This document shows, piece after piece, positions 1-64,000 of a stretch of 64,000 nucleotides of DNA. Origin of the DNA: Armatimonadota bacterium (GTDB lineage Bacteria > Armatimonadota > UBA5829 > DTLH01). The notes below the pieces were generated by a model that did not search any database, was not told the DNA's origin, and was given only the letters and a program-made list of their open reading frames with translations. Numbering within the stretch: position 1 is the first letter of the stretch; the number at the start of each line of letters is the position of its first letter. A program made the translations under genes and the position numbers. The stretch spans positions 96,001 through 160,000 of the forward strand of contig JBBRAE010000003.1 of NCBI GenBank assembly GCA_038207085.1, in the 5' to 3' direction.

Positions 1-412
1 AGATCCATCCCATCTGTATATGGGTCCTCGCGGCGAGCCTTCCCCAGTAGTAGAAGAAGACGAAGATCGATACGAGCTCAAGCAAGAATGTGACGTACTC
101 CATGGCCCAACCGAGGGCGAATATACGGATCAGGTCCTCGGTGGCAAGGGGAGAGGCAAGCCCGATCGTCCACCAGATTCCAACCCCAAAGAGCGAGCCG
201 TAGATGACGGTGATGAGTAAGAAGAACCACGTGTGGCCACGCAAATAGTCAAGCAGTTCGACATCGTTATTACGGTAAGCAAGCGTGGTCTGCGCAGCGA
301 TGAGGATAGAGCCGCCGACAGCGTACATAGCTGTGTAGATATGAAGAACCGCCACAACCGCGATCCACATCGGCGAAGTCAACCCGGGAACATACCAAAA
401 TGGATAGTGCAT
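1..412 (-). CDS. Cytochrome bd ubiquinol oxidase subunit I-like membrane protein (non-canonical bd superfamily), 5' part; runs off the window
   Basis: Not in the ORF track. Hand translation from ATG at 412: MHYPFWYVPGLTSPMWIAVVAVLHIYTAMYAVGGS...LFGVGIWWTIGLASP...GWAMEYVTFLLELVSIFVFFYYWGRL, open to position 1. TM1 His and paired Glu pattern of CydA-like proteins; GGGAGG upstream. Confidence 0.75.
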   Translation of the reverse strand, partial: MHYPFWYVPGLTSPMWIAVVAVLHIYTAMYAVGGSILIAAQTTLAYRNNDVELLDYLRGHTWFFLLITVIYGSLFGVGIWWTIGLASPLATEDLIRIFALGWAMEYVTFLLELVSIFVFFYYWGRLAARTHIQMGWI

Positions 413-506
413 GGTGTAAGACACATACCTCCCTGCCCTGACCACTGCCAGGGGATTTACTGCAGAGCTATACCCACTTGAAACTCATCAATAAACAAGG
501 GAGAGA

Positions 507-2504
507 TCAGAACCGCGCCGCCGAAAACTCCACCCGGAACTTCTTCTTGGACTTGGACCACACAACAGCGGCCTCGTGCCCGGAGATCGACTTGCCAAGC
601 GCGATTTCGGTTTCGGAGTAGCTGGACTCATCGAACCGCTGGAGCGTCTCGATTAGACTCAGCCTCCAGCTTGGAGTGAGCTTGTAGGAGATATCTGCGA
701 AGCTGCTCGTGTTGACTTTGTCGAGTGTGTATGTCCCGTTGATGTTTGCCTGCCAGCGGTTGGACGGGGTGTAGTACACAGCTCCACTGAGTCTGTGCCG
801 CCCGTAGAGCCCCTGGTCGCCAACGTCGCTCGTAAACGAGTAGGAAAGCCCGACGCCACCCTTTTGCCCAAGGTTGTGCATAAGCGAAGCAGTGCCAAGG
901 ACCGAGAGCCCACTGTTGCGACTCCCCCATGAGTCACCGACTGTAAGCGAGGTATTGAGGCCGGTGTTCTTCGCGAGTTCAATGCGCTTTCCAGTCAACT
1001 GCATCTGAAGCTTGCTGCCTGATGTTGCGGTATCCTTGTTGATACCTGTCGCAAAGGCGGTTGTTGCTCGAAGAACGTAGTTCGCCGCGCCGCCCGCGAT
1101 AGGCTTTGAGTCGGTCTGAATAAAAAAGTCTGAGTTGGTGCCGAGTCCGGTCGCAGAGTTTGTGGGAGTGATTGCCCCGGATGTAGAAGTGCTGCTGGCC
1201 GCTTCAAACGTGCCGCGGTTCGCGCTAATGTTCGCGCCTACGTTGAGCCTGCCGACCGGCAGGGATATGCTGGTCGTCGCATAGGTGTTATCGAGCGATC
1301 GGAAATCGAGGAAGCTGTAGACTTGCCCTCCGTTTGCGAATTCCTGATTGTGGTGCCACTGAGCTCCCCAGTCGCCGCTCGTGATCAGGTTCAGGTTGAC
1401 CCCACCGTCCGCGCCGGACTCGCTTGTGTAGTCCTGCACCATGTCGAGCGACCAGCCCTGGTTCGCCGAGTAGTATCCCCAACCCGCCTGCTGACCGCGC
1501 CTGAGTCTGAGCGACCCGGTGCTGTTGGCCGTGAGCGAGTAGAAATACGGCAGGTCGAGCCTGATTCCGCTCGTTCCCCACCCTATGTAGCGCGACGTCT
1601 GGGAGTTGACCCCCGATAGCGGCACAACGTAAAGCGGCATCGAAAGCATCTTGTCGCCATCAACAAAGAACTTCGCGCGCCGGATGCGCAGGTCTTCGCC
1701 CGGTCGGTATATCATGCTCGACGCCAGAACGAGCATCGGAGTTTCGGACATATCAGCGAGGTCGAAATAGTTCGTCGGCACATACTCGTCGTTGGGCTCT
1801 GTGGCGAGGTCGCTTCCTCTGAAGGATACCTTGTGGACCTTGCCGTCTTCGCCGTCGACCATCGCCTGGCCCCGAGATTCGCTGAGCTTGTAGACGAGCA
1901 GACTTGCCCGGATGCTCTTATCACCTCGGCTGAGGACAATAGGCTCACCGCCTGAGGCCATCCGGCACTTAAGCGTCCCTGCACTGATGTCAATCTGGGC
2001 TTCGTCTGCCAAAAAGGCAAGGCCGCGATGGTTGATCTTCACCTTGCCAGCGCCGTAGATTATCTTGCGGTCCGAGTCGTAGGCAAGGTAGTCAGGGGAG
2101 GTTATGGTAACAAACGACTCGCGCGAAAGCGTCGTCCCGGGCTCAAGCATTTCTACCCTGAGTTTCCCGATCGCGCCGCCGTTGGTCACCCACGCGGTAA
2201 CGTTCGCTGTCCCGACAGTTGTGCCACTAGTCAGCCTGCCGCGTGCGACCCCTCTGACCGTCTCAACAGTCGATGGGATCGTCCCAAGGTCCGTGGAGAG
2301 AGTGACCAGAGTTCCATCCTCAACAGGATTCCCGGAGTTGTCGCGAATTACCACGCTGATCGTGGTGACGCTCTTGCCGTCAGCGATGATCGAGTTGGGG
2401 TTTGCGCTCAGTGTGACGCTCGTGGCGACGCCAGCCGCTACGGACATTGCAAGCGGCAACGCAACAAGGGCTATCACGAGGATGATGATCGAAGTGTTAC
2501 GCAT
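507..2504 (-). CDS. Outer-membrane beta-barrel protein, LptD-like, with N-terminal invasin/Big_1 Ig-like domain
   Basis: Signal peptide; Big_1 motif (LSANPNSIIADGKS...DNSGNPVEDGTLVTLSTDLG); OstA-like segment; LptD-like RRAKFFVDGDKMLSMPLYVVPL and GIRLDLPYFYSL; amphipathic strands; C-terminal Phe. Confidence 0.65.
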   Translation of the reverse strand: MRNTSIIILVIALVALPLAMSVAAGVATSVTLSANPNSIIADGKSVTTISVVIRDNSGNPVEDGTLVTLSTDLGTIPSTVETVRGVARGRLTSGTTVGTANVTAWVTNGGAIGKLRVEMLEPGTTLSRESFVTITSPDYLAYDSDRKIIYGAGKVKINHRGLAFLADEAQIDISAGTLKCRMASGGEPIVLSRGDKSIRASLLVYKLSESRGQAMVDGEDGKVHKVSFRGSDLATEPNDEYVPTNYFDLADMSETPMLVLASSMIYRPGEDLRIRRAKFFVDGDKMLSMPLYVVPLSGVNSQTSRYIGWGTSGIRLDLPYFYSLTANSTGSLRLRRGQQAGWGYYSANQGWSLDMVQDYTSESGADGGVNLNLITSGDWGAQWHHNQEFANGGQVYSFLDFRSLDNTYATTSISLPVGRLNVGANISANRGTFEAASSTSTSGAITPTNSATGLGTNSDFFIQTDSKPIAGGAANYVLRATTAFATGINKDTATSGSKLQMQLTGKRIELAKNTGLNTSLTVGDSWGSRNSGLSVLGTASLMHNLGQKGGVGLSYSFTSDVGDQGLYGRHRLSGAVYYTPSNRWQANINGTYTLDKVNTSSFADISYKLTPSWRLSLIETLQRFDESSYSETEIALGKSISGHEAAVVWSKSKKKFRVEFSAARF

Positions 2505-2563
2505 GAGTTAATATTACGGCTCTTCAGGCGTGAAGTCAATCGAGCAGGCGGGTATTAAATACA

Positions 2564-2597
2564 CATGCGGCGTGCGCCCGAAAGCACACGCCGCATG
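2564..2597 (-). terminator. Stem-loop downstream of the 2610-3395 gene
   Basis: CATGCGGCGTG...CACGCCGCATG 11-bp inverted repeat; weak U tract. Confidence 0.55.
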
Positions 2598-2609
2598 CGA
2601 GTCTCATTA

Positions 2610-3395
2610 TTATGATCCTGGTGGGGGGGGAGGATTATCAATACCGCCACCGCTGCTGTCGCTTCCGCCACTCAGAGCGATTCCTGCTCCAACAGCCACA
2701 AGCAATCCAACGAGCCACGTGGTCTTCTTTGACTTCTTGTGAACCACGTTATTGGTGTTGGTGTTCAGCATCTGCATGTTGGTCTGGGTCGTCGCGGTGT
2801 TGGCGACAATCTTAGCAACCGCATCGCCACTTGCCTGAGAAACCCAGACAGAGGAGTCATCGGCCTTCGTGCTCGGTGCGCTCTGACCGGTTACAACGTC
2901 GGTCTTCACGATCTCACCCGTGCTGACGTTCACCAGAGAGGCAGACACCATAACGTCGGCCTTCTTGGTATCGTTGTCAGTCGTGATGTCGTCGATCGAG
3001 CCTACAAGCACGTAGTCCGCGGCAACCTCTCGCGCGATCTTGAGCGCAAGCTGGATCTGATCCTTCTCGGTGCCAAACGGGCCGGCAAGATCTTCCTTCT
3101 TGAGGGTCTTGTCGACCTGTGTAGCCCTGCGAATGGCAGGGAGTCTTTCGGTCAGTCCAAAGGCTGTCACGCCCTTGGCCGCACTCAGTCCGGACGCGAC
3201 GCTTGAAGCCATATCCCCACCGAGAGTGTCGATAGGGCAGTTCGCAGGAGTCGCGAACGGCAATACAATAATGGTCTGCTGGATATTAGCAGACTTGCCC
3301 GAAGCGGCGAAGGTTACCGCCGGCGCGATATACATCGAGACCAGCAGCATAACCGCCACGAAGCCCGCGAAGCGGGTCTTTCGGAACCTAAGCAT
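2610..3395 (-). CDS. Secreted CsgG/HfaB/FlgT-middle-fold protein with C-terminal basic-hydrophobic-Gly/Pro tail
   Basis: Signal peptide; IIVLPF, AREVAADYVLVGSI, ASLVNVSTGEIV pattern; tail KKSKKTTWLVGLLVAVGAGIALSGGSDSSGGGIDNPPPPPGS. Confidence 0.6.
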   Translation of the reverse strand: MLRFRKTRFAGFVAVMLLVSMYIAPAVTFAASGKSANIQQTIIVLPFATPANCPIDTLGGDMASSVASGLSAAKGVTAFGLTERLPAIRRATQVDKTLKKEDLAGPFGTEKDQIQLALKIAREVAADYVLVGSIDDITTDNDTKKADVMVSASLVNVSTGEIVKTDVVTGQSAPSTKADDSSVWVSQASGDAVAKIVANTATTQTNMQMLNTNTNNVVHKKSKKTTWLVGLLVAVGAGIALSGGSDSSGGGIDNPPPPPGS

Positions 3396-3480
3396 AAGTC
3401 AAGTTCTCCTTCATCGCGGAAATCGCGAAATCGGGCCGCCTACGCCCAATGGTTTCGGCGGCCCAGTAGTATGCTAGAGT

Positions 3481-6400
3481 TTACGGCGCGCTGAGAACCA
3501 GCGTGCAGTCCTTGTAAACCTTGATCCAGTGGCCACGCCACGGATCAATGGTTGTCCTGGCAGTCCCGGGTTGAACGAGTTTGTAACCGTTTGCCGGGTT
3601 GGCGGCTCCCGCCGCCGCATCCCACATCCAGACGTATCCGGCGATCCACTTGTCTGAACCACTGGCCGACGCCTGAGCAAACGTCTTGGTCACCCCAAGA
3701 CGGGTAACAGTCGCGCTTGCGAGGGATGTCGACTGCTGGTAAGGCGAGCCGATCATGTTCCATCCCGCGACAAGGTCTATTGCGCAATCCGCGTTCTGCG
3801 AGTAAAGATCACCGGTTGGTTTGAGCAACCGATAGAGTTTGCTAAAGTCCAGCACGTCGCCAGTTGACACCGGCGTCGGCGGATCACTCTGGTCTATTCC
3901 TTCGGCAGGATAGGAAGACTGTGGCTGAATCCACATAGCCATACCCGGCAGCATGGTCGGGAACCCGGCGGCCCCGTAGGTGCGATACATCTGCGCCGCA
4001 GGATCCCAGATGTTGATTCTCATCAGTCCGACTCTGGTGGCGCCCCACATAGTGACCGCGCTACCGTCGCCCGGAATAATCGGAGAAGACAACATATCGA
4101 TAACCGGAGTACTTATGTCCGGCTCATTCTTGTCGATGGTCGCGACGACTCTTCTGTCGCCCGCCGTAGTATCGCCTCCGGAACTACCCTGAATGGTGAT
4201 CTCAGGGTCATTCACCGATGTTGTCGACTCTCCCGGGAGTAATTCAGGCCACCGCACGGAGGATTCGATTCTGCCGTCTGAAGCCTCGAAGTGGAACGTG
4301 TAAGTTCCGGCAGGAAGCGACAGATTGCTCGCCGACACGGTAAACATGCGTCCGGTTATATAGCTGCCGTTATTGGCGGGCAGCATATCGGCCGAAAACG
4401 CTCCATTGTTGAATACGACCCGGATATATCCGAGCAGCCTGTTGTGGTATCCCGGGGAGTCCCCGTCCACGTCGCTATACTTGACGTTGAACTGGAACGG
4501 CCCTGCAGCAGACCCAAGCGTCGGCTCGACAATCGGGTTAACACCATGAAGCACCGGTTCGTGATTGGGGTTCTGCGGATCGCTCTCCACAGACACCGTC
4601 GGCCCGAACTGCTCGCCGCTTAACGGGTATCGCACCCATTCAGACATCACAGGCGCGGGGGTAAGCCAATCCGGAGACGTAAGGGTAGACGCCGCCTTGA
4701 AGTGGAACTGGTGCGACCCAAGCCCAAGCTGCGGCACGGTCACTGAGTAAGTGACGCCCGCGACATAGTTCTGCTGACTTGCATCAAGCTTGAACATCTT
4801 GACTGAGCCAACTGTAAACGTGCTGCCAACGGCTAGACCGTCTGCGGACAGATCGTCGGTCATAATCGACAGCGTGTTGGTCGTATTGTTCGAGATCAGG
4901 TAGATTCGTCCGTTAAGGACACCACTTGTGATCTGCATCAGCTTACCGGCGAACTGCCCGGCAGTAAAGTTACCCGATGCCACACGAATGCCCCGATATT
5001 TGCCCATGTCAATGGGATCGGGTATCAGTGACTCAACTGTACCAGTCTTCTCCGTCTCTGCGCTGTTATCGACAAAGACCTTCGGGGTGCCAGCGTACGG
5101 AGCGTCGTTGTCCGGGTCTTTGTAGGTCACCTTGTAGGTCACCGAATCATAGACCGAGATAGCGCCGAGCACGTCGGGCTCGAGAAGTCCGTTCTCAAGA
5201 ATCGGCGGATCATTGACCCACGGCCCCTTGATAGGTTCGATCGCGGCGGTTGCCACATTGCTGTCAGCGACAACCATCGTGTAACCGTCGCTCGCCTCAA
5301 AGTAGTAGTTGTGTGAACCACTTGTGAGGTCCTTGGTCTTATACTCGTATGTCACTCCGGCTCTGTAGGAAGGAGTGCCCTGATTGATCGCATTCATATC
5401 ATAGGGGAAACCGTCGATGATAACCCGGACATAAAACGGAGCCTGTCCGTTTGGTCCGTCGGTATCTTTATATGTGACGGTGTAAATGAACTCATCTTCC
5501 GAGTCCCCGGTAAGTGGGGTGAGCCCCGGACTTGTGAGCGTCGGCGCGGTGTTCAGACCGATCGGCCCGATTGTTCCCTGACCAGCAGAATCCATAAGAC
5601 TACGGCTGGTGAAGAAGTAATCGGTGAGGAACACGTCCTCAGGGTCTTGCACCCGAACAAACGAGAACGTTCCCGTCCAGCGGTCGAGCGTGTAGTCGCC
5701 TTCGTACGCGTCTCCGTGTCTATACTTGATATAGACGCGTCCCGCGCCGTAGGGCAGCTCGCGCTGTAGGATTATGACATCGTAGATTCCGAGCGAGTAG
5801 TCATAGCCTGGCTGGTATCCGCCGGGTGTCCCGTCCTCAGCGAGGAAGTAGTTTGTGCCGGAGAGGTCTTCGTTTAGATAGACTCCAAGCACACCCGATA
5901 TACTTGGCTGGAACGCCGGATCCACCTCGTCGACTCGATACACTACAGTCGGCAGGTAATAGTTGCCTGTGCAGACATAGTCGTCTATGCGGCTGACGAT
6001 CTCGGCGTTAGCCTCGTCGCCCTTGGGCCAGCGGTACACGATCGGGTCGATCAGCGCGCCGGTCCTGACAGGCTCCTTAGCAAGCGTTCCGACGATCGGG
6101 AACTTGCTGGAATGGTAGACCTGCGGCAGGAGTGGATCGGTAGGTATAAGCGGATCCTGCATCATACATCCAGCAGACTCCGACCTCTTTTCGATGTTCG
6201 GCTCGTCCGCAGGAACGTATGTAGCCATATTCGCGCCGTCCGTAGCGACGAACGAGTATACGTAAGTGCCCGGATCGTAAGTGTCAGTATCAGGCCCCTG
6301 CGGCTCGGTCGCCGTAAGAGCTCTTTCAACATCAAGGATGCCGTGACCGTAGGCTACCGGCACCAGGTTTCCGGATTTCGGAACCCGCGCGCCCCACAGC

Positions 6401-9400
6401 ATCTTGTCCTTGACTTCCTGTGCCGACATTCCTGTCGAAAGCAGAAGAGCTGCGGCTCCCGCAACGTGCGGTGTCGCGATGGAGGTGCCCTGGATGGCTG
6501 CGTAGTCGTCTACGCCGTTTGCCCACCGTGTGCTCCATATCTGCGAGTCGGAATTATCGACAACGTCTATGTCCTCTCCACCCGGAGCGGCGATATCAAT
6601 CTCCGGCCCGTAGTTGGAGTAGAACGCAAGGTTCTCCTTCTGATTGACGGCAGCGACCGCAATACAGTCATCAAATGCCGCAGGGAAGCTGACCTGTGCG
6701 ATACCGTCGTTTCCGGCGGCCGCCACGAGGATTATACCCGCAAGGGAGAGCTCGTGGAGCTTTTCGCGCAACTCAGGGGAGCCAACTGCCCCGCCGATGC
6801 TCATGTTAACAACGTGAGCGCCTTGGGTCTTGGCGTATTCGAGCCCATCGATGATAGCCGAAGTGGGCATACCTTCACTGTCGTCAGGTTCTACCTTGAC
6901 CGGCAGAATCTTGACCCCGTCCCAACATACACCGACCACACCGAGCCCATTGTTACCCTGCGCGGCGATAATGCCAGCTACTTGGGTGCCGTGGCCGGAA
7001 AGCCCGGGAGACGGATCATCATCTCCGTCAGCTGCGTCCCATCCAGGAAGCAGCCTCCCCTGAAGGTCAGGATGAGTAGGACTTACACCGCTGTCGAGAA
7101 CTGCAACGATAACGCTTGGCTGGCCTTTCTCAAACTCCCAGACCTTGTCAGCGTTGATCATTCTAAGGCTCCAGAGTTTGTCCCAATGCGTGTCGTTCGG
7201 CTCCGCCTGCTCGTATGCCAGGTAGTCCGGAGTAGCATTCTTTACGACGGCAATGTTCCTTGATGCGTTCACCACATCCGCCACTGTCTTACCTGTGCCT
7301 ACCTTTACAAGGTAGCTGTTGGCGAGCTTCAGCGGTCGGATCAGCGTAACGCCGAGGGCGTTCAGCGCCTGATTGCGATAGGTTACCGCGTCCGTCCCGG
7401 CAGGAGGAGTCTTCAGGTGAACGATTGCCCTGCCACTCGCGTAAGCAGGTTTGCCGTTCGCCAGCGTCTGGTCAAGTGCGTTCACACCAAGGGCAGAAAG
7501 CGTTGCCGACTGCACCTCAACGCTTGCCGGAGCAGCAACAGTGCCGTAACCCTTGAGCTGGGTCTGGAAGATATACTGGCAGCCGTCGCTGTAGGTTTTA
7601 TCACTCGGGTTAGCCTTGACCATGTCATGGCCGCTGTCCCACTTAATGCTCTTGCCGTCTTCCTGGATCTCACCGACGTATACACTAACATAATTCGGCG
7701 CAACATCCCGAAGACTGAAGTAGTTCACGCCAAACTTCCAAAGCGTGGCGCTGTTGGTCGTACCGTCAGTCGACTCAACCTTGCCGTCGCGCAGTCGCGG
7801 TTTGGGGTTGTTGGTCGCGGTCGGGCCTTCAATCCAAATGCCCGTTGCCGGGAACTTGGTAATTTCACCTTCAATGCGATCGTTGGGGTCACTCTGGCGT
7901 CCCCAGTCATCGACAAACTCGAACTTGTGCCTGCGCACTCCGTGAGCCATCGTGGCGGCATCGAGAGACGCAGAGTCAAAGACATACCAGCAGCCGTCAG
8001 TATAGTCGATGTCTCTAGGATCTTCTTTGACCATATCGGCCTTGATGATCCCTGGCCCGTAACCGTAATCGGCCGTGGTGCCGGTGTCGAGGTATACAGA
8101 CGCCCGATAAGGACGCTGTCCCTGCGGATCAGTGGCAGAGGTGATCTTAGTATTCGCGTCACCCGAGATAAGTTCGGAGGGTCCGTCGATGTCCTTGTAG
8201 TTGATTCTGAACACGAACTTCTGACCGGGAGTGCCAGTCGTAGGATTCACGGTAGCGTCAGAAAGCACTACGGGGTTGTTGACATACGGCCCCGGGACGT
8301 AGTTGTTGTCCATTCCACTAAGAACGGAGAGGTCTGAGCCCGGATAATAGCCCGGCACATCCCAGTCGTTGAGATCGAAAGTCCCATATACCCAGTCATC
8401 GGGACGAGCGGGAAATATAGCCGTAGCAACACCGTCGTTAGCCAGGAAGAAGTAGGTGTGCGGGCCAGCCCCGATCTCCCTACCGGAAAGGCTGACGAGA
8501 TATTCCACGCCCGACTCGTAGTTGTAAGGCGGTGCCTGATACCTGCCGTCGTTCGTGTACTGGGCGGGTTTCATGGAATAGCTGACAAAGTCGCCATTCT
8601 CCGGGTTCAGCTGCTTGGTTGAATCGATCAGTTTGACCGGTTTGTTATTGATAAGCAGGCGTATCTCACGCGGCGGCTTGTTGTCTCGCTGATAATACTT
8701 GATACGGAAGTTGAGCGTGGTTCCAAGGGTAGCACCGGACGACTCCATGCGAAGCGACCAGTTACGGAAACCGGTGGGGTCCCAAGGTGTAGACACGCAC
8801 GGATTTACAGCACGTCGATATGGCTTGAGGGTGCCCACAAATCCATCGATCCCAGTATCCTTAGCATGACCAAAACCTTCCAGGGCAATAGTGACCTCAG
8901 GATGCTCGGTAGACGGGTAAGGGTAAGGGAACGGGTAATGAGCATACAAACCGTCGGTAGGCTCGAACCGCCCCGGCACCTTGTTGACACGATCCACCCA
9001 CAACTGCCAGTCTCTTGGTTCACTAAACTCATCTCCCCAAGTACTGTAAGTGCGGCCGGCTTTGTGCGCCATAAACGGATTGCCGTTGTCATCGACCAGA
9101 TATCTCGAATACCCCTCAGGGATCGGAACATTATCCCCTGTCCATGCCACATTGGAAGGATCGCCCTGGATTGGGGTGCTTGGGTCTATCGGGGTTCCCG
9201 ATCTCTGCCCGAAATCAAAACCCCAGAGGTCCTTGCCCAACCCATTGTAGAAAAAGAGTTGTTCCTTATCCCAGAAATACAGATGATCATCTGAGCAGGA
9301 AAAGTAGTAATGGTAATTCCCCATCAACAGGGACATATATTCGTTGGTCCACTGGGGTGTGGGAGGAAACACGCCAGCGGTGCCGGTAAGGACTCCCCAC

Positions 9401-10473
9401 CTGCCCGTTGGCTGCAACCTGTACAGGTAGTTGACGCCGCCAGCAAACGAGGTCGGTGTTCCACCGTCTTCAGGCTTCATAAAGTGTGGCTTGTAGCCAC
9501 GGTTTCTCAGTTCCGGAAACGGATAGAGCTCGTCGAGAGGGTCAAATATGTTCATATAGTCCAGATACAGGACCACGCCCGTGGGCGTTGCATACTGGCT
9601 GAACTCGTCCATCCAGAGATAGTCGTCCCAAAGCCACGGACTCGGAGGAAGGTCTGACGAATTGTAGTAGCGCACACGAAAGTCGAAGGTGGTGCTGGAT
9701 GCGCCATTGTCAGGTGTGGTCGGATTGACCTGCACAACCGGCGACGGAGCAACCGGCGTTATCGGGTCCGGACCGCTGAATTGACTGGGCCACGATTGCC
9801 CATTGTAACACTCAAGCCGGTCCGCACCATCTGTCGCCGCGTCCCAAGGGGTACCCCAGTCAACGACGTCGTCGCTTGGATCGTTGGGATCGCCCGCGGG
9901 GTTTGAGCTATAGGTAGGCATCGACGGAACAACCGTGACGGTGACATCTTGCCTGATGTCCGGCTGACCGGGCACACCTATCACCAGCGTGACAATGGCA
10001 CCCCCCGGCTTCAGCGCGCGCGCATACCACATTCCGTTACCGAAAGGATCTCTCAGGAGCAGTGGATTGCCAAGATCAGGCGGAACAGTGCTCGCGTCCT
10101 CTCCGTCCTGCAGACGCTGCTTGCTGCACTGATGATTCTTGTTAGACAGGTTGAGGCCGCGGCTCACAGCAACCCGGTAAACTCTCTGTGTGCCGTCGCT
10201 TTCCCCGACAGACAGATAAGTGCTGTTCTGAGCGCCAGACCAGTCAGACTGGTACATAATAAATGGCGTACCAAGTCCCAATATCTTGACGTACGTAGGT
10301 TGCGGTTCAGTCGAGGTGACTTTGACGGTAACCTTGATGTTCCATATCGAGTTAGTGGTCTGCTTCGAGCTTCCAAACTCGATGGTGCCGCTGGCGCCAA
10401 AAGCCGGCACGACGACAAATGCCATAAGCACCAGCATCACCGCTAAGGTGACTCGCCTGCATACTCCTGTCAT
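3481..10473 (-). CDS. Giant (2330 aa) secreted repeat protein with S8 subtilisin-like peptidase domain
   Basis: Signal peptide; S8 motifs VAVLDSG, HGTQVAG, AAAGND, GTSIATPHVAG; seven imperfect beta-rich repeats; C-terminal LVAGWNMIGSPY domain; GGAAGGAAGG upstream. Confidence 0.85.
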   Translation of the reverse strand: MTGVCRRVTLAVMLVLMAFVVVPAFGASGTIEFGSSKQTTNSIWNIKVTVKVTSTEPQPTYVKILGLGTPFIMYQSDWSGAQNSTYLSVGESDGTQRVYRVAVSRGLNLSNKNHQCSKQRLQDGEDASTVPPDLGNPLLLRDPFGNGMWYARALKPGGAIVTLVIGVPGQPDIRQDVTVTVVPSMPTYSSNPAGDPNDPSDDVVDWGTPWDAATDGADRLECYNGQSWPSQFSGPDPITPVAPSPVVQVNPTTPDNGASSTTFDFRVRYYNSSDLPPSPWLWDDYLWMDEFSQYATPTGVVLYLDYMNIFDPLDELYPFPELRNRGYKPHFMKPEDGGTPTSFAGGVNYLYRLQPTGRWGVLTGTAGVFPPTPQWTNEYMSLLMGNYHYYFSCSDDHLYFWDKEQLFFYNGLGKDLWGFDFGQRSGTPIDPSTPIQGDPSNVAWTGDNVPIPEGYSRYLVDDNGNPFMAHKAGRTYSTWGDEFSEPRDWQLWVDRVNKVPGRFEPTDGLYAHYPFPYPYPSTEHPEVTIALEGFGHAKDTGIDGFVGTLKPYRRAVNPCVSTPWDPTGFRNWSLRMESSGATLGTTLNFRIKYYQRDNKPPREIRLLINNKPVKLIDSTKQLNPENGDFVSYSMKPAQYTNDGRYQAPPYNYESGVEYLVSLSGREIGAGPHTYFFLANDGVATAIFPARPDDWVYGTFDLNDWDVPGYYPGSDLSVLSGMDNNYVPGPYVNNPVVLSDATVNPTTGTPGQKFVFRINYKDIDGPSELISGDANTKITSATDPQGQRPYRASVYLDTGTTADYGYGPGIIKADMVKEDPRDIDYTDGCWYVFDSASLDAATMAHGVRRHKFEFVDDWGRQSDPNDRIEGEITKFPATGIWIEGPTATNNPKPRLRDGKVESTDGTTNSATLWKFGVNYFSLRDVAPNYVSVYVGEIQEDGKSIKWDSGHDMVKANPSDKTYSDGCQYIFQTQLKGYGTVAAPASVEVQSATLSALGVNALDQTLANGKPAYASGRAIVHLKTPPAGTDAVTYRNQALNALGVTLIRPLKLANSYLVKVGTGKTVADVVNASRNIAVVKNATPDYLAYEQAEPNDTHWDKLWSLRMINADKVWEFEKGQPSVIVAVLDSGVSPTHPDLQGRLLPGWDAADGDDDPSPGLSGHGTQVAGIIAAQGNNGLGVVGVCWDGVKILPVKVEPDDSEGMPTSAIIDGLEYAKTQGAHVVNMSIGGAVGSPELREKLHELSLAGIILVAAAGNDGIAQVSFPAAFDDCIAVAAVNQKENLAFYSNYGPEIDIAAPGGEDIDVVDNSDSQIWSTRWANGVDDYAAIQGTSIATPHVAGAAALLLSTGMSAQEVKDKMLWGARVPKSGNLVPVAYGHGILDVERALTATEPQGPDTDTYDPGTYVYSFVATDGANMATYVPADEPNIEKRSESAGCMMQDPLIPTDPLLPQVYHSSKFPIVGTLAKEPVRTGALIDPIVYRWPKGDEANAEIVSRIDDYVCTGNYYLPTVVYRVDEVDPAFQPSISGVLGVYLNEDLSGTNYFLAEDGTPGGYQPGYDYSLGIYDVIILQRELPYGAGRVYIKYRHGDAYEGDYTLDRWTGTFSFVRVQDPEDVFLTDYFFTSRSLMDSAGQGTIGPIGLNTAPTLTSPGLTPLTGDSEDEFIYTVTYKDTDGPNGQAPFYVRVIIDGFPYDMNAINQGTPSYRAGVTYEYKTKDLTSGSHNYYFEASDGYTMVVADSNVATAAIEPIKGPWVNDPPILENGLLEPDVLGAISVYDSVTYKVTYKDPDNDAPYAGTPKVFVDNSAETEKTGTVESLIPDPIDMGKYRGIRVASGNFTAGQFAGKLMQITSGVLNGRIYLISNNTTNTLSIMTDDLSADGLAVGSTFTVGSVKMFKLDASQQNYVAGVTYSVTVPQLGLGSHQFHFKAASTLTSPDWLTPAPVMSEWVRYPLSGEQFGPTVSVESDPQNPNHEPVLHGVNPIVEPTLGSAAGPFQFNVKYSDVDGDSPGYHNRLLGYIRVVFNNGAFSADMLPANNGSYITGRMFTVSASNLSLPAGTYTFHFEASDGRIESSVRWPELLPGESTTSVNDPEITIQGSSGGDTTAGDRRVVATIDKNEPDISTPVIDMLSSPIIPGDGSAVTMWGATRVGLMRINIWDPAAQMYRTYGAAGFPTMLPGMAMWIQPQSSYPAEGIDQSDPPTPVSTGDVLDFSKLYRLLKPTGDLYSQNADCAIDLVAGWNMIGSPYQQSTSLASATVTRLGVTKTFAQASASGSDKWIAGYVWMWDAAAGAANPANGYKLVQPGTARTTIDPWRGHWIKVYKDCTLVLSAP

Positions 10474-10608
10474 AGATTCTTACCTTCCTTCCAGCATATC
10501 CTCTTGTCCAATGGACAAAATAGCCGGGGCAAAGATCATCGAGAGAAATGACCCCGACACGGTTAACTCTCTACCCTGGCAGCCAGCAGATATGTTTGTA
10601 ATGGGGTT

Positions 10609-10636
10609 CGCCTGGCGCTGGTTTGTGCGCCAGGCG
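10609..10636 (-). terminator. Stem-loop after the 10653-12356 gene
   Basis: CGCCTGGCGC...GCGCCAGGCG perfect 10-bp inverted repeat; no U tract, so it may be a stabilising hairpin. Confidence 0.45.
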
Positions 10637-10652
10637 TAACAAGGAACCGTCG

Positions 10653-12356
10653 CTACGGCACTGCCGGAGCAAGCGGACGGAATGCGTTGATTTCACTATA
10701 GATATAGCGCTGGTTCGGCCTACCGGTTGGTGGCACAGGACCAGGGCTATCACCCGCCGCCCGTGCTCCTACTCTCCAGTAGACGAGTTGGGTGTTGGGA
10801 ATGTTTCTGAACAGCCCGTAAAGCGTTTCGTTGACGGTATAACTCACGGTCTGACCCGCAGGGGACGGCCTCGCGGTTATAGTACTACTCACGAACTCAG
10901 GACTGCTAAAGATGGGGTTGGTCGAAACCTCAACCACATACGTGTCAGCCCCAAGCTGCGAGAGCCACTGGAAGGTGATCCTGTGCAGGTTCTGTGAACT
11001 ATCGGCAACAGGAACGGTCAGGTTCGCAAGCGGACTCCTCGGCAGAGGAGTAGCCACACCCACGGCAGGCTTCTTCACGGTACTGCGACCTTCGTAGGTG
11101 ATTCCGCCAGTGGTGTCTGTCGTGCCGGTGCCCGTGCCTCCACTGTTATCCTGGCCCACTGCAACCTGATATGTAGCCGACACATAGTACTGGTGCGCCA
11201 CACCCGGAGTTGCGCCGGTGTCGAGGTAGAAAAGCTGCCCAAAGCCGGGAAGAACCGTTGCAATCGGAGCGGTGGCGTTGTCGCGCCAAACCGAGTAGTT
11301 GGTCACGTTGAGCCCCTTGCCAAGCGTCCCGGGGTCCCAGGAGACCTTGACAGATGCAGTTCCATCAGCAGCCACCGCCGGCTCAGCGGTCACGTCGCCT
11401 ACGTCCTCACCATTGCTGCGCCAAAGCTGCGCGGCGATAGCCACAACACCCAAGGCGACAAGCAGGTTCTTGAACCTTGTCTTGCCCCTGACCTTGTTAT
11501 TGTTCGTAGGAGCAGCGCCGCTGGCGAGGGTGACTTTTTCGCCCCTGTCAACGGTCGGCATGTCGAACACTGCCCGGGCCCTGTCCTCAGGACGTATGCC
11601 ACGGGTCTGCTTGGTGATCGCAGCAGTAGAAACAAACGCGTCTACACGAGTAGTAATAAGCTCACCAATGATCTCACGATCTCGGGTGACGACCATTCTC
11701 ATACCGGAGCGGATACCGTCGCGCGCCCCCTTGTTCAGGAGAACTTCGTTGGTTCCCGTAGTATTCTGAACGGTCGCTTCGGGAATAACGTAGTCGATCA
11801 TCGTCTTGACGGCAAGATACGCCGCGTTGTCGATGGCCTGCGCGATAAGCATGTCGTCGTCGGCATTGTCGCCGACTCTGGAGTGGCTATAGCCGCTCTG
11901 AACGGCGCCGTTGATGAGCTCGCCCGAGGACTGGTCGATCATTCGGATGTAGACCGTCACCGATGCACGCCTTGCGCCCTTGTCGCCGCGCACTTCGACG
12001 GACTTGATCGTACCTTCGATCATAGCCTCAGCCGCCAGCGCTTCGCCAAGCCGACTCAACTCAACAGCCGAAAGAGGAGGCCTGATGCCAAGCTCCTTCA
12101 TCTGTGACTCAATCTGGGCACGGGTGATCACGTCAAAGCGATTTGACTTGCTAAGCTCGATCACAACCGCATCGGTTGTGGATCTTGCCAGCAGATTCCC
12201 CTGCACGCCTGAGTCGTTGCGGAACTCGACTACACCCACCTGCATGGGTGTCAGTCCCTGCGCCTGTACCGGCTGCGGACACAGCTGCAGCACGAGGCCG
12301 AGAATCATAATGCAGGCCATAACTTGGTACAGCCTTCTGTATCTTTTCAGGTTCAA
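10653..12356 (-). CDS. Secreted CsgG/FlgT-like protein with internal hydrophobic helix and C-terminal FN3/Ig-like domains
   Basis: TTG start with AGGAGG RBS; signal peptide; VGVVEF...RFDVITR...RLGEALAAEAMIEGTI...IRMIDQSSGELI; FlgT C-terminal-like VLLNKGARDGIRSGM; FN3-like VSWD...NYSVWRD...YYVSA. Confidence 0.7.
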   Translation of the reverse strand: MNLKRYRRLYQVMACIMILGLVLQLCPQPVQAQGLTPMQVGVVEFRNDSGVQGNLLARSTTDAVVIELSKSNRFDVITRAQIESQMKELGIRPPLSAVELSRLGEALAAEAMIEGTIKSVEVRGDKGARRASVTVYIRMIDQSSGELINGAVQSGYSHSRVGDNADDDMLIAQAIDNAAYLAVKTMIDYVIPEATVQNTTGTNEVLLNKGARDGIRSGMRMVVTRDREIIGELITTRVDAFVSTAAITKQTRGIRPEDRARAVFDMPTVDRGEKVTLASGAAPTNNNKVRGKTRFKNLLVALGVVAIAAQLWRSNGEDVGDVTAEPAVAADGTASVKVSWDPGTLGKGLNVTNYSVWRDNATAPIATVLPGFGQLFYLDTGATPGVAHQYYVSATYQVAVGQDNSGGTGTGTTDTTGGITYEGRSTVKKPAVGVATPLPRSPLANLTVPVADSSQNLHRITFQWLSQLGADTYVVEVSTNPIFSSPEFVSSTITARPSPAGQTVSYTVNETLYGLFRNIPNTQLVYWRVGARAAGDSPGPVPPTGRPNQRYIYSEINAFRPLAPAVP

Positions 12357-12552
12357 CGAAACTTCCTCCTAAGGTCGACTAAAGTTGAAACCGCGTTGTC
12401 TCTTTGGAGCTAATTTTGGGGCGGCGAATTATGCCTTCCGAACACCGGTGGCGCTTGCGCCGCGATAGACCATTAAGGGACGGCGCGCATAGCGCCGTCG
12501 ACATGAATACTGGCGTACCAGTCACAAACCCACTCAGAGATTCATTGGCTTC

Positions 12553-12582
12553 AATATAGCACAACTGCTGAGTTTAACGCAA
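12553..12582 (-). promoter_or_regulatory. Putative sigma70 promoter for the envelope cluster
   Basis: Minus strand TTGCGT-N18-TATATT with TGn extension; about 190-nt leader. Confidence 0.45.
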
Positions 12583-12607
12583 GTAATTCCGACGCCTGGT
12601 TCACGCT

Positions 12608-13231
12608 CTACGGACGGTCCGCACTGCCGCATCTGCCACCAATCGACCTCCACATCCGCTCGACCTGCGCTCGCGTATCCGAAAGGCTCGTATCGGTGTG
12701 GATTATCCAGTCCGCGACTCTCACTTTCTCAGAGATCGGAAGCTGGGCGGCTAGGCGCTGACGCGACTCCTCCGCAGAGTATCCTCTTGTTGTCAGACGA
12801 TTCAACTGCTCATCTTGTTCCGCTGCAACCACAACAACATTGTCAACGAGCCAAGAAATATCTAGTTCTACCAAAAGCGGGATCTCAACCGCTAGCACAT
12901 CAGGGCCATCGGCACTGCTTCGAAACTGGGCGATGCGTCTCTCTATCTCAGCGATAATCCGGGGATGGGTGATGGAATTGAGCTTTTCAAGCGCTTTTGG
13001 GTCGCCGAAAACGATCCCGGCCAGCCTCGAACGGTCGAGGCTGCCGTCGGGCGTGACCAAATCCCCTCCAAACCCGCGCGCGACCTCCACGAAACCCTCA
13101 CTGCCCGGCGCGAGCACCTCCCGGGCGATCTCGTCGGCAGAGAATGTCAAAGCCCCGAGCTCGCGCAGCATTTCCGTAACGGTCGATTTTCCGGTGGCGA
13201 TTCCACCGGTTATTCCAAGCACCTTAGCCAT
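12608..13231 (-). CDS. coaE: Dephospho-CoA kinase
   Basis: GITGGIATGKS P-loop, ADEIAR, LNSITHPRI, EIPLL; start moved to ATG 13231 (MAKVLG). Confidence 0.95.
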   Translation of the reverse strand: MAKVLGITGGIATGKSTVTEMLRELGALTFSADEIAREVLAPGSEGFVEVARGFGGDLVTPDGSLDRSRLAGIVFGDPKALEKLNSITHPRIIAEIERRIAQFRSSADGPDVLAVEIPLLVELDISWLVDNVVVVAAEQDEQLNRLTTRGYSAEESRQRLAAQLPISEKVRVADWIIHTDTSLSDTRAQVERMWRSIGGRCGSADRP

Positions 13232-13297
13232 ATCACTACCATAACAGGATACCGCAAATCGCACTGACCGGCAAGCTGCAATTACTGCCATTACGTA

Positions 13298-13338
13298 CAA
13301 AAAGCCGGGGACCACGAACACGTCGCGATCCCCGGCTC
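13298..13338 (-). terminator. Rho-independent terminator of rpsA
   Basis: Minus strand AGCCGGGGA...TCCCCGGCT followed by a T run. Confidence 0.75.
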
Positions 13339-13384
13339 TACAACCTCACATGACGGCGCAGAGCGCTATCACAGAGTGCTATCT

Positions 13385-15052
13385 CTAGTCTTCTTTGGGC
13401 TCCTCAACGGGAGTCTCCTCTGCTGCGGGAGCTTCTTCAGCCTCTGCAACAGGGGTTTCTTCAACTTCAGCAACCGGAGCTTCCTCAACCTCGGCAACAG
13501 GAGCTTCTTCAGCTTCTGCGACAGGGGCTTCCGCTGCTACAGTCTCAGTCTCAGCTTCGACTACGGGCTCAGCCTCCGCCTCGGTTTCGGCAACTGCTTC
13601 AGCCTCAACCTCAACGACAGCTTCCGCTTCAATTTCCACATCGGCGAACATCGGCTCGTCGATCGGAATTTCCATTTCCTCCATATCCTCGGAGATGTCC
13701 TCAGCCTCTCGAATCTTTCGTTTCTTCTGACTCTTCTGGCTCTTCTGCTCGAACATATCTCCTACGAGGTCGCCGATAGTTGTCTTCGGCTCTTCGCGGT
13801 TGTAGGAACCGTAGTTCATCGGCTCACGGCGCTCTGTCTGCTCGCGAACCGGCTGCGGCTGCAGCGCTCGGAGGGACAGGGTCATTCGGCGCTCCTCAGG
13901 GCGCATATCGATAACCTTGATCTCCACCTCTTCGCCGACGGTGACGACGTCCTCAGGCTTGCTTACACGGCGAACCGCAAGCTCGGAGTTCGGGATGATA
14001 CCTTCGATCCCGCCCTCGACCTGAACAAACGCGCCAAACGGCACGAGTCTGGTGACGTTGCCCTTGATGACATCGCCAACCTTGTATCTCGCAGCGATCT
14101 CCTGCCACGGATCGGGGAGAATCTGCCTGAGGCCAAGGGAAACCTTGCCCGCGGTCAGGTCCATCTTGAGGACCATAACCTGGATCTTGTCTCCGACCTT
14201 GACGGCCTCGCTCGGATGCTTGATCCGGGTCCAGCTCATCTCGCTGATGTGCAGAAGTCCGTCGATTCCACCGAGGTCGACAAATGCGCCGTAGTCGGTG
14301 ATCCTGCGGACGACGCCGCCCCTGATCTGACCCTCCTCAAGGGTAGCAATGGTCAGTGTGCGCTGCTTCTCGCGATCCTCTTCAACAGCTAGTCTGTTGG
14401 AAAGAACCACCTTGCGGCGCTCGCGGTCTACTTCGATGACCTTAAGAGCAAGCGACTGCCCGACATACTTGTCGAGGTTCTTGATCTTGCCGCTGCCAAC
14501 ATGTGAGGCAGGAACGAACCCGCGGATGCCGAGGTCGACTACAAGCCCACCCTTGACGCGGTCGGACACCATAGCCGTAACGACCTTGCCATCCTTGTGG
14601 CACTGCTCAACGCGAGTCCACGCCTGCTCGAAGTCTGCCCGCTTTTTGGAGAGAATAAGGGCTCCGTCCCCATCTTCCGGCTGCATGACGTAAACGTCAA
14701 TACTTTCGCCGACAGATACGATGTCTTCCGGGTCCAGGCTGGAGTCCCGGCTAAGCTCGTGCGGCCTGATAAGTCCTTCGGACTTGGTGCCGACATCAAC
14801 GAGCACACCTTCCTTATCTATGTGAACAACAACCCCTTTTACGACATCGCCCTCAGTAAGTGACCTGAAGGTCCTGCCGTAGTCCACCGCTGATTGCTTT
14901 GCGAATTCAGCGGCAGCAGTGGCTGCCGATTCTGCTGCAGGCGCGGCCTGCTCGGCTGCTTCATCTCCGGCGTCTTCTCTGGCCTGGAAAGGTGTTCCTG
15001 ACCACTCCGCGTGCTCGGTCGCGTTCTCGTTATCCTTCGTCTCGTCCCACAT
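13385..15052 (-). CDS. rpsA: 30S ribosomal protein S1 (four S1 domains, long acidic tail)
   Basis: VDVGTKSEG, VKGGLVVDLGIRGFVPAS, DYGAFVDLGGIDGLLHISEMSW, PFGAFVQ. Confidence 0.95.
   Translation of the reverse strand: MWDETKDNENATEHAEWSGTPFQAREDAGDEAAEQAAPAAESAATAAAEFAKQSAVDYGRTFRSLTEGDVVKGVVVHIDKEGVLVDVGTKSEGLIRPHELSRDSSLDPEDIVSVGESIDVYVMQPEDGDGALILSKKRADFEQAWTRVEQCHKDGKVVTAMVSDRVKGGLVVDLGIRGFVPASHVGSGKIKNLDKYVGQSLALKVIEVDRERRKVVLSNRLAVEEDREKQRTLTIATLEEGQIRGGVVRRITDYGAFVDLGGIDGLLHISEMSWTRIKHPSEAVKVGDKIQVMVLKMDLTAGKVSLGLRQILPDPWQEIAARYKVGDVIKGNVTRLVPFGAFVQVEGGIEGIIPNSELAVRRVSKPEDVVTVGEEVEIKVIDMRPEERRMTLSLRALQPQPVREQTERREPMNYGSYNREEPKTTIGDLVGDMFEQKSQKSQKKRKIREAEDISEDMEEMEIPIDEPMFADVEIEAEAVVEVEAEAVAETEAEAEPVVEAETETVAAEAPVAEAEEAPVAEVEEAPVAEVEETPVAEAEEAPAAEETPVEEPKED
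13427..13632 (-). repeat. Coding tandem repeats (24-nt EEAPVAE[AV] and about 18-nt EAEAVV units) in the rpsA tail
   Basis: GGAGCTTCTTCAGCCTCTGCAACA-like units repeated about four times at 13428-13532, followed by degenerate shorter units. Confidence 0.8.
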
Positions 15053-15285
15053 CGATGTATGGCACTCCTCTCGTGGAAGCGGGCCGTGGCCGCCACGCCT
15101 ATCGGCTCATTTAGCTTCCGTAATAATTGTCATCCGCGAACCACCAGGAACTCGCGTCAAACATTGCCAGCCGACCACATACTGCCTGGTCAAGTCGGCC
15201 TAAGCCCAGGCACTGCCCGGACGTGCATATCCCAAAACGGTTTTGCACTAACCTTACGATATGATAGTCTCTCCGCAAGCTTACG

Positions 15286-18021
15286 TCAAGAGACAGGCTG
15301 CATTTCAGCCCAGTTCTTTCCAATTTTTACATCAGAAATTAGTTTTACAGCCAGTGGATGGGCGTTTTCCATCAATTCCTTGACCATTGGGACCACTCGG
15401 GCCACTTCTTCGGGAGGCGCTTCAAAGACCAGTTCGTCATGCACCTGAAGCACCATCTCGGTTTTGAGTCCCGCGCGGTGAATCGCCTCGTCCACCCGAA
15501 TCATCGCGATCTTCATAATGTCGGCCGCCGTCCCCTGTATCGGCATATTGACTGCGGCGCGCTCCGCAAACTGCCTGAAGTTTCGGTTGCCGCTGGTTAT
15601 TTCGGGGACGTACCGGCGGCGACCGAGGATCGTCGTCACAAAACCGTTCTCACGGGCATAGGCGACCGTCTCTTCGGCGTAGCGGCGGACGCCCGGAAAC
15701 TTCCCGAAGTAGCGATCGATATACTCGTGCGCTTCTCTGGGCGATATTCCAAGCTCTTTAGCCAGACCAAAGTCACTCATGCCATATATGACGGCAAAGT
15801 TCACAGTCTTCGCCCGCCGCCTCATATCCGAAGTCACCTCCGACTCAGTTACGCCAAAAAGCGTGGTCGCGGTCGCGGTATGGATGTCCTCATCGTTTTC
15901 AAAGGCGCGCACAAGCTCCGGGTCGTCGGTGACGTGGGCGAATATCCTGAGCTCTATCTGCGAGTAGTCGGCGGATATGAGCACGTTGTCGTTTGTGGCG
16001 ATAAAAGCCTTTCGGATTTCGCGGCCGATCTCGGTCCTGATCGGGATATTTTGCAGGTTCGGCTCACTTGAGGAGAGCCTGCCCGTCGTCGTAACCGCCT
16101 GGTTGAGCGAGGTGTGGATCCTCCCCGTGCGCGGGTTTATGAGCTTGGGGAGCGCATCGGCGTAGGTCGATTTCAGCTTTGAAAGCTCCCGCCACTCCAA
16201 AATATGGGCAACGATGGGGTGAATCAGCGCAAGCGTTTCAAGGGTTTCGGCGTCGGTCGAGTAACCCGTCTTGGTCTTTTTGCCCGACGGAATCTGCCGC
16301 TCTTCAAAAAGCACGGTCTGAAGCTGCTTTGGCGAGCCGATGTTGAACTCATGGCCCGCAAGCTCGTAGATTTCGTGCTCAAGCTCACGGATTCTGTCGT
16401 TTAGATGAATCGAAAGCCCACCCAGGTATTTGGTGTCGACCGCGACGCCCCGGAGCTCAACCTCGGCAAGCACCGGCACAAGCGGCATCTCGACCTGTTC
16501 GACCAACCCGAGGAGCCCGTCACGCTCGATCTTTGCTCGGAGCACCGGAACCAGGTGCCAGGCGGCTTCGGTCTCGGCGCAGGTGGTGAAATCGATCGCA
16601 GGCTCAAGGTCTTTGTTCTTTGCCTTGGGGTTGATCTGCGGAAGCTCGACACCAAGCTGCTCGAAGGCGACGTCACCTATCGAATAGCTGCTCCGTGCTG
16701 AGTTCAGCACGTACGCGCCGACCATGGTGTCAAACTCAAGGCCGCGCATCACTATGCCCAAGAGCTTGAGCGCCGCGAAGTCTCCTTTGAGGTCGTGGCC
16801 GACTTTTTTGATCGATTCGTCCTCAAGCACGTCTTTGAATATTTGAATATCAGAAGAATACCCCTCTTCTTCGTCATAAGAAAACAGCGCGCCGGTTGCC
16901 TCGGGCTTTGTCGATGAGCCGAGGCGCACGTAGGTCGTCTCATGCGGCCCGGTCGAAAACGCTATGCCCAGAAGCTCGCTTTCGGAGGGCTTGCCAAGCG
17001 TAGTATGCACGCGCAGGGCGAAGCGCCCGGCCTCGCGAAGTTTCTTGACCAGCGCTTTAACTTCCGAATCGGTCTCGACGGTGCTGCAGGTTCCAAGCTC
17101 AACCAACGGCACGACCTCTTCTTTGACCTCATCGGCCGCCTCGGGTTCCGGCAGGCGTCTGAGAAGCGTCCGAAACTCTAACTCTTTGAAAAGCGAACGC
17201 AGGCGGTCTGAATCGATCCCCTGGTAGCGCAGCTCTTCGATCGTCTTCATAACGGGCACGTCGGTGATGATCGTCGCCAGTCGCTTGGAGAGAATAGCGT
17301 CGTCTTTGGAGTCGACGAGTTTTTTACGAAGTTTTTCATCGGCGACCTGATCGAGGTTGTCGTAGATCGCCTCGACCGTGTCGAACTGCTGGATGAGCTT
17401 GGCCGCGGTCTTGTCCCCCACCCCTTTGACACCTGGAATGTTGTCTGAGGCGTCGCCCTTTAGCGCCTTAAAGTCGGCCATCTGGGAGGGCTTGATGCCG
17501 AAGCGCGCGACTACGGCGTCTTCATCATATATAACGGTATCCGTGACGCCTTTGACGGTGGTCATCACCTTGACGCAGTCGTTTACGAGCTGGAGCGCGT
17601 CGAGGTCGCCTGTGACGATCAGGGTGTCGTAGCCTGCCTCGCAGGATTGGCGGGCGATCGTGCCGACGACGTCGTCTGCTTCAAAGCCCGGTATCTCGAT
17701 GATCTGCGCCTGAAACGCCTCCACCATCGCCCGGGCGATCGGCCCCTGGACTTTCAACTCATCAGGCGTGGGCTTGCGATGGGCCTTGTAGCCGTCGAAC
17801 TCCTCGTGGCGGAACGTCTTGACGGGCGCATCGAAGGCTACGACGATCGAGTCGGGCTTTTCTTCCTGGATCAGGCGAAGAAGCATCATAGCAAAGCCGT
17901 ACACGGCGTTGGTCGGGACGCCTTCGGTGGTCGACAGGTGCTTCATCGCGAAAAACGCCCTGTACAAAAGGCTGTTGCCGTCTATCGCAACCAGTTTGTG
18001 TCTCTGGCTAGTGTCCAACAT
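15286..18021 (-). CDS. polA: DNA polymerase I
   Basis: 5' nuclease IDGNSLLYRAFFA; polymerase motifs TGRLSSSEPNLQNIP, ADYSQIELR, AKTVNFAVIYG, QVHDEL. Confidence 0.98.
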   Translation of the reverse strand: MLDTSQRHKLVAIDGNSLLYRAFFAMKHLSTTEGVPTNAVYGFAMMLLRLIQEEKPDSIVVAFDAPVKTFRHEEFDGYKAHRKPTPDELKVQGPIARAMVEAFQAQIIEIPGFEADDVVGTIARQSCEAGYDTLIVTGDLDALQLVNDCVKVMTTVKGVTDTVIYDEDAVVARFGIKPSQMADFKALKGDASDNIPGVKGVGDKTAAKLIQQFDTVEAIYDNLDQVADEKLRKKLVDSKDDAILSKRLATIITDVPVMKTIEELRYQGIDSDRLRSLFKELEFRTLLRRLPEPEAADEVKEEVVPLVELGTCSTVETDSEVKALVKKLREAGRFALRVHTTLGKPSESELLGIAFSTGPHETTYVRLGSSTKPEATGALFSYDEEEGYSSDIQIFKDVLEDESIKKVGHDLKGDFAALKLLGIVMRGLEFDTMVGAYVLNSARSSYSIGDVAFEQLGVELPQINPKAKNKDLEPAIDFTTCAETEAAWHLVPVLRAKIERDGLLGLVEQVEMPLVPVLAEVELRGVAVDTKYLGGLSIHLNDRIRELEHEIYELAGHEFNIGSPKQLQTVLFEERQIPSGKKTKTGYSTDAETLETLALIHPIVAHILEWRELSKLKSTYADALPKLINPRTGRIHTSLNQAVTTTGRLSSSEPNLQNIPIRTEIGREIRKAFIATNDNVLISADYSQIELRIFAHVTDDPELVRAFENDEDIHTATATTLFGVTESEVTSDMRRRAKTVNFAVIYGMSDFGLAKELGISPREAHEYIDRYFGKFPGVRRYAEETVAYARENGFVTTILGRRRYVPEITSGNRNFRQFAERAAVNMPIQGTAADIMKIAMIRVDEAIHRAGLKTEMVLQVHDELVFEAPPEEVARVVPMVKELMENAHPLAVKLISDVKIGKNWAEMQPVS

Positions 18022-18024
18022 ATC

Positions 18025-19077
18025 TTAACGCATACTTTCTATGGAATCGCTACTTGAGGAGAACCTTTCGATCAGCCGGTCAAGCAGAAGATCGTACTCC
18101 CGTGCGCCGTAACGCTCTTCGGTCGATCCCGAGCGCAGCATGTCGAGAACCCCTCCCCGCCCATCGTATTTTTCAACTCTAGGGTCGCCGGTGATGCCAT
18201 TTTCGTGGGCCGCGGTGAGGAGTGTGTCGCGAAGCCCGCCGATCTTGTCGACCAGTTTTAGCTCAAGCGCCTGCCGTCCGGTGAAGACCCGACCATCGGC
18301 GATCTTTCGCACCTCTGACTCGGGCAGGTTGCGCCCCGTGCTCACGGCTTCGAGAAACTGCTCGTAGGTGTCGTCGATCATCCCCTGAATAAGCTTGCGC
18401 TCGTCGGGGGTAAGCGGCCTGTTCGAGCTGCCGATGTCCTTAAACTTCCCACTCTTGACAACCTGGGGGGACACACCGATCTTGCCGAAGAGCTTTGACA
18501 TATCGGTAGTCTCCATTATGACGCCGATGCTCCCGGTGATGGTCGAGCCGTTTGCAAATATCTTGTCGCAGGCGGAGGCGATGTAGTAGCCGCCGGACGC
18601 CGCAACGTCGCCCATCGAGGCATAGACTTTCTTTTCCAGCCGCACTCTTCGAATCTCTTGATAGACCTCTTGAGACCCCGCAGCGCTTCCACCGGGGCTG
18701 TTGATCCTGATCACGATCGCCCTGATGTTGTCGTCCTTGCGAGCTTTCTCAAGCTGTGCCACGATCCGCTCTGAGCCAGCGACGCTCCCGCCAAAGAGTC
18801 CGCCGCCAGAGTCGCCTCCAGTGATGACCCCTTCGACATGGATCAGCGCCACGCGGTCACCAATCGAAGAAGAGCCCAACCCGCCGCCAATAACCGCAGC
18901 TATCACAAAAATCACAAAAAGCGGCACAAGCAGCGCAAACGCCGCGCAGCCGATCCCAACCGGAATCCACCACCTTACCGGTTTCCTCGGAGGAGGCGCG
19001 GGAGGGTTGTAACTTACCTGCTCGGCGCGAGGAGCCTCAGGCTCGCCGTTCATGTTTGCGGATTCATCTATGCTCAC
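18025..19077 (-). CDS. sppA: Signal peptide peptidase SppA (36K type)
   Basis: INSPGGS, AASGGYYIA, TGSIGV, KSGKFKD, DGRVFTGRQA; GTG start with AGGAG RBS. Confidence 0.95.
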   Translation of the reverse strand: MSIDESANMNGEPEAPRAEQVSYNPPAPPPRKPVRWWIPVGIGCAAFALLVPLFVIFVIAAVIGGGLGSSSIGDRVALIHVEGVITGGDSGGGLFGGSVAGSERIVAQLEKARKDDNIRAIVIRINSPGGSAAGSQEVYQEIRRVRLEKKVYASMGDVAASGGYYIASACDKIFANGSTITGSIGVIMETTDMSKLFGKIGVSPQVVKSGKFKDIGSSNRPLTPDERKLIQGMIDDTYEQFLEAVSTGRNLPESEVRKIADGRVFTGRQALELKLVDKIGGLRDTLLTAAHENGITGDPRVEKYDGRGGVLDMLRSGSTEERYGAREYDLLLDRLIERFSSSSDSIESMR

Positions 19078-19230
19078 AAAGAATTCTCCTATATCGCCAA
19101 AAAGAGTTTAGCGATGCCCAGGGTATGGTGACAACTAGACTGCGCCCGCCAAGCAGACAGCGCATAACTAGGTGCGCAATCGCCGATTTCGCGAGTCTTC
19201 TCATTGCCGTAAATGTAGTATTTTCCGATG

Positions 19231-19260
19231 TTGACTTTGAAAATCCCATTCGAGTATACT
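19231..19260 (+). promoter_or_regulatory. Sigma70 promoter of tRNA-Leu
   Basis: TTGACT-N18-TATACT ending 9 nt before the tRNA. Confidence 0.65.
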
Positions 19261-19269
19261 TACAGCACT

Positions 19270-19355
19270 GCCGGAGTGGTGGAATGGTAGACACGTCGGT
19301 CTCAAAAACCGATGAGGGAAACCTCGTGAGGGTCCGAGTCCCTCCTCCGGCACCA
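19270..19355 (+). tRNA. tRNA-Leu (anticodon CAA)
   Basis: Acceptor GCCGGAG/CTCCGGC plus A-CCA; D arm with GG; anticodon stem TCGGT/ACCGA with loop CT-CAA-AA; long variable arm; T arm GAGGG/CCCTC. Confidence 0.95.
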
Positions 19356-19477
19356 CATATACGAATGCCTTCCCAGACACTCCCCCAAACAACACATTAT
19401 ACCACCGTCATCACCTGCCAGCAAGCAAGCGAACGCCCGTTTTTAACAATGTACAACGGACGAAAGAAGGATTTCGC

Positions 19478-19507
19478 TTGACGCGCGACTAATTGTAGAA
19501 TTAGAAT
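19478..19507 (+). promoter_or_regulatory. Putative sigma70 promoter
   Basis: TTGACG-N18-TAGAAT just before the AGGAGG RBS of the 19527 gene. Confidence 0.45.
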
Positions 19508-19526
19508 TAACTGCAGGAGGTAATGC

Positions 19527-20093
19527 ATGACACTATCACACATCAAAAAAATAGCCGTTGCGGTTGTTTTAGGCATAGGTGCGCTGTCCGGCGTCTGCTC
19601 GGCCGCTCAGTTCTCCGCTGACATAGTAGAGAAGTCAGGCGCGCCAGGATTTGCCAGCCACGTCTTCGTGCGGGACAACATCGTCCGCAGAGAGATCCGT
19701 CGGGCGGGCGACTTTGAGGCGGTTATCTACAGGCTCGACAAGGGGCTTATGTGGATCCTTCAGATCCAGGACAAGACCTACATCGAAACCGATGTGCATC
19801 CTACCGCGTGGCTCAGCGCAGACTATTTTGACACGGTCAAGGACGTTGCCGCAAAGAAGCTGCTCGGCACAGAAAAGGTGAGCGGCTACGAGTGTGAGAA
19901 GTATCTGATCTACTTCAAAGACACCAACCGCGGCAAAGTCACCCAGTGGGTCTCAAAGAAGCTGAACTTCCCGCTCAAGGTCAGAGTGTGGACGCCTCGC
20001 GCCGAATACACCATCGTGTATACCAATATCGTCGAGAAGAATCTCCCGGACAGACTCTTCGATATCCCGGCGAACTATTCAAGACTGCAGTAA
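19527..20093 (+). CDS. Secreted DUF4412-like (LolA-like fold) protein
   Basis: Signal peptide; FSADIV, IYRLDKG, LLGTEKVSGYECEKY, WVSKKLNFPLK, LFDIPANY; AGGAGG RBS. Confidence 0.75.
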   Translation: MTLSHIKKIAVAVVLGIGALSGVCSAAQFSADIVEKSGAPGFASHVFVRDNIVRREIRRAGDFEAVIYRLDKGLMWILQIQDKTYIETDVHPTAWLSADYFDTVKDVAAKKLLGTEKVSGYECEKYLIYFKDTNRGKVTQWVSKKLNFPLKVRVWTPRAEYTIVYTNIVEKNLPDRLFDIPANYSRLQ

Positions 20094-20122
20094 GTCTGAC
20101 TACAAAAGTAATCGACAGATAC

Positions 20123-20154
20123 AAGACCACTGATGGGAGTCCTTCAGTGGTCTT
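20123..20154 (+). terminator. Stem-loop/terminator between the DUF4412 gene and argJ
   Basis: AAGACCACTGA...TCAGTGGTCTT 11-bp inverted repeat. Confidence 0.55.
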
Positions 20155-20174
20155 TACCATTCAGGAACGAGATT

Positions 20175-21374
20175 ATGAAGAATATTGACGGAGCAATCAC
20201 CGCACCAAAAGGGTTCAGGACAGCGGGAGTCCGCTGTGGGATAAAGCAGCAGGGCAAGGACATAGCGCTCGTCTACTCAGACGCACCGACGGTATCAGCC
20301 GCGCTCTTTACGACCAACAAGATCAAGGCCGCGCCCGTGCAGCTCTCAATGGAGCACGCGAAGTCCGGGAAAGCCCGCGCAATCGTCGCGAACGCAGGCA
20401 ACGCCAACTGCTGCACCGGCCAGAAGGGGTTCGACGATGCCCGAGAGATGTGCGATCTTGCGGCAAAGGGCCTTGGCATTGCGCCTCAGGAGGTGCTCGT
20501 CTGCTCGACGGGGATTATCGGCCACTATCTGCCGATGGACTTGGTTCGCCTGGGAATCGCCCAGGCTGCGCAGTCGCTAAGCTCCGATGGCGGACCCGAC
20601 GCGGCGCATGCGATTATGACCACCGACACCCGGCCCAAGATGACGGCTTGCGAGGTTGAGATCGGCGGGGTTCCCGTTAGAATCGGCGGCATCGCCAAGG
20701 GCGTGGGGATGATCGAGCCGAATGTCGCGACGATGTTCTGCTTTATTACAACCGACGCAGCAATCGCGCCTGAGCTCCTGCAGGAAAGCCTGATGCTCGC
20801 CGCGGAGGTCTCGTTCAACAGCCTGACGATCGACGGCGACACGAGCACCAACGACACTGTGATAGCACTTGCAAACGGGCTCGCCGGAAACGCAGTGATC
20901 GACACCGAAGGCCCGGAGCTTGAAGATTTTCAGGAAGCGCTCGATCTTGTCTGCGAGGAACTGACCAAAGCGATCGCCCGCGACGGCGAAGGGGCAACCA
21001 AGCTGGTCGAGGTCGTCGTAAGGAACGCGCAGAGCTATCCCGATGCAAAGAAGATGGCAAAGACGATCGCCAACTCTCCCCTGGTGAAGACGGCGATCTT
21101 CGGCGAGGACCCGAACTGGGGTCGCGTGATGGCAGCAGCAGGCCGCTCGGGCGCGCCGCTTGACCCGGGGACGATCGACCTCTATTTGGGAGACGTGAAG
21201 ATCATCGCAGACGGCGCACCGGTTGACGTAGACCCCGAGGAGTCGCGCCGCCCGATGCTCAAAGATGAGCTTGTGATCACAGTCGACCTCAAAATGGGCG
21301 AGGCCGAGTCGAGAGTATTCACCTGCGACTTCTCGTATGAGTATGTGAAGATCAACGCCGAGTACCATACTTAA
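20175..21374 (+). CDS. argJ: Glutamate N-acetyltransferase / ornithine acetyltransferase
   Basis: APKGF, STGIIG, IMTTDT, KGVGMIEPNVATM, DGDTSTND, DGEGATK, DPNWGR, INAEYHT; start at ATG 20175. Confidence 0.97.
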   Translation: MKNIDGAITAPKGFRTAGVRCGIKQQGKDIALVYSDAPTVSAALFTTNKIKAAPVQLSMEHAKSGKARAIVANAGNANCCTGQKGFDDAREMCDLAAKGLGIAPQEVLVCSTGIIGHYLPMDLVRLGIAQAAQSLSSDGGPDAAHAIMTTDTRPKMTACEVEIGGVPVRIGGIAKGVGMIEPNVATMFCFITTDAAIAPELLQESLMLAAEVSFNSLTIDGDTSTNDTVIALANGLAGNAVIDTEGPELEDFQEALDLVCEELTKAIARDGEGATKLVEVVVRNAQSYPDAKKMAKTIANSPLVKTAIFGEDPNWGRVMAAAGRSGAPLDPGTIDLYLGDVKIIADGAPVDVDPEESRRPMLKDELVITVDLKMGEAESRVFTCDFSYEYVKINAEYHT

Positions 21375-21386
21375 TGGACATAAATC

Positions 21387-21462
21387 ATAGGGGCAGACCA
21401 GCGTGTCTGCCCAAGACTTGCGGGGTATCGACAAAATGGCGGACACATTGGTCCGCCCCTGC
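21387..21462. repeat. REP-like inverted pair (REPIN-like)
   Basis: ATAGGGGCAGACCAGCGTGTCTGCCC (21387-21412) and TGGCGGACACATTGGTCCGCCCCTGC (21437-21462): two imperfect palindromes facing each other, with GTAG-like outer ends. Confidence 0.75.
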
Positions 21463-21486
21463 GTGGGATTCGAAATTGGTAGAGTT

Positions 21487-22437
21487 ATGAGTAAACCTAA
21501 GGTATTTATTGATGGCGAGGTCGGGACTACCGGCCTTCAGATACGGGCACGACTTGAGAGTCGGAGCGACATTGAGCTTGTCAGCATCGACCACGAGAAG
21601 CGCAAGGACGAGGTGGCTAAGAAAGAGATTTTGAACTCCGTCGACCTTGCGATTCTTTGTCTGCCCGACGATGCGGCGCGGGCGTCGGTTGCGATGATCG
21701 AGAGCCCCGACGTGCGCGTGCTCGACGCTAGCACGGCCCACAGGGTCGCGTGCGACTGGGTCTACGGGTTCCCCGAGCTTGTCCCGGGGCAGGCCGACCG
21801 GATCCGTGAGTCGAAGCGCGTCTGCGTGCCGGGGTGCTACCCGACGGGCATGCTCGCGCTCGTCACGCCGCTTGTCGATGCCGAGCTTCTGCCCAGTGAA
21901 TATCCCCTTACGGTGCATGCGGTCTCGGGGTACTCGGGCGGCGGACGGAAGATGATCGAGGCGTTTGAAGGCGTCGGCCCCGAGCCGATCAACGACCCAT
22001 ACCGTCTCTACGCGCTCGAACTCGCGCACAAGCACGTGCCTGAGATGCACAAGTATTCGGGCCTTGCGCACAAGCCGATCTTCTCACCGGCGGTCGGTGC
22101 GTTTCGGCAGGGGATGCTTGTGCAGGCGCCGATTCATCTCAGAATGCTTGACAGGGCCGTCACGGTGAAGAAGTTGCACAAGGCCATTGAAGAACGCTTC
22201 GCTGGCGAGCGTTTCGTGAGGGTGGCGGCGATCGAAGATCGTCCCAAGATTCTGGCTCCCGAGGCGTTGAACGGCACCAACATGCTGGAGCTCTTTGTCT
22301 TCTCAAACGCAGAGGCCGACCAGGCGCTTCTGGTGGCTCGGCTCGACAACCTGGGCAAAGGGGCTTCAGGCGCTGCCGTCCAGAATATGGACCTGATGCT
22401 CGGGCTTGAGGGGACGGGGACTTACGATTTGGCTTAG
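21487..22437 (+). CDS. argC: N-acetyl-gamma-glutamyl-phosphate reductase (type 2)
   Basis: [56 protein letters not shown]; start at ATG 21487. Confidence 0.97.
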
Positions 22438-22439
22438 AG

Positions 22440-22937
22440 CTAGAACTTGATCGCTCTACCGAGGAGCAGCCCGTTTTCACTGTTCATCGACCACTTCCCG
22501 CAGGTGTAGCCGAGTGCTGCGCCTGCGGCCACATCATGCCAATGGTGCTTGTCCAGATCGACCCGCGACCACCCCACCAGACCCGCGAGGCCGTAGTAAA
22601 TCCACTTGTGCTTGTGATCTTTCTCAGCAAGGGCCGATGCCGTCGCGAAGGCCATTGAAGTGTGCCCACTTGGAAAGCTCTTCGTGTCGCTGCCGTCGGG
22701 ACGGTCCTCGTGGATCAGTTCTTTCAAGAGACAGGTCACCGCGACGGTGGTCAGCTGCGCATCAAATATGCGCGCGGACTCGGCTTTGCCGATGTGGGAG
22801 CCGCCGAGCGCGGGGAGCACCATCGCAAGGGCGAGGGTCGCGCGGGTGTTGTCGCTCACACCTTCAGCAAACGATGAACCGGCGTAGCTCACCCCGGAAA
22901 TTGCCAGGATGAGCACCAGCAGAATTGTATTTCTCAT
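22440..22937 (-). CDS. PAP2-family phosphatase
   Basis: K-x6-RP (KELIHEDRP), SFPSGH, SRVDLDKHHWHDV; N-terminal signal/TM; start at ATG 22937. Confidence 0.9.
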   Translation of the reverse strand: MRNTILLVLILAISGVSYAGSSFAEGVSDNTRATLALAMVLPALGGSHIGKAESARIFDAQLTTVAVTCLLKELIHEDRPDGSDTKSFPSGHTSMAFATASALAEKDHKHKWIYYGLAGLVGWSRVDLDKHHWHDVAAGAALGYTCGKWSMNSENGLLLGRAIKF

Positions 22938-22960
22938 AGGTATCAAAACACCTTTGGCTA

Positions 22961-24349
22961 TTACTTTGTGGCGATTTCCGAGTTCTTCGCCGACACGCTC
23001 CACAGCGCCGCGAGCAGGCTCTCACCTACCACCCGGATGTCCCCTGCCCCAAGCGTGATCACCATATCGCCGGGCCGAACCTCTGAAAGAAGCGCATCGG
23101 CGATCTCGGACTTGTCGGGCATATAGCGAACGACCGGACCCGTCACCATATCGGCGATCATCTTACCTGATATGCCTTCGATCGGCTTCTCGCGCGCGGC
23201 GTAGACGTCGGTCACGACGACGATATCGGCAAGCGCGAGGCTTTCAGCAAACTCAGTAGCGAAGAACTTGGTGCGAGAGTAGAGATGCGGCTGGAAAACG
23301 GCGATCAGACGGCGCTTCCAACCAGATCGGGCCGCGGAAAGCGTCGCAAATATCTCGCGGGGGTGGTGTGCGTAGTCGTCGACGATCATGATATCGTTCG
23401 GCGTCCCGAGAATCTCGAAGCGTCGGCCGGTGCCGGTGAACTTGGCGAGCGCTGAGCGGATGTGTTCAAAGCTCGCGCCGTATTCGAAGCCTATAGCGGC
23501 TGCGGCGAGCGAGTTTGCAATGTTTTGGACGCCAGGAACGCCCAAAGTGATCCGTCCCAGACTCTCACCGTTTCGGACGAGGTCGTAGCTTGCCTGAGGA
23601 GAGTCTACATCGATGTTGGTCGCGCGCAGATCGGCTTCGCCTTCGGTCGAGTAGCTGACGGTGCGCTGGCTGACGCCTTTCAGGACGCCTCGCACGTTCT
23701 CGTCGTCGATGCAGGCTATTACAACGCCGTCGGGGTCTATATGGGAGAGAAACCCTTCAAAGCTCTCGATGATCTTCTCTAGTGTGCCGTGGAAATCCAG
23801 GTGATCTGCATCGATGTTGGTGATCGCCGCGACGCTTGGGCGCAGGTTCAGGAACGAATCAAACGCCTCACAGGCTTCAGTAACAAATAGGGACGTGCTT
23901 CCGACGTGGGCGTTTCCGCCGATCGCCGCGAGGTCGCCTCCGATCAGCACTGTCGGGTCAAGACCCGCTTCAGAGAGCACCAGGCTCACCATAGAGGTCG
24001 TAGTGGTCTTGCCGTGCGTGCCAGTGATCGCGACGCGGTTCTTGTAATCGTCCATCAGCCGCCCGAGCATCTGCGCGCGGTCGATCGTGGGGATTCCCCG
24101 GCTCTCCGCAGAGGCGCGTTCGGGATTGTCCCTGGGGATCGCCGCAGAGTAGACGACAAGCGTCGCGCCGTCGAGATTTGCCGAGTCGTGACCGATCGCG
24201 ACCCTGATCCCCTGCGACTCAAGCCGCTCCGTGGTGGTGGTCTTCTTCTGGTCGGAGCCCGAGACCGCAGCGCCACGCACATGCATCACGTGCGCAATTG
24301 CGCTCATCCCCGCTCCGCCTATTCCTATAAAATGGAACCTTTCACACAT
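22961..24349 (-). CDS. murC: UDP-N-acetylmuramate--L-alanine ligase
   Basis: HFIGIGGAGMS, GTHGKTTTT, DDYAHHP, FQPHLYSRT. Confidence 0.97.
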   Translation of the reverse strand: MCERFHFIGIGGAGMSAIAHVMHVRGAAVSGSDQKKTTTTERLESQGIRVAIGHDSANLDGATLVVYSAAIPRDNPERASAESRGIPTIDRAQMLGRLMDDYKNRVAITGTHGKTTTTSMVSLVLSEAGLDPTVLIGGDLAAIGGNAHVGSTSLFVTEACEAFDSFLNLRPSVAAITNIDADHLDFHGTLEKIIESFEGFLSHIDPDGVVIACIDDENVRGVLKGVSQRTVSYSTEGEADLRATNIDVDSPQASYDLVRNGESLGRITLGVPGVQNIANSLAAAAIGFEYGASFEHIRSALAKFTGTGRRFEILGTPNDIMIVDDYAHHPREIFATLSAARSGWKRRLIAVFQPHLYSRTKFFATEFAESLALADIVVVTDVYAAREKPIEGISGKMIADMVTGPVVRYMPDKSEIADALLSEVRPGDMVITLGAGDIRVVGESLLAALWSVSAKNSEIATK

Positions 24350-24370
24350 AAAGCTATTCGCTATTAGCCG

Positions 24371-24451
24371 TTAGCTCGCTTTATTCGTAAAGCGAATAAA
24401 GCTCTCGCTAGCAAAGCATTATTCACGCTCCTCGTGAATAATGCAGGTTAG
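24371..24451. mobile_element. About 80-bp MITE/REP-like double-hairpin element, copy 1
   Basis: Near-identical to 32219-32299; hairpins GCTTTATTCG/CGAATAAAGC and GCATTATTCACG/CGTGAATAATGC; TTAG at both ends. Confidence 0.6.
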
Positions 24452-24454
24452 CAG

Positions 24455-25540
24455 CTAGCCAACGGATTGCGCTACCTCCTGGATTATGTTTACTATTTCT
24501 TTTGCAGCGTCCGGTTTACCCAGCGATTTGCTCTTCTCGGCCATAACGGTGAGCTTCGCGGTGTCGGCGAAGAGTGAGAGAATGAGGTCGGCGAGCCCGT
24601 CGGACGAAAGCGCACTCTCCATCATTATAGCAGCACCGCCGGCATTTGCCACAGCTTCTGCATTTTTTGTCTGATGATCGGCGTGCGCAAACGGGTATGG
24701 CACGAAAATCGCCGGGAGCCCACGCACTGTGATCTCAGCGATGGTCGACGCGCCGCTTCTCGATACGACCAGGTCTGACGCTGAGTACGCAGCCGACATG
24801 TCGTCCATATACGGCGCGACGACGTAACCCTTGGACTGGGGCCGCTTAGCCATCACGTCGCCGTAGTTTTTGGAGCCTGTCAGGTGAAGCACCTGGATGC
24901 CTCGCGCAAGGAGCCTAGGAGCCGCCTCGATCACCGAATCGTTCAGCCGCCGCGCACCCTGGCTTCCACCGGTTACTAGCACGACGGGTTTATCAGGAGC
25001 TAGACCAAGCAACGCCCGCGCCTCGCGTTTGTCGACGCCCGTGACGATGGACGGCCGCACTGGAAGCCCCGTAAGCGACGTTTTCCCATCGGGGAAACTC
25101 GATGTCGAATCTTGAAATGTGACGCAGACCCGCTTTGCGATCTTGGCGAGTAGAAGGTTCGTCCTGCCTGGAACCGAGTTTTGTTCGTGAATGACCACGG
25201 GGAGCCCGCGAAGCTTCGCCGCGAGCAGGACGCCCGCGCTCGTATAGCCGCCGGTTCCAACTACCACATCGGGCCGGAACTCGCCGAGCAGAGAGAAGGC
25301 TTTCACCGTCCCGAGGGCGAGCTTCAACATCGACTTGGCGGTGCGAAGCGACATCCCCGTGACGGGCCCGCTTGGGACCGACTTGAAGGGCACACCTTCA
25401 AGGCCCGCAAGCCTGCCTTCGGGGCCGTGCTGGCTACCGACGAACAGAAGTTCCGCGCCGCGTTCCCTTAGCTGCCGGGCGATACTCAGTGCAGGATAGA
25501 TATGCCCGCCTGTCCCGCCTCCTGTGACGACTACTCTCAT
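24455..25540 (-). CDS. murG: Undecaprenyl-PP-MurNAc-pentapeptide GlcNAc transferase
   Basis: GGGTGGHIYP, GTGGY, HEQN, GGSQGA, RSGASTIAE, HQTKNA; start at ATG 25540. Confidence 0.97.
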   Translation of the reverse strand: MRVVVTGGGTGGHIYPALSIARQLRERGAELLFVGSQHGPEGRLAGLEGVPFKSVPSGPVTGMSLRTAKSMLKLALGTVKAFSLLGEFRPDVVVGTGGYTSAGVLLAAKLRGLPVVIHEQNSVPGRTNLLLAKIAKRVCVTFQDSTSSFPDGKTSLTGLPVRPSIVTGVDKREARALLGLAPDKPVVLVTGGSQGARRLNDSVIEAAPRLLARGIQVLHLTGSKNYGDVMAKRPQSKGYVVAPYMDDMSAAYSASDLVVSRSGASTIAEITVRGLPAIFVPYPFAHADHQTKNAEAVANAGGAAIMMESALSSDGLADLILSLFADTAKLTVMAEKSKSLGKPDAAKEIVNIIQEVAQSVG

Positions 25541-26663
25541 GTTCCCCCTGTTCGGGTTCCTCCATTTTCTCTTCTGTGTGACGCGACACCGAAAGCACGA
25601 TCCCGACGCCAAAGAGCATAATAATCAGGTGCGATCCGCCGTAACTGATGAACGGAAGCGGCACACCGGTCGCGGGGATGGACGAGGTGATCACAGCTAT
25701 GTTCACCAGCGCCTGAAACGCGATCATCGAAGTGATCCCAAGCGCGAGCAGGCTCATATACGGCGACTTCGCCTTGTGCGCAATCGAAAGCCCGCGTGCG
25801 GCAAACCATACGAAAAGCCCAAGTAGCGCGACCATTCCGATGAACCCGAACTCCTCGCCAAGCGTCGCCCCTATCATATCGGTCTGAGGCGCGGGGATGT
25901 AGAACTTCTCCCGCCCCTCGCAAAACCCGAGCCCGCTGAAACCGCCCGTCGCAAGCGCGAAGAGCGAGTGGGAAATCTGATACCCTCCACCGTTGTACGA
26001 AGCGAGCGGGTTGATAAACGACGCAAGCCTTGCAAGCCGGTAGGGCTCGACCGCGATCATCAACGCGCCAAGCGCTGCACCCACGCCACCAAGCGCGAGC
26101 ATATGCCGCTTCTTCACTCCTGCGACGAAGAGCATCACGGCGGTTGTGAGCGCGGCGACGGTCGCCGTCCCGAGGTCTTCGATCACCACCAGCCCGACTA
26201 TAAACACGATCGGGATAAGCGACCTTACGAGCCTTTCAGGGTTTCTGATGCGCAGACCCTTGTTGGCAAGCTCGTCGGCGAGGTAAAGTACGAGAGCGAG
26301 CTTTGCAACCTCGGAAGGCTGCAAGTGAAACGGGCCGATCGGAATCCAGCGCGACGAGCCCGCGATCGACTTGCCTATACCAGGGACCATTACAAACGCA
26401 AGGAGCAGCACAGAGCCCCACAAGAATGTCGTCGTAATCGTCCTGAAAAACTTGGGATGAAGGTTTGCGCCGAGCAGAAGAGCCAGCCCGCCGGCTACGG
26501 CATATATGACCTGCAGCTTGACGTAGTGCCACGCGTCGCCGGTCTTGAGGTCAGCGGCACGGGCGAAGCTTGAGTCAAAAACAAGCCACACACCTACCAC
26601 GACAAGAACCATCGTGAGAGTCAGGAACAGATAGTCAAACGACTGCTTTCGGCGGTTGTTCAT
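25434..26663 (-). CDS. ftsW: SEDS peptidoglycan polymerase FtsW
   Basis: SRWIPIG, QPSEVAK, DLGT, GYQ, TDMI...EEFG, TGVPLPFISYGGS; lies between murD and murG. Confidence 0.95.
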   Translation of the reverse strand: MNNRRKQSFDYLFLTLTMVLVVVGVWLVFDSSFARAADLKTGDAWHYVKLQVIYAVAGGLALLLGANLHPKFFRTITTTFLWGSVLLLAFVMVPGIGKSIAGSSRWIPIGPFHLQPSEVAKLALVLYLADELANKGLRIRNPERLVRSLIPIVFIVGLVVIEDLGTATVAALTTAVMLFVAGVKKRHMLALGGVGAALGALMIAVEPYRLARLASFINPLASYNGGGYQISHSLFALATGGFSGLGFCEGREKFYIPAPQTDMIGATLGEEFGFIGMVALLGLFVWFAARGLSIAHKAKSPYMSLLALGITSMIAFQALVNIAVITSSIPATGVPLPFISYGGSHLIIMLFGVGIVLSVSRHTEEKMEEPEQGEHESSRHRRRDRRAYLSCTEYRPAAKGTRRGTSVRR

Positions 26664-28055
26664 CTAATCACCTTGCCCTGTAGAGGCTCTATGTCGGACT
26701 GCGGCCTTGAAGACCTCGCCTCTCTCCTCGAAATTCCTGAACATATCAAAGCTCGCACAGCCCGGCGCAAGCATCACCGTGTCCCCGGACTCCGCGACAA
26801 GCGATGCCTTGGCGACGGCGTCGTTCATATCTGCAGCGTGCGTGATGTCGCCAAACCCGGTCGCGCGAACGGCCTCTTCGATCTCATCCACGCTTGCGCC
26901 GATCAGAACGAGGTGCTTTGCCCGCGAGCTTACGACCTCGGCAAGCGGTGAGAGGTCCCCACCCTTGTGCTTGCCGCCCGCGATCACGACGGGACGACCA
27001 TTGACGGCCTCAACCGATCGGACGAACGCTTCCACATTGGTACACATCGAGTTGTTGATGTAGTCTACGCCGCCGATCTTCGCGACCCACTCCATCCTGT
27101 GGACGACTCCAGTGAACTCATGGAGCGCCTTTTGTATGCTCTCAGGCCTCACGCCAAAGGCAATCGCGCCGAGACATGCGGCCAAAACGTTCTCCTGGTT
27201 GTGCTCGCCGGGGAGCCTTATGTCGGTGATCGAACACGCGACGGTCTCGGTGTCCCCGATTCGGACCACAACTCGCTCCCCATCGATAAACGCCCCATGC
27301 TCCACATTCTCTTTACGCGAAAAGTAGAGCTTGTGTCCGCCGACGTCTTCGGTGCGGGAGCGGACGGGTTCGTTGTCCAGATTGATGACGGAGTAGTCTT
27401 CACCGGTCTGGTGCTCGAAGATTCTCACCTTGAGCGCGGCGTATTCTTCCTGGGTGTGGCGGTCGATGTGGTCGGCGCCGATGTTCAGGAGCATCGCGAC
27501 TTTCGGCTTGAAGCTCGTGATCCACTCCAGCTGAAAGGTGCTGATCTCAGCGACGATGACGCCGTCTGCAGAAGCTTTGTGTGCGGCAGTCACGAGAGGC
27601 ACACCGATATCCCCCGCAGCGACGTTTCCGGCGATGTACGCCTCGCGCCCATCGGCCTGGAGCATCCGGCCCGTAAGCACTGTGGTCGTCGTCTTGCCGT
27701 TGGTGCCGGTGATTGCGATAATCGGGGCTTTTGCGATTCTGTAGGCAAGCTCGATCTCTGAGACAACTTCGACCCCTCGTGCAACGGCGTCTTTGAACAT
27801 GTGCGCCGTCGCTGGAACGCCGGGGCTTGGGATCAATAGATCGATGCCGTCGAAGTCAACGCCCGGATGCCCCACCCGCGCCTCAACGCCGAGGCGCTTG
27901 GCCTCGCCGAGTTCGCGCCCGAGCTCGTGTGGGTTCTTTCGGTCAAAGAGTATGGGGGTCGCGCCAAGGTCTACTAGCACGCGTGCGCATGCCATGCCCG
28001 TTCGTGCCATGCCGACTACGGCGATTGTTTTTTCACTCAAACTGGACTCTGTCAA
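26664..28055 (-). CDS. murD: UDP-MurNAc-L-Ala--D-glutamate ligase
   Basis: GMARTG, SPGVP, ITGTNGKTTT, EISTFQL, DHIDRH, PGCASFDMF; probable TTG start at 28055 overlapping the mraY stop. Confidence 0.95.
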   Translation of the reverse strand: MTESSLSEKTIAVVGMARTGMACARVLVDLGATPILFDRKNPHELGRELGEAKRLGVEARVGHPGVDFDGIDLLIPSPGVPATAHMFKDAVARGVEVVSEIELAYRIAKAPIIAITGTNGKTTTTVLTGRMLQADGREAYIAGNVAAGDIGVPLVTAAHKASADGVIVAEISTFQLEWITSFKPKVAMLLNIGADHIDRHTQEEYAALKVRIFEHQTGEDYSVINLDNEPVRSRTEDVGGHKLYFSRKENVEHGAFIDGERVVVRIGDTETVACSITDIRLPGEHNQENVLAACLGAIAFGVRPESIQKALHEFTGVVHRMEWVAKIGGVDYINNSMCTNVEAFVRSVEAVNGRPVVIAGGKHKGGDLSPLAEVVSSRAKHLVLIGASVDEIEEAVRATGFGDITHAADMNDAVAKASLVAESGDTVMLAPGCASFDMFRNFEERGEVFKAAVRHRASTGQGD

Positions 28056-29068
28056 TGATATCCCCAATTCCAATACAGAAGCGCAATCGCGGCAAAGACT
28101 ACGCCTGCGATCCAGAATCTTACTACAACCGTCTGCTCGGGCCAACCCGAGAGCTCAAAGTGATGATGAACCGGACTCATCTTAAAGACACGTCTGCCGG
28201 TGCCTGTTCTGATCCGGGTATACTTAAAGACCGCCCATTGAAGAGCCGAAGAGAGACCATCGAGGATAAAGACCATCCCAGCGATGATCAACACAACCTC
28301 AAACTTGCCAACAATAGCCAACGCCGGAAAGATGACGCCGAGCGCAAGCGAGCCGGTGTCCCCCATAAAGACTTTCGCCGGTTTGAAGTTATACCAAAGA
28401 AACCCAAGACACGCTCCCGCAATAGCCGGAAACATCATGCCATAGGCACTAAGTGTAAGCCCTGCGGTAAAAAACAGCGCTATCGCCAGAATGGCGGCAA
28501 GGCCTGCGGCAAGGCCGTCGAGGCCGTCGGTGATGTTGACGAAGTTCGCCATCCCCGTGATAAACAGCACTGCAAGCGGCGCATACGCCCAACCTAGATC
28601 CACCCGCAGGCCTCTTCCGAGTTCGACTACGGTGTTCATCTGCCCCGTCGAGGCAAGATAGGCGACGAAACCGACAGCGGCGATCAACTGCAGCAGAAAC
28701 TTCGGTTTGCTCCCGATGCCGCGCCTGCCGTTCCTGGGCCGGATGGTCAGCCAGTCGTCCGCCGCGCCAAGAAGCGCGTACACCAGAACAAGGGCAACAA
28801 CTGCGTCATAGGGGGTGAAGCCGCCAAAACCGCCAGGTCTCATAAATAGCACGCGATTAGTGACTACGGGAATGAAAAAGCCGATCAGGATGATGATGCC
28901 ACCCATTGCCGGAGTCCCGGCCTTTGAAGCGTGCGACTCTGGTCCCTCGCTCTGAATCACCTGACCAGCTTTCGCGCGCCTGAGCCGGGCAATGACCAAA
29001 GGGCCGACTGCAAGCGATATCACAAATGCAACGATGAATATAAACGAATAGAACGCCAGCCCCATCAC
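28052..29068 (-). CDS. mraY: Phospho-N-acetylmuramoyl-pentapeptide transferase
   Basis: KAGTPAMGG, NFVNITDGLDGL, PAKVFMGDTGS, PVHHHFE. Confidence 0.97.
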   Translation of the reverse strand: MMGLAFYSFIFIVAFVISLAVGPLVIARLRRAKAGQVIQSEGPESHASKAGTPAMGGIIILIGFFIPVVTNRVLFMRPGGFGGFTPYDAVVALVLVYALLGAADDWLTIRPRNGRRGIGSKPKFLLQLIAAVGFVAYLASTGQMNTVVELGRGLRVDLGWAYAPLAVLFITGMANFVNITDGLDGLAAGLAAILAIALFFTAGLTLSAYGMMFPAIAGACLGFLWYNFKPAKVFMGDTGSLALGVIFPALAIVGKFEVVLIIAGMVFILDGLSSALQWAVFKYTRIRTGTGRRVFKMSPVHHHFELSGWPEQTVVVRFWIAGVVFAAIALLYWNWGYH

Positions 29069-30423
29069 TTGAGCGCCTCCACGACTTTTTCCATCTTCAT
29101 CCCGCGCGAGCCCTTCACAAGCACCAAATCCCCAGACTGAACACGAGTCTTTAGCAGTTCAGCCGCATCGTCGCTCGTCTTGACCTGCACGATCTCGCCC
29201 GTAAAGCCAGATGTATGCGCGCCTGTTGCGATCGCCTGACCGAGGTCGCCCACGGTCACGAGCACCGATATCCCGGACTCTGCCGCGACTTTGCCGACTG
29301 CGCGGTGCGTCGTCCCGGCGAAGTCACCGAGCTCGAGCATGTCGCCGAGCACTGCTATTCGACGCTGTGCGTCCATCGAGGCCAGGGTGCGAAGGGCGGC
29401 GTCCATCGAGGCGGGACTTGCGTTGTAGGTGTCGTCGATTATCCGGTAGCCGCCTGCAGTCTCGACCACGTTTGCGCGCTTGTCGCTTGCGGTCATCGAC
29501 TCAAGCGCCGAAGCGATCTCTCCCGCCGTCATGCCGAAACACAGGCCGACCGATATTGCGGCAAGCGCGTTTGTGACCATATGATCGCCGGGAAGCGGCA
29601 GATGAACGTCGAAACGCACGCCTCCGATGATGCCGGTGAAACTGGCGCAGCCGTCGGCGTCGATTGTCACGTTCTCCGCGCGCACATCGCCCGAGGCTCT
29701 GCCGTAGGATATTACCTGCGCGGCGCTTTTGTTCTTCAGTCGCTCAAAATACTTGTCATCGGCGTTCAAGACCGCAATGCCATCGATTGGAAGCGCCTCG
29801 GCAAGCTCGCCCTTGGCGTCTGCGATGGCGTCCTGCGTCTCAAGCCGCTCGATGTGCGAGAGTCCGATGTTTGTTATCACACCGATCTCGGGGTGGACGA
29901 TATTGGCAAGCTCAGCAATCTCACCGGGCAGGCGCATCCCGACTTCCTGGACGAGTATCTGGTGTTCGTCGTTGAGTTGGAAGATCGTAAAAGGCACCCC
30001 GATTTCGTTGTTGAAGTTCCCCTCGTTCTTCAGCACGCAGAACTTGCTCCCGAGGACCGATGCGACCATCTCCTTGGTCGTCGTCTTACCGACGCTGCCG
30101 GTGATCGCGACGGAGCGCACGTTGAACGTGCGTCGATACCATGCCGCGAGGTTACCGAGCGCGACCAGAGTGTCATCGACCTTGATGATACTGCCGCGCG
30201 CATCGACTTCCCGCGACACGACGACTGCTCGAGCGCCCTTCTGAAAGGCAAGTGCGACGTAGTTGTGCCCGTCGCTGTTCTCGCCGACAAGTGCGAAGAA
30301 CAGGTCGCCTTGTGCAATCGTGCGGGAGTCGGTGGAGATCCCCGTGATCTCGCCGGCAGACTCGCCCATAACCAGTTCGCCGCCCATCGCGGCTATAGCG
30401 TCAGTCAGTGATATACGTTTCAT
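29065..30423 (-). CDS. murF: UDP-MurNAc-tripeptide--D-Ala-D-Ala ligase
   Basis: TDSR, ITGSVGKTTTKE, NNEIGVP, DDTYNASP, LGDMLELG, KGSRG; start at ATG 30423. Confidence 0.96.
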   Translation of the reverse strand: MKRISLTDAIAAMGGELVMGESAGEITGISTDSRTIAQGDLFFALVGENSDGHNYVALAFQKGARAVVVSREVDARGSIIKVDDTLVALGNLAAWYRRTFNVRSVAITGSVGKTTTKEMVASVLGSKFCVLKNEGNFNNEIGVPFTIFQLNDEHQILVQEVGMRLPGEIAELANIVHPEIGVITNIGLSHIERLETQDAIADAKGELAEALPIDGIAVLNADDKYFERLKNKSAAQVISYGRASGDVRAENVTIDADGCASFTGIIGGVRFDVHLPLPGDHMVTNALAAISVGLCFGMTAGEIASALESMTASDKRANVVETAGGYRIIDDTYNASPASMDAALRTLASMDAQRRIAVLGDMLELGDFAGTTHRAVGKVAAESGISVLVTVGDLGQAIATGAHTSGFTGEIVQVKTSDDAAELLKTRVQSGDLVLVKGSRGMKMEKVVEALK

Positions 30424-30439
30424 AACAGTTGTCAGTTTG

Positions 30440-30584
30440 TCAGATCCCCGATCGTTCGGGAGATTGCTCCCGAATGCAAAGAACAACGAGGACTTAAGTC
30501 CGGTGAGTCGACTTTAACCGACTGAGCGGGAGTGAACTCCCTTGCTGTTCTTTGTGTGCGCGATACACATCGCGCACGATCTGA
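30440..30584. other. Highly structured intergenic element between murE and murF (candidate ncRNA or MITE)
   Basis: Nested inverted repeats TCAGATC/GATCTGA, TTCGGGAG/CTCCCGAA, CAAAGAACAACGAGG/CCTTGCTGTTCTTTG, GTGCGCGAT/ATCGCGCAC. Confidence 0.45.
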
Positions 30585-30594
30585 TAGCTGAAAT

Positions 30595-32061
30595 CTATTT
30601 GACTCTCTTCCGTGCCTCAAGAACGTCCCTCGCGACCTCTCGGTCGTCGAAGTGGATCGTCTTGTCGGCGAAAATCTGATAGTTCTCGTGGCCCTTGCCG
30701 GCGATAACTACAATGTCGCCCTGCTCGGCTGAGCGTATCGCGTGGACAATGGCTTCGCGGCGGTCGACAATGACCTCGGGGCGGCTCTCAAGCGCGATTC
30801 CATCCAGAATATCTCGAATGATCGCCTCGGGCTCTTCTTTTCGGGGGTTGTCGCTTGTGACGATCACCATATCGGCGAGGTCGGAGGCGATCTTGCCCAT
30901 TTTCGGTCGCTTGCCCCGGTCGCGGTTGCCTCCGCAGCCGAAGACGACTATCAAACGGTTCTTTGTCAGGCTCTTTGCGGTTCTGAGCACGTTTTCAAGG
31001 CCGTCCGGGCTGTGCGCGTAGTCTACTACCACGCCAAAGTCCTGACCGCAGTCGACCGATTCGAAGCGTCCGACGACTTTGGGGCTCATGGCGAGGCCCT
31101 GGACAATCGTTACGAGGTCGATACCAAGCCCAAGGCACGCCGCAGCAGCCGAAAGGCCGTTGTAGGCGTTGAAATAGCCGCCAACAGGCACATACGCCCG
31201 CTCGGAGACTCCCCTGTAGGTAATATCGAGCGATACGCCCGACTCGCTTACCTCGATCTCTGAACCCATAACATCGGCAGGAGAATTGATGCCGTAGGTG
31301 ATGACCTCGCCAACGGTCGCGTCGATCACGGCCTGAGCGTAGGGGTCGTCGACGTTCACGGCGGCGACGAAACGCTTGCTTGAAAGCTTGGGATACTCTG
31401 AAAAAAGTGTGAGCTTGGTTGCAAAATAGTCTTCGAGCGTGCCGTGGAAATCGAGGTGGTCCTGGGTGAGGTTCGTAAAGACACCGCAGTCGAACTCACA
31501 GCCCGCTGTGCGCCCCTGCGCGAGCCCGTGGGAGGAGACCTCCATCGCGACGGCATCGACGCCACGGTCGACCATCTCGGCTAATACCTGCTGCAGGTCG
31601 GCTGACTCAGGGGTCGTGTGATCGGTCGGGAGGATCTCGTCTTCTATGCGAGTCCCGAGCGTTCCGACGAGCCCCGCCATGTTGCCCGCCGCGCGGAAGA
31701 TGCTTTGGATCAGGTGGGTGGCGGTCGTCTTGCCGTTGGTGCCGGTGACGCCGACCATCATCATCTTGCGGGTGGGATAATTGTAAAACCTTGCGGCAAG
31801 CTGGGGAAGCGCCTCGCGTCCGTTTGGAACGACTACAAAAGGCACATCAGCATCAATCTCACGCTCGGATACGATGGCCGCAGCGCCATTTGCAACGGCG
31901 TCTGCGATGAACTCGTGTCCGTCAAATGTCCCCCCGCAGAACGCTACAAAGAGCATTCCCGGCGCAACTTTTCGGGAATCGTAAGCGACTCCCGTGATCT
32001 CCACATCGTCGCCGCTCAATCTGGAAGCCCCGAGGGTTTCTATCAAATAAGACAAATGCAT
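30595..32061 (-). CDS. murE: UDP-MurNAc-dipeptide--meso-diaminopimelate ligase
   Basis: GVTGTNGKTT, TTPES, MEVSSH, DHLDFH, DYAHSPD, DNPR (mDAP-specific motif), AGKGHE; start at ATG 32061. Confidence 0.97.
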   Translation of the reverse strand: MHLSYLIETLGASRLSGDDVEITGVAYDSRKVAPGMLFVAFCGGTFDGHEFIADAVANGAAAIVSEREIDADVPFVVVPNGREALPQLAARFYNYPTRKMMMVGVTGTNGKTTATHLIQSIFRAAGNMAGLVGTLGTRIEDEILPTDHTTPESADLQQVLAEMVDRGVDAVAMEVSSHGLAQGRTAGCEFDCGVFTNLTQDHLDFHGTLEDYFATKLTLFSEYPKLSSKRFVAAVNVDDPYAQAVIDATVGEVITYGINSPADVMGSEIEVSESGVSLDITYRGVSERAYVPVGGYFNAYNGLSAAAACLGLGIDLVTIVQGLAMSPKVVGRFESVDCGQDFGVVVDYAHSPDGLENVLRTAKSLTKNRLIVVFGCGGNRDRGKRPKMGKIASDLADMVIVTSDNPRKEEPEAIIRDILDGIALESRPEVIVDRREAIVHAIRSAEQGDIVVIAGKGHENYQIFADKTIHFDDREVARDVLEARKRVK

Positions 32062-32218
32062 GGTTCTGTTGCTCTCGTAAATTATACTACCTATTGTGGA
32101 GACACCAAACGCCAAAAAGAAAAGGGGGCCGCACAGCACAGATAGGACTCGCCCAAAATTCCTAATTCCGGCACGCGCACGGCCCCAAGCTTCAATTCTA
32201 CAGTCGCAATTCTGTTCT

Positions 32219-32299
32219 TCAGCCCGCTTTATTCGCTTCACGAATAAAGCTTTCGCTAACAAAGCATTATTCACGCTACTCGTGAATAATGCGGGTTAG
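32219..32299. mobile_element. About 80-bp MITE/REP-like double-hairpin element, copy 2
   Basis: AGCCCGCTTTATTCG...CGTGAATAATGCGGGTT; matches 24371-24451. Confidence 0.6.
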
Positions 32300-32351
32300 A
32301 CCACTACGTTGGCCTTTGAATCAATATGGATACTCCTATTATAGAGCGATT

Positions 32352-32384
32352 GAAAATTGGGAAACCGGGTTTCCACGGTTTCCC
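32352..32384 (-). terminator. Putative terminator after ftsI
   Basis: GGGAAACCG...CGGTTTCCC followed by AATTTTC on the minus strand. Confidence 0.55.
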
Positions 32385-32436
32385 CTAAAGCCCTGGGGCT
32401 GATAGGCTGGGAACGGACTCGCCCAAGATTCCCTTC

Positions 32437-34227
32437 CTAGCCCGTATGTCCAGCCCCAAGTTTGACACGAACCTTGCGCGCGCTTTTGGCGCCTCCGGGA
32501 GAATCTTTCTCAACCGGCGCATCAGGGGGCACTTTGAGATACCACATCGCCTGTCGCCCGATCTCTTGAAAGACCGGAGCGGCGACCGTCGCTCCCCAGT
32601 GCGAGCCCTTCGGTTCGTCAACAACTACACAAATGACAAGTCTAGGCTTGCTCGCAGGCAAAAACCCCATAAACGAGGCCACGAACTTCCCTGCGGCGTA
32701 ACCCCTGCCCGTCGTGCTCGCCTTCTGAGCGCTTCCGGTCTTGCCGCCGACGGTGTACCCCGGCACCTGGGCCGACTTCCCCGTGCCATCGTCGACGCAT
32801 CCGATAAGCATATCGGTCGCAACTCGGGTCGTCTCGGGAGAAAGCACCCTGCGAACGACCACAGGCCTAAACGGCTCGACAACAGTGCCGTCAGAGCTTC
32901 TGATTTCTCGGATCAGTCGCGGCTTCATAAGGTTTCCGCCATTTGCGACCGCTCCGTAGGCACACGCCATCTGAAGCGCTGAGACCGACACACCCTGCCC
33001 GAACCCTATGTTCGCAAGCTGCATCATGCTCCAGGTCTCGGGGTCCGGCAGCGGATAATACGCCGCTCCAGACATCCCTATATCAGGACGGTCCAAAAGA
33101 CCGAAGGCCTTTTCATACTCGTAAAGCTTCTCAGCACCGAGCCTTCTTGCGATATTCGCCGCCCCGATGTTGCAGGAGTAGCGAATCACTTTATACATGT
33201 CCGTCGCGCCGTGTCCCGCCATATACGGGTGGTGCAGCGAACAGTGAATCTTCCTGTTTCCGATCGGCATACCGCTTGATGAGCAGTTCGCAATGATCTG
33301 CCTCGGCGGAATCCCTTCCTCAATGCCAGCGGCGACCGTCATAAGCTTGAGCGTCGAGCCGGGCTCGTAAAGGTCCTTGATAGCCCGCAGCCTGCACTGC
33401 TCGGGTTTGAGCCCCTTGCGGTTGTTCGGATCAAACGTCGGGTAGTTCGCAAGTGCGAGAATCTCACCGGTTTTCGGATCCATAACAAGCGCCGTCGCAC
33501 CCGCAGGCTTGTAGGTGTCGCAGGTCTTCGCGAGCGCCTGTTCAGCGATGTGCTGCAGATAGGCGTCGATTGTGAGGACTACATCCTTGCCGTCCTCTTT
33601 GTCCTGCGTCCTTCGCCTGGTCTCGGGGATGATCCTTCCCCGGCTGTCGATTTCGGCAATAGTATAGCCGTCGCGCCCCGCCAAGTATCGGTCAGCGGCC
33701 TGCTCGACCCCTTCCTGGCCCCGGCCATTGCGGCCGGTAAACCCAAGAATCGCCGCACCAAGCGAGCCACAAGCGTAAACCCGCCTGGGTTCGCGCTCCG
33801 TGCCGACCTCTGCGATGCCCTCTTTTTCGATCTTGTCCTTTACATCAGCCGGGAACTGGTGGCCGATGTAGACAAAAGACCTGTTATCTGCAAGAAGCCC
33901 GCTCACCTGTACAAGGTCGAGCCCAGTGATCGATGCAAGCTTGCCGGCGGCCTCTTCCTTGTCCTTGATCTTCCTCGGGTGCGCGTAAACGGCGTATCCC
34001 GGAAGGTTAACGGCGAGTTCGCGCCCGGTACGATCTCGGATGATGCCGCGGCTCGCGACTATCGGGCGCTTTCGCACCCTGATTTCCTGCGCCCGCTCAC
34101 GATAAGGGCCAGGATTGATAACCTGAATATAAAACGCACGAAGAGCGATCAGCCCGAAGAGGAAAGCGAAGAGGACAAGCGTGAGTTCCGTTCGCTTCTT
34201 CAGCACTTTGCCACGTCTAAGCGCCAT
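32437..34227 (-). CDS. ftsI: Class B penicillin-binding protein (FtsI/SpoVD-like)
   Basis: RGIIRDR, YEPGSTLK (SxxK), SCN, KTGSAQ; dcw position. Confidence 0.9.
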   Translation of the reverse strand: MALRRGKVLKKRTELTLVLFAFLFGLIALRAFYIQVINPGPYRERAQEIRVRKRPIVASRGIIRDRTGRELAVNLPGYAVYAHPRKIKDKEEAAGKLASITGLDLVQVSGLLADNRSFVYIGHQFPADVKDKIEKEGIAEVGTEREPRRVYACGSLGAAILGFTGRNGRGQEGVEQAADRYLAGRDGYTIAEIDSRGRIIPETRRRTQDKEDGKDVVLTIDAYLQHIAEQALAKTCDTYKPAGATALVMDPKTGEILALANYPTFDPNNRKGLKPEQCRLRAIKDLYEPGSTLKLMTVAAGIEEGIPPRQIIANCSSSGMPIGNRKIHCSLHHPYMAGHGATDMYKVIRYSCNIGAANIARRLGAEKLYEYEKAFGLLDRPDIGMSGAAYYPLPDPETWSMMQLANIGFGQGVSVSALQMACAYGAVANGGNLMKPRLIREIRSSDGTVVEPFRPVVVRRVLSPETTRVATDMLIGCVDDGTGKSAQVPGYTVGGKTGSAQKASTTGRGYAAGKFVASFMGFLPASKPRLVICVVVDEPKGSHWGATVAAPVFQEIGRQAMWYLKVPPDAPVEKDSPGGAKSARKVRVKLGAGHTG

Positions 34228-34236
34228 GGCGTCCTC

Positions 34237-34602
34237 CTACTCGACCTTTGCTATCCGTGTGCTCTCCTGTCCGCCGATAAAGACCGATTGCACACTCGGG
34301 GCCATCCCCGCACTTATGGCAGCGGAGGAAAGTCTTCCGGGGCTCGAAAGCATCTGTATCTCGGTCGTCAGAGACGCATTCTCTGCCTCGGCCTGACGTA
34401 TCTGCTTCTGAAGCGCCGCAGTGTTGTAGCCGCAGCGTGTAACCTGAGCATACATACCAATGTAGCAAAACGGGCCGACGAGCCCGACAATCGATGCCAC
34501 AACACCCAAAATCGCCGTTTTGCGCTTTCTCTTCAGTCTACGCTGCGACCTCGGTGTCGATGGCGGACTCTGATATTCGATTTTTGCTGCAACTGCGGCC
34601 AT
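34237..34602 (-). CDS. ftsL: Cell division protein FtsL-like
   Basis: Basic N-terminus, single TM, coiled coil, LSSPGRL...AGM; lies between rsmH and ftsI; start at ATG 34602. Confidence 0.7.
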   Translation of the reverse strand: MAAVAAKIEYQSPPSTPRSQRRLKRKRKTAILGVVASIVGLVGPFCYIGMYAQVTRCGYNTAALQKQIRQAEAENASLTTEIQMLSSPGRLSSAAISAGMAPSVQSVFIGGQESTRIAKVE

Positions 34603-34606
34603 TTGA

Positions 34607-35566
34607 TTAACTCCCAATATCCTGCTTTGGGTCGACTTTTTCTGCTATCCGGAGTTTCGCGCTTCGTGCGCGAGGGTTCTCTTCGGTCTCCTCCGGTGTC
34701 GGCAATATCGGTTTCTTGGTAAGCGTCCGAAGCGTCTGCTTTGCGCCACATGCGCACACGGGCAACGTCCTCGGGCACTGACAGCGGCCTGCCTGGGCCG
34801 CAAAAAACTGCTTTACAATTCTGTCTTCGAGCGAGTGATAGCTGATTACAGCGATCCTCCCCGACCCGGCAAGAGCGTCGGTCGCGGCCTCTAGGCCCTG
34901 CTCAAGCGACTCAAGCTCGGTGTTGACTGCAATTCTAAGCGCCTGAAACGTCCGGGTCGCCGGGTGCGTCTTTGGCGGATGAAACTTCGCAGGAATCGCC
35001 CCACGCACGACGTCAGCCAAATCAGACGTGGTGCGTATCGGATCTTTCTTGCGTCGCTCCACAATAGCTCGCGCGATCCTCGCAGCCCACCGCTCATCTG
35101 AATGGACGAAAATCAACTGGGTAAGATCCTTTTCGGAAAGCCCATTGACGAGACTCTCAGCCGTAGTCGGCTGGCTCTGGTCCATTCGCATGTCAAGCGG
35201 CGCAGGAGTCTGAAAGCTGAATCCGCGCTCCGGAGTATCCAACTGGTGGGATGAGACACCGAGGTCGAAAAGCACCCCTTTTATCGGTCCCGCGCTGACC
35301 TCTCCCAAAATCCGCGCAAGGTCTCCAAAATCTCCCCTTGCAAAAGTGACGCTTCCCGAAAACTCCTGAAGCTCAGCACCCGCGCACTCTATTGCGTCCG
35401 CGTCGCGATCGACACCGATCAGGTGTCCTCCAGGTTGTATAAGGCTGAGGATAGCCTTTGAGTGCCCAGCCCCGCCAAGTGTGCAATCTACGAAATTGTC
35501 ACCAGGCTTTGGATCAAGCCATTCGAGCACTTCAGAGAGCAGAACCGGCCGATGGTACTCCGTCAC
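34607..35566 (-). CDS. rsmH: 16S rRNA m4C1402 methyltransferase
   Basis: HRPVLL, DCTLGGAGHS, DLGVSSHQLD, LDMRMD, TFQALRIAVN, SYHSLEDR, NPRARSAKLR; GTG start at 35566. Confidence 0.97.
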   Translation of the reverse strand: MTEYHRPVLLSEVLEWLDPKPGDNFVDCTLGGAGHSKAILSLIQPGGHLIGVDRDADAIECAGAELQEFSGSVTFARGDFGDLARILGEVSAGPIKGVLFDLGVSSHQLDTPERGFSFQTPAPLDMRMDQSQPTTAESLVNGLSEKDLTQLIFVHSDERWAARIARAIVERRKKDPIRTTSDLADVVRGAIPAKFHPPKTHPATRTFQALRIAVNTELESLEQGLEAATDALAGSGRIAVISYHSLEDRIVKQFFAAQAGRCQCPRTLPVCACGAKQTLRTLTKKPILPTPEETEENPRARSAKLRIAEKVDPKQDIGS

Positions 35567-36026
35567 TTCCCTCACCGCCTTCCTTGCTCCCAAGCGCCGC
35601 CGCGGCCGCCTTGATGAGCTGCTCCGGGGTGAGATTATCGTTCTTGTAAGCTTCCCAATTGTCAGTCCCCCACAGCTCGCACCACTCGCCTACCCCGACC
35701 ATGACAAGGTCCTTGTCGATGCCGGCGTGCGCGCGAAGCTCGGGCGTAAGCTGTATCCTTCCCTGACCGTCGCAGGAGGTCTCGACCATCTCACCAAAGA
35801 GATGCCGGTAAAGCCTGCCGATCTCAGGGTTGAAGAGCATCATCATCGGGTTGCCGAGTCCCTGCGCCTGAGCCTTGATAAGCTCGAACCGCTCGGTGGT
35901 GAGCACAAGCAGGCAGCCGAGGCCGCGTGTGATTACGAACCGCTCTCCAAGAGAAAAGCGGAACTTCTTCGGAACAATGAAGCGACCTACTTCATCCAGC
36001 TTGTGATTGAAAGATCCACCAAACAA
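35532..36026 (-). CDS. mraZ: Division/cell wall cluster repressor MraZ
   Basis: MFGGSFNHKLDEVGR, DGQGRI, GVGEWCELW; first gene of the dcw cluster. Confidence 0.93.
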   Translation of the reverse strand: MFGGSFNHKLDEVGRFIVPKKFRFSLGERFVITRGLGCLLVLTTERFELIKAQAQGLGNPMMMLFNPEIGRLYRHLFGEMVETSCDGQGRIQLTPELRAHAGIDKDLVMVGVGEWCELWGTDNWEAYKNDNLTPEQLIKAAAAALGSKEGGEGSDGVPSAGSAL

Positions 36027-36040
36027 TAGCGTGCCCGATT

Positions 36041-36109
36041 CTCCAAAAATCTACCAGGGGTCCACCAGGAGTCCCCGTCTCGTTGCCATGATTCCTCCAT
36101 GGCTCACCA
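36041..36109 (-). promoter_or_regulatory. Putative MraZ operator: seven helically phased TGG boxes
   Basis: On the + strand CCA/CCG ends at 36045, 36056, 36067, 36077, 36088, 36099 and 36109 (10-11 nt spacing), between the promoter and mraZ. Confidence 0.65.
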
Positions 36110-36118
36110 ACTTGCATC

Positions 36119-36147
36119 AATATACCAGCCAGCAGTCCGAAAGTCAA
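36119..36147 (-). promoter_or_regulatory. dcw (mraZ) sigma70 promoter
   Basis: Minus strand TTGACT-N17-TATATT with TGn extended -10. Confidence 0.75.
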
Positions 36148-36400
36148 GAGGCTCAACAATAATTTATAAAAATCTGTTCGGACTAATGGGGAGTTAGGGC
36201 TCGTATTTGGTGACGTGGTTGTGAACTTTGACCAGTAAGCCGCATCGAGTGTGAATGTATATGAACAATATGGTGAATCCGGGGATGGATTGGCAAGCAG
36301 GCTCACACCTACGAGAAATTATGTGATAGTTTTATGTGATGGCCCCAAAAATGCGGTTTTCGGGGCCACAGGAGGTGAGACGTGGGGAATGCCGGTGGCG

Positions 36401-38794
36401 CTACCAAGTGTCGGGCAGCGAGGCGATATCCATAGGCATCGCCTCGGGTTGAAACCTCATCTCAAAGGCAACGGTCGTGCCCCCGGGTCCGGTCGCGAGG
36501 TAGACCTTGTCCGAAATCGATATGATCGCCTTGTAGCCCATACCCATCGAGTTTGCCGTGGAGTAACCAAGGCGAAGGGTCGCATCAGGGAGCACGAGAT
36601 TCTCGATTCCGGGGCCGTCGTCGGTGATCTTCAGCATAACCCCGTCTGAGACTCGGTGGATCGAGACTTCCCCACCCTGCCCATGCTTGATTGCATTGGT
36701 GGCCGCCTCTCCAAGACACAGGAGCATATCATATACGCGGTTCTCATCCATACCTTCGGACAGGCACCACTGGCGCACGTCGGATCGCAGATCGTGGAGC
36801 TGTCGGCCCTCGGCAATCTCCCAGCGCCGAAGCGCCCGCCCTGCTAACAGTTGGATCTCCTCGGACTCGCTTATCAGGAGCTTCCCCTGCGTAGCGGCAA
36901 GGATAGTGCGCTTGTAGAACTCCCGCTGGTGCGCCTCCATCTCAAGGCGCTTCTGCTCGGCGGAGATGCGCTCGGTGATGTCCATTGCGAACACGATGAC
37001 GCCTGTGACCTCGCCGCCGCGGTCCTTGTAGGGAAGCTTGTCGGTCCTAAACCAACGCGTGTCACCATTTGGAAAGGTAATCCGTTCGATCACCGCGAGC
37101 TTGGGTTTGCCCGTCGAAAGCACCTCGATGTTGTCGGCGATCAGCTTGTCCATCTGCCCCGGCACAAGCGCGCGAAGCGTTCTGCCGATGATCCGGTCCA
37201 TCGGGATATCGAAATACCTGCTGGTGGCATGATTTGCCCGCACGACTCTGTGGTCCTGATCGATGTATATAATCATAGCAGGGACCGTGTTGTAGATCGT
37301 GAGATAGTCTTCGCGCTGGCTTGCGAGCTCGGCCTCGGCGTGTTCGCGCAGTTCGCGGACCCGAATCGAGGAGATGCCAAACGCAATGTCATCGGCAAGC
37401 TCGCGGAGCATATCGACCTCGGACTCGTTAAAAGCATGCGTCTGCGAAGCGTAAATATTGAGTGTCCCAAGCACCGACGCGCCGGAGACAAGGGGAAGCG
37501 CGATAAACGAGGCGTAGCCCCGCGCAAGGGCCATTTCACACCAAGCCCCACACCTGGGGTCATCCGATATGTCGCTTACGGCCTGAACGCTGGCCGTGCG
37601 TATAGCAGTCGCGGTAGGACCGGTTGAGTCGTCATTCCAGCTTATCTTGAGCCCTTCGAGGTAACCTTCGTTGTGCCCGCCGTAGCAGACCGGGGCGACG
37701 GTTTTCCCCTCATCATCGCGCGCAAACCCGACCCACGCCATACGGAACCCGCCGACCTCGACGATGATATTGCAGGCATCCTGAAGCAGTGACATCTCAT
37801 CGTCGGTGCGCACGAGTATCTGGTTCACAGCCGAAAGCACCTTGAGAGTGCGGTTGGCGCGCTTCAGGGCATCCTCGGCGCGGTTCTGCTTGATGATCCG
37901 CCACACACCGCTCATCAGAAGCGTAAGCTGTCGGATGTCCGAGCCGTCGTAGTCGTCGTCCTTGTTGCCGACGCCTACGAGCATCACGATATGCCCGTCG
38001 TCAAAGATTGGCACGTTCATGTGGCGGTTGATTTTGACATGTCCATCTGGAACGCCGTGCTTCATGGAGCTTGGCGCGTCGTAGTCGTTTGTTACGACAG
38101 TTTTTCGCTGGCGGACGGACTCTCCCCAGAGCCCGGTTTCGGCGACGGGGTAGACCATCGGTTTTTCCTGCATCCGGCACTGGGCCATCGCTCCGCCGGA
38201 CCAGGAGTGCATCGTCAGCACGCTTTCGTCGTCGTTCAGGAACGCTACGTAGCCCACTTTGCTCCGGGTGAGGCTGACCCCTTCTTCAAGGGCAAAATTG
38301 GTGATATCATGGAGCGAGGAGCGAGTCATTTGGGTCAGTTTGACGAGCGCTTCAAAGCGGGACTCATCAAGCTGCAGCGCCTGATCGGCAAGTTTGCGCT
38401 CGGTGATGTCGCGCATGATCACCTGGACCTGTTCTTCGCCGGTTTCGGGGTCGATGACGAGGTAGGAGTCGTGCAGCACCCATTTTGGGCGGCCTGAAAG
38501 GGTCTTGAAGGGATACTCGAAGTCGTGCACATGCCCGTGTTTGCGAAGCTCATCGCGCATCAGACCGCGCGGCCCGACATACTCGATGTGGTCGGCCACA
38601 TTCGTCCCACTAAGCGCTGCCGGGGCAGGGTATTTGTCCTCGATGTCGAGAATCTTCAGCACACCGCTGTCCGCAAAGACGATGGTGCCGTCCAGCTTGT
38701 ATCTGTACAGCCCGATACCCGCGAAATCAAACGCTTCCCTTCGGATAGCGTCCATGTCGAACTCATCTATTGGTATGGGGCGATCTCGTTCCAT
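36401..38794 (-). CDS. Cytoplasmic PAS-GAF-GAF-PAS sensor with RsbT/RsbW-like (HATPase_c_2) Ser/Thr kinase domain
   Basis: PAC ends RDITERK and MDITERI; GAF motifs VGVGNKDDDY and ELADDIAFGI; GEAATNAIKHG, DDGPGI, GYSTANSMGMG; no recognisable H-box; start at ATG 38794 with GGAG. Confidence 0.85.
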   Translation of the reverse strand: MERDRPIPIDEFDMDAIRREAFDFAGIGLYRYKLDGTIVFADSGVLKILDIEDKYPAPAALSGTNVADHIEYVGPRGLMRDELRKHGHVHDFEYPFKTLSGRPKWVLHDSYLVIDPETGEEQVQVIMRDITERKLADQALQLDESRFEALVKLTQMTRSSLHDITNFALEEGVSLTRSKVGYVAFLNDDESVLTMHSWSGGAMAQCRMQEKPMVYPVAETGLWGESVRQRKTVVTNDYDAPSSMKHGVPDGHVKINRHMNVPIFDDGHIVMLVGVGNKDDDYDGSDIRQLTLLMSGVWRIIKQNRAEDALKRANRTLKVLSAVNQILVRTDDEMSLLQDACNIIVEVGGFRMAWVGFARDDEGKTVAPVCYGGHNEGYLEGLKISWNDDSTGPTATAIRTASVQAVSDISDDPRCGAWCEMALARGYASFIALPLVSGASVLGTLNIYASQTHAFNESEVDMLRELADDIAFGISSIRVRELREHAEAELASQREDYLTIYNTVPAMIIYIDQDHRVVRANHATSRYFDIPMDRIIGRTLRALVPGQMDKLIADNIEVLSTGKPKLAVIERITFPNGDTRWFRTDKLPYKDRGGEVTGVIVFAMDITERISAEQKRLEMEAHQREFYKRTILAATQGKLLISESEEIQLLAGRALRRWEIAEGRQLHDLRSDVRQWCLSEGMDENRVYDMLLCLGEAATNAIKHGQGGEVSIHRVSDGVMLKITDDGPGIENLVLPDATLRLGYSTANSMGMGYKAIISISDKVYLATGPGGTTVAFEMRFQPEAMPMDIASLPDTW

Positions 38795-39170
38795 TGTATT
38801 ACTCCAGTTGACCAAATCGCGTCGCCAAGGGCGCACTCATCCCCCGAGGAGTATTATCCGTCATCTGATCAATTACCGCAAGCCGGCGTGTTCTCAGTCC
38901 ACCGGATAGACGCACAACGGTGTTGTGCCACAAAAGCGCAGACAATCCCAATCTGACCTCACCCGAACTGCAGAGCTTTTCCCGATATCATACCTGCACT
39001 GCGGGCTATCTTTAAAATACCCAGCAATTGGAGGTTTGTAACGGAGGCTAGTGCACGCTTAACCTGAATATTGTTCTTTGCCCAAGCACTTATGCCGCGT
39101 GCAGAGGCTTCGATGAAAGTCTCGCCAAATCCCAATATTCAGGTTAATCCGCCACTAGGGGCCGGAGTAT

Positions 39171-39278
39171 GTTGGGCCGGATTTGAAATCCGAGCCCGAT
39201 TGTGTGACATTATCCAATCAACCGGCATCGCAGATGCCTATCCGACCCATGCGTCCCGGATCACAGATCCGGACGAAC
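39171..39278. repeat. REP-like inverted pair with compensatory base changes
   Basis: GTTGGGCCGGATTTGAAATCCGAGCCC (39171-39197) aligns with the reverse complement of 39252-39278 (GTTCGTCCGGATCTGTGATCCGGGACG) at 19/27. Confidence 0.6.
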
Positions 39279-39294
39279 TCACCCCGAAATATTG

Positions 39295-39312
39295 TCGTGA
39301 AAAAATCCACGA
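39295..39312. promoter_or_regulatory. Putative Rex operator
   Basis: TCGTGAAAAAATCCACGA versus consensus TTGTGAA-N4-TTCACAA (11/14 matches), adjacent to the -35. Confidence 0.6.
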
Positions 39313-39318
39313 TATAGC

Positions 39319-39347
39319 TTGACATTAGCTCACCCCTATGGCATAAT
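39319..39347 (+). promoter_or_regulatory. Sigma70 promoter of the rex-hyd operon
   Basis: TTGACA-N17-CATAAT with TGn extension. Confidence 0.8.
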
Positions 39348-39351
39348 CTAA

Positions 39352-39369
39352 TTGATAATTCTTTATCGA
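39352..39369. promoter_or_regulatory. Second 7-4-7 palindrome at the predicted transcription start (Rex-like operator)
   Basis: TTGATAA-TTCT-TTATCGA, the same geometry as a Rex box. Confidence 0.5.
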
Positions 39370-39436
39370 TATAAATCACTCGATTCACTGGCTTGGTAGT
39401 CTCTGGCCCGACGACTAACCTGGAGGATGATCTATC

Positions 39437-40087
39437 GTGGAACCGGTCAAGAAAGTGGGCAGCCTGCCCTCAATAAGAAGATTGCCCACATACCTTCGAG
39501 TGCTAAGGCAGTTCGAAGAGGCCGGGCGCGATATCGTCTCAAGCAACCACATCGCAGCGGTGCTCAGGCTCGACCCGGTGCAGGTCCGAAAAGACCTCGC
39601 GATCACCGGGATAATCGGCAAGCCAAAGGTCGGATACTTCGTCCCAACGCTGATCAAAGCGATCGAGGAGTTTTTGGGCTGGGATAACAGCTGCGAGGCG
39701 TTTCTGGTCGGCGCGGGGAACCTCGGAAGCGCACTTCTGGGTTACGCGGGGTTCAAAGACCACGGCCTGAACATCGTCGCGGCCTTTGACGCTGACCCGG
39801 CGAAGGTCGGCACGGAGATCGCGGACAAGTTCGTCCTGCCGCTTGAGAAGCTTGCAAATCTTGCCAAGCGAATGCACATCACAACCGGGATCATCACCGT
39901 TCCCGAGTCCACCGCGCAAAGGATCGCCGATATGATGGTCGCAGCGGGAATCACAGCGATTTGGAACTTTTCTCCGGTCAGAATAGACGTGCCGGAGAGT
40001 GTTGTCGTTCAAAATGAAGACCTCGCAGGAGGTCTAGCAGTACTCTGCGTTAAGGCTGCCGGAATCCGAAAGCCCGGGCGCAATTAG
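39437..40087 (+). CDS. rex: Redox-sensing transcriptional repressor Rex
   Basis: RRLPTYLR, QVRKDL, GKPKVGY, VGAGNLGSAL, IWNFSP; GTG start with GGAGG. Confidence 0.95.
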   Translation: MEPVKKVGSLPSIRRLPTYLRVLRQFEEAGRDIVSSNHIAAVLRLDPVQVRKDLAITGIIGKPKVGYFVPTLIKAIEEFLGWDNSCEAFLVGAGNLGSALLGYAGFKDHGLNIVAAFDADPAKVGTEIADKFVLPLEKLANLAKRMHITTGIITVPESTAQRIADMMVAAGITAIWNFSPVRIDVPESVVVQNEDLAGGLAVLCVKAAGIRKPGRN

Positions 40088-40141
40088 TTATCACGAGTAG
40101 ACTGCAAGTGGCAGAAAGCGCCATTTGCAGAGGAGGTCACG

Positions 40142-40651
40142 ATGCCGCAGGCACTCAAAAAGAAATCCAGAGAGAGGGTCCGCCAGTTCGAAAAAGTGTG
40201 CGAAATATTGGACCGCTTCAACCGCGACCCAAAGAAGCTCATCCCGATCCTGCAGCTTGTCCAGCACGAGTACAGGTATCTCCCGGAGGAGGTTCTGACC
40301 TATGTTGCCACATCGCTTGGGATTCCCCCCGCAAGGGTCTACGGCGTCGCGACGTTTTACGCACACTTCGCACTTGAACCCAAGGGCAAGTATGTGGTCA
40401 AGCTCTGCGACGGAACAGCATGCCACGTGAAGAAGTCGATCCCGATCCTTGAGGCGCTCCAAAAGCACCTCGGACTTTCTGGGAAGCAGACGACTACCGA
40501 CGACATGCTCTTCACAGTCGAGACGGTCTCCTGCCTCGGCGCATGCGGGCTTGCTCCGGTTGTGGTGATAAACGACGACGTTCACGGACAGGTGACCCCG
40601 GAAATGGCGGTTGCTCTGCTCGAAGAGATAAAAGCAGTTGAGGGAAAGTAG
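40142..40651 (+). CDS. hydC: [FeFe]-hydrogenase gamma subunit (NuoE-like [2Fe-2S])
   Basis: VYGVATFY, CDGTACH, CLGACGLAP; AGGAGG RBS. Confidence 0.92.
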   Translation: MPQALKKKSRERVRQFEKVCEILDRFNRDPKKLIPILQLVQHEYRYLPEEVLTYVATSLGIPPARVYGVATFYAHFALEPKGKYVVKLCDGTACHVKKSIPILEALQKHLGLSGKQTTTDDMLFTVETVSCLGACGLAPVVVINDDVHGQVTPEMAVALLEEIKAVEGK

Positions 40652-40654
40652 CAG

Positions 40655-42550
40655 ATGAACAGCACTATTTTGAACCTCGAACAGGTAACAAAGGACTACA
40701 CGAACGCAGCCGAGCGCATAGCTCGCAGGGTAATCATCTGCGCGGGCACGGGGTGCGTTGCAAACGGAGCGCTCAAGGTGTTTGACGCCTTCCGTGACGC
40801 CATAGCCGACGCCGGGCTCGATGTCGTGACCGAGCTGAAGCGCGAAGAAGGCGGCGACGTCCACGTCTCTAAAAGCGGCTGCCAGGGCTTCTGCCAGATG
40901 GGCCCGCTCGTGACGGTGCTTCCCGAAGGCATTCTTTATACAAAGGTCAAAGCCTCCGACGTGGCCGAGATAGTCGAAAAGACACTTGTCGCAAACGATG
41001 AGGTCGAGCGGCTGCTCTACGTTGACCCCATATCGGGTGAGCGCTGCAAGGGAACGGGCGATATCCCCTTCTACACCAGGCAGGAGCGCACGGTGCTTAA
41101 AAGCTGCGGTGTGGTCGACCCCGAGGATATTCGAGAGTATATCCAAAAGGGCGGTTACGCGGCTGCGATGCGCGCTTACAGCGAGATGACCCCGCAGGCG
41201 ATCTGCGAGGAGATCACCCACTCCGGCCTTCGAGGTCGAGGCGGCGGCGGATTCCCCGCCGGACGCAAGTGGGACCTCACCCGCAAGCAGACAGAACCCA
41301 AGAAGTTCGTCATCTGTAACGGCGACGAGGGTGACCCCGGCGCGTTTATGGACCGCTCGGTTATGGAGGGCAACCCCCACAGCGTGATCGAGGGAATGAT
41401 GATCGCCGCGCGCGCAATCGGCGCTGACGAAGGCTATATTTACGTGCGGCTCGAGTACCCGCTTGCGGTTAATCGTGTAAAGAAAGCCGTCAAAGACGCT
41501 TTGGCCGCGGGAATCCTCGGGCCCGACGTCTTTGGCACGGGACACGCTTTCAAAATTGAAGTTATGGAAGGCGCGGGCGCGTTTGTCTGTGGCGAAGAGA
41601 CTGCGCTAATCGCTTCGATCGAAGGCAAGCGCGGGATGCCGCTTCCCAAGCCGCCGTTCCCTGCCCAAAGCGGGCTTGAAGGTAAGCCGACGGTTATCAA
41701 CAACGTCGAGACGCTTGCTTCAGTCCCGATGATCTTGAATATGGGCGCAGCCGAGTATAGAAGTGTCGGCACGGAGACTTCTCCTGGCACCAAGACTTTC
41801 GCGCTAACCGGCCACGTGGTCAACACCGGGCTTATAGAGGTTCCGTTTGGGACGACGCTTCGAGAGATCGTAAACCACATCGGCGGCGGGGTTACAAACG
41901 ACAAAGGCGAGATGACCGGAGAGGGCTTTAAAGCCGTTCAGATCGGCGGGCCGTCGGGCGGATGCCTTACCGAAGAGCACCTCGACCTGCCGCTTGATTT
42001 CGACTCACTGAAGAGCGTCGGCGCGATGGTCGGCTCCGGCGGGCTTGTAGTTATGAACAAAGAGACGTGCATGGTGGGCATCGCACGGTTCTTTATGCAG
42101 TTTACTCAAAACGAGTCCTGCGGCAAGTGCGTGCTCTGCCGCGAGGGAACCAAGCAGATGCTCGCGCTCCTAGACGACATCATGGAGGGACGCGCGACCA
42201 CCGAGACGCTTGAGCTCCTTGAGAAGGTCGCGCGAGCGGTGCAGAAGGGTTCGCTCTGCGGGCTCGGCAAGACCGCTCCAAACCCGATTCTTGCTACCAT
42301 GAGGCAGTTTAGAGCGGAATACGAGGCGCACGTCTATCAGAAACGATGCCCGACGGGACAGTGCAAGGCGCTTTCGATCCCCGAGATCATCGCCGAAAAG
42401 TGCAAGGGCTGCACGGCCTGTGCAAGAAAGTGCCCCGTAGGTGCGATCACGGGAGAGAAGAAAGAAGTCCACGTGATCGACGCCGATGCCTGCATCAAGT
42501 GCGGAGTCTGCAAAGAGACCTGCCGGTTTGACGCTGTAGTTGGAGTATAG
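40655..42550 (+). CDS. hydB: [FeFe]-hydrogenase beta subunit (NuoF-like, FMN/NAD, multiple FeS)
   Basis: GLRGRGGGGFP, NGDEGDPGAFMDRS, GEETAL, GGPSGG, ESCGKCVLCREG, two C-terminal [4Fe-4S] motifs. Confidence 0.95.
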   Translation: MNSTILNLEQVTKDYTNAAERIARRVIICAGTGCVANGALKVFDAFRDAIADAGLDVVTELKREEGGDVHVSKSGCQGFCQMGPLVTVLPEGILYTKVKASDVAEIVEKTLVANDEVERLLYVDPISGERCKGTGDIPFYTRQERTVLKSCGVVDPEDIREYIQKGGYAAAMRAYSEMTPQAICEEITHSGLRGRGGGGFPAGRKWDLTRKQTEPKKFVICNGDEGDPGAFMDRSVMEGNPHSVIEGMMIAARAIGADEGYIYVRLEYPLAVNRVKKAVKDALAAGILGPDVFGTGHAFKIEVMEGAGAFVCGEETALIASIEGKRGMPLPKPPFPAQSGLEGKPTVINNVETLASVPMILNMGAAEYRSVGTETSPGTKTFALTGHVVNTGLIEVPFGTTLREIVNHIGGGVTNDKGEMTGEGFKAVQIGGPSGGCLTEEHLDLPLDFDSLKSVGAMVGSGGLVVMNKETCMVGIARFFMQFTQNESCGKCVLCREGTKQMLALLDDIMEGRATTETLELLEKVARAVQKGSLCGLGKTAPNPILATMRQFRAEYEAHVYQKRCPTGQCKALSIPEIIAEKCKGCTACARKCPVGAITGEKKEVHVIDADACIKCGVCKETCRFDAVVGV

Positions 42551-42552
42551 CA

Positions 42553-44571
42553 ATGAACAAAACTGAGTTCTTGATCATAGACGGAAAAGAAATCGCAATC
42601 GAAGGCGAGCGGAACCTGCTTGAGATCATCCGAAAAGCCGGGATCGATATCCCGACGTTCTGCTATCACTCGGACCTGTCGGTCTACGGCGCGTGCCGGC
42701 TCTGCCTGGTCGACGTGGAAGGGCGCGGCATCGTCACCTCCTGCTCCACGCTTCCTGAGCCGGGTCTGAAAGTAAAGACGAACACGGAAGAGATTCGCGA
42801 GATCAGAAAGATCACAATCGAGCTTCTGCTTGCCAATCACGACAAGAGCTGCCCGACCTGTCCGAAGAGCGCGGCATGCCAGCTTCAGGACCTTGCGCGC
42901 AGGCTCGGGGTCGAGGAGATTCGGTTCAAGCAGACCGCCGAGAAGCAGCCGATTGATCGCACGTCGCCCTCGCTTGTCCGCGACCCGAACAAGTGCGTGC
43001 TCTGCGGCGACTGCGTGCGCGCCTGCCACGAGATTCAGGGTATAGGCGCGATCGACTTCGCGGGCCGCGGCGCCGAAAGCGCGGTTGTCCCGGCGTTCGG
43101 GAAAGACCTGGACAAGGTCGAGTGCGTTTACTGCGGACTCTGCGCGACAGTCTGCCCCACAGGTGCGATCACGCCCAAGAGTGAGGTCGAAGAGGTTTGG
43201 AAGGCGCTCCATGACGATTCAAAGACAGTCGTCGCCCAGATCGCCCCGGCAGTGCGCGTTGCGATAGGCGAGTACTTCGGTATGGAGCCGGGCACGATCA
43301 ACACGGGCCAGATGGCAGCGGCTCTAAAGGCCATGGGGTTTAACCAGGTTTATGACACGTCGTTTGCAGCAGACCTTACCGTGATCGAAGAAGGCACCGA
43401 GTTCATTGCCCGAAAGACCAAGGGAGAGAAGCTGCCGCAGTTCACGAGCTGCTGCCCGGCGTGGGTCAAGTTCGCGGAGCAGTATTATCCTGATCTTCTG
43501 CCGAACCTGTCCTCCTGCCGAAGCCCGCAGCAGATGTTTGGTTCGCTTGCGAAAGACACGCTTCCTGCGAAGCTTGGGGTCGAAAAGAAAGATATTGTCG
43601 TTGTCTCGATCATGCCCTGCACAGCCAAAAAGTTCGAGGCCAAGCGCCCCGAGTTCTCAAAGGACGGCGCGATGGACGTCGATCACGTAATCACCACCCA
43701 GGAGCTTGGGCGGATGATCGAGGAGTCAGGCCTGAAGCTAAACAAGCTTGAGCCTGAGAGCCTTGATATGCCCTTTGGGTTCAAGACCGGGGCTGGGGTC
43801 ATCTTTGGAGCCTCCGGCGGCGTCACCGAGGCAGTATTGCGCTTTGCGGCTGAGAAGATCAGCGGCGTAAAGCTGGATTCGGTCGACTTCAAAGCTGTTC
43901 GCGGCGAGGACGGGATCCGTGAGGCGACGATCAATGTCGCAGGCACTGAGCTTAAGCTCGCGGTAGTCCACGGGCTTGCAAATGCGCGCGTTTTGGCTGA
44001 AAAGGTAAGAGCCGGGCAGTGCGAGTATGACCTGATCGAGGTTATGACGTGCCCCGGCGGGTGCATCGGAGGCGCGGGCCAGCCGGTTTCGCGCGACGCC
44101 GATGTGAAGAAGCTTCGTGCCAGAGGGCTCTATGACTCGGACAAGATGCTCGAGTTCCACAAGAGCCAGGACAACCATATGGTGAGCGAGTGCTACGCCA
44201 AGCACCTCGGCAAGGTCGGCGGCCACAAGGCCCACAACCTGCTGCACACGAGCTATCACAGCCGCAGGCGGATCACCGACTCCGATATCGACCTTGTGAC
44301 GGGTCAGGCCAAGGACAAACTTGAAGTTCGGGTGTGCGTAGGAACGAGCTGTATGGTCAGAGGCTCGCAGACGCTCCTCAAGCAGCTCTTGGCCCACATC
44401 GACGACCAGGACCTGCAGGGTGAGGTTGAAGTCCGCGCGACGTTCTGCTTTGAGCAGTGCGACCGAGGCCCAACTGTCGCCGTAGGCAAAACGGTGATCG
44501 AGAAGTGTTCGTTTGAGAAGGCCATCAAGACGCTTGAGAAGGCTGTCGGCAAGGCGAAGTCGCCCGCGTAA
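42553..44571 (+). CDS. hydA: [FeFe]-hydrogenase catalytic subunit (group A3) with C-terminal thioredoxin-like [2Fe-2S] domain
   Basis: H-cluster motifs FTSCCPAW, MPCTAKKFE, EVMTCPGGCIGGAGQP; N-terminal FeS motifs; C-terminal CVGTSC...CFEQC. Confidence 0.97.
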   Translation: MNKTEFLIIDGKEIAIEGERNLLEIIRKAGIDIPTFCYHSDLSVYGACRLCLVDVEGRGIVTSCSTLPEPGLKVKTNTEEIREIRKITIELLLANHDKSCPTCPKSAACQLQDLARRLGVEEIRFKQTAEKQPIDRTSPSLVRDPNKCVLCGDCVRACHEIQGIGAIDFAGRGAESAVVPAFGKDLDKVECVYCGLCATVCPTGAITPKSEVEEVWKALHDDSKTVVAQIAPAVRVAIGEYFGMEPGTINTGQMAAALKAMGFNQVYDTSFAADLTVIEEGTEFIARKTKGEKLPQFTSCCPAWVKFAEQYYPDLLPNLSSCRSPQQMFGSLAKDTLPAKLGVEKKDIVVVSIMPCTAKKFEAKRPEFSKDGAMDVDHVITTQELGRMIEESGLKLNKLEPESLDMPFGFKTGAGVIFGASGGVTEAVLRFAAEKISGVKLDSVDFKAVRGEDGIREATINVAGTELKLAVVHGLANARVLAEKVRAGQCEYDLIEVMTCPGGCIGGAGQPVSRDADVKKLRARGLYDSDKMLEFHKSQDNHMVSECYAKHLGKVGGHKAHNLLHTSYHSRRRITDSDIDLVTGQAKDKLEVRVCVGTSCMVRGSQTLLKQLLAHIDDQDLQGEVEVRATFCFEQCDRGPTVAVGKTVIEKCSFEKAIKTLEKAVGKAKSPA

Positions 44572-44587
44572 AATTACGATGGGCAAC

Positions 44588-44719
44588 GATGGGCAGGGAG
44601 ATTCCTCCCTGCCCCAAGTTTCGGGGGCATTTGCCCCCAACTACACTATCAAACAAGCAAGAATTGTTGGGGACGGATGTCCCTGAGACGGGCGCCGGGG
44701 AGGAATCTCCCCGGCGATC
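44588..44719. repeat. Inverted pair of 54-nt two-hairpin units with compensatory substitutions
   Basis: 44588-44641 aligns ungapped with the reverse complement of 44666-44719 at 40/54; stem pairs covary. Confidence 0.7.
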
Positions 44720-44737
44720 ATGGCCACTGGAGCAACT

Positions 44738-46525
44738 ATGGGAAACGATTCTCAAACTGGTCAGGTAGTATATACGAACAAGGCGCACTGCCGCGATTGT
44801 TACAGGTGCCTGCGCGTCTGTCCTGTGAAGGCGATCAGGATGAAAGACGGGCAGGCATACGTCGTCAAGGAGCTCTGCATATCCTGCGGCACGTGCATCA
44901 GAGAGTGCCCGCAGGGAGCAAAGGCATTTCGAAACGATCTTGAGAAGGCGATACGCCTCATCGAGTCGGGCGGAAGCGTTGCAGTGAGCATCGCACCGAG
45001 CTTTGCCGCGATATTCTCGGACTGGGAGCAAAAGCGGCTTGCTTCGGCGCTTCGGAAGCTCGGATTCTCACACGTTGCAGAGACCGCGATAGGCGCATAC
45101 CACGTCGCGCACATGACGGGCAAACTCGTTTCGTCCAAGACCGATCAGACCCACATCTGCACCGCATGTCCCGCGATTGTGAGCTATATCGAGCGCTATC
45201 TGCCAGATCACGTCGACACCCTCGTGCCGGTCGCATCGCCCATGATCGCCCACGCGCGGCACATCAAGGCCAAGCTCGGGCAGGATGCCAAAGTCGTCTT
45301 TGTAGGCCCGTGTGTCGCCAAGAAGTCTGAGGCTGAGTGGCCGCAGAACCGGGGAATCGTCGACTGTGTACTTACGTTCCCTGAATTGCTCGAATGGTTC
45401 GAACGCGAAGACTTGAGCCTTGCCGCGTGCGAAGAAAGCGGCTTTGACGAGGAGCCTGAAGGCGCTGCGAGGTTCTTCCCACTTGTTGGGGGCAGCGTGC
45501 GCACGTCCAATCTCGATACAGACCTACTAGCATCAGGCGTCGTCTCGGCAAGCGGGTTTGCCGAGGTATCTGAGCTGCTGGCAAATATATCAAATGCCAG
45601 GCCGATGGTTATCGAGCCGCTTTTCTGCACTCAGGGGTGCGTAAACGGCCCCGCGATGCCGGTTCGTACCAACGTGTTCGAGCGGCGTCGGCACGTGCTC
45701 GACTACGCTGGCACGAACACCGGACGCGAGCCGATAGCCGACTATACCGAAAGTGGGCTTTCCAGGCGATTTAGGGCCAAGCCTATGGAAGAGACCGAGA
45801 TCGACGAAGAGACGATAAGAGAAGTGCTCGAAAAGACAGGCAAAGCCTCGCCCGAGAACCAGCTAAACTGCGGCGCATGCGGCTACCCAACCTGCCGCGA
45901 CAAAGCAATCGCAGTCATACGAGGCATGGCCGAGCTTGAGATGTGCATCCCGTATATGAAGCGACTCGCGGAGCGGCGCACCGACAAGATCATCGAGACA
46001 AGCCCAAACGGCATCGTTATCCTGGACGAGCGGCTTAACATAATCAGCATGAACCCGGCCTTCAGGAACTTCTTTATGTGCTCGGAGGCGGTATCGGGGC
46101 GGCCCATATCGTACCTGATGGACCCCGACCCCTTCGAGCGGCTGGCGTCGGGCAAGGAAGAATTGATCGAGGCGGTCGTGCGCCACACTCGGGGGAACCT
46201 GCTCTGTCACCAGATTCACTACGCGCTCTCCGAGGAAAAGCAGTACGTGGGGATATTTGTGAACATCACCAAATCCCGCGCCGAGAAAGAGAAACTCGAC
46301 ACGCTTCGCGCACAGACCGTCACTCAGGCCAAAGAGTTGCTCGAACACCAGATCAACATGGCCCAAACGATCGCGAAGTTCCTGGGCGAAAGCACCGCAC
46401 GGGGCGAAGACCTGCTTGAGCGACTCATGACAATCGCTGGTGAGGGAAACGAGGCCGCCCCTGAAAAGGGCAAAAGCGGAAGGCTTGGAATGGAATGGAT
46501 AAAGGATACATACACGTCGAAATAG
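44738..46525 (+). CDS. hydS: Sensory [FeFe]-hydrogenase (group C, HydS/HfsB-like) with FeS and PAS domains
   Basis: Two N-terminal [4Fe-4S] motifs; divergent H-cluster motifs CTACPA, GPCVAKKSE, EPLFCTQGCVNGP; NCGACGYPTC; C-terminal PAS. Start at ATG 44738 (GGAG) or 44720. Confidence 0.9.
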   Translation: MGNDSQTGQVVYTNKAHCRDCYRCLRVCPVKAIRMKDGQAYVVKELCISCGTCIRECPQGAKAFRNDLEKAIRLIESGGSVAVSIAPSFAAIFSDWEQKRLASALRKLGFSHVAETAIGAYHVAHMTGKLVSSKTDQTHICTACPAIVSYIERYLPDHVDTLVPVASPMIAHARHIKAKLGQDAKVVFVGPCVAKKSEAEWPQNRGIVDCVLTFPELLEWFEREDLSLAACEESGFDEEPEGAARFFPLVGGSVRTSNLDTDLLASGVVSASGFAEVSELLANISNARPMVIEPLFCTQGCVNGPAMPVRTNVFERRRHVLDYAGTNTGREPIADYTESGLSRRFRAKPMEETEIDEETIREVLEKTGKASPENQLNCGACGYPTCRDKAIAVIRGMAELEMCIPYMKRLAERRTDKIIETSPNGIVILDERLNIISMNPAFRNFFMCSEAVSGRPISYLMDPDPFERLASGKEELIEAVVRHTRGNLLCHQIHYALSEEKQYVGIFVNITKSRAEKEKLDTLRAQTVTQAKELLEHQINMAQTIAKFLGESTARGEDLLERLMTIAGEGNEAAPEKGKSGRLGMEWIKDTYTSK

Positions 46526-47649
46526 ATAAAAGCCAGGTGCCAAAGCACACCGGCGCGCCTAGCGGCGACGTCGTTGCATACGAGCGCACCGTCTCTTTGA
46601 CCACCATCATCGTGGCCGACGGGATGGGCCACGGCATCAAGGCTAACATAGCCGCGCAGCTCTGCGTCGCGCGGATGCTCGAACTGCTGCGCCGCGGCAA
46701 CTCACTTCGTAAAGCCTTCGCGGCGGTCGTCAACACGATGGAGGTTTCCAAGGGCACGGACCTGCCCTACGCCGTATTGACGGCTGTCCGCATACTAAAC
46801 GACGGCGTCGCGACGGTGCTCACATACGAGATGCCAGCGCCGATCTTTGTCACGGCCCGCTACGCGCACGTGTTGACTCAGCGGACGATCACCCTGGACG
46901 GCTCGCTTGTCGGGGAGACCAACTGTCACGTCGCCCCAGGGGAAGGCATCATTGTCGTCTCCGACGGAATCACCCAGGCCGGTCTTGGGATGGGGATGGC
47001 AAACGGCTGGACGATCGAGGGCGTGAGCCAGTTCATAAGTGACGTGATCCACGACGGGGCGAAGCTTAAAAGCCTACCCGGCGCGGTGCTTTCGCGCGCA
47101 TGCCAGATATGGAAGGACGGGCTCGGCGACGATTGCTCGGTCGTGCTCGCATCCTGCCGCGTCGGCAAGACCGTCAACGTCCTCACAGGCCCATCCGCAG
47201 ACCAGCGCCGGGACAAAGAGATCGTCAAGCGGTTTTTGATGCAGGACGGGACCAAGGTCGTAAGTGGCGGCACAACCGCAAGGATCGTCGCAGACTACCT
47301 GGAGCGCCCTATTGGGATCGAGGACAACCCAGACGTGATGCTCGCACCCGCGCGCTACTTCATCGATGGCATCGACCTCGTCACAGAAGGCGCAGTCACG
47401 CTGAACCAGGTATATAACATCTTTGATGAGGATCCCGAAACGTTTGACGAAGTGAGCGGCGTCACCGATCTCGTCAAGCTACTTAAATCTGCCGACCAGG
47501 TCAAACTGACCGTCGGCAACGCTCTAAACCCGGCAAACAGGGACATCAGCTTCAGGCAGCGGGGGATTCTCACCCGCCAGGCGATCATCCCATTGATCAT
47601 CGAGAAGCTTGAGTCCTCCGGGAAACTTGTGGTCGTGGAAAACTGTTAG
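46495..47649 (+). CDS. SpoIIE-like PP2C Ser/Thr phosphatase (HydS-associated)
   Basis: SGD, ADGMGHGIKA, VSDGITQAG, DDCS, GGTTA, DLVTEGAVTL; overlaps the hydS 3' end. Confidence 0.9.
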   Translation: MDKGYIHVEIDKSQVPKHTGAPSGDVVAYERTVSLTTIIVADGMGHGIKANIAAQLCVARMLELLRRGNSLRKAFAAVVNTMEVSKGTDLPYAVLTAVRILNDGVATVLTYEMPAPIFVTARYAHVLTQRTITLDGSLVGETNCHVAPGEGIIVVSDGITQAGLGMGMANGWTIEGVSQFISDVIHDGAKLKSLPGAVLSRACQIWKDGLGDDCSVVLASCRVGKTVNVLTGPSADQRRDKEIVKRFLMQDGTKVVSGGTTARIVADYLERPIGIEDNPDVMLAPARYFIDGIDLVTEGAVTLNQVYNIFDEDPETFDEVSGVTDLVKLLKSADQVKLTVGNALNPANRDISFRQRGILTRQAIIPLIIEKLESSGKLVVVENC

Positions 47650-47755
47650 GTTACAGGTAGCGGGGAGCTGCCGGACATCAGCTCTCTGCTTTCCCGGGTT
47701 CACTTGCAATACCTCCGCCCGGGGTTCCAGGTTCGTTCAAAGCGACCGCTTCCCC

Positions 47756-47785
47756 CTGGAGGGTACTGACACCCGTACCCTCCAG
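47756..47785. terminator. Hairpin between convergent genes
   Basis: CTGGAGGGTAC...GTACCCTCCAG perfect 11-bp stem; a second hairpin lies at about 47659-47690. Confidence 0.6.
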
Positions 47786-47793
47786 CCCTTTGC

Positions 47794-49488
47794 CTAGAGC
47801 CTGTCCCTGCCTATCACGACGATTGCGGCATCGTCCTGGAGCTGGCCCTCGGCGTAGTCTGTGGCTATATTGAGCAAGTCGGAGGCGATATCTTCAACCG
47901 AAGTATCTACGCAGCCGCTGACAAACTCGATCACAGCCTCTTTGCTGAAGAGGTCAGTGCTTGACTTTCGGGCTTCGGTGATGCCATCTGTGAACATCAC
48001 TATTCGGCTCCCTGGATCGAGCCGACAGGTGGACTGCTTGTAAACTGATCCTGAGAGTATCCCCAAGGGCACGCCGGACAGGTCGAGCTCCTCAGTTTTG
48101 CCATCGGGATACAGCAGCACGGGGGACTCGTGACCCGCGTTCGAGTAGGTGAGCACTCCGCTTTGAAGGTCCAGAACCGCGAGAAACGCCGTCAGCATGT
48201 TGTGGTCTTCGTCGGCGCTCCGCGACAGGCTGATATTCGCGATCTCAAGCACCCGCGAAGGTTCGGATTCAACAAATGCGCTGCTTCGAATGGCGTATCT
48301 GGCCTCAGCGACCCTAATCGCCGCAGCAAGGCCTTTGCCCGCAACGTCACCGATCATCACGCATATACGGTCGCCATCGAGCTCGAATATATCGTAGAAA
48401 TCCCCACCAATATTGGACTCTTTCAGGTTCGACCTGTATGCAGTCCCAAAATTGTAACCATTGATGCCTTGCGGAACCGACGATGGAAAGAGCATCTGCT
48501 GCAGAATGCTTGTTATATACCGCTCGTGGCTCAGAAGCTCCTGCTCTTGTTGCTTACGCACCGTAATGTCGCGAATTATGCTCAAGAGAGTTTTCTCACC
48601 GCCGATCTCAGTGCCGCGGGCGTTTACTTCGACGGGGAATGTCGAGCCGTCCTTTCGGCGATGGATCGTCTCAAAAAGGACCCCTTTGAAGTATGCCTCG
48701 GCCATCTGCGGAGCGGCCTGGTCATGGGTTCCGGCTTCACGAATATCTGGGACAGAAAGCGATAGAAGCTCATCCCGGCTGTATCCGTATGCGGAGATAG
48801 CTGCATTGTTAGCCTCGATGATACGTCCGTCGGTCCGCAGAAACAGAATGATGTCGCGCGAGTTCTCGGAAAGCATCCGGTATTTTCTCAGCACTTCCTC
48901 GTCACGCTTGCGCTCAGTTATGTCCTCAATCGTGCCGATGGAATAGAAGGGTTTGCCCTCCGCGTCGAGAACGAGCCTGGCCGTGACACGGCCCCAGATG
49001 ACGCTTCCGTCTTTGCGGATGTAACGCTTCTCCAGAATGCGAAGAGTTACTTTGCCGGAGATGAGATCGGACATGACCATTTTGCTGTCTTCCACCTCTT
49101 CGGGGCAAGTGATGTCGAGGAGACTTCTGCTGTCGAGCTCACCCGGATCGTACCCCAGCATCTGGTGAAAGGCAAGATTGCAGGAGAGCAGCTTCCCCTG
49201 CTCCAAATCGACGATGGCGAGCCCGATCGCGGCGTTGTCAAAAATCGCCTGGGCACACTCGTCGCTTCGCTGAGGCAGAGTAGGACACACGTCGGATGAT
49301 TGCCTGGACAGCAATGCGGGGTCGATGATGACTTTGGCGTAGTCGCTGAGGCGCGGCTGCGCGCTGGCCTTGGCAAGCGAGGCGACCAGGTCGACGCGCG
49401 TGAGCTCGTCAGCAGACAACCCGAGCCCCGGAAGGCTGGAGGCGTCGCCGACCACCAGGATGCGATGACTGCTGTTCCTATCGGCCAT
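47794..49488 (-). CDS. PAS-PAS-SpoIIE (RsbU/RsbP-like) phosphatase
   Basis: Two PAS/PAC domains; GGDFYD, IGDVAGKG, NAGHE, FTDGITE, DDAA; degenerate receiver-like N-terminus. Confidence 0.92.
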   Translation of the reverse strand: MADRNSSHRILVVGDASSLPGLGLSADELTRVDLVASLAKASAQPRLSDYAKVIIDPALLSRQSSDVCPTLPQRSDECAQAIFDNAAIGLAIVDLEQGKLLSCNLAFHQMLGYDPGELDSRSLLDITCPEEVEDSKMVMSDLISGKVTLRILEKRYIRKDGSVIWGRVTARLVLDAEGKPFYSIGTIEDITERKRDEEVLRKYRMLSENSRDIILFLRTDGRIIEANNAAISAYGYSRDELLSLSVPDIREAGTHDQAAPQMAEAYFKGVLFETIHRRKDGSTFPVEVNARGTEIGGEKTLLSIIRDITVRKQQEQELLSHERYITSILQQMLFPSSVPQGINGYNFGTAYRSNLKESNIGGDFYDIFELDGDRICVMIGDVAGKGLAAAIRVAEARYAIRSSAFVESEPSRVLEIANISLSRSADEDHNMLTAFLAVLDLQSGVLTYSNAGHESPVLLYPDGKTEELDLSGVPLGILSGSVYKQSTCRLDPGSRIVMFTDGITEARKSSTDLFSKEAVIEFVSGCVDTSVEDIASDLLNIATDYAEGQLQDDAAIVVIGRDRL

Positions 49489-49553
49489 GTGAATCCACCA
49501 AGTTGCTCATAGCTTATGCCTATACCCCAAGAGCGAACTTACACCGGACACGG

Positions 49554-49593
49554 CCAGTGGAGACAAACCCAGCACTGCAGTCTGTCTCCACTG
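49554..49593. terminator. Stem-loop after the cupin gene
   Basis: CCAGTGGAGACA...TGTCTCCACTGG inverted repeat. Confidence 0.55.
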
Positions 49594-49605
49594 GTTGATA
49601 ATAAT

Positions 49606-50154
49606 CTATCTTGCGTAGTCGTCCTGCACTCGGATGATGTCGCTTTCATCTGAGAGGTTATTCACATCCTCGTGCTGCCATATCTCAGCTACCCGGCCCC
49701 AGGTGTCGAGCGCGCCGCAGAGCCTGTGCATGTGGCCGACGGGGACGCTGATCACCTCTCCGGGGAACATAAGGCTCTCGGTAAGGTGCTCCCTATCCGG
49801 GCCGTGGACTACGAGCACAGGGCCGTCCAGCACCCGCCAGAGCTCTGAGCGCCTGTGATGGAGCTGAAGCGACAGCCTCGCCGCCGGAGCTACGATCAAG
49901 ACCTTGGGGTCGCGCCGCCCATGAGCCGAGCCGGTGTCGAATCCTTCCCAGTAGGCATCGAAGAACTTCGGCAGATCCTCCTCGGAGAACCGCAGAAACC
50001 CGCCCCAGGGCCTGGCAAAGTCCTGATCGGCGATGTTGAGGCCGAAACCCTTCGCCTCTGCAAGAATACGCTTGAAAACAAGACCGCTTTGCGCTTTGTT
50101 TGTAAGATCCATTTCAGTCACCTTCTTTATTGTACTCACAACAGTGTTAGCCAC
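49606..50154 (-). CDS. Cupin, type II mannose-6-phosphate isomerase C-terminal-like
   Basis: RPWGG, RLSLQLHHRRSELW, HRL, ESDIIRVQDDYAR. Confidence 0.8.
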   Translation of the reverse strand: MANTVVSTIKKVTEMDLTNKAQSGLVFKRILAEAKGFGLNIADQDFARPWGGFLRFSEEDLPKFFDAYWEGFDTGSAHGRRDPKVLIVAPAARLSLQLHHRRSELWRVLDGPVLVVHGPDREHLTESLMFPGEVISVPVGHMHRLCGALDTWGRVAEIWQHEDVNNLSDESDIIRVQDDYAR

Positions 50155-50316
50155 CGAGCTATACCCTTCCTCCCTCTATTGACGTTCGCCCGCCCGTGCG
50201 CTAACATGACGTGCAGGGAACAGACCCGGCAATTATATCGTCTTAATATAAGTAGTAACCGACCCGATAATTATAACCAAGAGGCATGCTGCCTCAAGCG
50301 AGAGGTATCGGAAGAA

Positions 50317-51144
50317 ATGTTGTTGAGGTCAATTTCGGTGGGCGCACTTGCGCTGGTTCTTTTGGGATGTCCCGCGATTGCGGACGGCTCACTCACGCTT
50401 GAGCTTGACGCGCCCAGGCTGCAGTCCCCTGCCCCACGGGAGGAAGCTCCCGCGCCGTCGTCCAAACCCAATATCACCACCGTTACCACCCGGGCAACCG
50501 CGCCTAAGACGATCGGACGCGTCGGTCTGGTCTCTGCTGACCGAGCCACCATTTACGGCAGCCGCAGCACCAGCTCCCGGACCTTCTCCGTATGCACCAA
50601 AGACTGTCCACTCGCCCTCACATCGACCTCTGGGTCATGGTTTGGAGTTTTGATGGTCGACGGGAGCACGGGATGGGTGCAGCAGAGCAAGGTGAAACTC
50701 CTCGACTATGGGTTCACTCCACCCAAACCGAGCCGCGGAGCGCTTGCGTCCCGATCATCGAGCACACCCCGCTACGATCAGGCAGGGAACGCGATCATCC
50801 AGACCGCGCTTCAGTATACAGGCGTTCCATACGTCTACGGAGGCAACTCCACGACGAGCGGGATCGACTGCTCGGCGTATGTTAAGATGGTCTTTAGCCA
50901 GTACGGCGTGAATCTGCCGCGCACGGCGCGTGAGCAGGCAAACGTAGGGACTCCCGTTTCAGGGGACGACCTTCAGCCCGGCGACAGACTGTATTTCGCC
51001 TGCAAACACAACTATCCCGACCACTGCGGCATCTATATGGGCAACGGCTACTTCATCCACGCCTCAGCCTCACGCGGTGGCGTAGCTGTAGACAAGCTCT
51101 CTGGCAGGCTCTTCGCCAAGTCGCTTGTCGCGGCGATGCGCTAA
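50317..51144 (+). CDS. Secreted SH3 + NlpC/P60 peptidoglycan endopeptidase
   Basis: Signal peptide from ATG 50317; SH3-like WFGV...GWV; GVPYVYGG, IDCSA, LPRTA, PGD, HCGIYMG, FIHAS. Confidence 0.9.
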   Translation: MLLRSISVGALALVLLGCPAIADGSLTLELDAPRLQSPAPREEAPAPSSKPNITTVTTRATAPKTIGRVGLVSADRATIYGSRSTSSRTFSVCTKDCPLALTSTSGSWFGVLMVDGSTGWVQQSKVKLLDYGFTPPKPSRGALASRSSSTPRYDQAGNAIIQTALQYTGVPYVYGGNSTTSGIDCSAYVKMVFSQYGVNLPRTAREQANVGTPVSGDDLQPGDRLYFACKHNYPDHCGIYMGNGYFIHASASRGGVAVDKLSGRLFAKSLVAAMR

Positions 51145-51364
51145 CTGCCAGCGAACACCCATATGGAACGAATTCCCTTTAATCCTCGTAATATATATAG
51201 CACACGCTGGTAAGCCTTTCCTTTTGGAAAGAGATCTTTCCCCGTCCAAAGAGAGATCAGCTGAACAGCCTCCTGAAAAAACCCCGCGGGCTGCCGCTTG
51301 GCCTGCGGGGTTTCACTTGTACCCCCAGGTTTCGGTTTCCCCGTTGTGTACAATCATTATCTAC

Positions 51365-51733
51365 GTGAGCACCAGACCATGTGATAACCTCGAGTATCGC
51401 AAGGCCCGCACCGGCGACCTTGAGAGAATCGCGCACGTGATGCTCGAAGCGTTCCCGGAAAGCGTCGAGCACTACGTCGGTCGTCGGGTCGAACCCGCCG
51501 TGATGGCCGATGTGTTTGCAATCGCACTTGACGCTGAACCCGAAGCGCTGATGGTCGGGGTGTGCGACGGCGAGATCGCGGGATATATCTACGCGCCCCC
51601 CGACCTGTCCCGGGTCTTCAAATCGGCGATCACGCGCGGTCACTTGCCGAGGATGATTTGGCGCTGGCTGACGGGGCGCTAGTGATGCCCGGATTCTCTC
51701 AGTTGCCGTAGACCCAAGCTTCCAGGGACAGGG
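51365..51733 (+). pseudogene. Disrupted GNAT acetyltransferase
   Basis: GNAT-like N-terminus ends at TAG 51680-51682; the acetyl-CoA motif ILSVAVDPSFQGQG follows in another frame; the C-terminus is absent. Confidence 0.7.
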
Positions 51734-52774
51734 CTCGGCTACATGCGTCAGCAGGAGACGCTCCGGGCGCTGAAATCGCTTGGGATCCCCGAAGACCACG
51801 TCACATTCCTCGGTTACCCGAACCAGTATCTGAACCAGATGTGGTCAACCGAGCACTGGCTCCCTGACAACCCTGTTAGGTCCGTGCGAACCGACTCAAC
51901 AAGCTCGCCATACAACAACTCACTTACGCCAAACGCCGTCTTCTGCGGCGAATCGATGCTCGGGGACGTGCGAAAGGTCCTCTTGCGCGTAAAACCCGAC
52001 GTGGTAGTCACGATCCACCCGAACGACATTCACATCGACCACTGGCCGACAGGCGCAGTCGTCAGATTCACCCTGATGGAGTTTGCCCACAACGCGCGGC
52101 TGTACACCTATCTCATCCACCGCGACCTCTGGCCGGTCCCTCGGTCCTACCGCCCCAGGCTTGCGCTAGACCATCCTCAGGCGCTCGAGCCGCCCCAGAC
52201 ACTGAAGAAGCACCAAGCGATCGCAATGTACAAAACACAAGGCGGCAACATCGACCCACTGCTCAGAGCATTTGCCCGTCGAAACGACTTGTTTGCCCTC
52301 GTACCGGTCGGAGTATGGCCCGGCAGGATTTCACTCGGGCAGAGTCTCATCATCCGGGACTCGGTCGCCGACAGAATCGCCAACCGCGAGCACCCCTACG
52401 CAGACATCCAACTCGTTCACGTCCGATTGGTCGGCGGCAGGCTCGCATTCCAGGTAACGCTGAGAGACTCGACAAAGCCGGGAGTCACTTACCACCTATC
52501 ACTACATTCGGGAGGAGTCGGCTCGCAAGACAGAACTATTGCCTACTACCATTGGAGCGGCCCAGACGCCTTTGGAAGCGCGATCCGTTCCGGCAGACTG
52601 GAAGACATAGACAACTCCACCCTGGCAGGCGCGGTCACAGCAAACGTGGCAAGCATCGAACTTCCCTCCCCACTAGAGGACGGTACACGGTTTATAATGG
52701 TGAAATCCTGGACCACGATGGCCTCGAAAGTGATCGACGAAACTGCCGAAACCGCCTTCGCAGTCACCCCTTAG
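51731..52774 (+). pseudogene. N-terminally truncated PIG-L/LmbE-family deacetylase
   Basis: LGYMRQQE, FLGYP, PDVVVTIHPNDIHIDH and YTYLIH are present; the N-terminal HPDD metal motif is absent. Confidence 0.65.
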
Positions 52775-52800
52775 AGCAGCCCATTATTCGCAGACCATGC

Positions 52801-52855
52801 TTGAAAGAAGCTCGACTATTGTGCTATTATCAATATGGTATGTTAGCGCATTACG
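52801..52855 (+). promoter_or_regulatory. Putative promoter and LacI-type operator
   Basis: TTGAAA-N18-TATTAT (TGn-extended), followed by ATGTTAGCGCATTAC. Confidence 0.4.
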
Positions 52856-53003
52856 CACCGCAGCGGCAGAAGTGTCGCGGTGGCGCGGCGCTACTGTGCC
52901 AGCCTTTCAGAGTGGCCCTACCCGGTCACAGGGCGGTCGTATAACTTCGCGCGGCACAAACTCATTTGGCCGCGTTTCCCATTTTTTGCAAGGAGGACTT
53001 GTA

Positions 53004-54152
53004 ATGGCGGAAATGAAAGTGCCGTTCTACGGACACGTTCGGCAGTATCACAATTTGAAAGAGGACATCGATAAGGCTATCAGCGGTGTCCTGGAGAGCG
53101 GCATCTACACGCTCGGCCCTGTTATGAAGCGATTCGAAGGCGAGCTTGCCCAGTATATGGGGATGAAGCACGCGCTCGGGCTGAACTCTGGAACCGATGC
53201 ACTGTGGCTTGTATTCCTGGCTATGGGCATCGGCGAGGGCGATGAGGTCATTACCACATCGAACACCTTCTTCGCGACCGCTGAGGCCGTCTGGCTTGTC
53301 GGCGCGACCCCTGTGTTTGTGGACGTAGACCCGGCAACCCGCAACATCGACGTAACCAAGATCGAAGAAAAGATCACCCCCAAGACCAAGGCGATTATCC
53401 CCGTGCACCTCTACGGTCAGCCGGCGGATATGCCTGCGGTTGCCGCGATCGCAAAGAAGCACAACCTGCTCGTGATCGAGGACTGCGCTCAGGCGCTCGG
53501 CGCGGCAGGCGATGGTTGGAAGATAGGTGAGCTTTCCGACGCTGTTGCGACAAGCTTCATCACCGCGAAAAACCTCGGCACCTTTGGTGACTCCGGCGCG
53601 GTTATGTTCAACAACGATGCCTACCTTGAGCCGATCACCAAACTCCGAAATCATGGCTCCAGCAAGAGATCGATCCACTCAGTCGGTTGGAACAGCCGTC
53701 TGGACGAGATCCATGCCGCGATCCTGTCAGTCAAGCTGAAGCACATCGATGAGTTCAACGATAACCGCATCGCGCGTGCCAAGCAGTACGATGAGCTCCT
53801 TGCAGGAACTTCGCTCAAGCTGCCTTCCGGCAAGGCCGGTTACAGGCATGTCTACCACCTCTATGTGGTCGAGACTCCGAAGAGAGACGAGCTGCAGGCG
53901 TTCCTTTCCGAGCGCGGCATCACCGCTCTTACCAACTACCCGGTCGCCATCCATCAGCAGGACGGATTCCCGTTCGGCGCAGGCGACCCGAGCCCGGTTC
54001 TCCCCGAGACCGAGCTGAACTCCGCCCAGTGCCTGTCGCTGCCGATGTACCCAGAGCTCACAGCTGAAGAGTGCAAGTACGTCGCCGACGCAGTGGTCGA
54101 GTGGGATCAGTTGAACAACAGCCAGAAGGGCTGTTGCTGCTGCTGCAAGTAA
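53004..54152 (+). CDS. DegT/DnrJ/EryC1/StrS PLP-dependent sugar aminotransferase
   Basis: NSGTDAL, VHLYGQ, EDCAQA, SFITAKNLG, NSRLDE, LSLPMYP; AGGAGG RBS before ATG 53004. Confidence 0.95.
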   Translation: MAEMKVPFYGHVRQYHNLKEDIDKAISGVLESGIYTLGPVMKRFEGELAQYMGMKHALGLNSGTDALWLVFLAMGIGEGDEVITTSNTFFATAEAVWLVGATPVFVDVDPATRNIDVTKIEEKITPKTKAIIPVHLYGQPADMPAVAAIAKKHNLLVIEDCAQALGAAGDGWKIGELSDAVATSFITAKNLGTFGDSGAVMFNNDAYLEPITKLRNHGSSKRSIHSVGWNSRLDEIHAAILSVKLKHIDEFNDNRIARAKQYDELLAGTSLKLPSGKAGYRHVYHLYVVETPKRDELQAFLSERGITALTNYPVAIHQQDGFPFGAGDPSPVLPETELNSAQCLSLPMYPELTAEECKYVADAVVEWDQLNNSQKGCCCCCK

Positions 54153-54237
54153 TATAAGCTAACCCTACGGCAGCCGGACACGTCCACACGGGCGAGACCC
54201 GGCTGTCGTTCTACTATGTGTCCACAAAGAGGCAACC

Positions 54238-55260
54238 ATGAGTGACAAGATCTATACCGTCGCCATAGCCGGCTGCGGCAAGCGCGGCAAGGTTCATGCC
54301 GACGTCTTCCATAAGAACCCCCGATTTCAGGTAGTCGGGCTCTCTGACGTCGACGAAACGAGAATGCAGGAAGCAGCGGCGCTTTGCGGCTCCCCCGCGC
54401 TCTTCGCCGACGCAACCGAGATGCTCCAGACCACAAAACCCGACGTATTCTGCTTCTGCACCCCACCAACCGTCAGGCTTCCACTGGTGAAGGCCGGATG
54501 CGACGCGGGCGTCAAGCTTATCGCTTACGAAAAGCCGATGGCGACCAATATGACTGAAGCGATCGAGATGCGGGACATGATGCGCGCGGCGGGCGTGAAA
54601 AGCGTCCAGAGCCATCAGCGCAAGTATAACATCCAGTTCCAGAAGACCAAGGATATCATCGACTCCGGCGCGCTCGGACAGATCCACACCATCTACGCGA
54701 CCGCTACCGGGTGGATGATGCACATGGCCACACACCTCGCCGACTACATCAACTGGTTCAACGGCAACGCCGACGTGGAGTACGTAATCGGTCAGGCCGA
54801 CGGCAAGGAGAAGTTCTCCGATGGCCACCCGTCCCCCGACTATATTGGTGGGTTCATCCAGTTCAAGAACGGCGTACGCGGCATCCTTGAGACCGGATCC
54901 CTCGCCCCGGACGTTCCCGAGGTTGAATACTGGTGGAGAAAAGTCCGTATCGGCGCACAGGGGACCGAAGGGTTCGCCGAGTGCTTCGTCGGCGGCGGAT
55001 ATCGCGCCGTCACCAAGAGCCGAGGCTATGAGTCGAGCGACGAAGGCACCTGGGATGCCGATCACGAGCAGGATCCCTACATCGAGGACATCGCCCTTTG
55101 GCTCGACGGCACAAAAGAGCACCCCTGCGACGGAGAAATCGGATTTAAAGACGCAGAAATTATGTGCGGGCTGATGAGAAGCGTAGTGGAGCGAAAGAAG
55201 ATCGACTTCCCGCTCACGCCAGGTCCGAATGAGCTCGAAATGCTTGAGAAGACGCTGTAA
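54238..55260 (+). CDS. Gfo/Idh/MocA-family NAD(P)-dependent oxidoreductase
   Basis: AIAGCGKRG, CTPP, YEKPM, HQRKY, MATH. Confidence 0.9.
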   Translation: MSDKIYTVAIAGCGKRGKVHADVFHKNPRFQVVGLSDVDETRMQEAAALCGSPALFADATEMLQTTKPDVFCFCTPPTVRLPLVKAGCDAGVKLIAYEKPMATNMTEAIEMRDMMRAAGVKSVQSHQRKYNIQFQKTKDIIDSGALGQIHTIYATATGWMMHMATHLADYINWFNGNADVEYVIGQADGKEKFSDGHPSPDYIGGFIQFKNGVRGILETGSLAPDVPEVEYWWRKVRIGAQGTEGFAECFVGGGYRAVTKSRGYESSDEGTWDADHEQDPYIEDIALWLDGTKEHPCDGEIGFKDAEIMCGLMRSVVERKKIDFPLTPGPNELEMLEKTL

Positions 55261-55288
55261 AGTGTCTCTGCACTAACAACAAAACTAG

Positions 55289-55325
55289 AAAAGGCCCGAA
55301 CTTCCACAGTTCGGGCCTTTATTTC
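55289..55325. terminator. Bidirectional Rho-independent terminator
   Basis: AAAAGGCCCGAAC...GTTCGGGCCTTTATTT between convergent genes. Confidence 0.8.
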
Positions 55326-55331
55326 TTATCT

Positions 55332-55565
55332 CTAATTCCTGTAACGCCAGTTGATCACACCGAGCGACCACAACCCTGATATCGGGGCGAGTGACACACG
55401 AGGCAACGGCCTGCGCAGGATCAAGGGAAGAAGCACAAGCAGTATCGCGAGGCAAAGAGATCCGCCGACGTACCGCATGGCGCGGCACACCAGGATCCAC
55501 GTCGTCAAAGCGGTCGTCACGAACGCCATCAGCACAAGACTCGAAACAACATACAGGTATTTCAT
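55332..55565 (-). CDS. Small hydrophobic membrane protein (77 aa)
   Basis: GGAAGGAGAGG RBS before ATG 55565; TGGTATAAT upstream; two to three hydrophobic segments; ends at the terminator. Confidence 0.55.
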   Translation of the reverse strand: MKYLYVVSSLVLMAFVTTALTTWILVCRAMRYVGGSLCLAILLVLLPLILRRPLPRVSLAPISGLWSLGVINWRYRN

Positions 55566-55796
55566 GTGCCTCTCCTTCCACCTACAACTGATGCAACAGT
55601 TCAAAAAGAGACTTAACGTTACACCATCTCATCAGTAGAGAACAGCATCATACTGCTCCACCCTGCCAGCATTATACCACATATTCGACGGAATATCGCT
55701 CAGTACAAACGATAGAGTCGTGTGCCGCAAAACTTGCCCCTCTGGGCATCGACTCGCGACTCACGACTCTCAACTTCAGAAATATCACTCGACAAC

Positions 55797-56189
55797 TTAA
55801 CGCTTCGAGAACTGGAATCCTCTTCTTGCTCTCTTGCGCCCGTATTTCTTCCGCTCTTTAACGCGGGGATCTCGGGTCAAGAATCCAAGCTTTCGCAGGA
55901 TGGGACGGGTATCACCGATCTCAAGCAGAGCCTTGGAAATACCATGTCTGATCGCTCCGGCCTGTCCGGCGATTCCGCCACCAAGGCACTGTGCGGTGAC
56001 ATCGAACTTGCCGACTGCATCAACTGCCTCAAACGGCTGCTGGATGATCATCTCAAGCGTCTTTCGCCCAAGATACTTTGTCATAGCGCGCCCGTTGATT
56101 GTGATGGTGCCTTCACCTGGGGTCAGCCACACCTTAGCGGTGGCGTTCTTGCGATGACCCGTTGCGTAGTATCGTACGGTCTCCTCCAA
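55797..56189 (-). CDS. rpsI: 30S ribosomal protein S9
   Basis: [26 protein letters not shown]. Confidence 0.98.
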
Positions 56190-56203
56190 AGGATAATTCC
56201 TCC

Positions 56204-56632
56204 CTATACCAAATCCAACTTAACAGGCTGCTGCGCCTCGTGCGGATGCTCCGCGCCGGCGTAGACCTTGAGCTTTGTCATAATCTGAGCACCGAGTTTA
56301 TTGTGGGGGATCATACCCTTTACAGCTCTCTCGATGGATCTCTCAGGCTTGGTTTCAAACATTTTGCCGCGAGTTATCTGGCGGATTCCGCCAGGGTACA
56401 TCGTATGCCAATAGATCGGCTCCTCGGCCTTGTTGCCGGTGAGCTTTGCCTTCGCGGCATTGATAACGATCACAAAATCGCCGGTATCCACGTGCGGGGT
56501 GAAAATCGGCTTGTGCTTCCCTCTCAGGATCTTCGCAACCTGCGAGGCTAGCCGGCCGACAGACATATCCGTTGCGTCAACCACATACCACTTTCGAACC
56601 AGTTCGTGTGGTTTAGCCACATATGATTTCAT
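56204..56632 (-). CDS. rplM: 50S ribosomal protein L13
   Basis: [34 protein letters not shown]. Confidence 0.98.
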
Positions 56633-57363
56633 TAATAGGTTACCTCCACAAGCACCAACCCCTGAGGTGGCGCCGTCCTACCGGCCAGCCGCCGGTCTTT
56701 AGCTTCAAGTATGAATTGCACATCGTCCGGCGTCCGCCTCCCCTGCCCAACTTCAACGAGTGTTCCAACAACAATCCTCGCCATGCTGTGCAAAAACGCG
56801 TTCGCTCTGATGCCAAATACGATCTCGTCCCCCGCACGGCTTATCGAGAGCTCCGTAAGCTCCCGCACCCTGCTGGGGGTGTCCATAACCGCCGAAAACG
56901 ATGTAAAATCGTGCTTTCCAAACAGATACTCCGCACCACGGCGCATCAAGTCGATATCCGTTGCGTGCGGGACATACCAGTGGAACCTCCCGCCAAGCGC
57001 GGACGGGTTCTCACGGTTTAGTATAACGTATCTGTAAGATCTTGACCTGGCCGAATGCCGCGCATGAAAGTCCTGCGGCATCTCGACTGCCTCCCGCGCG
57101 ACTATGTCCCGGGAAAGCAGGGAGTTCAGCGCAACGGGGATCCGCTCAACCGGGATCGTCCCCGTGGTCCTGAAGCTCACCACCTGGCCCACAGCGTGCA
57201 CTCCGGCGTCAGTCCTGCCGGCACCCGCTATGTGAATCGATTCTTTCGTGATTCGGGACAAGGCCCACTCAAGTTCGCCCTGGATGGTTCTGCGCCCCGG
57301 ATGCCTTTGGAACCCCATATATTCCGTTCCGTCATACTCGACGGTCACTTTCAGGTTCCGCAT
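56632..57363 (-). CDS. truA: tRNA pseudouridine(38-40) synthase
   Basis: [33 protein letters not shown]. Confidence 0.97.
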
Positions 57364-57413
57364 AATAATAAGCTATCAGCAGTCAGAAGTCTATCACCGC
57401 TGACTGCCGACCA

Positions 57414-57773
57414 CTAATCCTCAGCAATCAGTTCGAGCTTGACCATCGGCGCAGCGTCTCCGCGGCGGAACCCGATTCTGGTCATCCTGGTGTAGCCACC
57501 GGGACGCTCCACGAACTTCGGCGCAATCTGATCGAAAAGCTTCTTTACGAGCGTCTCGTCGTTCAGAATCTTTCTTGCCTGCCTGCGCGAATGGATCGTG
57601 TTATCCTTTGCTCTGGTGATCACCTTCTCGGCAATGGCACGTGCCTCTTTTGCGCGTGTTTCCGTTGTTTCAATTGTCTCATGCAGGAGAAGCGAGCGCA
57701 CCAGACCTCTCAAGAGGGCAAGCCTCTGGTCGGACGGCAGGCCGAACTTTCTCCCGGCTATTCTATGTCGCAT
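57414..57773 (-). CDS. rplQ: 50S ribosomal protein L17
   Basis: MRHR, RPGGYTR, RRGDAA. Confidence 0.98.
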   Translation of the reverse strand: MRHRIAGRKFGLPSDQRLALLRGLVRSLLLHETIETTETRAKEARAIAEKVITRAKDNTIHSRRQARKILNDETLVKKLFDQIAPKFVERPGGYTRMTRIGFRRGDAAPMVKLELIAED

Positions 57774-57903
57774 CTTTTACGCTAACCTACCTTCGTCAAG
57801 CTAAGAGTGTATCCCAACCCTTTGAATAGAATGGGGAGTGTATCCGCCTTTCCAGAACAGCTTTCACCGTTCCCGGGCTCGGATACACTCTAATGATCTC
57901 AGG

Positions 57904-58986
57904 TTATTCCTCGTCTTCGTCCTCGGACACGTCCTCGGAGGATTCTTCCTCGCCAGCCGTTTCCTGGACATCATCGAGCTCTTCGTCCATATCCTCATCG
58001 GAGTCCGCCGTAGCAAGAATGATCCCTGCCTCGCCGTCTCTCGACTTGCGCAAACCAAGACCAAGCATCGCGAGCTTGTCCTTGACCTCGTTAAGCGACT
58101 TCTTACCGAAGTTCCTGATGTTCATCAGGTCGGTCTCGCTGTACTGCACCAACTCACCGATGGTAAGTATGTTCGCCTTCTTCAGACAGTTGTATGTGCG
58201 CACAGAGAAGTCCAGCTCCTCAATACGCGCATCGGGTGCCTGCGGTCCGCCGGCAATACCCTCGCTGCCAAAGTCAGCAAACCCTGTTCTCGGTCTGTTA
58301 GAGAAGTCAAAGAACAGCCTAAGGTGCTTGTCGATGATCTTGGCGGCGTCGCTGATCGCGTCGCTCGGTCCAAGGGTCCCGTTGGTCCAAACCTCAAGCA
58401 CAAGCCGGTCGTAGTCGGTCTTGTGTCCGACTCGGGTCGGCTCCACAGTGTAGCTGACCTTTCTAACCGGAGTGAAAAGCGCGCCTACTGGGATAACCCC
58501 AATAGTCTGCCTTCCTCTTTCCTGCTTGTCGGGCGGCACATATCCTTTGCCGACTTCAACACTCATCTCCATCTTAAGATGCGCAGTCTGATCGTCAAGA
58601 GTCGCGATGTGAACCTCAGGGTTGACGATATCAATCTCGGGCGGACACTTAATGTCCGCACCGGTCACGTCGCCGGGTCCGTGCACGTCGATCTCGAGCC
58701 GGGGCTCGGTGTTCGCCGCGCCATCGCGCATCCTGACATTGACCTCGCGCATGTTGAGGATGAGCTCTGTGCAGTCTTCCTTGACACCAGGTATCGTGGA
58801 AAACTCATGGAGCACACCATCAATCTTGATTGTCGTTATCGCCGCCCCAGGAATAGACGAGAGCATAACGCGCCGGAGGCTGTTGCCGATAGTGGTGCCA
58901 AAGCCCCGTTCCAGCGGCTCGATAACGAACTTGCCGTAGCCATCGTTTTCTTCCAGCGACTCAATGCGCGGCGTTACCATATCCAT
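57904..58986 (-). CDS. rpoA: RNA polymerase alpha subunit (acidic C-terminal tail)
   Basis: EPLERGFGTTIGNSLRR, HEFSTIPGVKED, SVRTYNCLK, NFGKKS. Confidence 0.98.
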   Translation of the reverse strand: MDMVTPRIESLEENDGYGKFVIEPLERGFGTTIGNSLRRVMLSSIPGAAITTIKIDGVLHEFSTIPGVKEDCTELILNMREVNVRMRDGAANTEPRLEIDVHGPGDVTGADIKCPPEIDIVNPEVHIATLDDQTAHLKMEMSVEVGKGYVPPDKQERGRQTIGVIPVGALFTPVRKVSYTVEPTRVGHKTDYDRLVLEVWTNGTLGPSDAISDAAKIIDKHLRLFFDFSNRPRTGFADFGSEGIAGGPQAPDARIEELDFSVRTYNCLKKANILTIGELVQYSETDLMNIRNFGKKSLNEVKDKLAMLGLGLRKSRDGEAGIILATADSDEDMDEELDDVQETAGEEESSEDVSEDEDEE

Positions 58987-59004
58987 ATTCGATTCACTCC
59001 GTCC

Positions 59005-59634
59005 TTATCTCGAGTAGAACTCGACGATTAGGGACTCCTGGACGTCAGTGTCGATCTCGTCGCGGATCGGCGCTGAAAGAACGGTCCCGCTCATTTTGTT
59101 CGCGTCGAACCGCAGCCAGGCCGGGATCCCCCGTCCACCTGAGCTCTCGATAGCAGCCTGAAGAGCGGACATTCCCCGCGCCCCTTCAGCGATATCGATG
59201 ACATCGTTCGGCCTGAGCAATGCGGACGCAATGTCCAACCGATGGCCATTAACGAAAACGTGACCGTGGTTCACGAACTGACGCGCCTGGGCTCTTGAGG
59301 ATGCAAGTCCCAACCTGTAAACAATGTTGTCGAGCCTGAGCTCCAGCAACTGAAGCACGTTCTCACCGGTTACGCCCTTGCGTCTGACGGCTTCCTTCAT
59401 ATAATTGCGGAACTGGCCTTCACGTACGCCATAAATTCTCCGCATCTTCTGTTTTTCTCGAAGCTGAACCCCATAATCAGAGAGTTTCTTCTGTCTACCC
59501 TGACCGTGCTGGCCAGGAGCATACTGACGCCTCTCAACCGGACACTTCCGGGAAAAGCACTTGTCTCCCTTGAGATACAGCTTCTCCAATTCGCGCCTGC
59601 ACAACCTGCAGACGGCGCTTCCCTGAGTTGCCAT
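59005..59634 (-). CDS. rpsD: 30S ribosomal protein S4 (Zn-binding type)
   Basis: CRLCRR, PGQHG, QLREKQK, LELRLDN, IVEFYSR. Confidence 0.98.
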   Translation of the reverse strand: MATQGSAVCRLCRRELEKLYLKGDKCFSRKCPVERRQYAPGQHGQGRQKKLSDYGVQLREKQKMRRIYGVREGQFRNYMKEAVRRKGVTGENVLQLLELRLDNIVYRLGLASSRAQARQFVNHGHVFVNGHRLDIASALLRPNDVIDIAEGARGMSALQAAIESSGGRGIPAWLRFDANKMSGTVLSAPIRDEIDTDVQESLIVEFYSR

Positions 59635-59658
59635 ACTTTGCCTATTCTCCTTGGAACG

Positions 59659-60054
59659 CTACACCCGGCGCCGCTTCGGCGGCCTGCAACCGTTGTGCGG
59701 GATCGGCGTGCAATCCTTGATCATGCTAACTTCGAGCCCGACTGCCTGCAGAGACCTAATAGCGGTCTCCCTGCCAGATCCGGGACCCTTTACAAGAACA
59801 TCAATCCGCTTGAGCCCGTGCTCCATAGCTCTGCGAGCAGCCGACTCAGCGGCCATCTGGGCTGCAAACGGAGTGCCCTTCTTAGTTCCTTTAAATCCCA
59901 CCGTGCCAGAACTAGCCCACGAGATCAAGTTCCCGTTGACGTCCGTGATGGACACGATTGTGTTATTGAACGTGCTCTGGATATGGGCCACGCCTTGAGC
60001 AATGTTCTTTTTCTCTTTCGGCTTGACCCGAGCCGTCGTTGTCTTTCTAGCCAA
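59659..60054 (-). CDS. rpsK: 30S ribosomal protein S11
   Basis: [32 protein letters not shown]. Confidence 0.98.
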
Positions 60055-60072
60055 GCTAAGGACCTCCTAAGC

Positions 60073-60151
60073 TCAATTTCAGATTTGAGATTGCAGGTTG
60101 CAGATCAGTTTCCTGCAATCTGCAATTTGAAATCTGCAATTACGATTTCAG
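60073..60151. repeat. Inverted heptamer tandem-repeat tract between rpsM and rpsK
   Basis: GATTTGA GATTGCA GGTTGCA GAT ... AATCTGC AATTTGA AATCTGC AAT. Confidence 0.7.
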
Positions 60152-60152
60152 A

Positions 60153-60530
60153 CTATTTTGCCTTCTTCCTTTTCGCGCCAACCGTCCTCCTCGGACCTTT
60201 GCGCGTTCGGGCATTGGTGCTAGTTCTCTGCCCTCTTACAGGAAGACCGCGGCGATGCCGAATCCCTCTGTAGGACCCAATCTCCATAAGCCTGCGGATG
60301 TTCATCGAGAACTGCCGTCTCAGGTCGCCTTCAACCTGATACTCACGCTCGATAACCTCTCTAAGCCTGGCGACCTCACCCTCGGTCAGGTCTCGCACCC
60401 GCGTATCCACCGACACACCAGCCTGCTCGAGAATATTCTTGCTCGAGGTTAGCCCGATGCCGAATATATAGGTTAGGGCAATCTCTACTCTTTTGTCTCT
60501 CGGAAGGTCAACTCCCGCAATTCTTGCCAA
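60153..60530 (-). CDS. rpsM: 30S ribosomal protein S13
   Basis: [26 protein letters not shown]. Confidence 0.98.
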
Positions 60531-60549
60531 GTTCAGCCTCCTCCGTTGC

Positions 60550-60666
60550 CTACCCCTGCCTCTGTTTGTGCTTGGGGTACTGCTTGCAGATCACGCGCAG
60601 GACGCCTTCCCGCTTAACGATCTTACACTTATCACACATTTTCTTAACCGACGCTCTTACCTTCAA
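60550..60666 (-). CDS. rpmJ: 50S ribosomal protein L36 (38 aa, Zn-binding type)
   Basis: Below the ORF-track cutoff; hand translation from [50 protein letters not shown]. Confidence 0.97.
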
Positions 60667-60810
60667 CGTTGTTCTCCTTGGGAGAGCTCTTGCTGCTGGC
60701 TCTTAGCCATTAGCAGTCAGCACTACCCTACTCCCCGCAGACTCCGACGTGAGCTTCGGAACCTTAAGGAAACAGGCTGATGCCGGTAGCTAACACCTAC
60801 TAGCCTCTCG

Positions 60811-61032
60811 CTATTTATACCTGTAAACGATCCTGCCTCGGGTGAGATCGTAGGGCGAAAGCTCCATAAGCACCCTGTCACCAGGAAGGATCTTGATGAA
60901 GTGCATCCTGATCTTCCCTGAAACGTGTGCCAGCACCTTGTGCCCATTTGCAAGCTCTACACGAAACGTAGCGTTCGGTAGAGTCTCGGTAACCACACCT
61001 TCGACTTCAATCGCTTTCTCTTTATCGGCCAC
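60811..61032 (-). CDS. infA: Translation initiation factor IF-1
   Basis: [25 protein letters not shown]. Confidence 0.98.
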
Positions 61033-61038
61033 TTTTAT

Positions 61039-61812
61039 TTACAGCCTCGATTCTTCATTACGCCGCAGCGTTAAGATGTCAGGCCCCTGCCTAGTAATAG
61101 CCACTGTGTGCTCGAAGTGAGCGCTCAGCTTCTCGTCCGCCGTAACAATAGTCCAGCGGTCTTTCAGCTGAATCACTTCGAACGTGCCCGCGTTGACCAT
61201 AGGCTCAATCGCAAGAGTCATACCATCTTGCAGCGCAACGCTCTTCCCGGGCGTCCGGAAGTTCGGCACCTGTGGGTCCTCGTGCATCTGGGTTCCAATG
61301 CCGTGTCCCACAAGATCCCTCACGACCGAATAGCCGTGCTTCTCCGCATAATTCTGAATCGCCGCGCCGATGTCAACAAGCTTGTTGCCGACTCTCGCCT
61401 CCGCGATCCCTTTGAACAGAGCTTCACGAGTAACCTGCAGCAGTCGTTTTGCCTCCTCAGAGACTTCTCCGACCGCTACGGTCAAAGCGGAGTCACCGTG
61501 ATAACCATCCACGATGGCCCCGATATCAATGCCTACAACGTCCCCGGACTGAATCACCCGTTCATCTGACGGTATTCCGTGCACAACTTCTTCGTTGACA
61601 GCGACGCATACCGTGTTGGGGTATCCCCGGTAACCTTTGAAAGATGAGATGCCGCCGTGCTCGTTGATCACTTTCTCAGCAAGACGGTCCAGGTCAAGAG
61701 TTGTGGTCTTGCCCGGAACGATCGATGCCTCGAGCACCTCAAGTGTGCGGGCGACAACCTGCCCAGCTACACGCATCTTTTCAATTTCCGCAGGCTTCTT
61801 AATCTTTATCAT
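61039..61812 (-). CDS. map: Type I methionine aminopeptidase
   Basis: NEEVVHGIP, GYHGDSA, GHGIG, AIEPM, SAHFEHT. Confidence 0.98.
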   Translation of the reverse strand: MIKIKKPAEIEKMRVAGQVVARTLEVLEASIVPGKTTTLDLDRLAEKVINEHGGISSFKGYRGYPNTVCVAVNEEVVHGIPSDERVIQSGDVVGIDIGAIVDGYHGDSALTVAVGEVSEEAKRLLQVTREALFKGIAEARVGNKLVDIGAAIQNYAEKHGYSVVRDLVGHGIGTQMHEDPQVPNFRTPGKSVALQDGMTLAIEPMVNAGTFEVIQLKDRWTIVTADEKLSAHFEHTVAITRQGPDILTLRRNEESRL

Positions 61813-62444
61813 TTCGTCAGAGCAGCTGAAACCTTCTCAAACACACTCTCTATGCTCCCAGTCGCGTCGATCTCAGCAAGAATACCTTTCTGCCGATAGT
61901 AATCGAGCACGGGAGACGTCTGCTTCTGATAGACACACAGCCGGTTTTGCACAGCCTCAGCAGTGTCGTCAGCCCGTTGCACGATCTGTCCGCCGCAAGC
62001 GTCACAGCCGGAGGCGTCACCCATAGTCGACACCATGAACGGCTTCCCACAGCCGCTGCACACCCGCCGCCCAGAGAGTCGCTGTATGAGGTCCTTATCG
62101 GGAACACTCAGGCTTACAACCGCTTCAAGCGGCTTGTCAATCTCCGCGAGCATCGCGTCAAGCGCCTCGGCCTGAGCAACGGTCCTCGGAAAGCCGTCGA
62201 ACATAGACCCGGCGTCTCCAAGATTCCCAAGCTTCTGCTTTGCAATCTCAATAACAACCGAGTCAGGTACAAGCTCGCCCTTCGTCATATAACCCTGGGC
62301 GAGTTTTCCCACCTCCGTACCTTTTGCAACAGCCTCTCGAAGGATATCCCCCGTCGACACATGCGCCGGTCCAAACTTCTTACTCAGCAGTCCCGCCTGG
62401 GTGCCTTTTCCGGCCCCAGGCGGTCCAAATAGTACGATCCGCAT
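61809..62444 (-). CDS. adk: Adenylate kinase (Zn-lid type)
   Basis: GPPGAGKGTQ, STGDILR, DGFPRT, CSGC...CDAC, RADD; start uncertain (62444, 62453 or 62492). Confidence 0.96.
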   Translation of the reverse strand: MRIVLFGPPGAGKGTQAGLLSKKFGPAHVSTGDILREAVAKGTEVGKLAQGYMTKGELVPDSVVIEIAKQKLGNLGDAGSMFDGFPRTVAQAEALDAMLAEIDKPLEAVVSLSVPDKDLIQRLSGRRVCSGCGKPFMVSTMGDASGCDACGGQIVQRADDTAEAVQNRLCVYQKQTSPVLDYYRQKGILAEIDATGSIESVFEKVSAALTK

Positions 62445-62495
62445 ACGACTCATATCCAAGGTGGAGAGTATTGAACTCTCCACCGGCTCCATTTC

Positions 62496-63779
62496 TTACT
62501 TGATAAAGCCTTCGTAGTGTCTCATCAAAAGCTGAGACTCGATGGCCTGCATTGTCTCAAGAGCTACACCAACCACGATCAGAAGCGATGTGCCTCCAAG
62601 CAGGCTGAATGAGTTCCCAACCCCAACCCATGTCGGCAGATAGTACTGCGCGAGGGCGATGGTCGCAAGGAAAAGCGCTCCAGCAAGGGTGATCCTGGTC
62701 ATAACCTTGTCCAGGTACTCCATTGTCGGTTTCCCCGGCCTGATGCCTGGGATAAAGCTTCCCCACTTCTTCAGGTTTTCAGCAACCTCCGGCACGTTGA
62801 ACGACACCGCAGTATAGAAATACGTGAAGAAGATTACCAACAGCGCATACATAATCGTCCCGACGATATGCCCACTGGGCCCAGGAGTAAATATCCTGGT
62901 CACATTCTGAAGCGTCTCGCCGATACCGGTCTTTGGAAGGAATCCCGCGATCGTTGCAGGGAAATACTGCAGAGAGATCGCAAAGATGATCGGAATAACT
63001 CCAGCGGAGTTAATCTTGAGCGGCAGATACGACTGCTGCCCGCCGTAGACCTTGTTTCCTACTACGCGCTTGACGTGCTGGATCGGAATCTTTCTCTGCG
63101 CCTGAGTCACAGCGACGATTGCCATAACGGTAGCGACAAAGGAGATCACCAAAAGAACAACGTTCCACCAGTGGATCGTCCCGGCCTCGAGCCTCGCCCC
63201 GACACCAACAAACTGTGAAGGCAGACTCGCTACGATTCCCGCAAAGATAATGATCGACACGCCGTTTCCGATGCCCTTGTCGGTGATCTGCTCACCAAGC
63301 CACATCAGAAAAGCTGTTCCCGCGGTCAGAGTGATCACGACCTGCAGGCGGGCAAAAAAGCCCGGGAACTCGACTCCCATCCCACTAAGCCATGCGGTCA
63401 TACCCCAGGCCTGAAGGAAAGCAAGTCCACCGGTCATCCACCGGGTCCATAGTCTGATCTTCTTCTGTCCGGGCTCACCCTCTTTAGCAAGCTGTTCAAG
63501 CTGTGGAAGCGCCATAGTCAGAAGCTGCATAATGATCGATGCGTTGATGTAGGGAGTGATTCCCATCGCAAAGATCGTGAACTTCTTAAACGCACCACCC
63601 GTGAACGCATTAAAAAGGTCAAGCAGGCCGCCGGCCCCCTTGAGCTTCTCCATCGCCTCGGCGCTTACAGCCAGCGGAATATGCAATCCGATGACGTAAA
63701 CAGCGAACATCGCGAAAACGAACAGTATTCGCTTTTTGAGGTCCGGTACCCGGAACGCCGCAAGAACTGATGTTAACAT
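62496..63779 (-). CDS. secY: Preprotein translocase subunit SecY
   Basis: MGITPYINASII, GIGNGVS, GVIPIIFA, FIPGIRPG, GGTSLLIVVGV. Confidence 0.98.
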   Translation of the reverse strand: MLTSVLAAFRVPDLKKRILFVFAMFAVYVIGLHIPLAVSAEAMEKLKGAGGLLDLFNAFTGGAFKKFTIFAMGITPYINASIIMQLLTMALPQLEQLAKEGEPGQKKIRLWTRWMTGGLAFLQAWGMTAWLSGMGVEFPGFFARLQVVITLTAGTAFLMWLGEQITDKGIGNGVSIIIFAGIVASLPSQFVGVGARLEAGTIHWWNVVLLVISFVATVMAIVAVTQAQRKIPIQHVKRVVGNKVYGGQQSYLPLKINSAGVIPIIFAISLQYFPATIAGFLPKTGIGETLQNVTRIFTPGPSGHIVGTIMYALLVIFFTYFYTAVSFNVPEVAENLKKWGSFIPGIRPGKPTMEYLDKVMTRITLAGALFLATIALAQYYLPTWVGVGNSFSLLGGTSLLIVVGVALETMQAIESQLLMRHYEGFIK

Positions 63780-64000
63780 TAAAGTAACTCCGTGCTCCCG
63801 CCTGCCGCTTTAATCTTCTCCTCTGCGGCCTTGCTGAACTTGTGCGCCTTGACCGTAAGATTCTTAGTCAATTCGCCTTCCGCAAGCACCTTAAGCCCAC
63901 TTTCGAGCTTCTTTATTATGCCAAACTCAATAAGCATATCTGGATCGACAACCGTGCCAGCATCAAACTGCTCAAGCGTTTCCAGGTTGACGAGTGCGAA
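63779..64000 (-). CDS. rplO: 50S ribosomal protein L15, 3' part
   Basis: Hand translation: FALVNLETLEQFDAGTVVDP...LKVLAEGELTKNLTVKAHKFSKAAEEKIKAAGGSTELL*. Confidence 0.95.
   Translation of the reverse strand, partial: FALVNLETLEQFDAGTVVDPDMLIEFGIIKKLESGLKVLAEGELTKNLTVKAHKFSKAAEEKIKAAGGSTELL

Follow-up and report, generated by a model that had tools for sequence, protein, structure and literature searches.

The four genes at positions 507..12356 of the window (the whole stretch of DNA analysed, 64,000 nucleotides of a metagenome-assembled Armatimonadota genome, contig JBBRAE010000003.1 of assembly GCA_038207085.1) are a reduced and fused local form of a cluster that is specific to Armatimonadota; in this form, gene C is missing and the protease domain of B lies inside gene D. 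The first-pass annotation had described a cluster of four genes. This number was not upheld, as relatives usually possess six, in the order A - B (S8 protease) - C - D (giant protein) - E - F, and only A and F are the invariant core. Within the phylum, a second LptD-type barrel (F) and a protein of the PelC/CsgG/FlgT fold (A) form a near-universal module, in which the genes of a protease and of giant exported proteins usually lie between the two. The phylum is widespread, its cell biology has hardly been studied by experiment, and a literature search on its A-F module found nothing. The near-universal module points to a core envelope function that no one has described. We tentatively propose, at a little less than an even chance, that a complex of A, E and F displays proteins carrying a common domain, termed GWN, and that the S8 protease processes them.

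Gene content and neighbourhood

All four open reading frames were present on the minus strand with the lengths given previously. Gene A (10653..12356, minus strand) encodes 567 aa from a TTG start, and an in-frame ATG 12 codons after the TTG gives a 555-aa form (P0264). It is followed on the same strand by the gene of the giant protein (3481..10473, 2330 aa), gene E (2610..3395, 261 aa) and gene F (507..2504, 665 aa). The Sec signal peptides proposed earlier for all four proteins were recognised by eye as n-h-c patterns in the sequences. The cluster is flanked by polA, rpsA and coaE upstream and by a cytochrome-bd-like gene downstream. In agreement with the earlier description, none of the flanking genes scanned was a curli, flagellar, TolC/ABC, TpsB or lpt gene. 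Lipid or sugar biosynthesis genes, glycosyltransferases, pel genes and a TPR-barrel gene were likewise not found in the cluster or in the scanned flanks.

Conservation across Armatimonadota

F was detected in 41/41, A in 39/41 and E in 36/41 class-level relatives. In a sample of 151 genomes covering the phylum, 147 contained F and 146 contained A, mostly as single-copy genes. The best matches of both A and F were listed in 138 genomes and lay on one contig within 25 kb in 82 of these. A was located upstream of F on the same strand in 82/82 linked genomes with gaps of 0.8-21 kb, the sampled genomes being related and hence not independent for co-occurrence counts. Synteny and co-occurrence across the relatives proved strong. 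The orders A-B-C(-D)-E-F and D-A-B-C-E-F recurred across loci L029-L080, and A-F, A-GWN-F and D-A-E-F were observed as minimal forms. The content of the A-F gap varies from nothing to four genes, and across most of the phylum these genes always encode exported proteins. Since some families have A and F alone, these two genes constitute the core. In some genera (G010, G012, G013), F has been relocated to a place outside the cluster.

Gene A and its paralogue E

A consists of a signal peptide, an alpha/beta domain with the PelC/LpoB/CsgG/FlgT fold (residues ~35-190) and a small beta domain (193-262), followed by a K/R-rich linker, a Gly/Ala-rich hydrophobic helix of ~17 residues (~296-311) and FN3-like domains at residues 322-435 and 446-561. 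The helix is preceded by basic residues and followed by a conserved acidic motif, which is the reverse of a stop-transfer signal, though it is the N-domain that is exported. The combination of a CsgG/FlgT fold with FN3 domains, as annotated before, was confirmed by Pfam, Foldseek and VIA-align matches. Pfam CsgG (PF03783) matched residues 38-150 with an E of 8.6e-7 (28.9 bits, cut-off 20.8), and Pfam LpoB was over its cut-off as well (E 1.4e-5). For the AF2 model of A (mean pLDDT 74.4), FlgT was ranked first by Foldseek (E 1.3e-12). The highest VIA-align score was obtained with PelC (Z 14.5), followed by LpoB (Z 14.2), a chain of the PelBC complex (Z 14.0), CsgG (Z 13.6), FlgT with Z 13.2 over 218 residues that correspond to two consecutive domains of A, the TolB N-domain (Z about 12) and LptE (Z 9.1-9.7). 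The FN3 part (model residues ~316-565) reached Z about 9.

E contains a signal peptide, an LpoB/FlgT_M-like alpha/beta domain, a K-rich stretch, a hydrophobic Gly/Ala-rich helix and a Pro-rich tail. It was over the Pfam cut-off for LpoB (E 1.2e-7) and under that for FlgT_M (E 0.0019, 18.8 vs 31.2 bits). The E profile also matches the N-domain of A, to which E is paralogous. E had been annotated as a second CsgG-fold protein; its kinship to the A N-domain and its LpoB match speak for this, but the CsgG Pfam domain itself gave no match on E. The fold likeness of E derives from sequence profiles and paralogy, and the structural Z values belong to the A model. Neither protein has a lipobox Cys, as the cleavage sites read by eye are AQA↓Q in A and TFA↓AS in E with a +1 residue other than Cys, and no peptidoglycan-binding domain was recognisable in either by Pfam or sequence reading. 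The fold of A and E is that of proteins which form rings at outer-membrane channels or dock onto them, namely PelC, CsgG, FlgT, LpoB and, more distantly, LptE.

PelC forms a ring of small alpha/beta subunits beneath an outer-membrane barrel, a layout that matches the ring proposed in the first-pass annotation. Compared with the PelB-PelC exopolysaccharide exporter (PDB 9h80, 5t10), PelC was the best superposition of the A N-domain, with an rmsd of 2.5 Å and 126/138 residues aligned. However, a lipobox is missing from A and E, the F barrel is not of the PelB type and lacks a TPR region, and the cluster contains no pel genes. A likewise differs from the curli channel CsgG and from FlgT of the flagellar H-ring: no curli or flagellar genes are nearby, A has no lipid anchor, and its hydrophobic helix and FN3 domains are absent from CsgG and FlgT.

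Gene F

Behind its signal peptide, F has a Big_1/invasin-type Ig domain (residues 29-110, bases 2175-2420), an LptD-like beta-jellyroll (residues ~132-237, bases 1794-2111) and a large beta-barrel (residues ~257-660, bases 525-1736) with about 22-26 strands by DSSP count. The previous assignment as an Ig domain joined to an LptD-like barrel was supported by three types of matches. Pfam detected Invasin_D3 (E 2e-14) and Big_1 (E 3.6e-9). The AF2 model had a pLDDT of 74.7 overall and of about 90 at residues 132-237, which are all-beta, and its Foldseek ranks 1-15 were all LptD (E 6e-14 to 3e-10). The family profile of F matched residues 69-283 of LptD 7omm_A with an E of 5.8e-8, a stretch that takes in the jellyroll and where the barrel begins. 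On the barrel, VIA-align gave Z 12.8 for LptD, which is below the Z 16 of TonB-dependent receptors. Pfam LptD_N (PF03968) did not match F at E<=0.1, and Pfam LptD (PF04453) matched neither F nor any other protein of the genome. Overall, F is a distant paralogue of LptD in which an Ig domain precedes a jellyroll and a large outer-membrane barrel.

Like LptD in the LptD-LptE complex (PDB 7omm, 5iv9, 4q35), F combines an N-terminal jellyroll with a large barrel, and the gene of a small alpha/beta protein, E, usually adjoins it, whose fold class includes LptE (Z about 9, A model). F differs from LptD in having an additional Big_1 domain at the N-terminus and some 100-150 aa less in length. E, for its part, is no lipoprotein and is nearer to PelC and LpoB than to LptE, and no lpt genes are near F. 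The genome encodes LptF/G and, as an LPS-pathway enzyme, LpxC, and Pfam LptE (PF04390) was not found in it. Directly after lptF/G lies a second, more canonical LptD-like gene. Its product of 809 aa was over the cut-off for Pfam LptD_N (E 1.4e-8), is present in 35/41 relatives and aligned to the F profile in hhalign with a probability of 79.8% (E 1.5e-5, 421 columns). F is thus not the only LptD-like protein of the genome and, given the position of the 809-aa gene, is probably not the housekeeping one.

The sole precedent found for the proposed role of F is the LptD homologue of Borrelia burgdorferi, an LptD-family barrel for protein rather than LPS display, which is reported to move (flip) lipoproteins to the surface (bioRxiv 10.1101/2022.12.21.521298). 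The two cases differ in their cargo, which consists of lipoproteins in Borrelia while the cluster proteins here have signal peptidase I-type sites and no lipobox, and in the LPS-pathway enzymes (LpxC) that are encoded here. Should F handle proteins, the LPS insertase fold would have been turned to protein display a second time, independently of the case outlined for Borrelia; should it handle a lipid, a second Lpt-type route would be revealed.

Giant protein and GWN domain

The giant protein is a D-type repeat protein into which the prodomain and S8 peptidase of B are inserted mid-way. The insert (6307..7446, minus strand, residues 1010-1389) comprises a fervidolysin-like prodomain and an S8 peptidase, and Peptidase_S8 (PF00082) matched residues 1120-1378 with an E of 1.7e-54, as expected from the earlier assignment of a repeat/S8 protein. 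In BLASTP, the insert was 52% identical to residues 38-416 of a relative's B protein (L016_B; E 1.7e-100). Judged by its sequence, the B-derived protease domain is active-looking, with a catalytic triad of D1127 (DSGV), H1161 (HGT) and S1331 (GTSIA) that aligned with the B proteins of relatives. The giant protease-bearing protein on which the earlier export model centred is present here, but it is a clade-specific fusion, B and D being separate genes in relatives. Its architecture is repeated in two other proteins (P0006 and P0007), and a contig of an independent assembly spans the fused gene. Gene C was not found in the window's cluster. The natural fusion of the protease with the giant protein hints at an action of B on D.

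The giant protein ends in a GWN domain (3484..3801, minus strand, residues ~2225-2330) without a tail. NCBIfam yielded only weak, sub-cutoff S8-family matches on the protein, none of them over that end. The GWN domain of ~100 aa is common to B, C and D of the relatives and is combined with a variety of enzymes and Ig-type repeats, frequently ahead of a FlgD_ig-type tail. It was detected in 57/61 genomes of the phylum with 1-22 copies each. The window's genome has four GWN proteins, namely the giant protein and three others. Although absent from Pfam, the domain was detected at E<=1e-10 in no fewer than 2475 protein clusters and merits a definition of its own. Family f26 has kept A and F (loci L092, L093), but a search at E<=1e-6 detected no GWN domain in it (0/2 genomes), and the core does therefore not strictly need GWN proteins.

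The arrangement resembles type IX secretion (sorting domains, PorU sortase) in the common C-terminal module on diverse exported proteins and in the protease with the same module encoded alongside, and in relatives a FlgD_ig-type beta-sandwich is often found at the end of B, C and D. Among nine proteins scanned, the T9SS sorting-domain model gave no match at E<=0.01, FlgD-type models matched in relatives, and one weak match to the PorU C-terminus was observed (E 0.0011). In contrast to type IX cargo, the giant protein of the window ends in its GWN domain and has no tail.

Proposed function and alternatives

A (with E) and F may form an outer-membrane complex by which proteins with the GWN domain would be exported, inserted or held in place at the cell surface. 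They would be matured or released by the S8 protease, in the window's lineage in cis. The A-F linkage, the LptD and PelC/CsgG/FlgT folds and the cargo-like B, C and D with their shared GWN domain speak for display. LptD-type barrels are best known for lipid and not protein cargo, which counts against it, as do the retention of A and F in f26, the relocation of F in some genera together with its own promoter-like site behind a stem-loop, the F barrel being no closer to LptD than to TonB-dependent receptors in VIA-align with no Pfam LptD or LptD_N match, and the mere four GWN proteins in the genome, which are few for a general secretion route. A more specific version of the display reading appears quite unlikely: A and F would be a new kind of outer-membrane protein-display machine, in which the jellyroll and lateral gate of F carry the ~17-residue helix of A (and that of E in the window's lineage) and insert it into the outer membrane, so that the FN3 domains of A are exposed at the surface above a PelC/CsgG-like periplasmic ring and dock GWN proteins for S8 processing.

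It is possible, if on balance unlikely, that F instead works as a second translocon of the Lpt type, whose substrate would be a lipid or glycolipid distinct from bulk LPS. E and/or A would take the place of LptE, and the GWN proteins would be mere neighbours or be attached to that lipid at the surface. The jellyroll domain of LptD carries acyl chains in the Lpt pathway, and F keeps such a domain with good profile and model scores. A and E belong to LptE's fold class, a stand-in is conceivable as the genome gave no Pfam LptE match, and f26 has A and F without a detectable GWN domain. Lipid transport is harder to reconcile with the lack of lipid, sugar or lpt genes in the cluster and its flanks, with A-F gaps filled always by genes of exported proteins across most of the phylum, and with A and E being closer to PelC, LpoB and CsgG than to LptE.

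A structural cluster with no transporter is unlikely. A and E, as LpoB/TolB-N-like proteins, would then either anchor the outer membrane to the wall or control wall synthesis, with F as an abundant structural barrel and D as a surface-layer protein. This would fit the LpoB matches of A and E over cut-off, the Z values of LpoB and the TolB N-domain, and near-universal, mostly single-copy genes adjoining polA, rpsA and coaE. However, A and E have neither a lipobox Cys nor a recognisable peptidoglycan-binding domain, the LpoB type of function is linked to the class A PBPs of Gammaproteobacteria, and the strict A-to-F order and the common GWN domain would be left unexplained.

That F is the housekeeping LptD of the phylum and E its LptE is very unlikely. 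F is near-universal, and PF04453 finds nothing in a genome that has LpxC and LptF/G, but the separate 809-aa protein bears LptD_N directly after the lptF/G gene and is widespread among the relatives. Its alignment to the F profile over 421 columns indicates two paralogues, of which the other one has the lpt context. An A-F adjacency without functional meaning, simply inherited by descent among related, non-independent genomes, is hardly credible, as order and strand were kept in all linked genomes across many families while the gap content varied.

Spacer between E and F

The four genes had been placed behind a single candidate promoter. This found no support: upstream of A, the sigma-70 scan left 12357-12607 without a listed site, and it lists one directly before F (2511..2539, minus strand; TTGACT, 17 nt, TAATAT). 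A GC-rich stem-loop of 17 bp (2562..2599, minus strand) is located directly 3' of the stop codon of E. Long stem-loops were present in 10/10 folded E-F spacers of the window and nine relatives, a raw count without shuffle control, and a TTGAC motif ahead of F was seen by eye in 5/10.

Four envelope genes and their transcription signals

The first-pass annotation had placed four open reading frames in this cluster, and all of them were found on the minus strand exactly where they had been claimed. Gene A (10653–12356) encodes 567 aa and matches two Pfam families above cut-off, CsgG (E 8.6e-7) and LpoB (E 1.4e-5). The gene of the giant protein (3481–10473, 2330 aa) has a Peptidase_S8 match at residues 1120–1378 (E 1.7e-54) and a match to a fervidolysin-type prodomain slightly below the Pfam cut-off. 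Gene E (2610–3395, 261 aa) matches LpoB above cut-off (E 1.2e-7) and FlgT_M below it. Gene F (507–2504, 665 aa) carries Invasin_D3 and Big_1 matches at residues 29–110, and its remaining 550 residues are without any Pfam match. The Sec signal peptides that had been assigned to all four proteins were borne out, as judged by eye, by basic-hydrophobic-small-residue N-termini typical of Sec. Both flanks are of housekeeping type: upstream lie polA, rpsA, coaE and the gene of an S49 peptidase, downstream a cytochrome-bd-like gene, among others. The database versions of the giant protein (P0005, 2318 aa) and of A (P0264, 555 aa) begin 12 codons later than the longest open reading frames (10437–10473 and 12321–12356, respectively); for A, the alignments with relatives include the longer N-terminus.

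In a sigma-70 scan, the region upstream of A was without a site. The 251-nt spacer there (12357–12607, minus strand) folds at -77 kcal/mol (no shuffle control). The same scan found a site immediately before F (TTGACT, 17 nt, TAATAT), behind the 17-bp stem-loop that stands after the stop codon of E. When E-F spacers were folded and inspected by eye, without shuffle control, a long stem-loop was seen in 10/10 and TTGAC before F in 5/10. Strong GC-rich stem-loops, folded likewise without shuffle control, lie on the minus strand after A (~10609–10636) and after the giant gene (~3433–3464). The sequencing runs that hold the stretch are DNA only and come from one sediment study, with no RNA run among them.

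A fused and reduced form of a six-gene cluster

Among class-level relatives, F was present in 41/41, A in 39/41 and E in 36/41 genomes. The stretch from A to E spans about 15 kb in these relatives versus 7 kb in the window, and the gene order in their fetched regions is A-B-C-D-E-F. B of the relatives (770–1000 aa) consists of a signal peptide, a fervidolysin-type prodomain and an S8 domain. C (620–910 aa) has a FlgD_ig tail as its sole Pfam family, in some relatives, and D (2600–3900 aa) is without a Pfam family. The cluster studied here is a fused, reduced form of this usual six-gene arrangement.

BLASTP alignments show that the giant protein is a mosaic of D with the prodomain and S8 domain of B. 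Residues 86–974 correspond to D 870–1676 (E 5.6e-169), residues 1010–1389 to B 38–416 with prodomain and S8 domain (52% identity, E 1.7e-100), residues 1398–2121 to D 1689–2441 (E 1.8e-170) and residues 2105–2330 to D 2778–2998. The catalytic Asp, His and Ser of the S8 domain are all retained. The N-terminal parts of C were nowhere matched in a tblastn search of the window's genome, and a search of the ESM Atlas with the last 930 residues of the giant protein gave no usable match.

An assembly artefact behind the protease insertion is ruled out, and the mosaic is real, because two database proteins run co-linear with it through both junctions and a contig from a different assembler spans it. 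The two proteins are P0006 (2353 aa, 49.6% identity over 1–2330) and P0007 (2853 aa, called an Armatimonadetes S8 peptidase by its source). The contig, of 16,339 nt, covers window positions 400–12485 with 2 differences and 0 gaps, and its sample may be the window's own source.

The GWN domain

B, C and D have a domain of approximately 100 residues in common, with the consensus GWNxIGNPY ... GW ... Y.YD ... PW.GYW. In the giant protein it is encoded at 3484–3801 (minus strand). Searched with 13 members against Pfam, it returned only stray families (best E 0.012), and the best match among PDB sequences had an E-value of 0.19. Four proteins of the window's genome (G000) carry it. Of the others, all three are large and Ig-rich and are encoded in unrelated neighbourhoods (G000:C27:18183–23630, G000:C3:17999–23056 and G000:C12:73481–74257).

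In a collection of 5.8 billion proteins, 264 longer proteins among 8000 candidates had a GWN match at E<=1e-5; where named, they belong to Armatimonadota, Fimbriimonadales, Capsulimonadales or plain 'bacterium'. Their GWN domains are combined with S8, Glucodextran_B, GH25, M23 and WD40 domains, and a FlgD_ig tail is very frequent. Among 1.84 billion cluster representatives, the domain was detected in 6860 at E<=0.001 and in 2475 at E<=1e-10, with 2–5 copies in some proteins. In a sample of 61 genomes of the phylum, 57 had 1–22 copies. GWN is a large undescribed domain family.

The C-terminal tail of the relatives' proteins was identifiable as a FlgD-type beta-sandwich only; the window's giant protein is without such a tail. 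T9SS sorting-domain models gave no match at E<=0.01 in nine proteins, and one match to a PorU C-terminus model (E 0.0011) was obtained in the same scan.

The ring-protein-like fold of A and E

As modelled by AF2 (pLDDT 74.4), A comprises an alpha/beta domain (38–190), a small beta domain (193–262), a linker of low confidence that contains a helix (296–311), and two FN3-like domains. In Foldseek, FlgT (E 1.3e-12) and a Vibrio LPHT-ring entry lead, followed by TolB, CsgG, GNA1162, PelC and LpoB. VIA-align gave PelC with Z 14.5 (rmsd 2.5 A over 126 residues), LpoB with 14.2, PelBC with 14.0, CsgG with 13.6, FlgT with 13.2 over 218 residues, TolB-N with about 12 and LptE with 9.1–9.7. E is a paralogue of the N-domain of A. 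Among 92 matches to the A family (E<=1e-10), those with a name are from Armatimonadota or Abditibacteriota, with one exception that matches FN3 only. A 503-aa TPR protein on contig C18 is weakly A/E-like and lies in an unrelated neighbourhood.

A contains a K/R-rich stretch, then a Gly/Ala-rich hydrophobic helix of ~17 residues and then a conserved acidic motif. The same basic-helix-acidic module occurs in E of families f1, f3 and f5 and is absent in f2. Given an exported N-domain, the charge order around the helix of A is the opposite of that of a stop-transfer signal.

F and a second LptD-like gene

The genome (3.35 Mb in 83 contigs, rated 100% complete) encodes two Omp85 proteins, LpxC and two LptF/G genes, and therefore belongs to a diderm with an LPS pathway. 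Pfam LptD (PF04453) and LptE (PF04390) had zero matches in the whole genome.

The AF2 model of F (pLDDT 74.7, pTM 0.64) consists of an Ig domain (27–120), a confident all-beta domain (132–237) and a barrel (257–660) of roughly 22–26 strands. In a Foldseek search of the PDB, ranks 1–15 were all LptD (E 6.3e-14 to 3.1e-10, TM about 0.3), followed by ushers at 4e-7 or weaker. The F family profile matched LptD of N. gonorrhoeae (E 5.8e-8) over the jellyroll and the first barrel strands. VIA-align did not single out LptD, with Z 16.0 for Fiu, about 15 for Tom40/SAM-type barrels and 12.8 for LptD 5iv8; the assignment of F to LptD is based on Foldseek and sequence profiles. The Ig domain aligned to invasin with Z 13.4 (VIA-align, rmsd 1.3 A).

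That F is the only housekeeping LptD of the genome had been named in the first-pass annotation as a finding that would refute its reading. This is probably not so, and F is not alone in being LptD-like: an 809-aa open reading frame (G000:C27:34751–37180, locus L086) lies directly after an lptF/G gene and matches Pfam LptD_N above cut-off (E 1.4e-8). Pfam LptD (PF04453) misses this protein, and phmmer against the PDB gave 0 matches. A protein of this type is present in 35/41 relatives and in 0/3 genomes of family f4, and it aligns to the F profile over 421 columns (probability 79.8%, E 1.5e-5). The 809-aa protein is likely the housekeeping LptD. Since its gene adjoins lptF/G, is common in relatives and aligns to the F profile, F is most plausibly a distant paralogue of the LptD of this lineage. 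The results speak against F being the only LptD of the phylum.

Some relatives have a second, weaker F-like barrel of 680–715 aa with about 25% identity, preceded by several separate Big_1 matches (G023:C1:7792484–7796102, G008:C15:520140–523783 and G013:C1:599244–602165). It represents a further paralogue family, which the window's genome lacks.

A conserved core of A and F and its possible role

In a larger phylum sample, F was detected in 147/151 genomes (E<=1e-10) and A in 146/151 (E<=1e-20). Distances were calculated from the best (first-listed) match per genome, with 87 further matches to F and 8 to A left aside, and both A and F were among the matches listed in 138 genomes. In 82 of these, they lie on one contig within 25 kb (gaps of 0.8–21 kb), and A precedes F, in the same orientation, in all 82. 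Synteny and co-occurrence, a check that the first-pass annotation called for, are strong here and in the class-level relatives. Three genomes (G010, G012 and G013) have them far apart on one contig. The remaining 53 have them on different contigs, and many such assemblies are fragmented and so silent on linkage. The linkage counts are inflated by relatedness; the order is nonetheless constant while the inserted genes change. The A-F interval is empty in locus L093 (family f26), holds one GWN protein in L095 and E alone in L094 and L096, where the giant protein is upstream of A. Loci of the Armatimonadaceae/Capsulimonadales type are ordered D-A-B-C-E-F. Because the gene content between them varies, A and F are the invariant core of the cluster.

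A literature search found no description of this cluster. A, together with E, and F may form an outer-membrane complex that serves GWN-domain proteins, and the S8 protease would be their processing enzyme. Three things count against this: A and F are present in family f26 without a detectable GWN domain, F can relocate from the cluster and has its own promoter-like site, and LptD-type barrels are best known for carrying lipid. A complex prediction of F with E (score 0.00, mark 0.32) returned 'no answer', neither for nor against. The reversed charge order around the helix of A is the basis for one bolder and less likely idea, and for nothing else: F could insert the Gly/Ala helix of A (and E) into the outer membrane, so that FN3 domains at the surface would dock GWN proteins.

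In another f26 locus (L092, G163:C1, 7049–9131, minus strand), the F homologue adjoining A is split into open reading frames of 396 and 306 aa, possibly by a frameshift or sequencing error.
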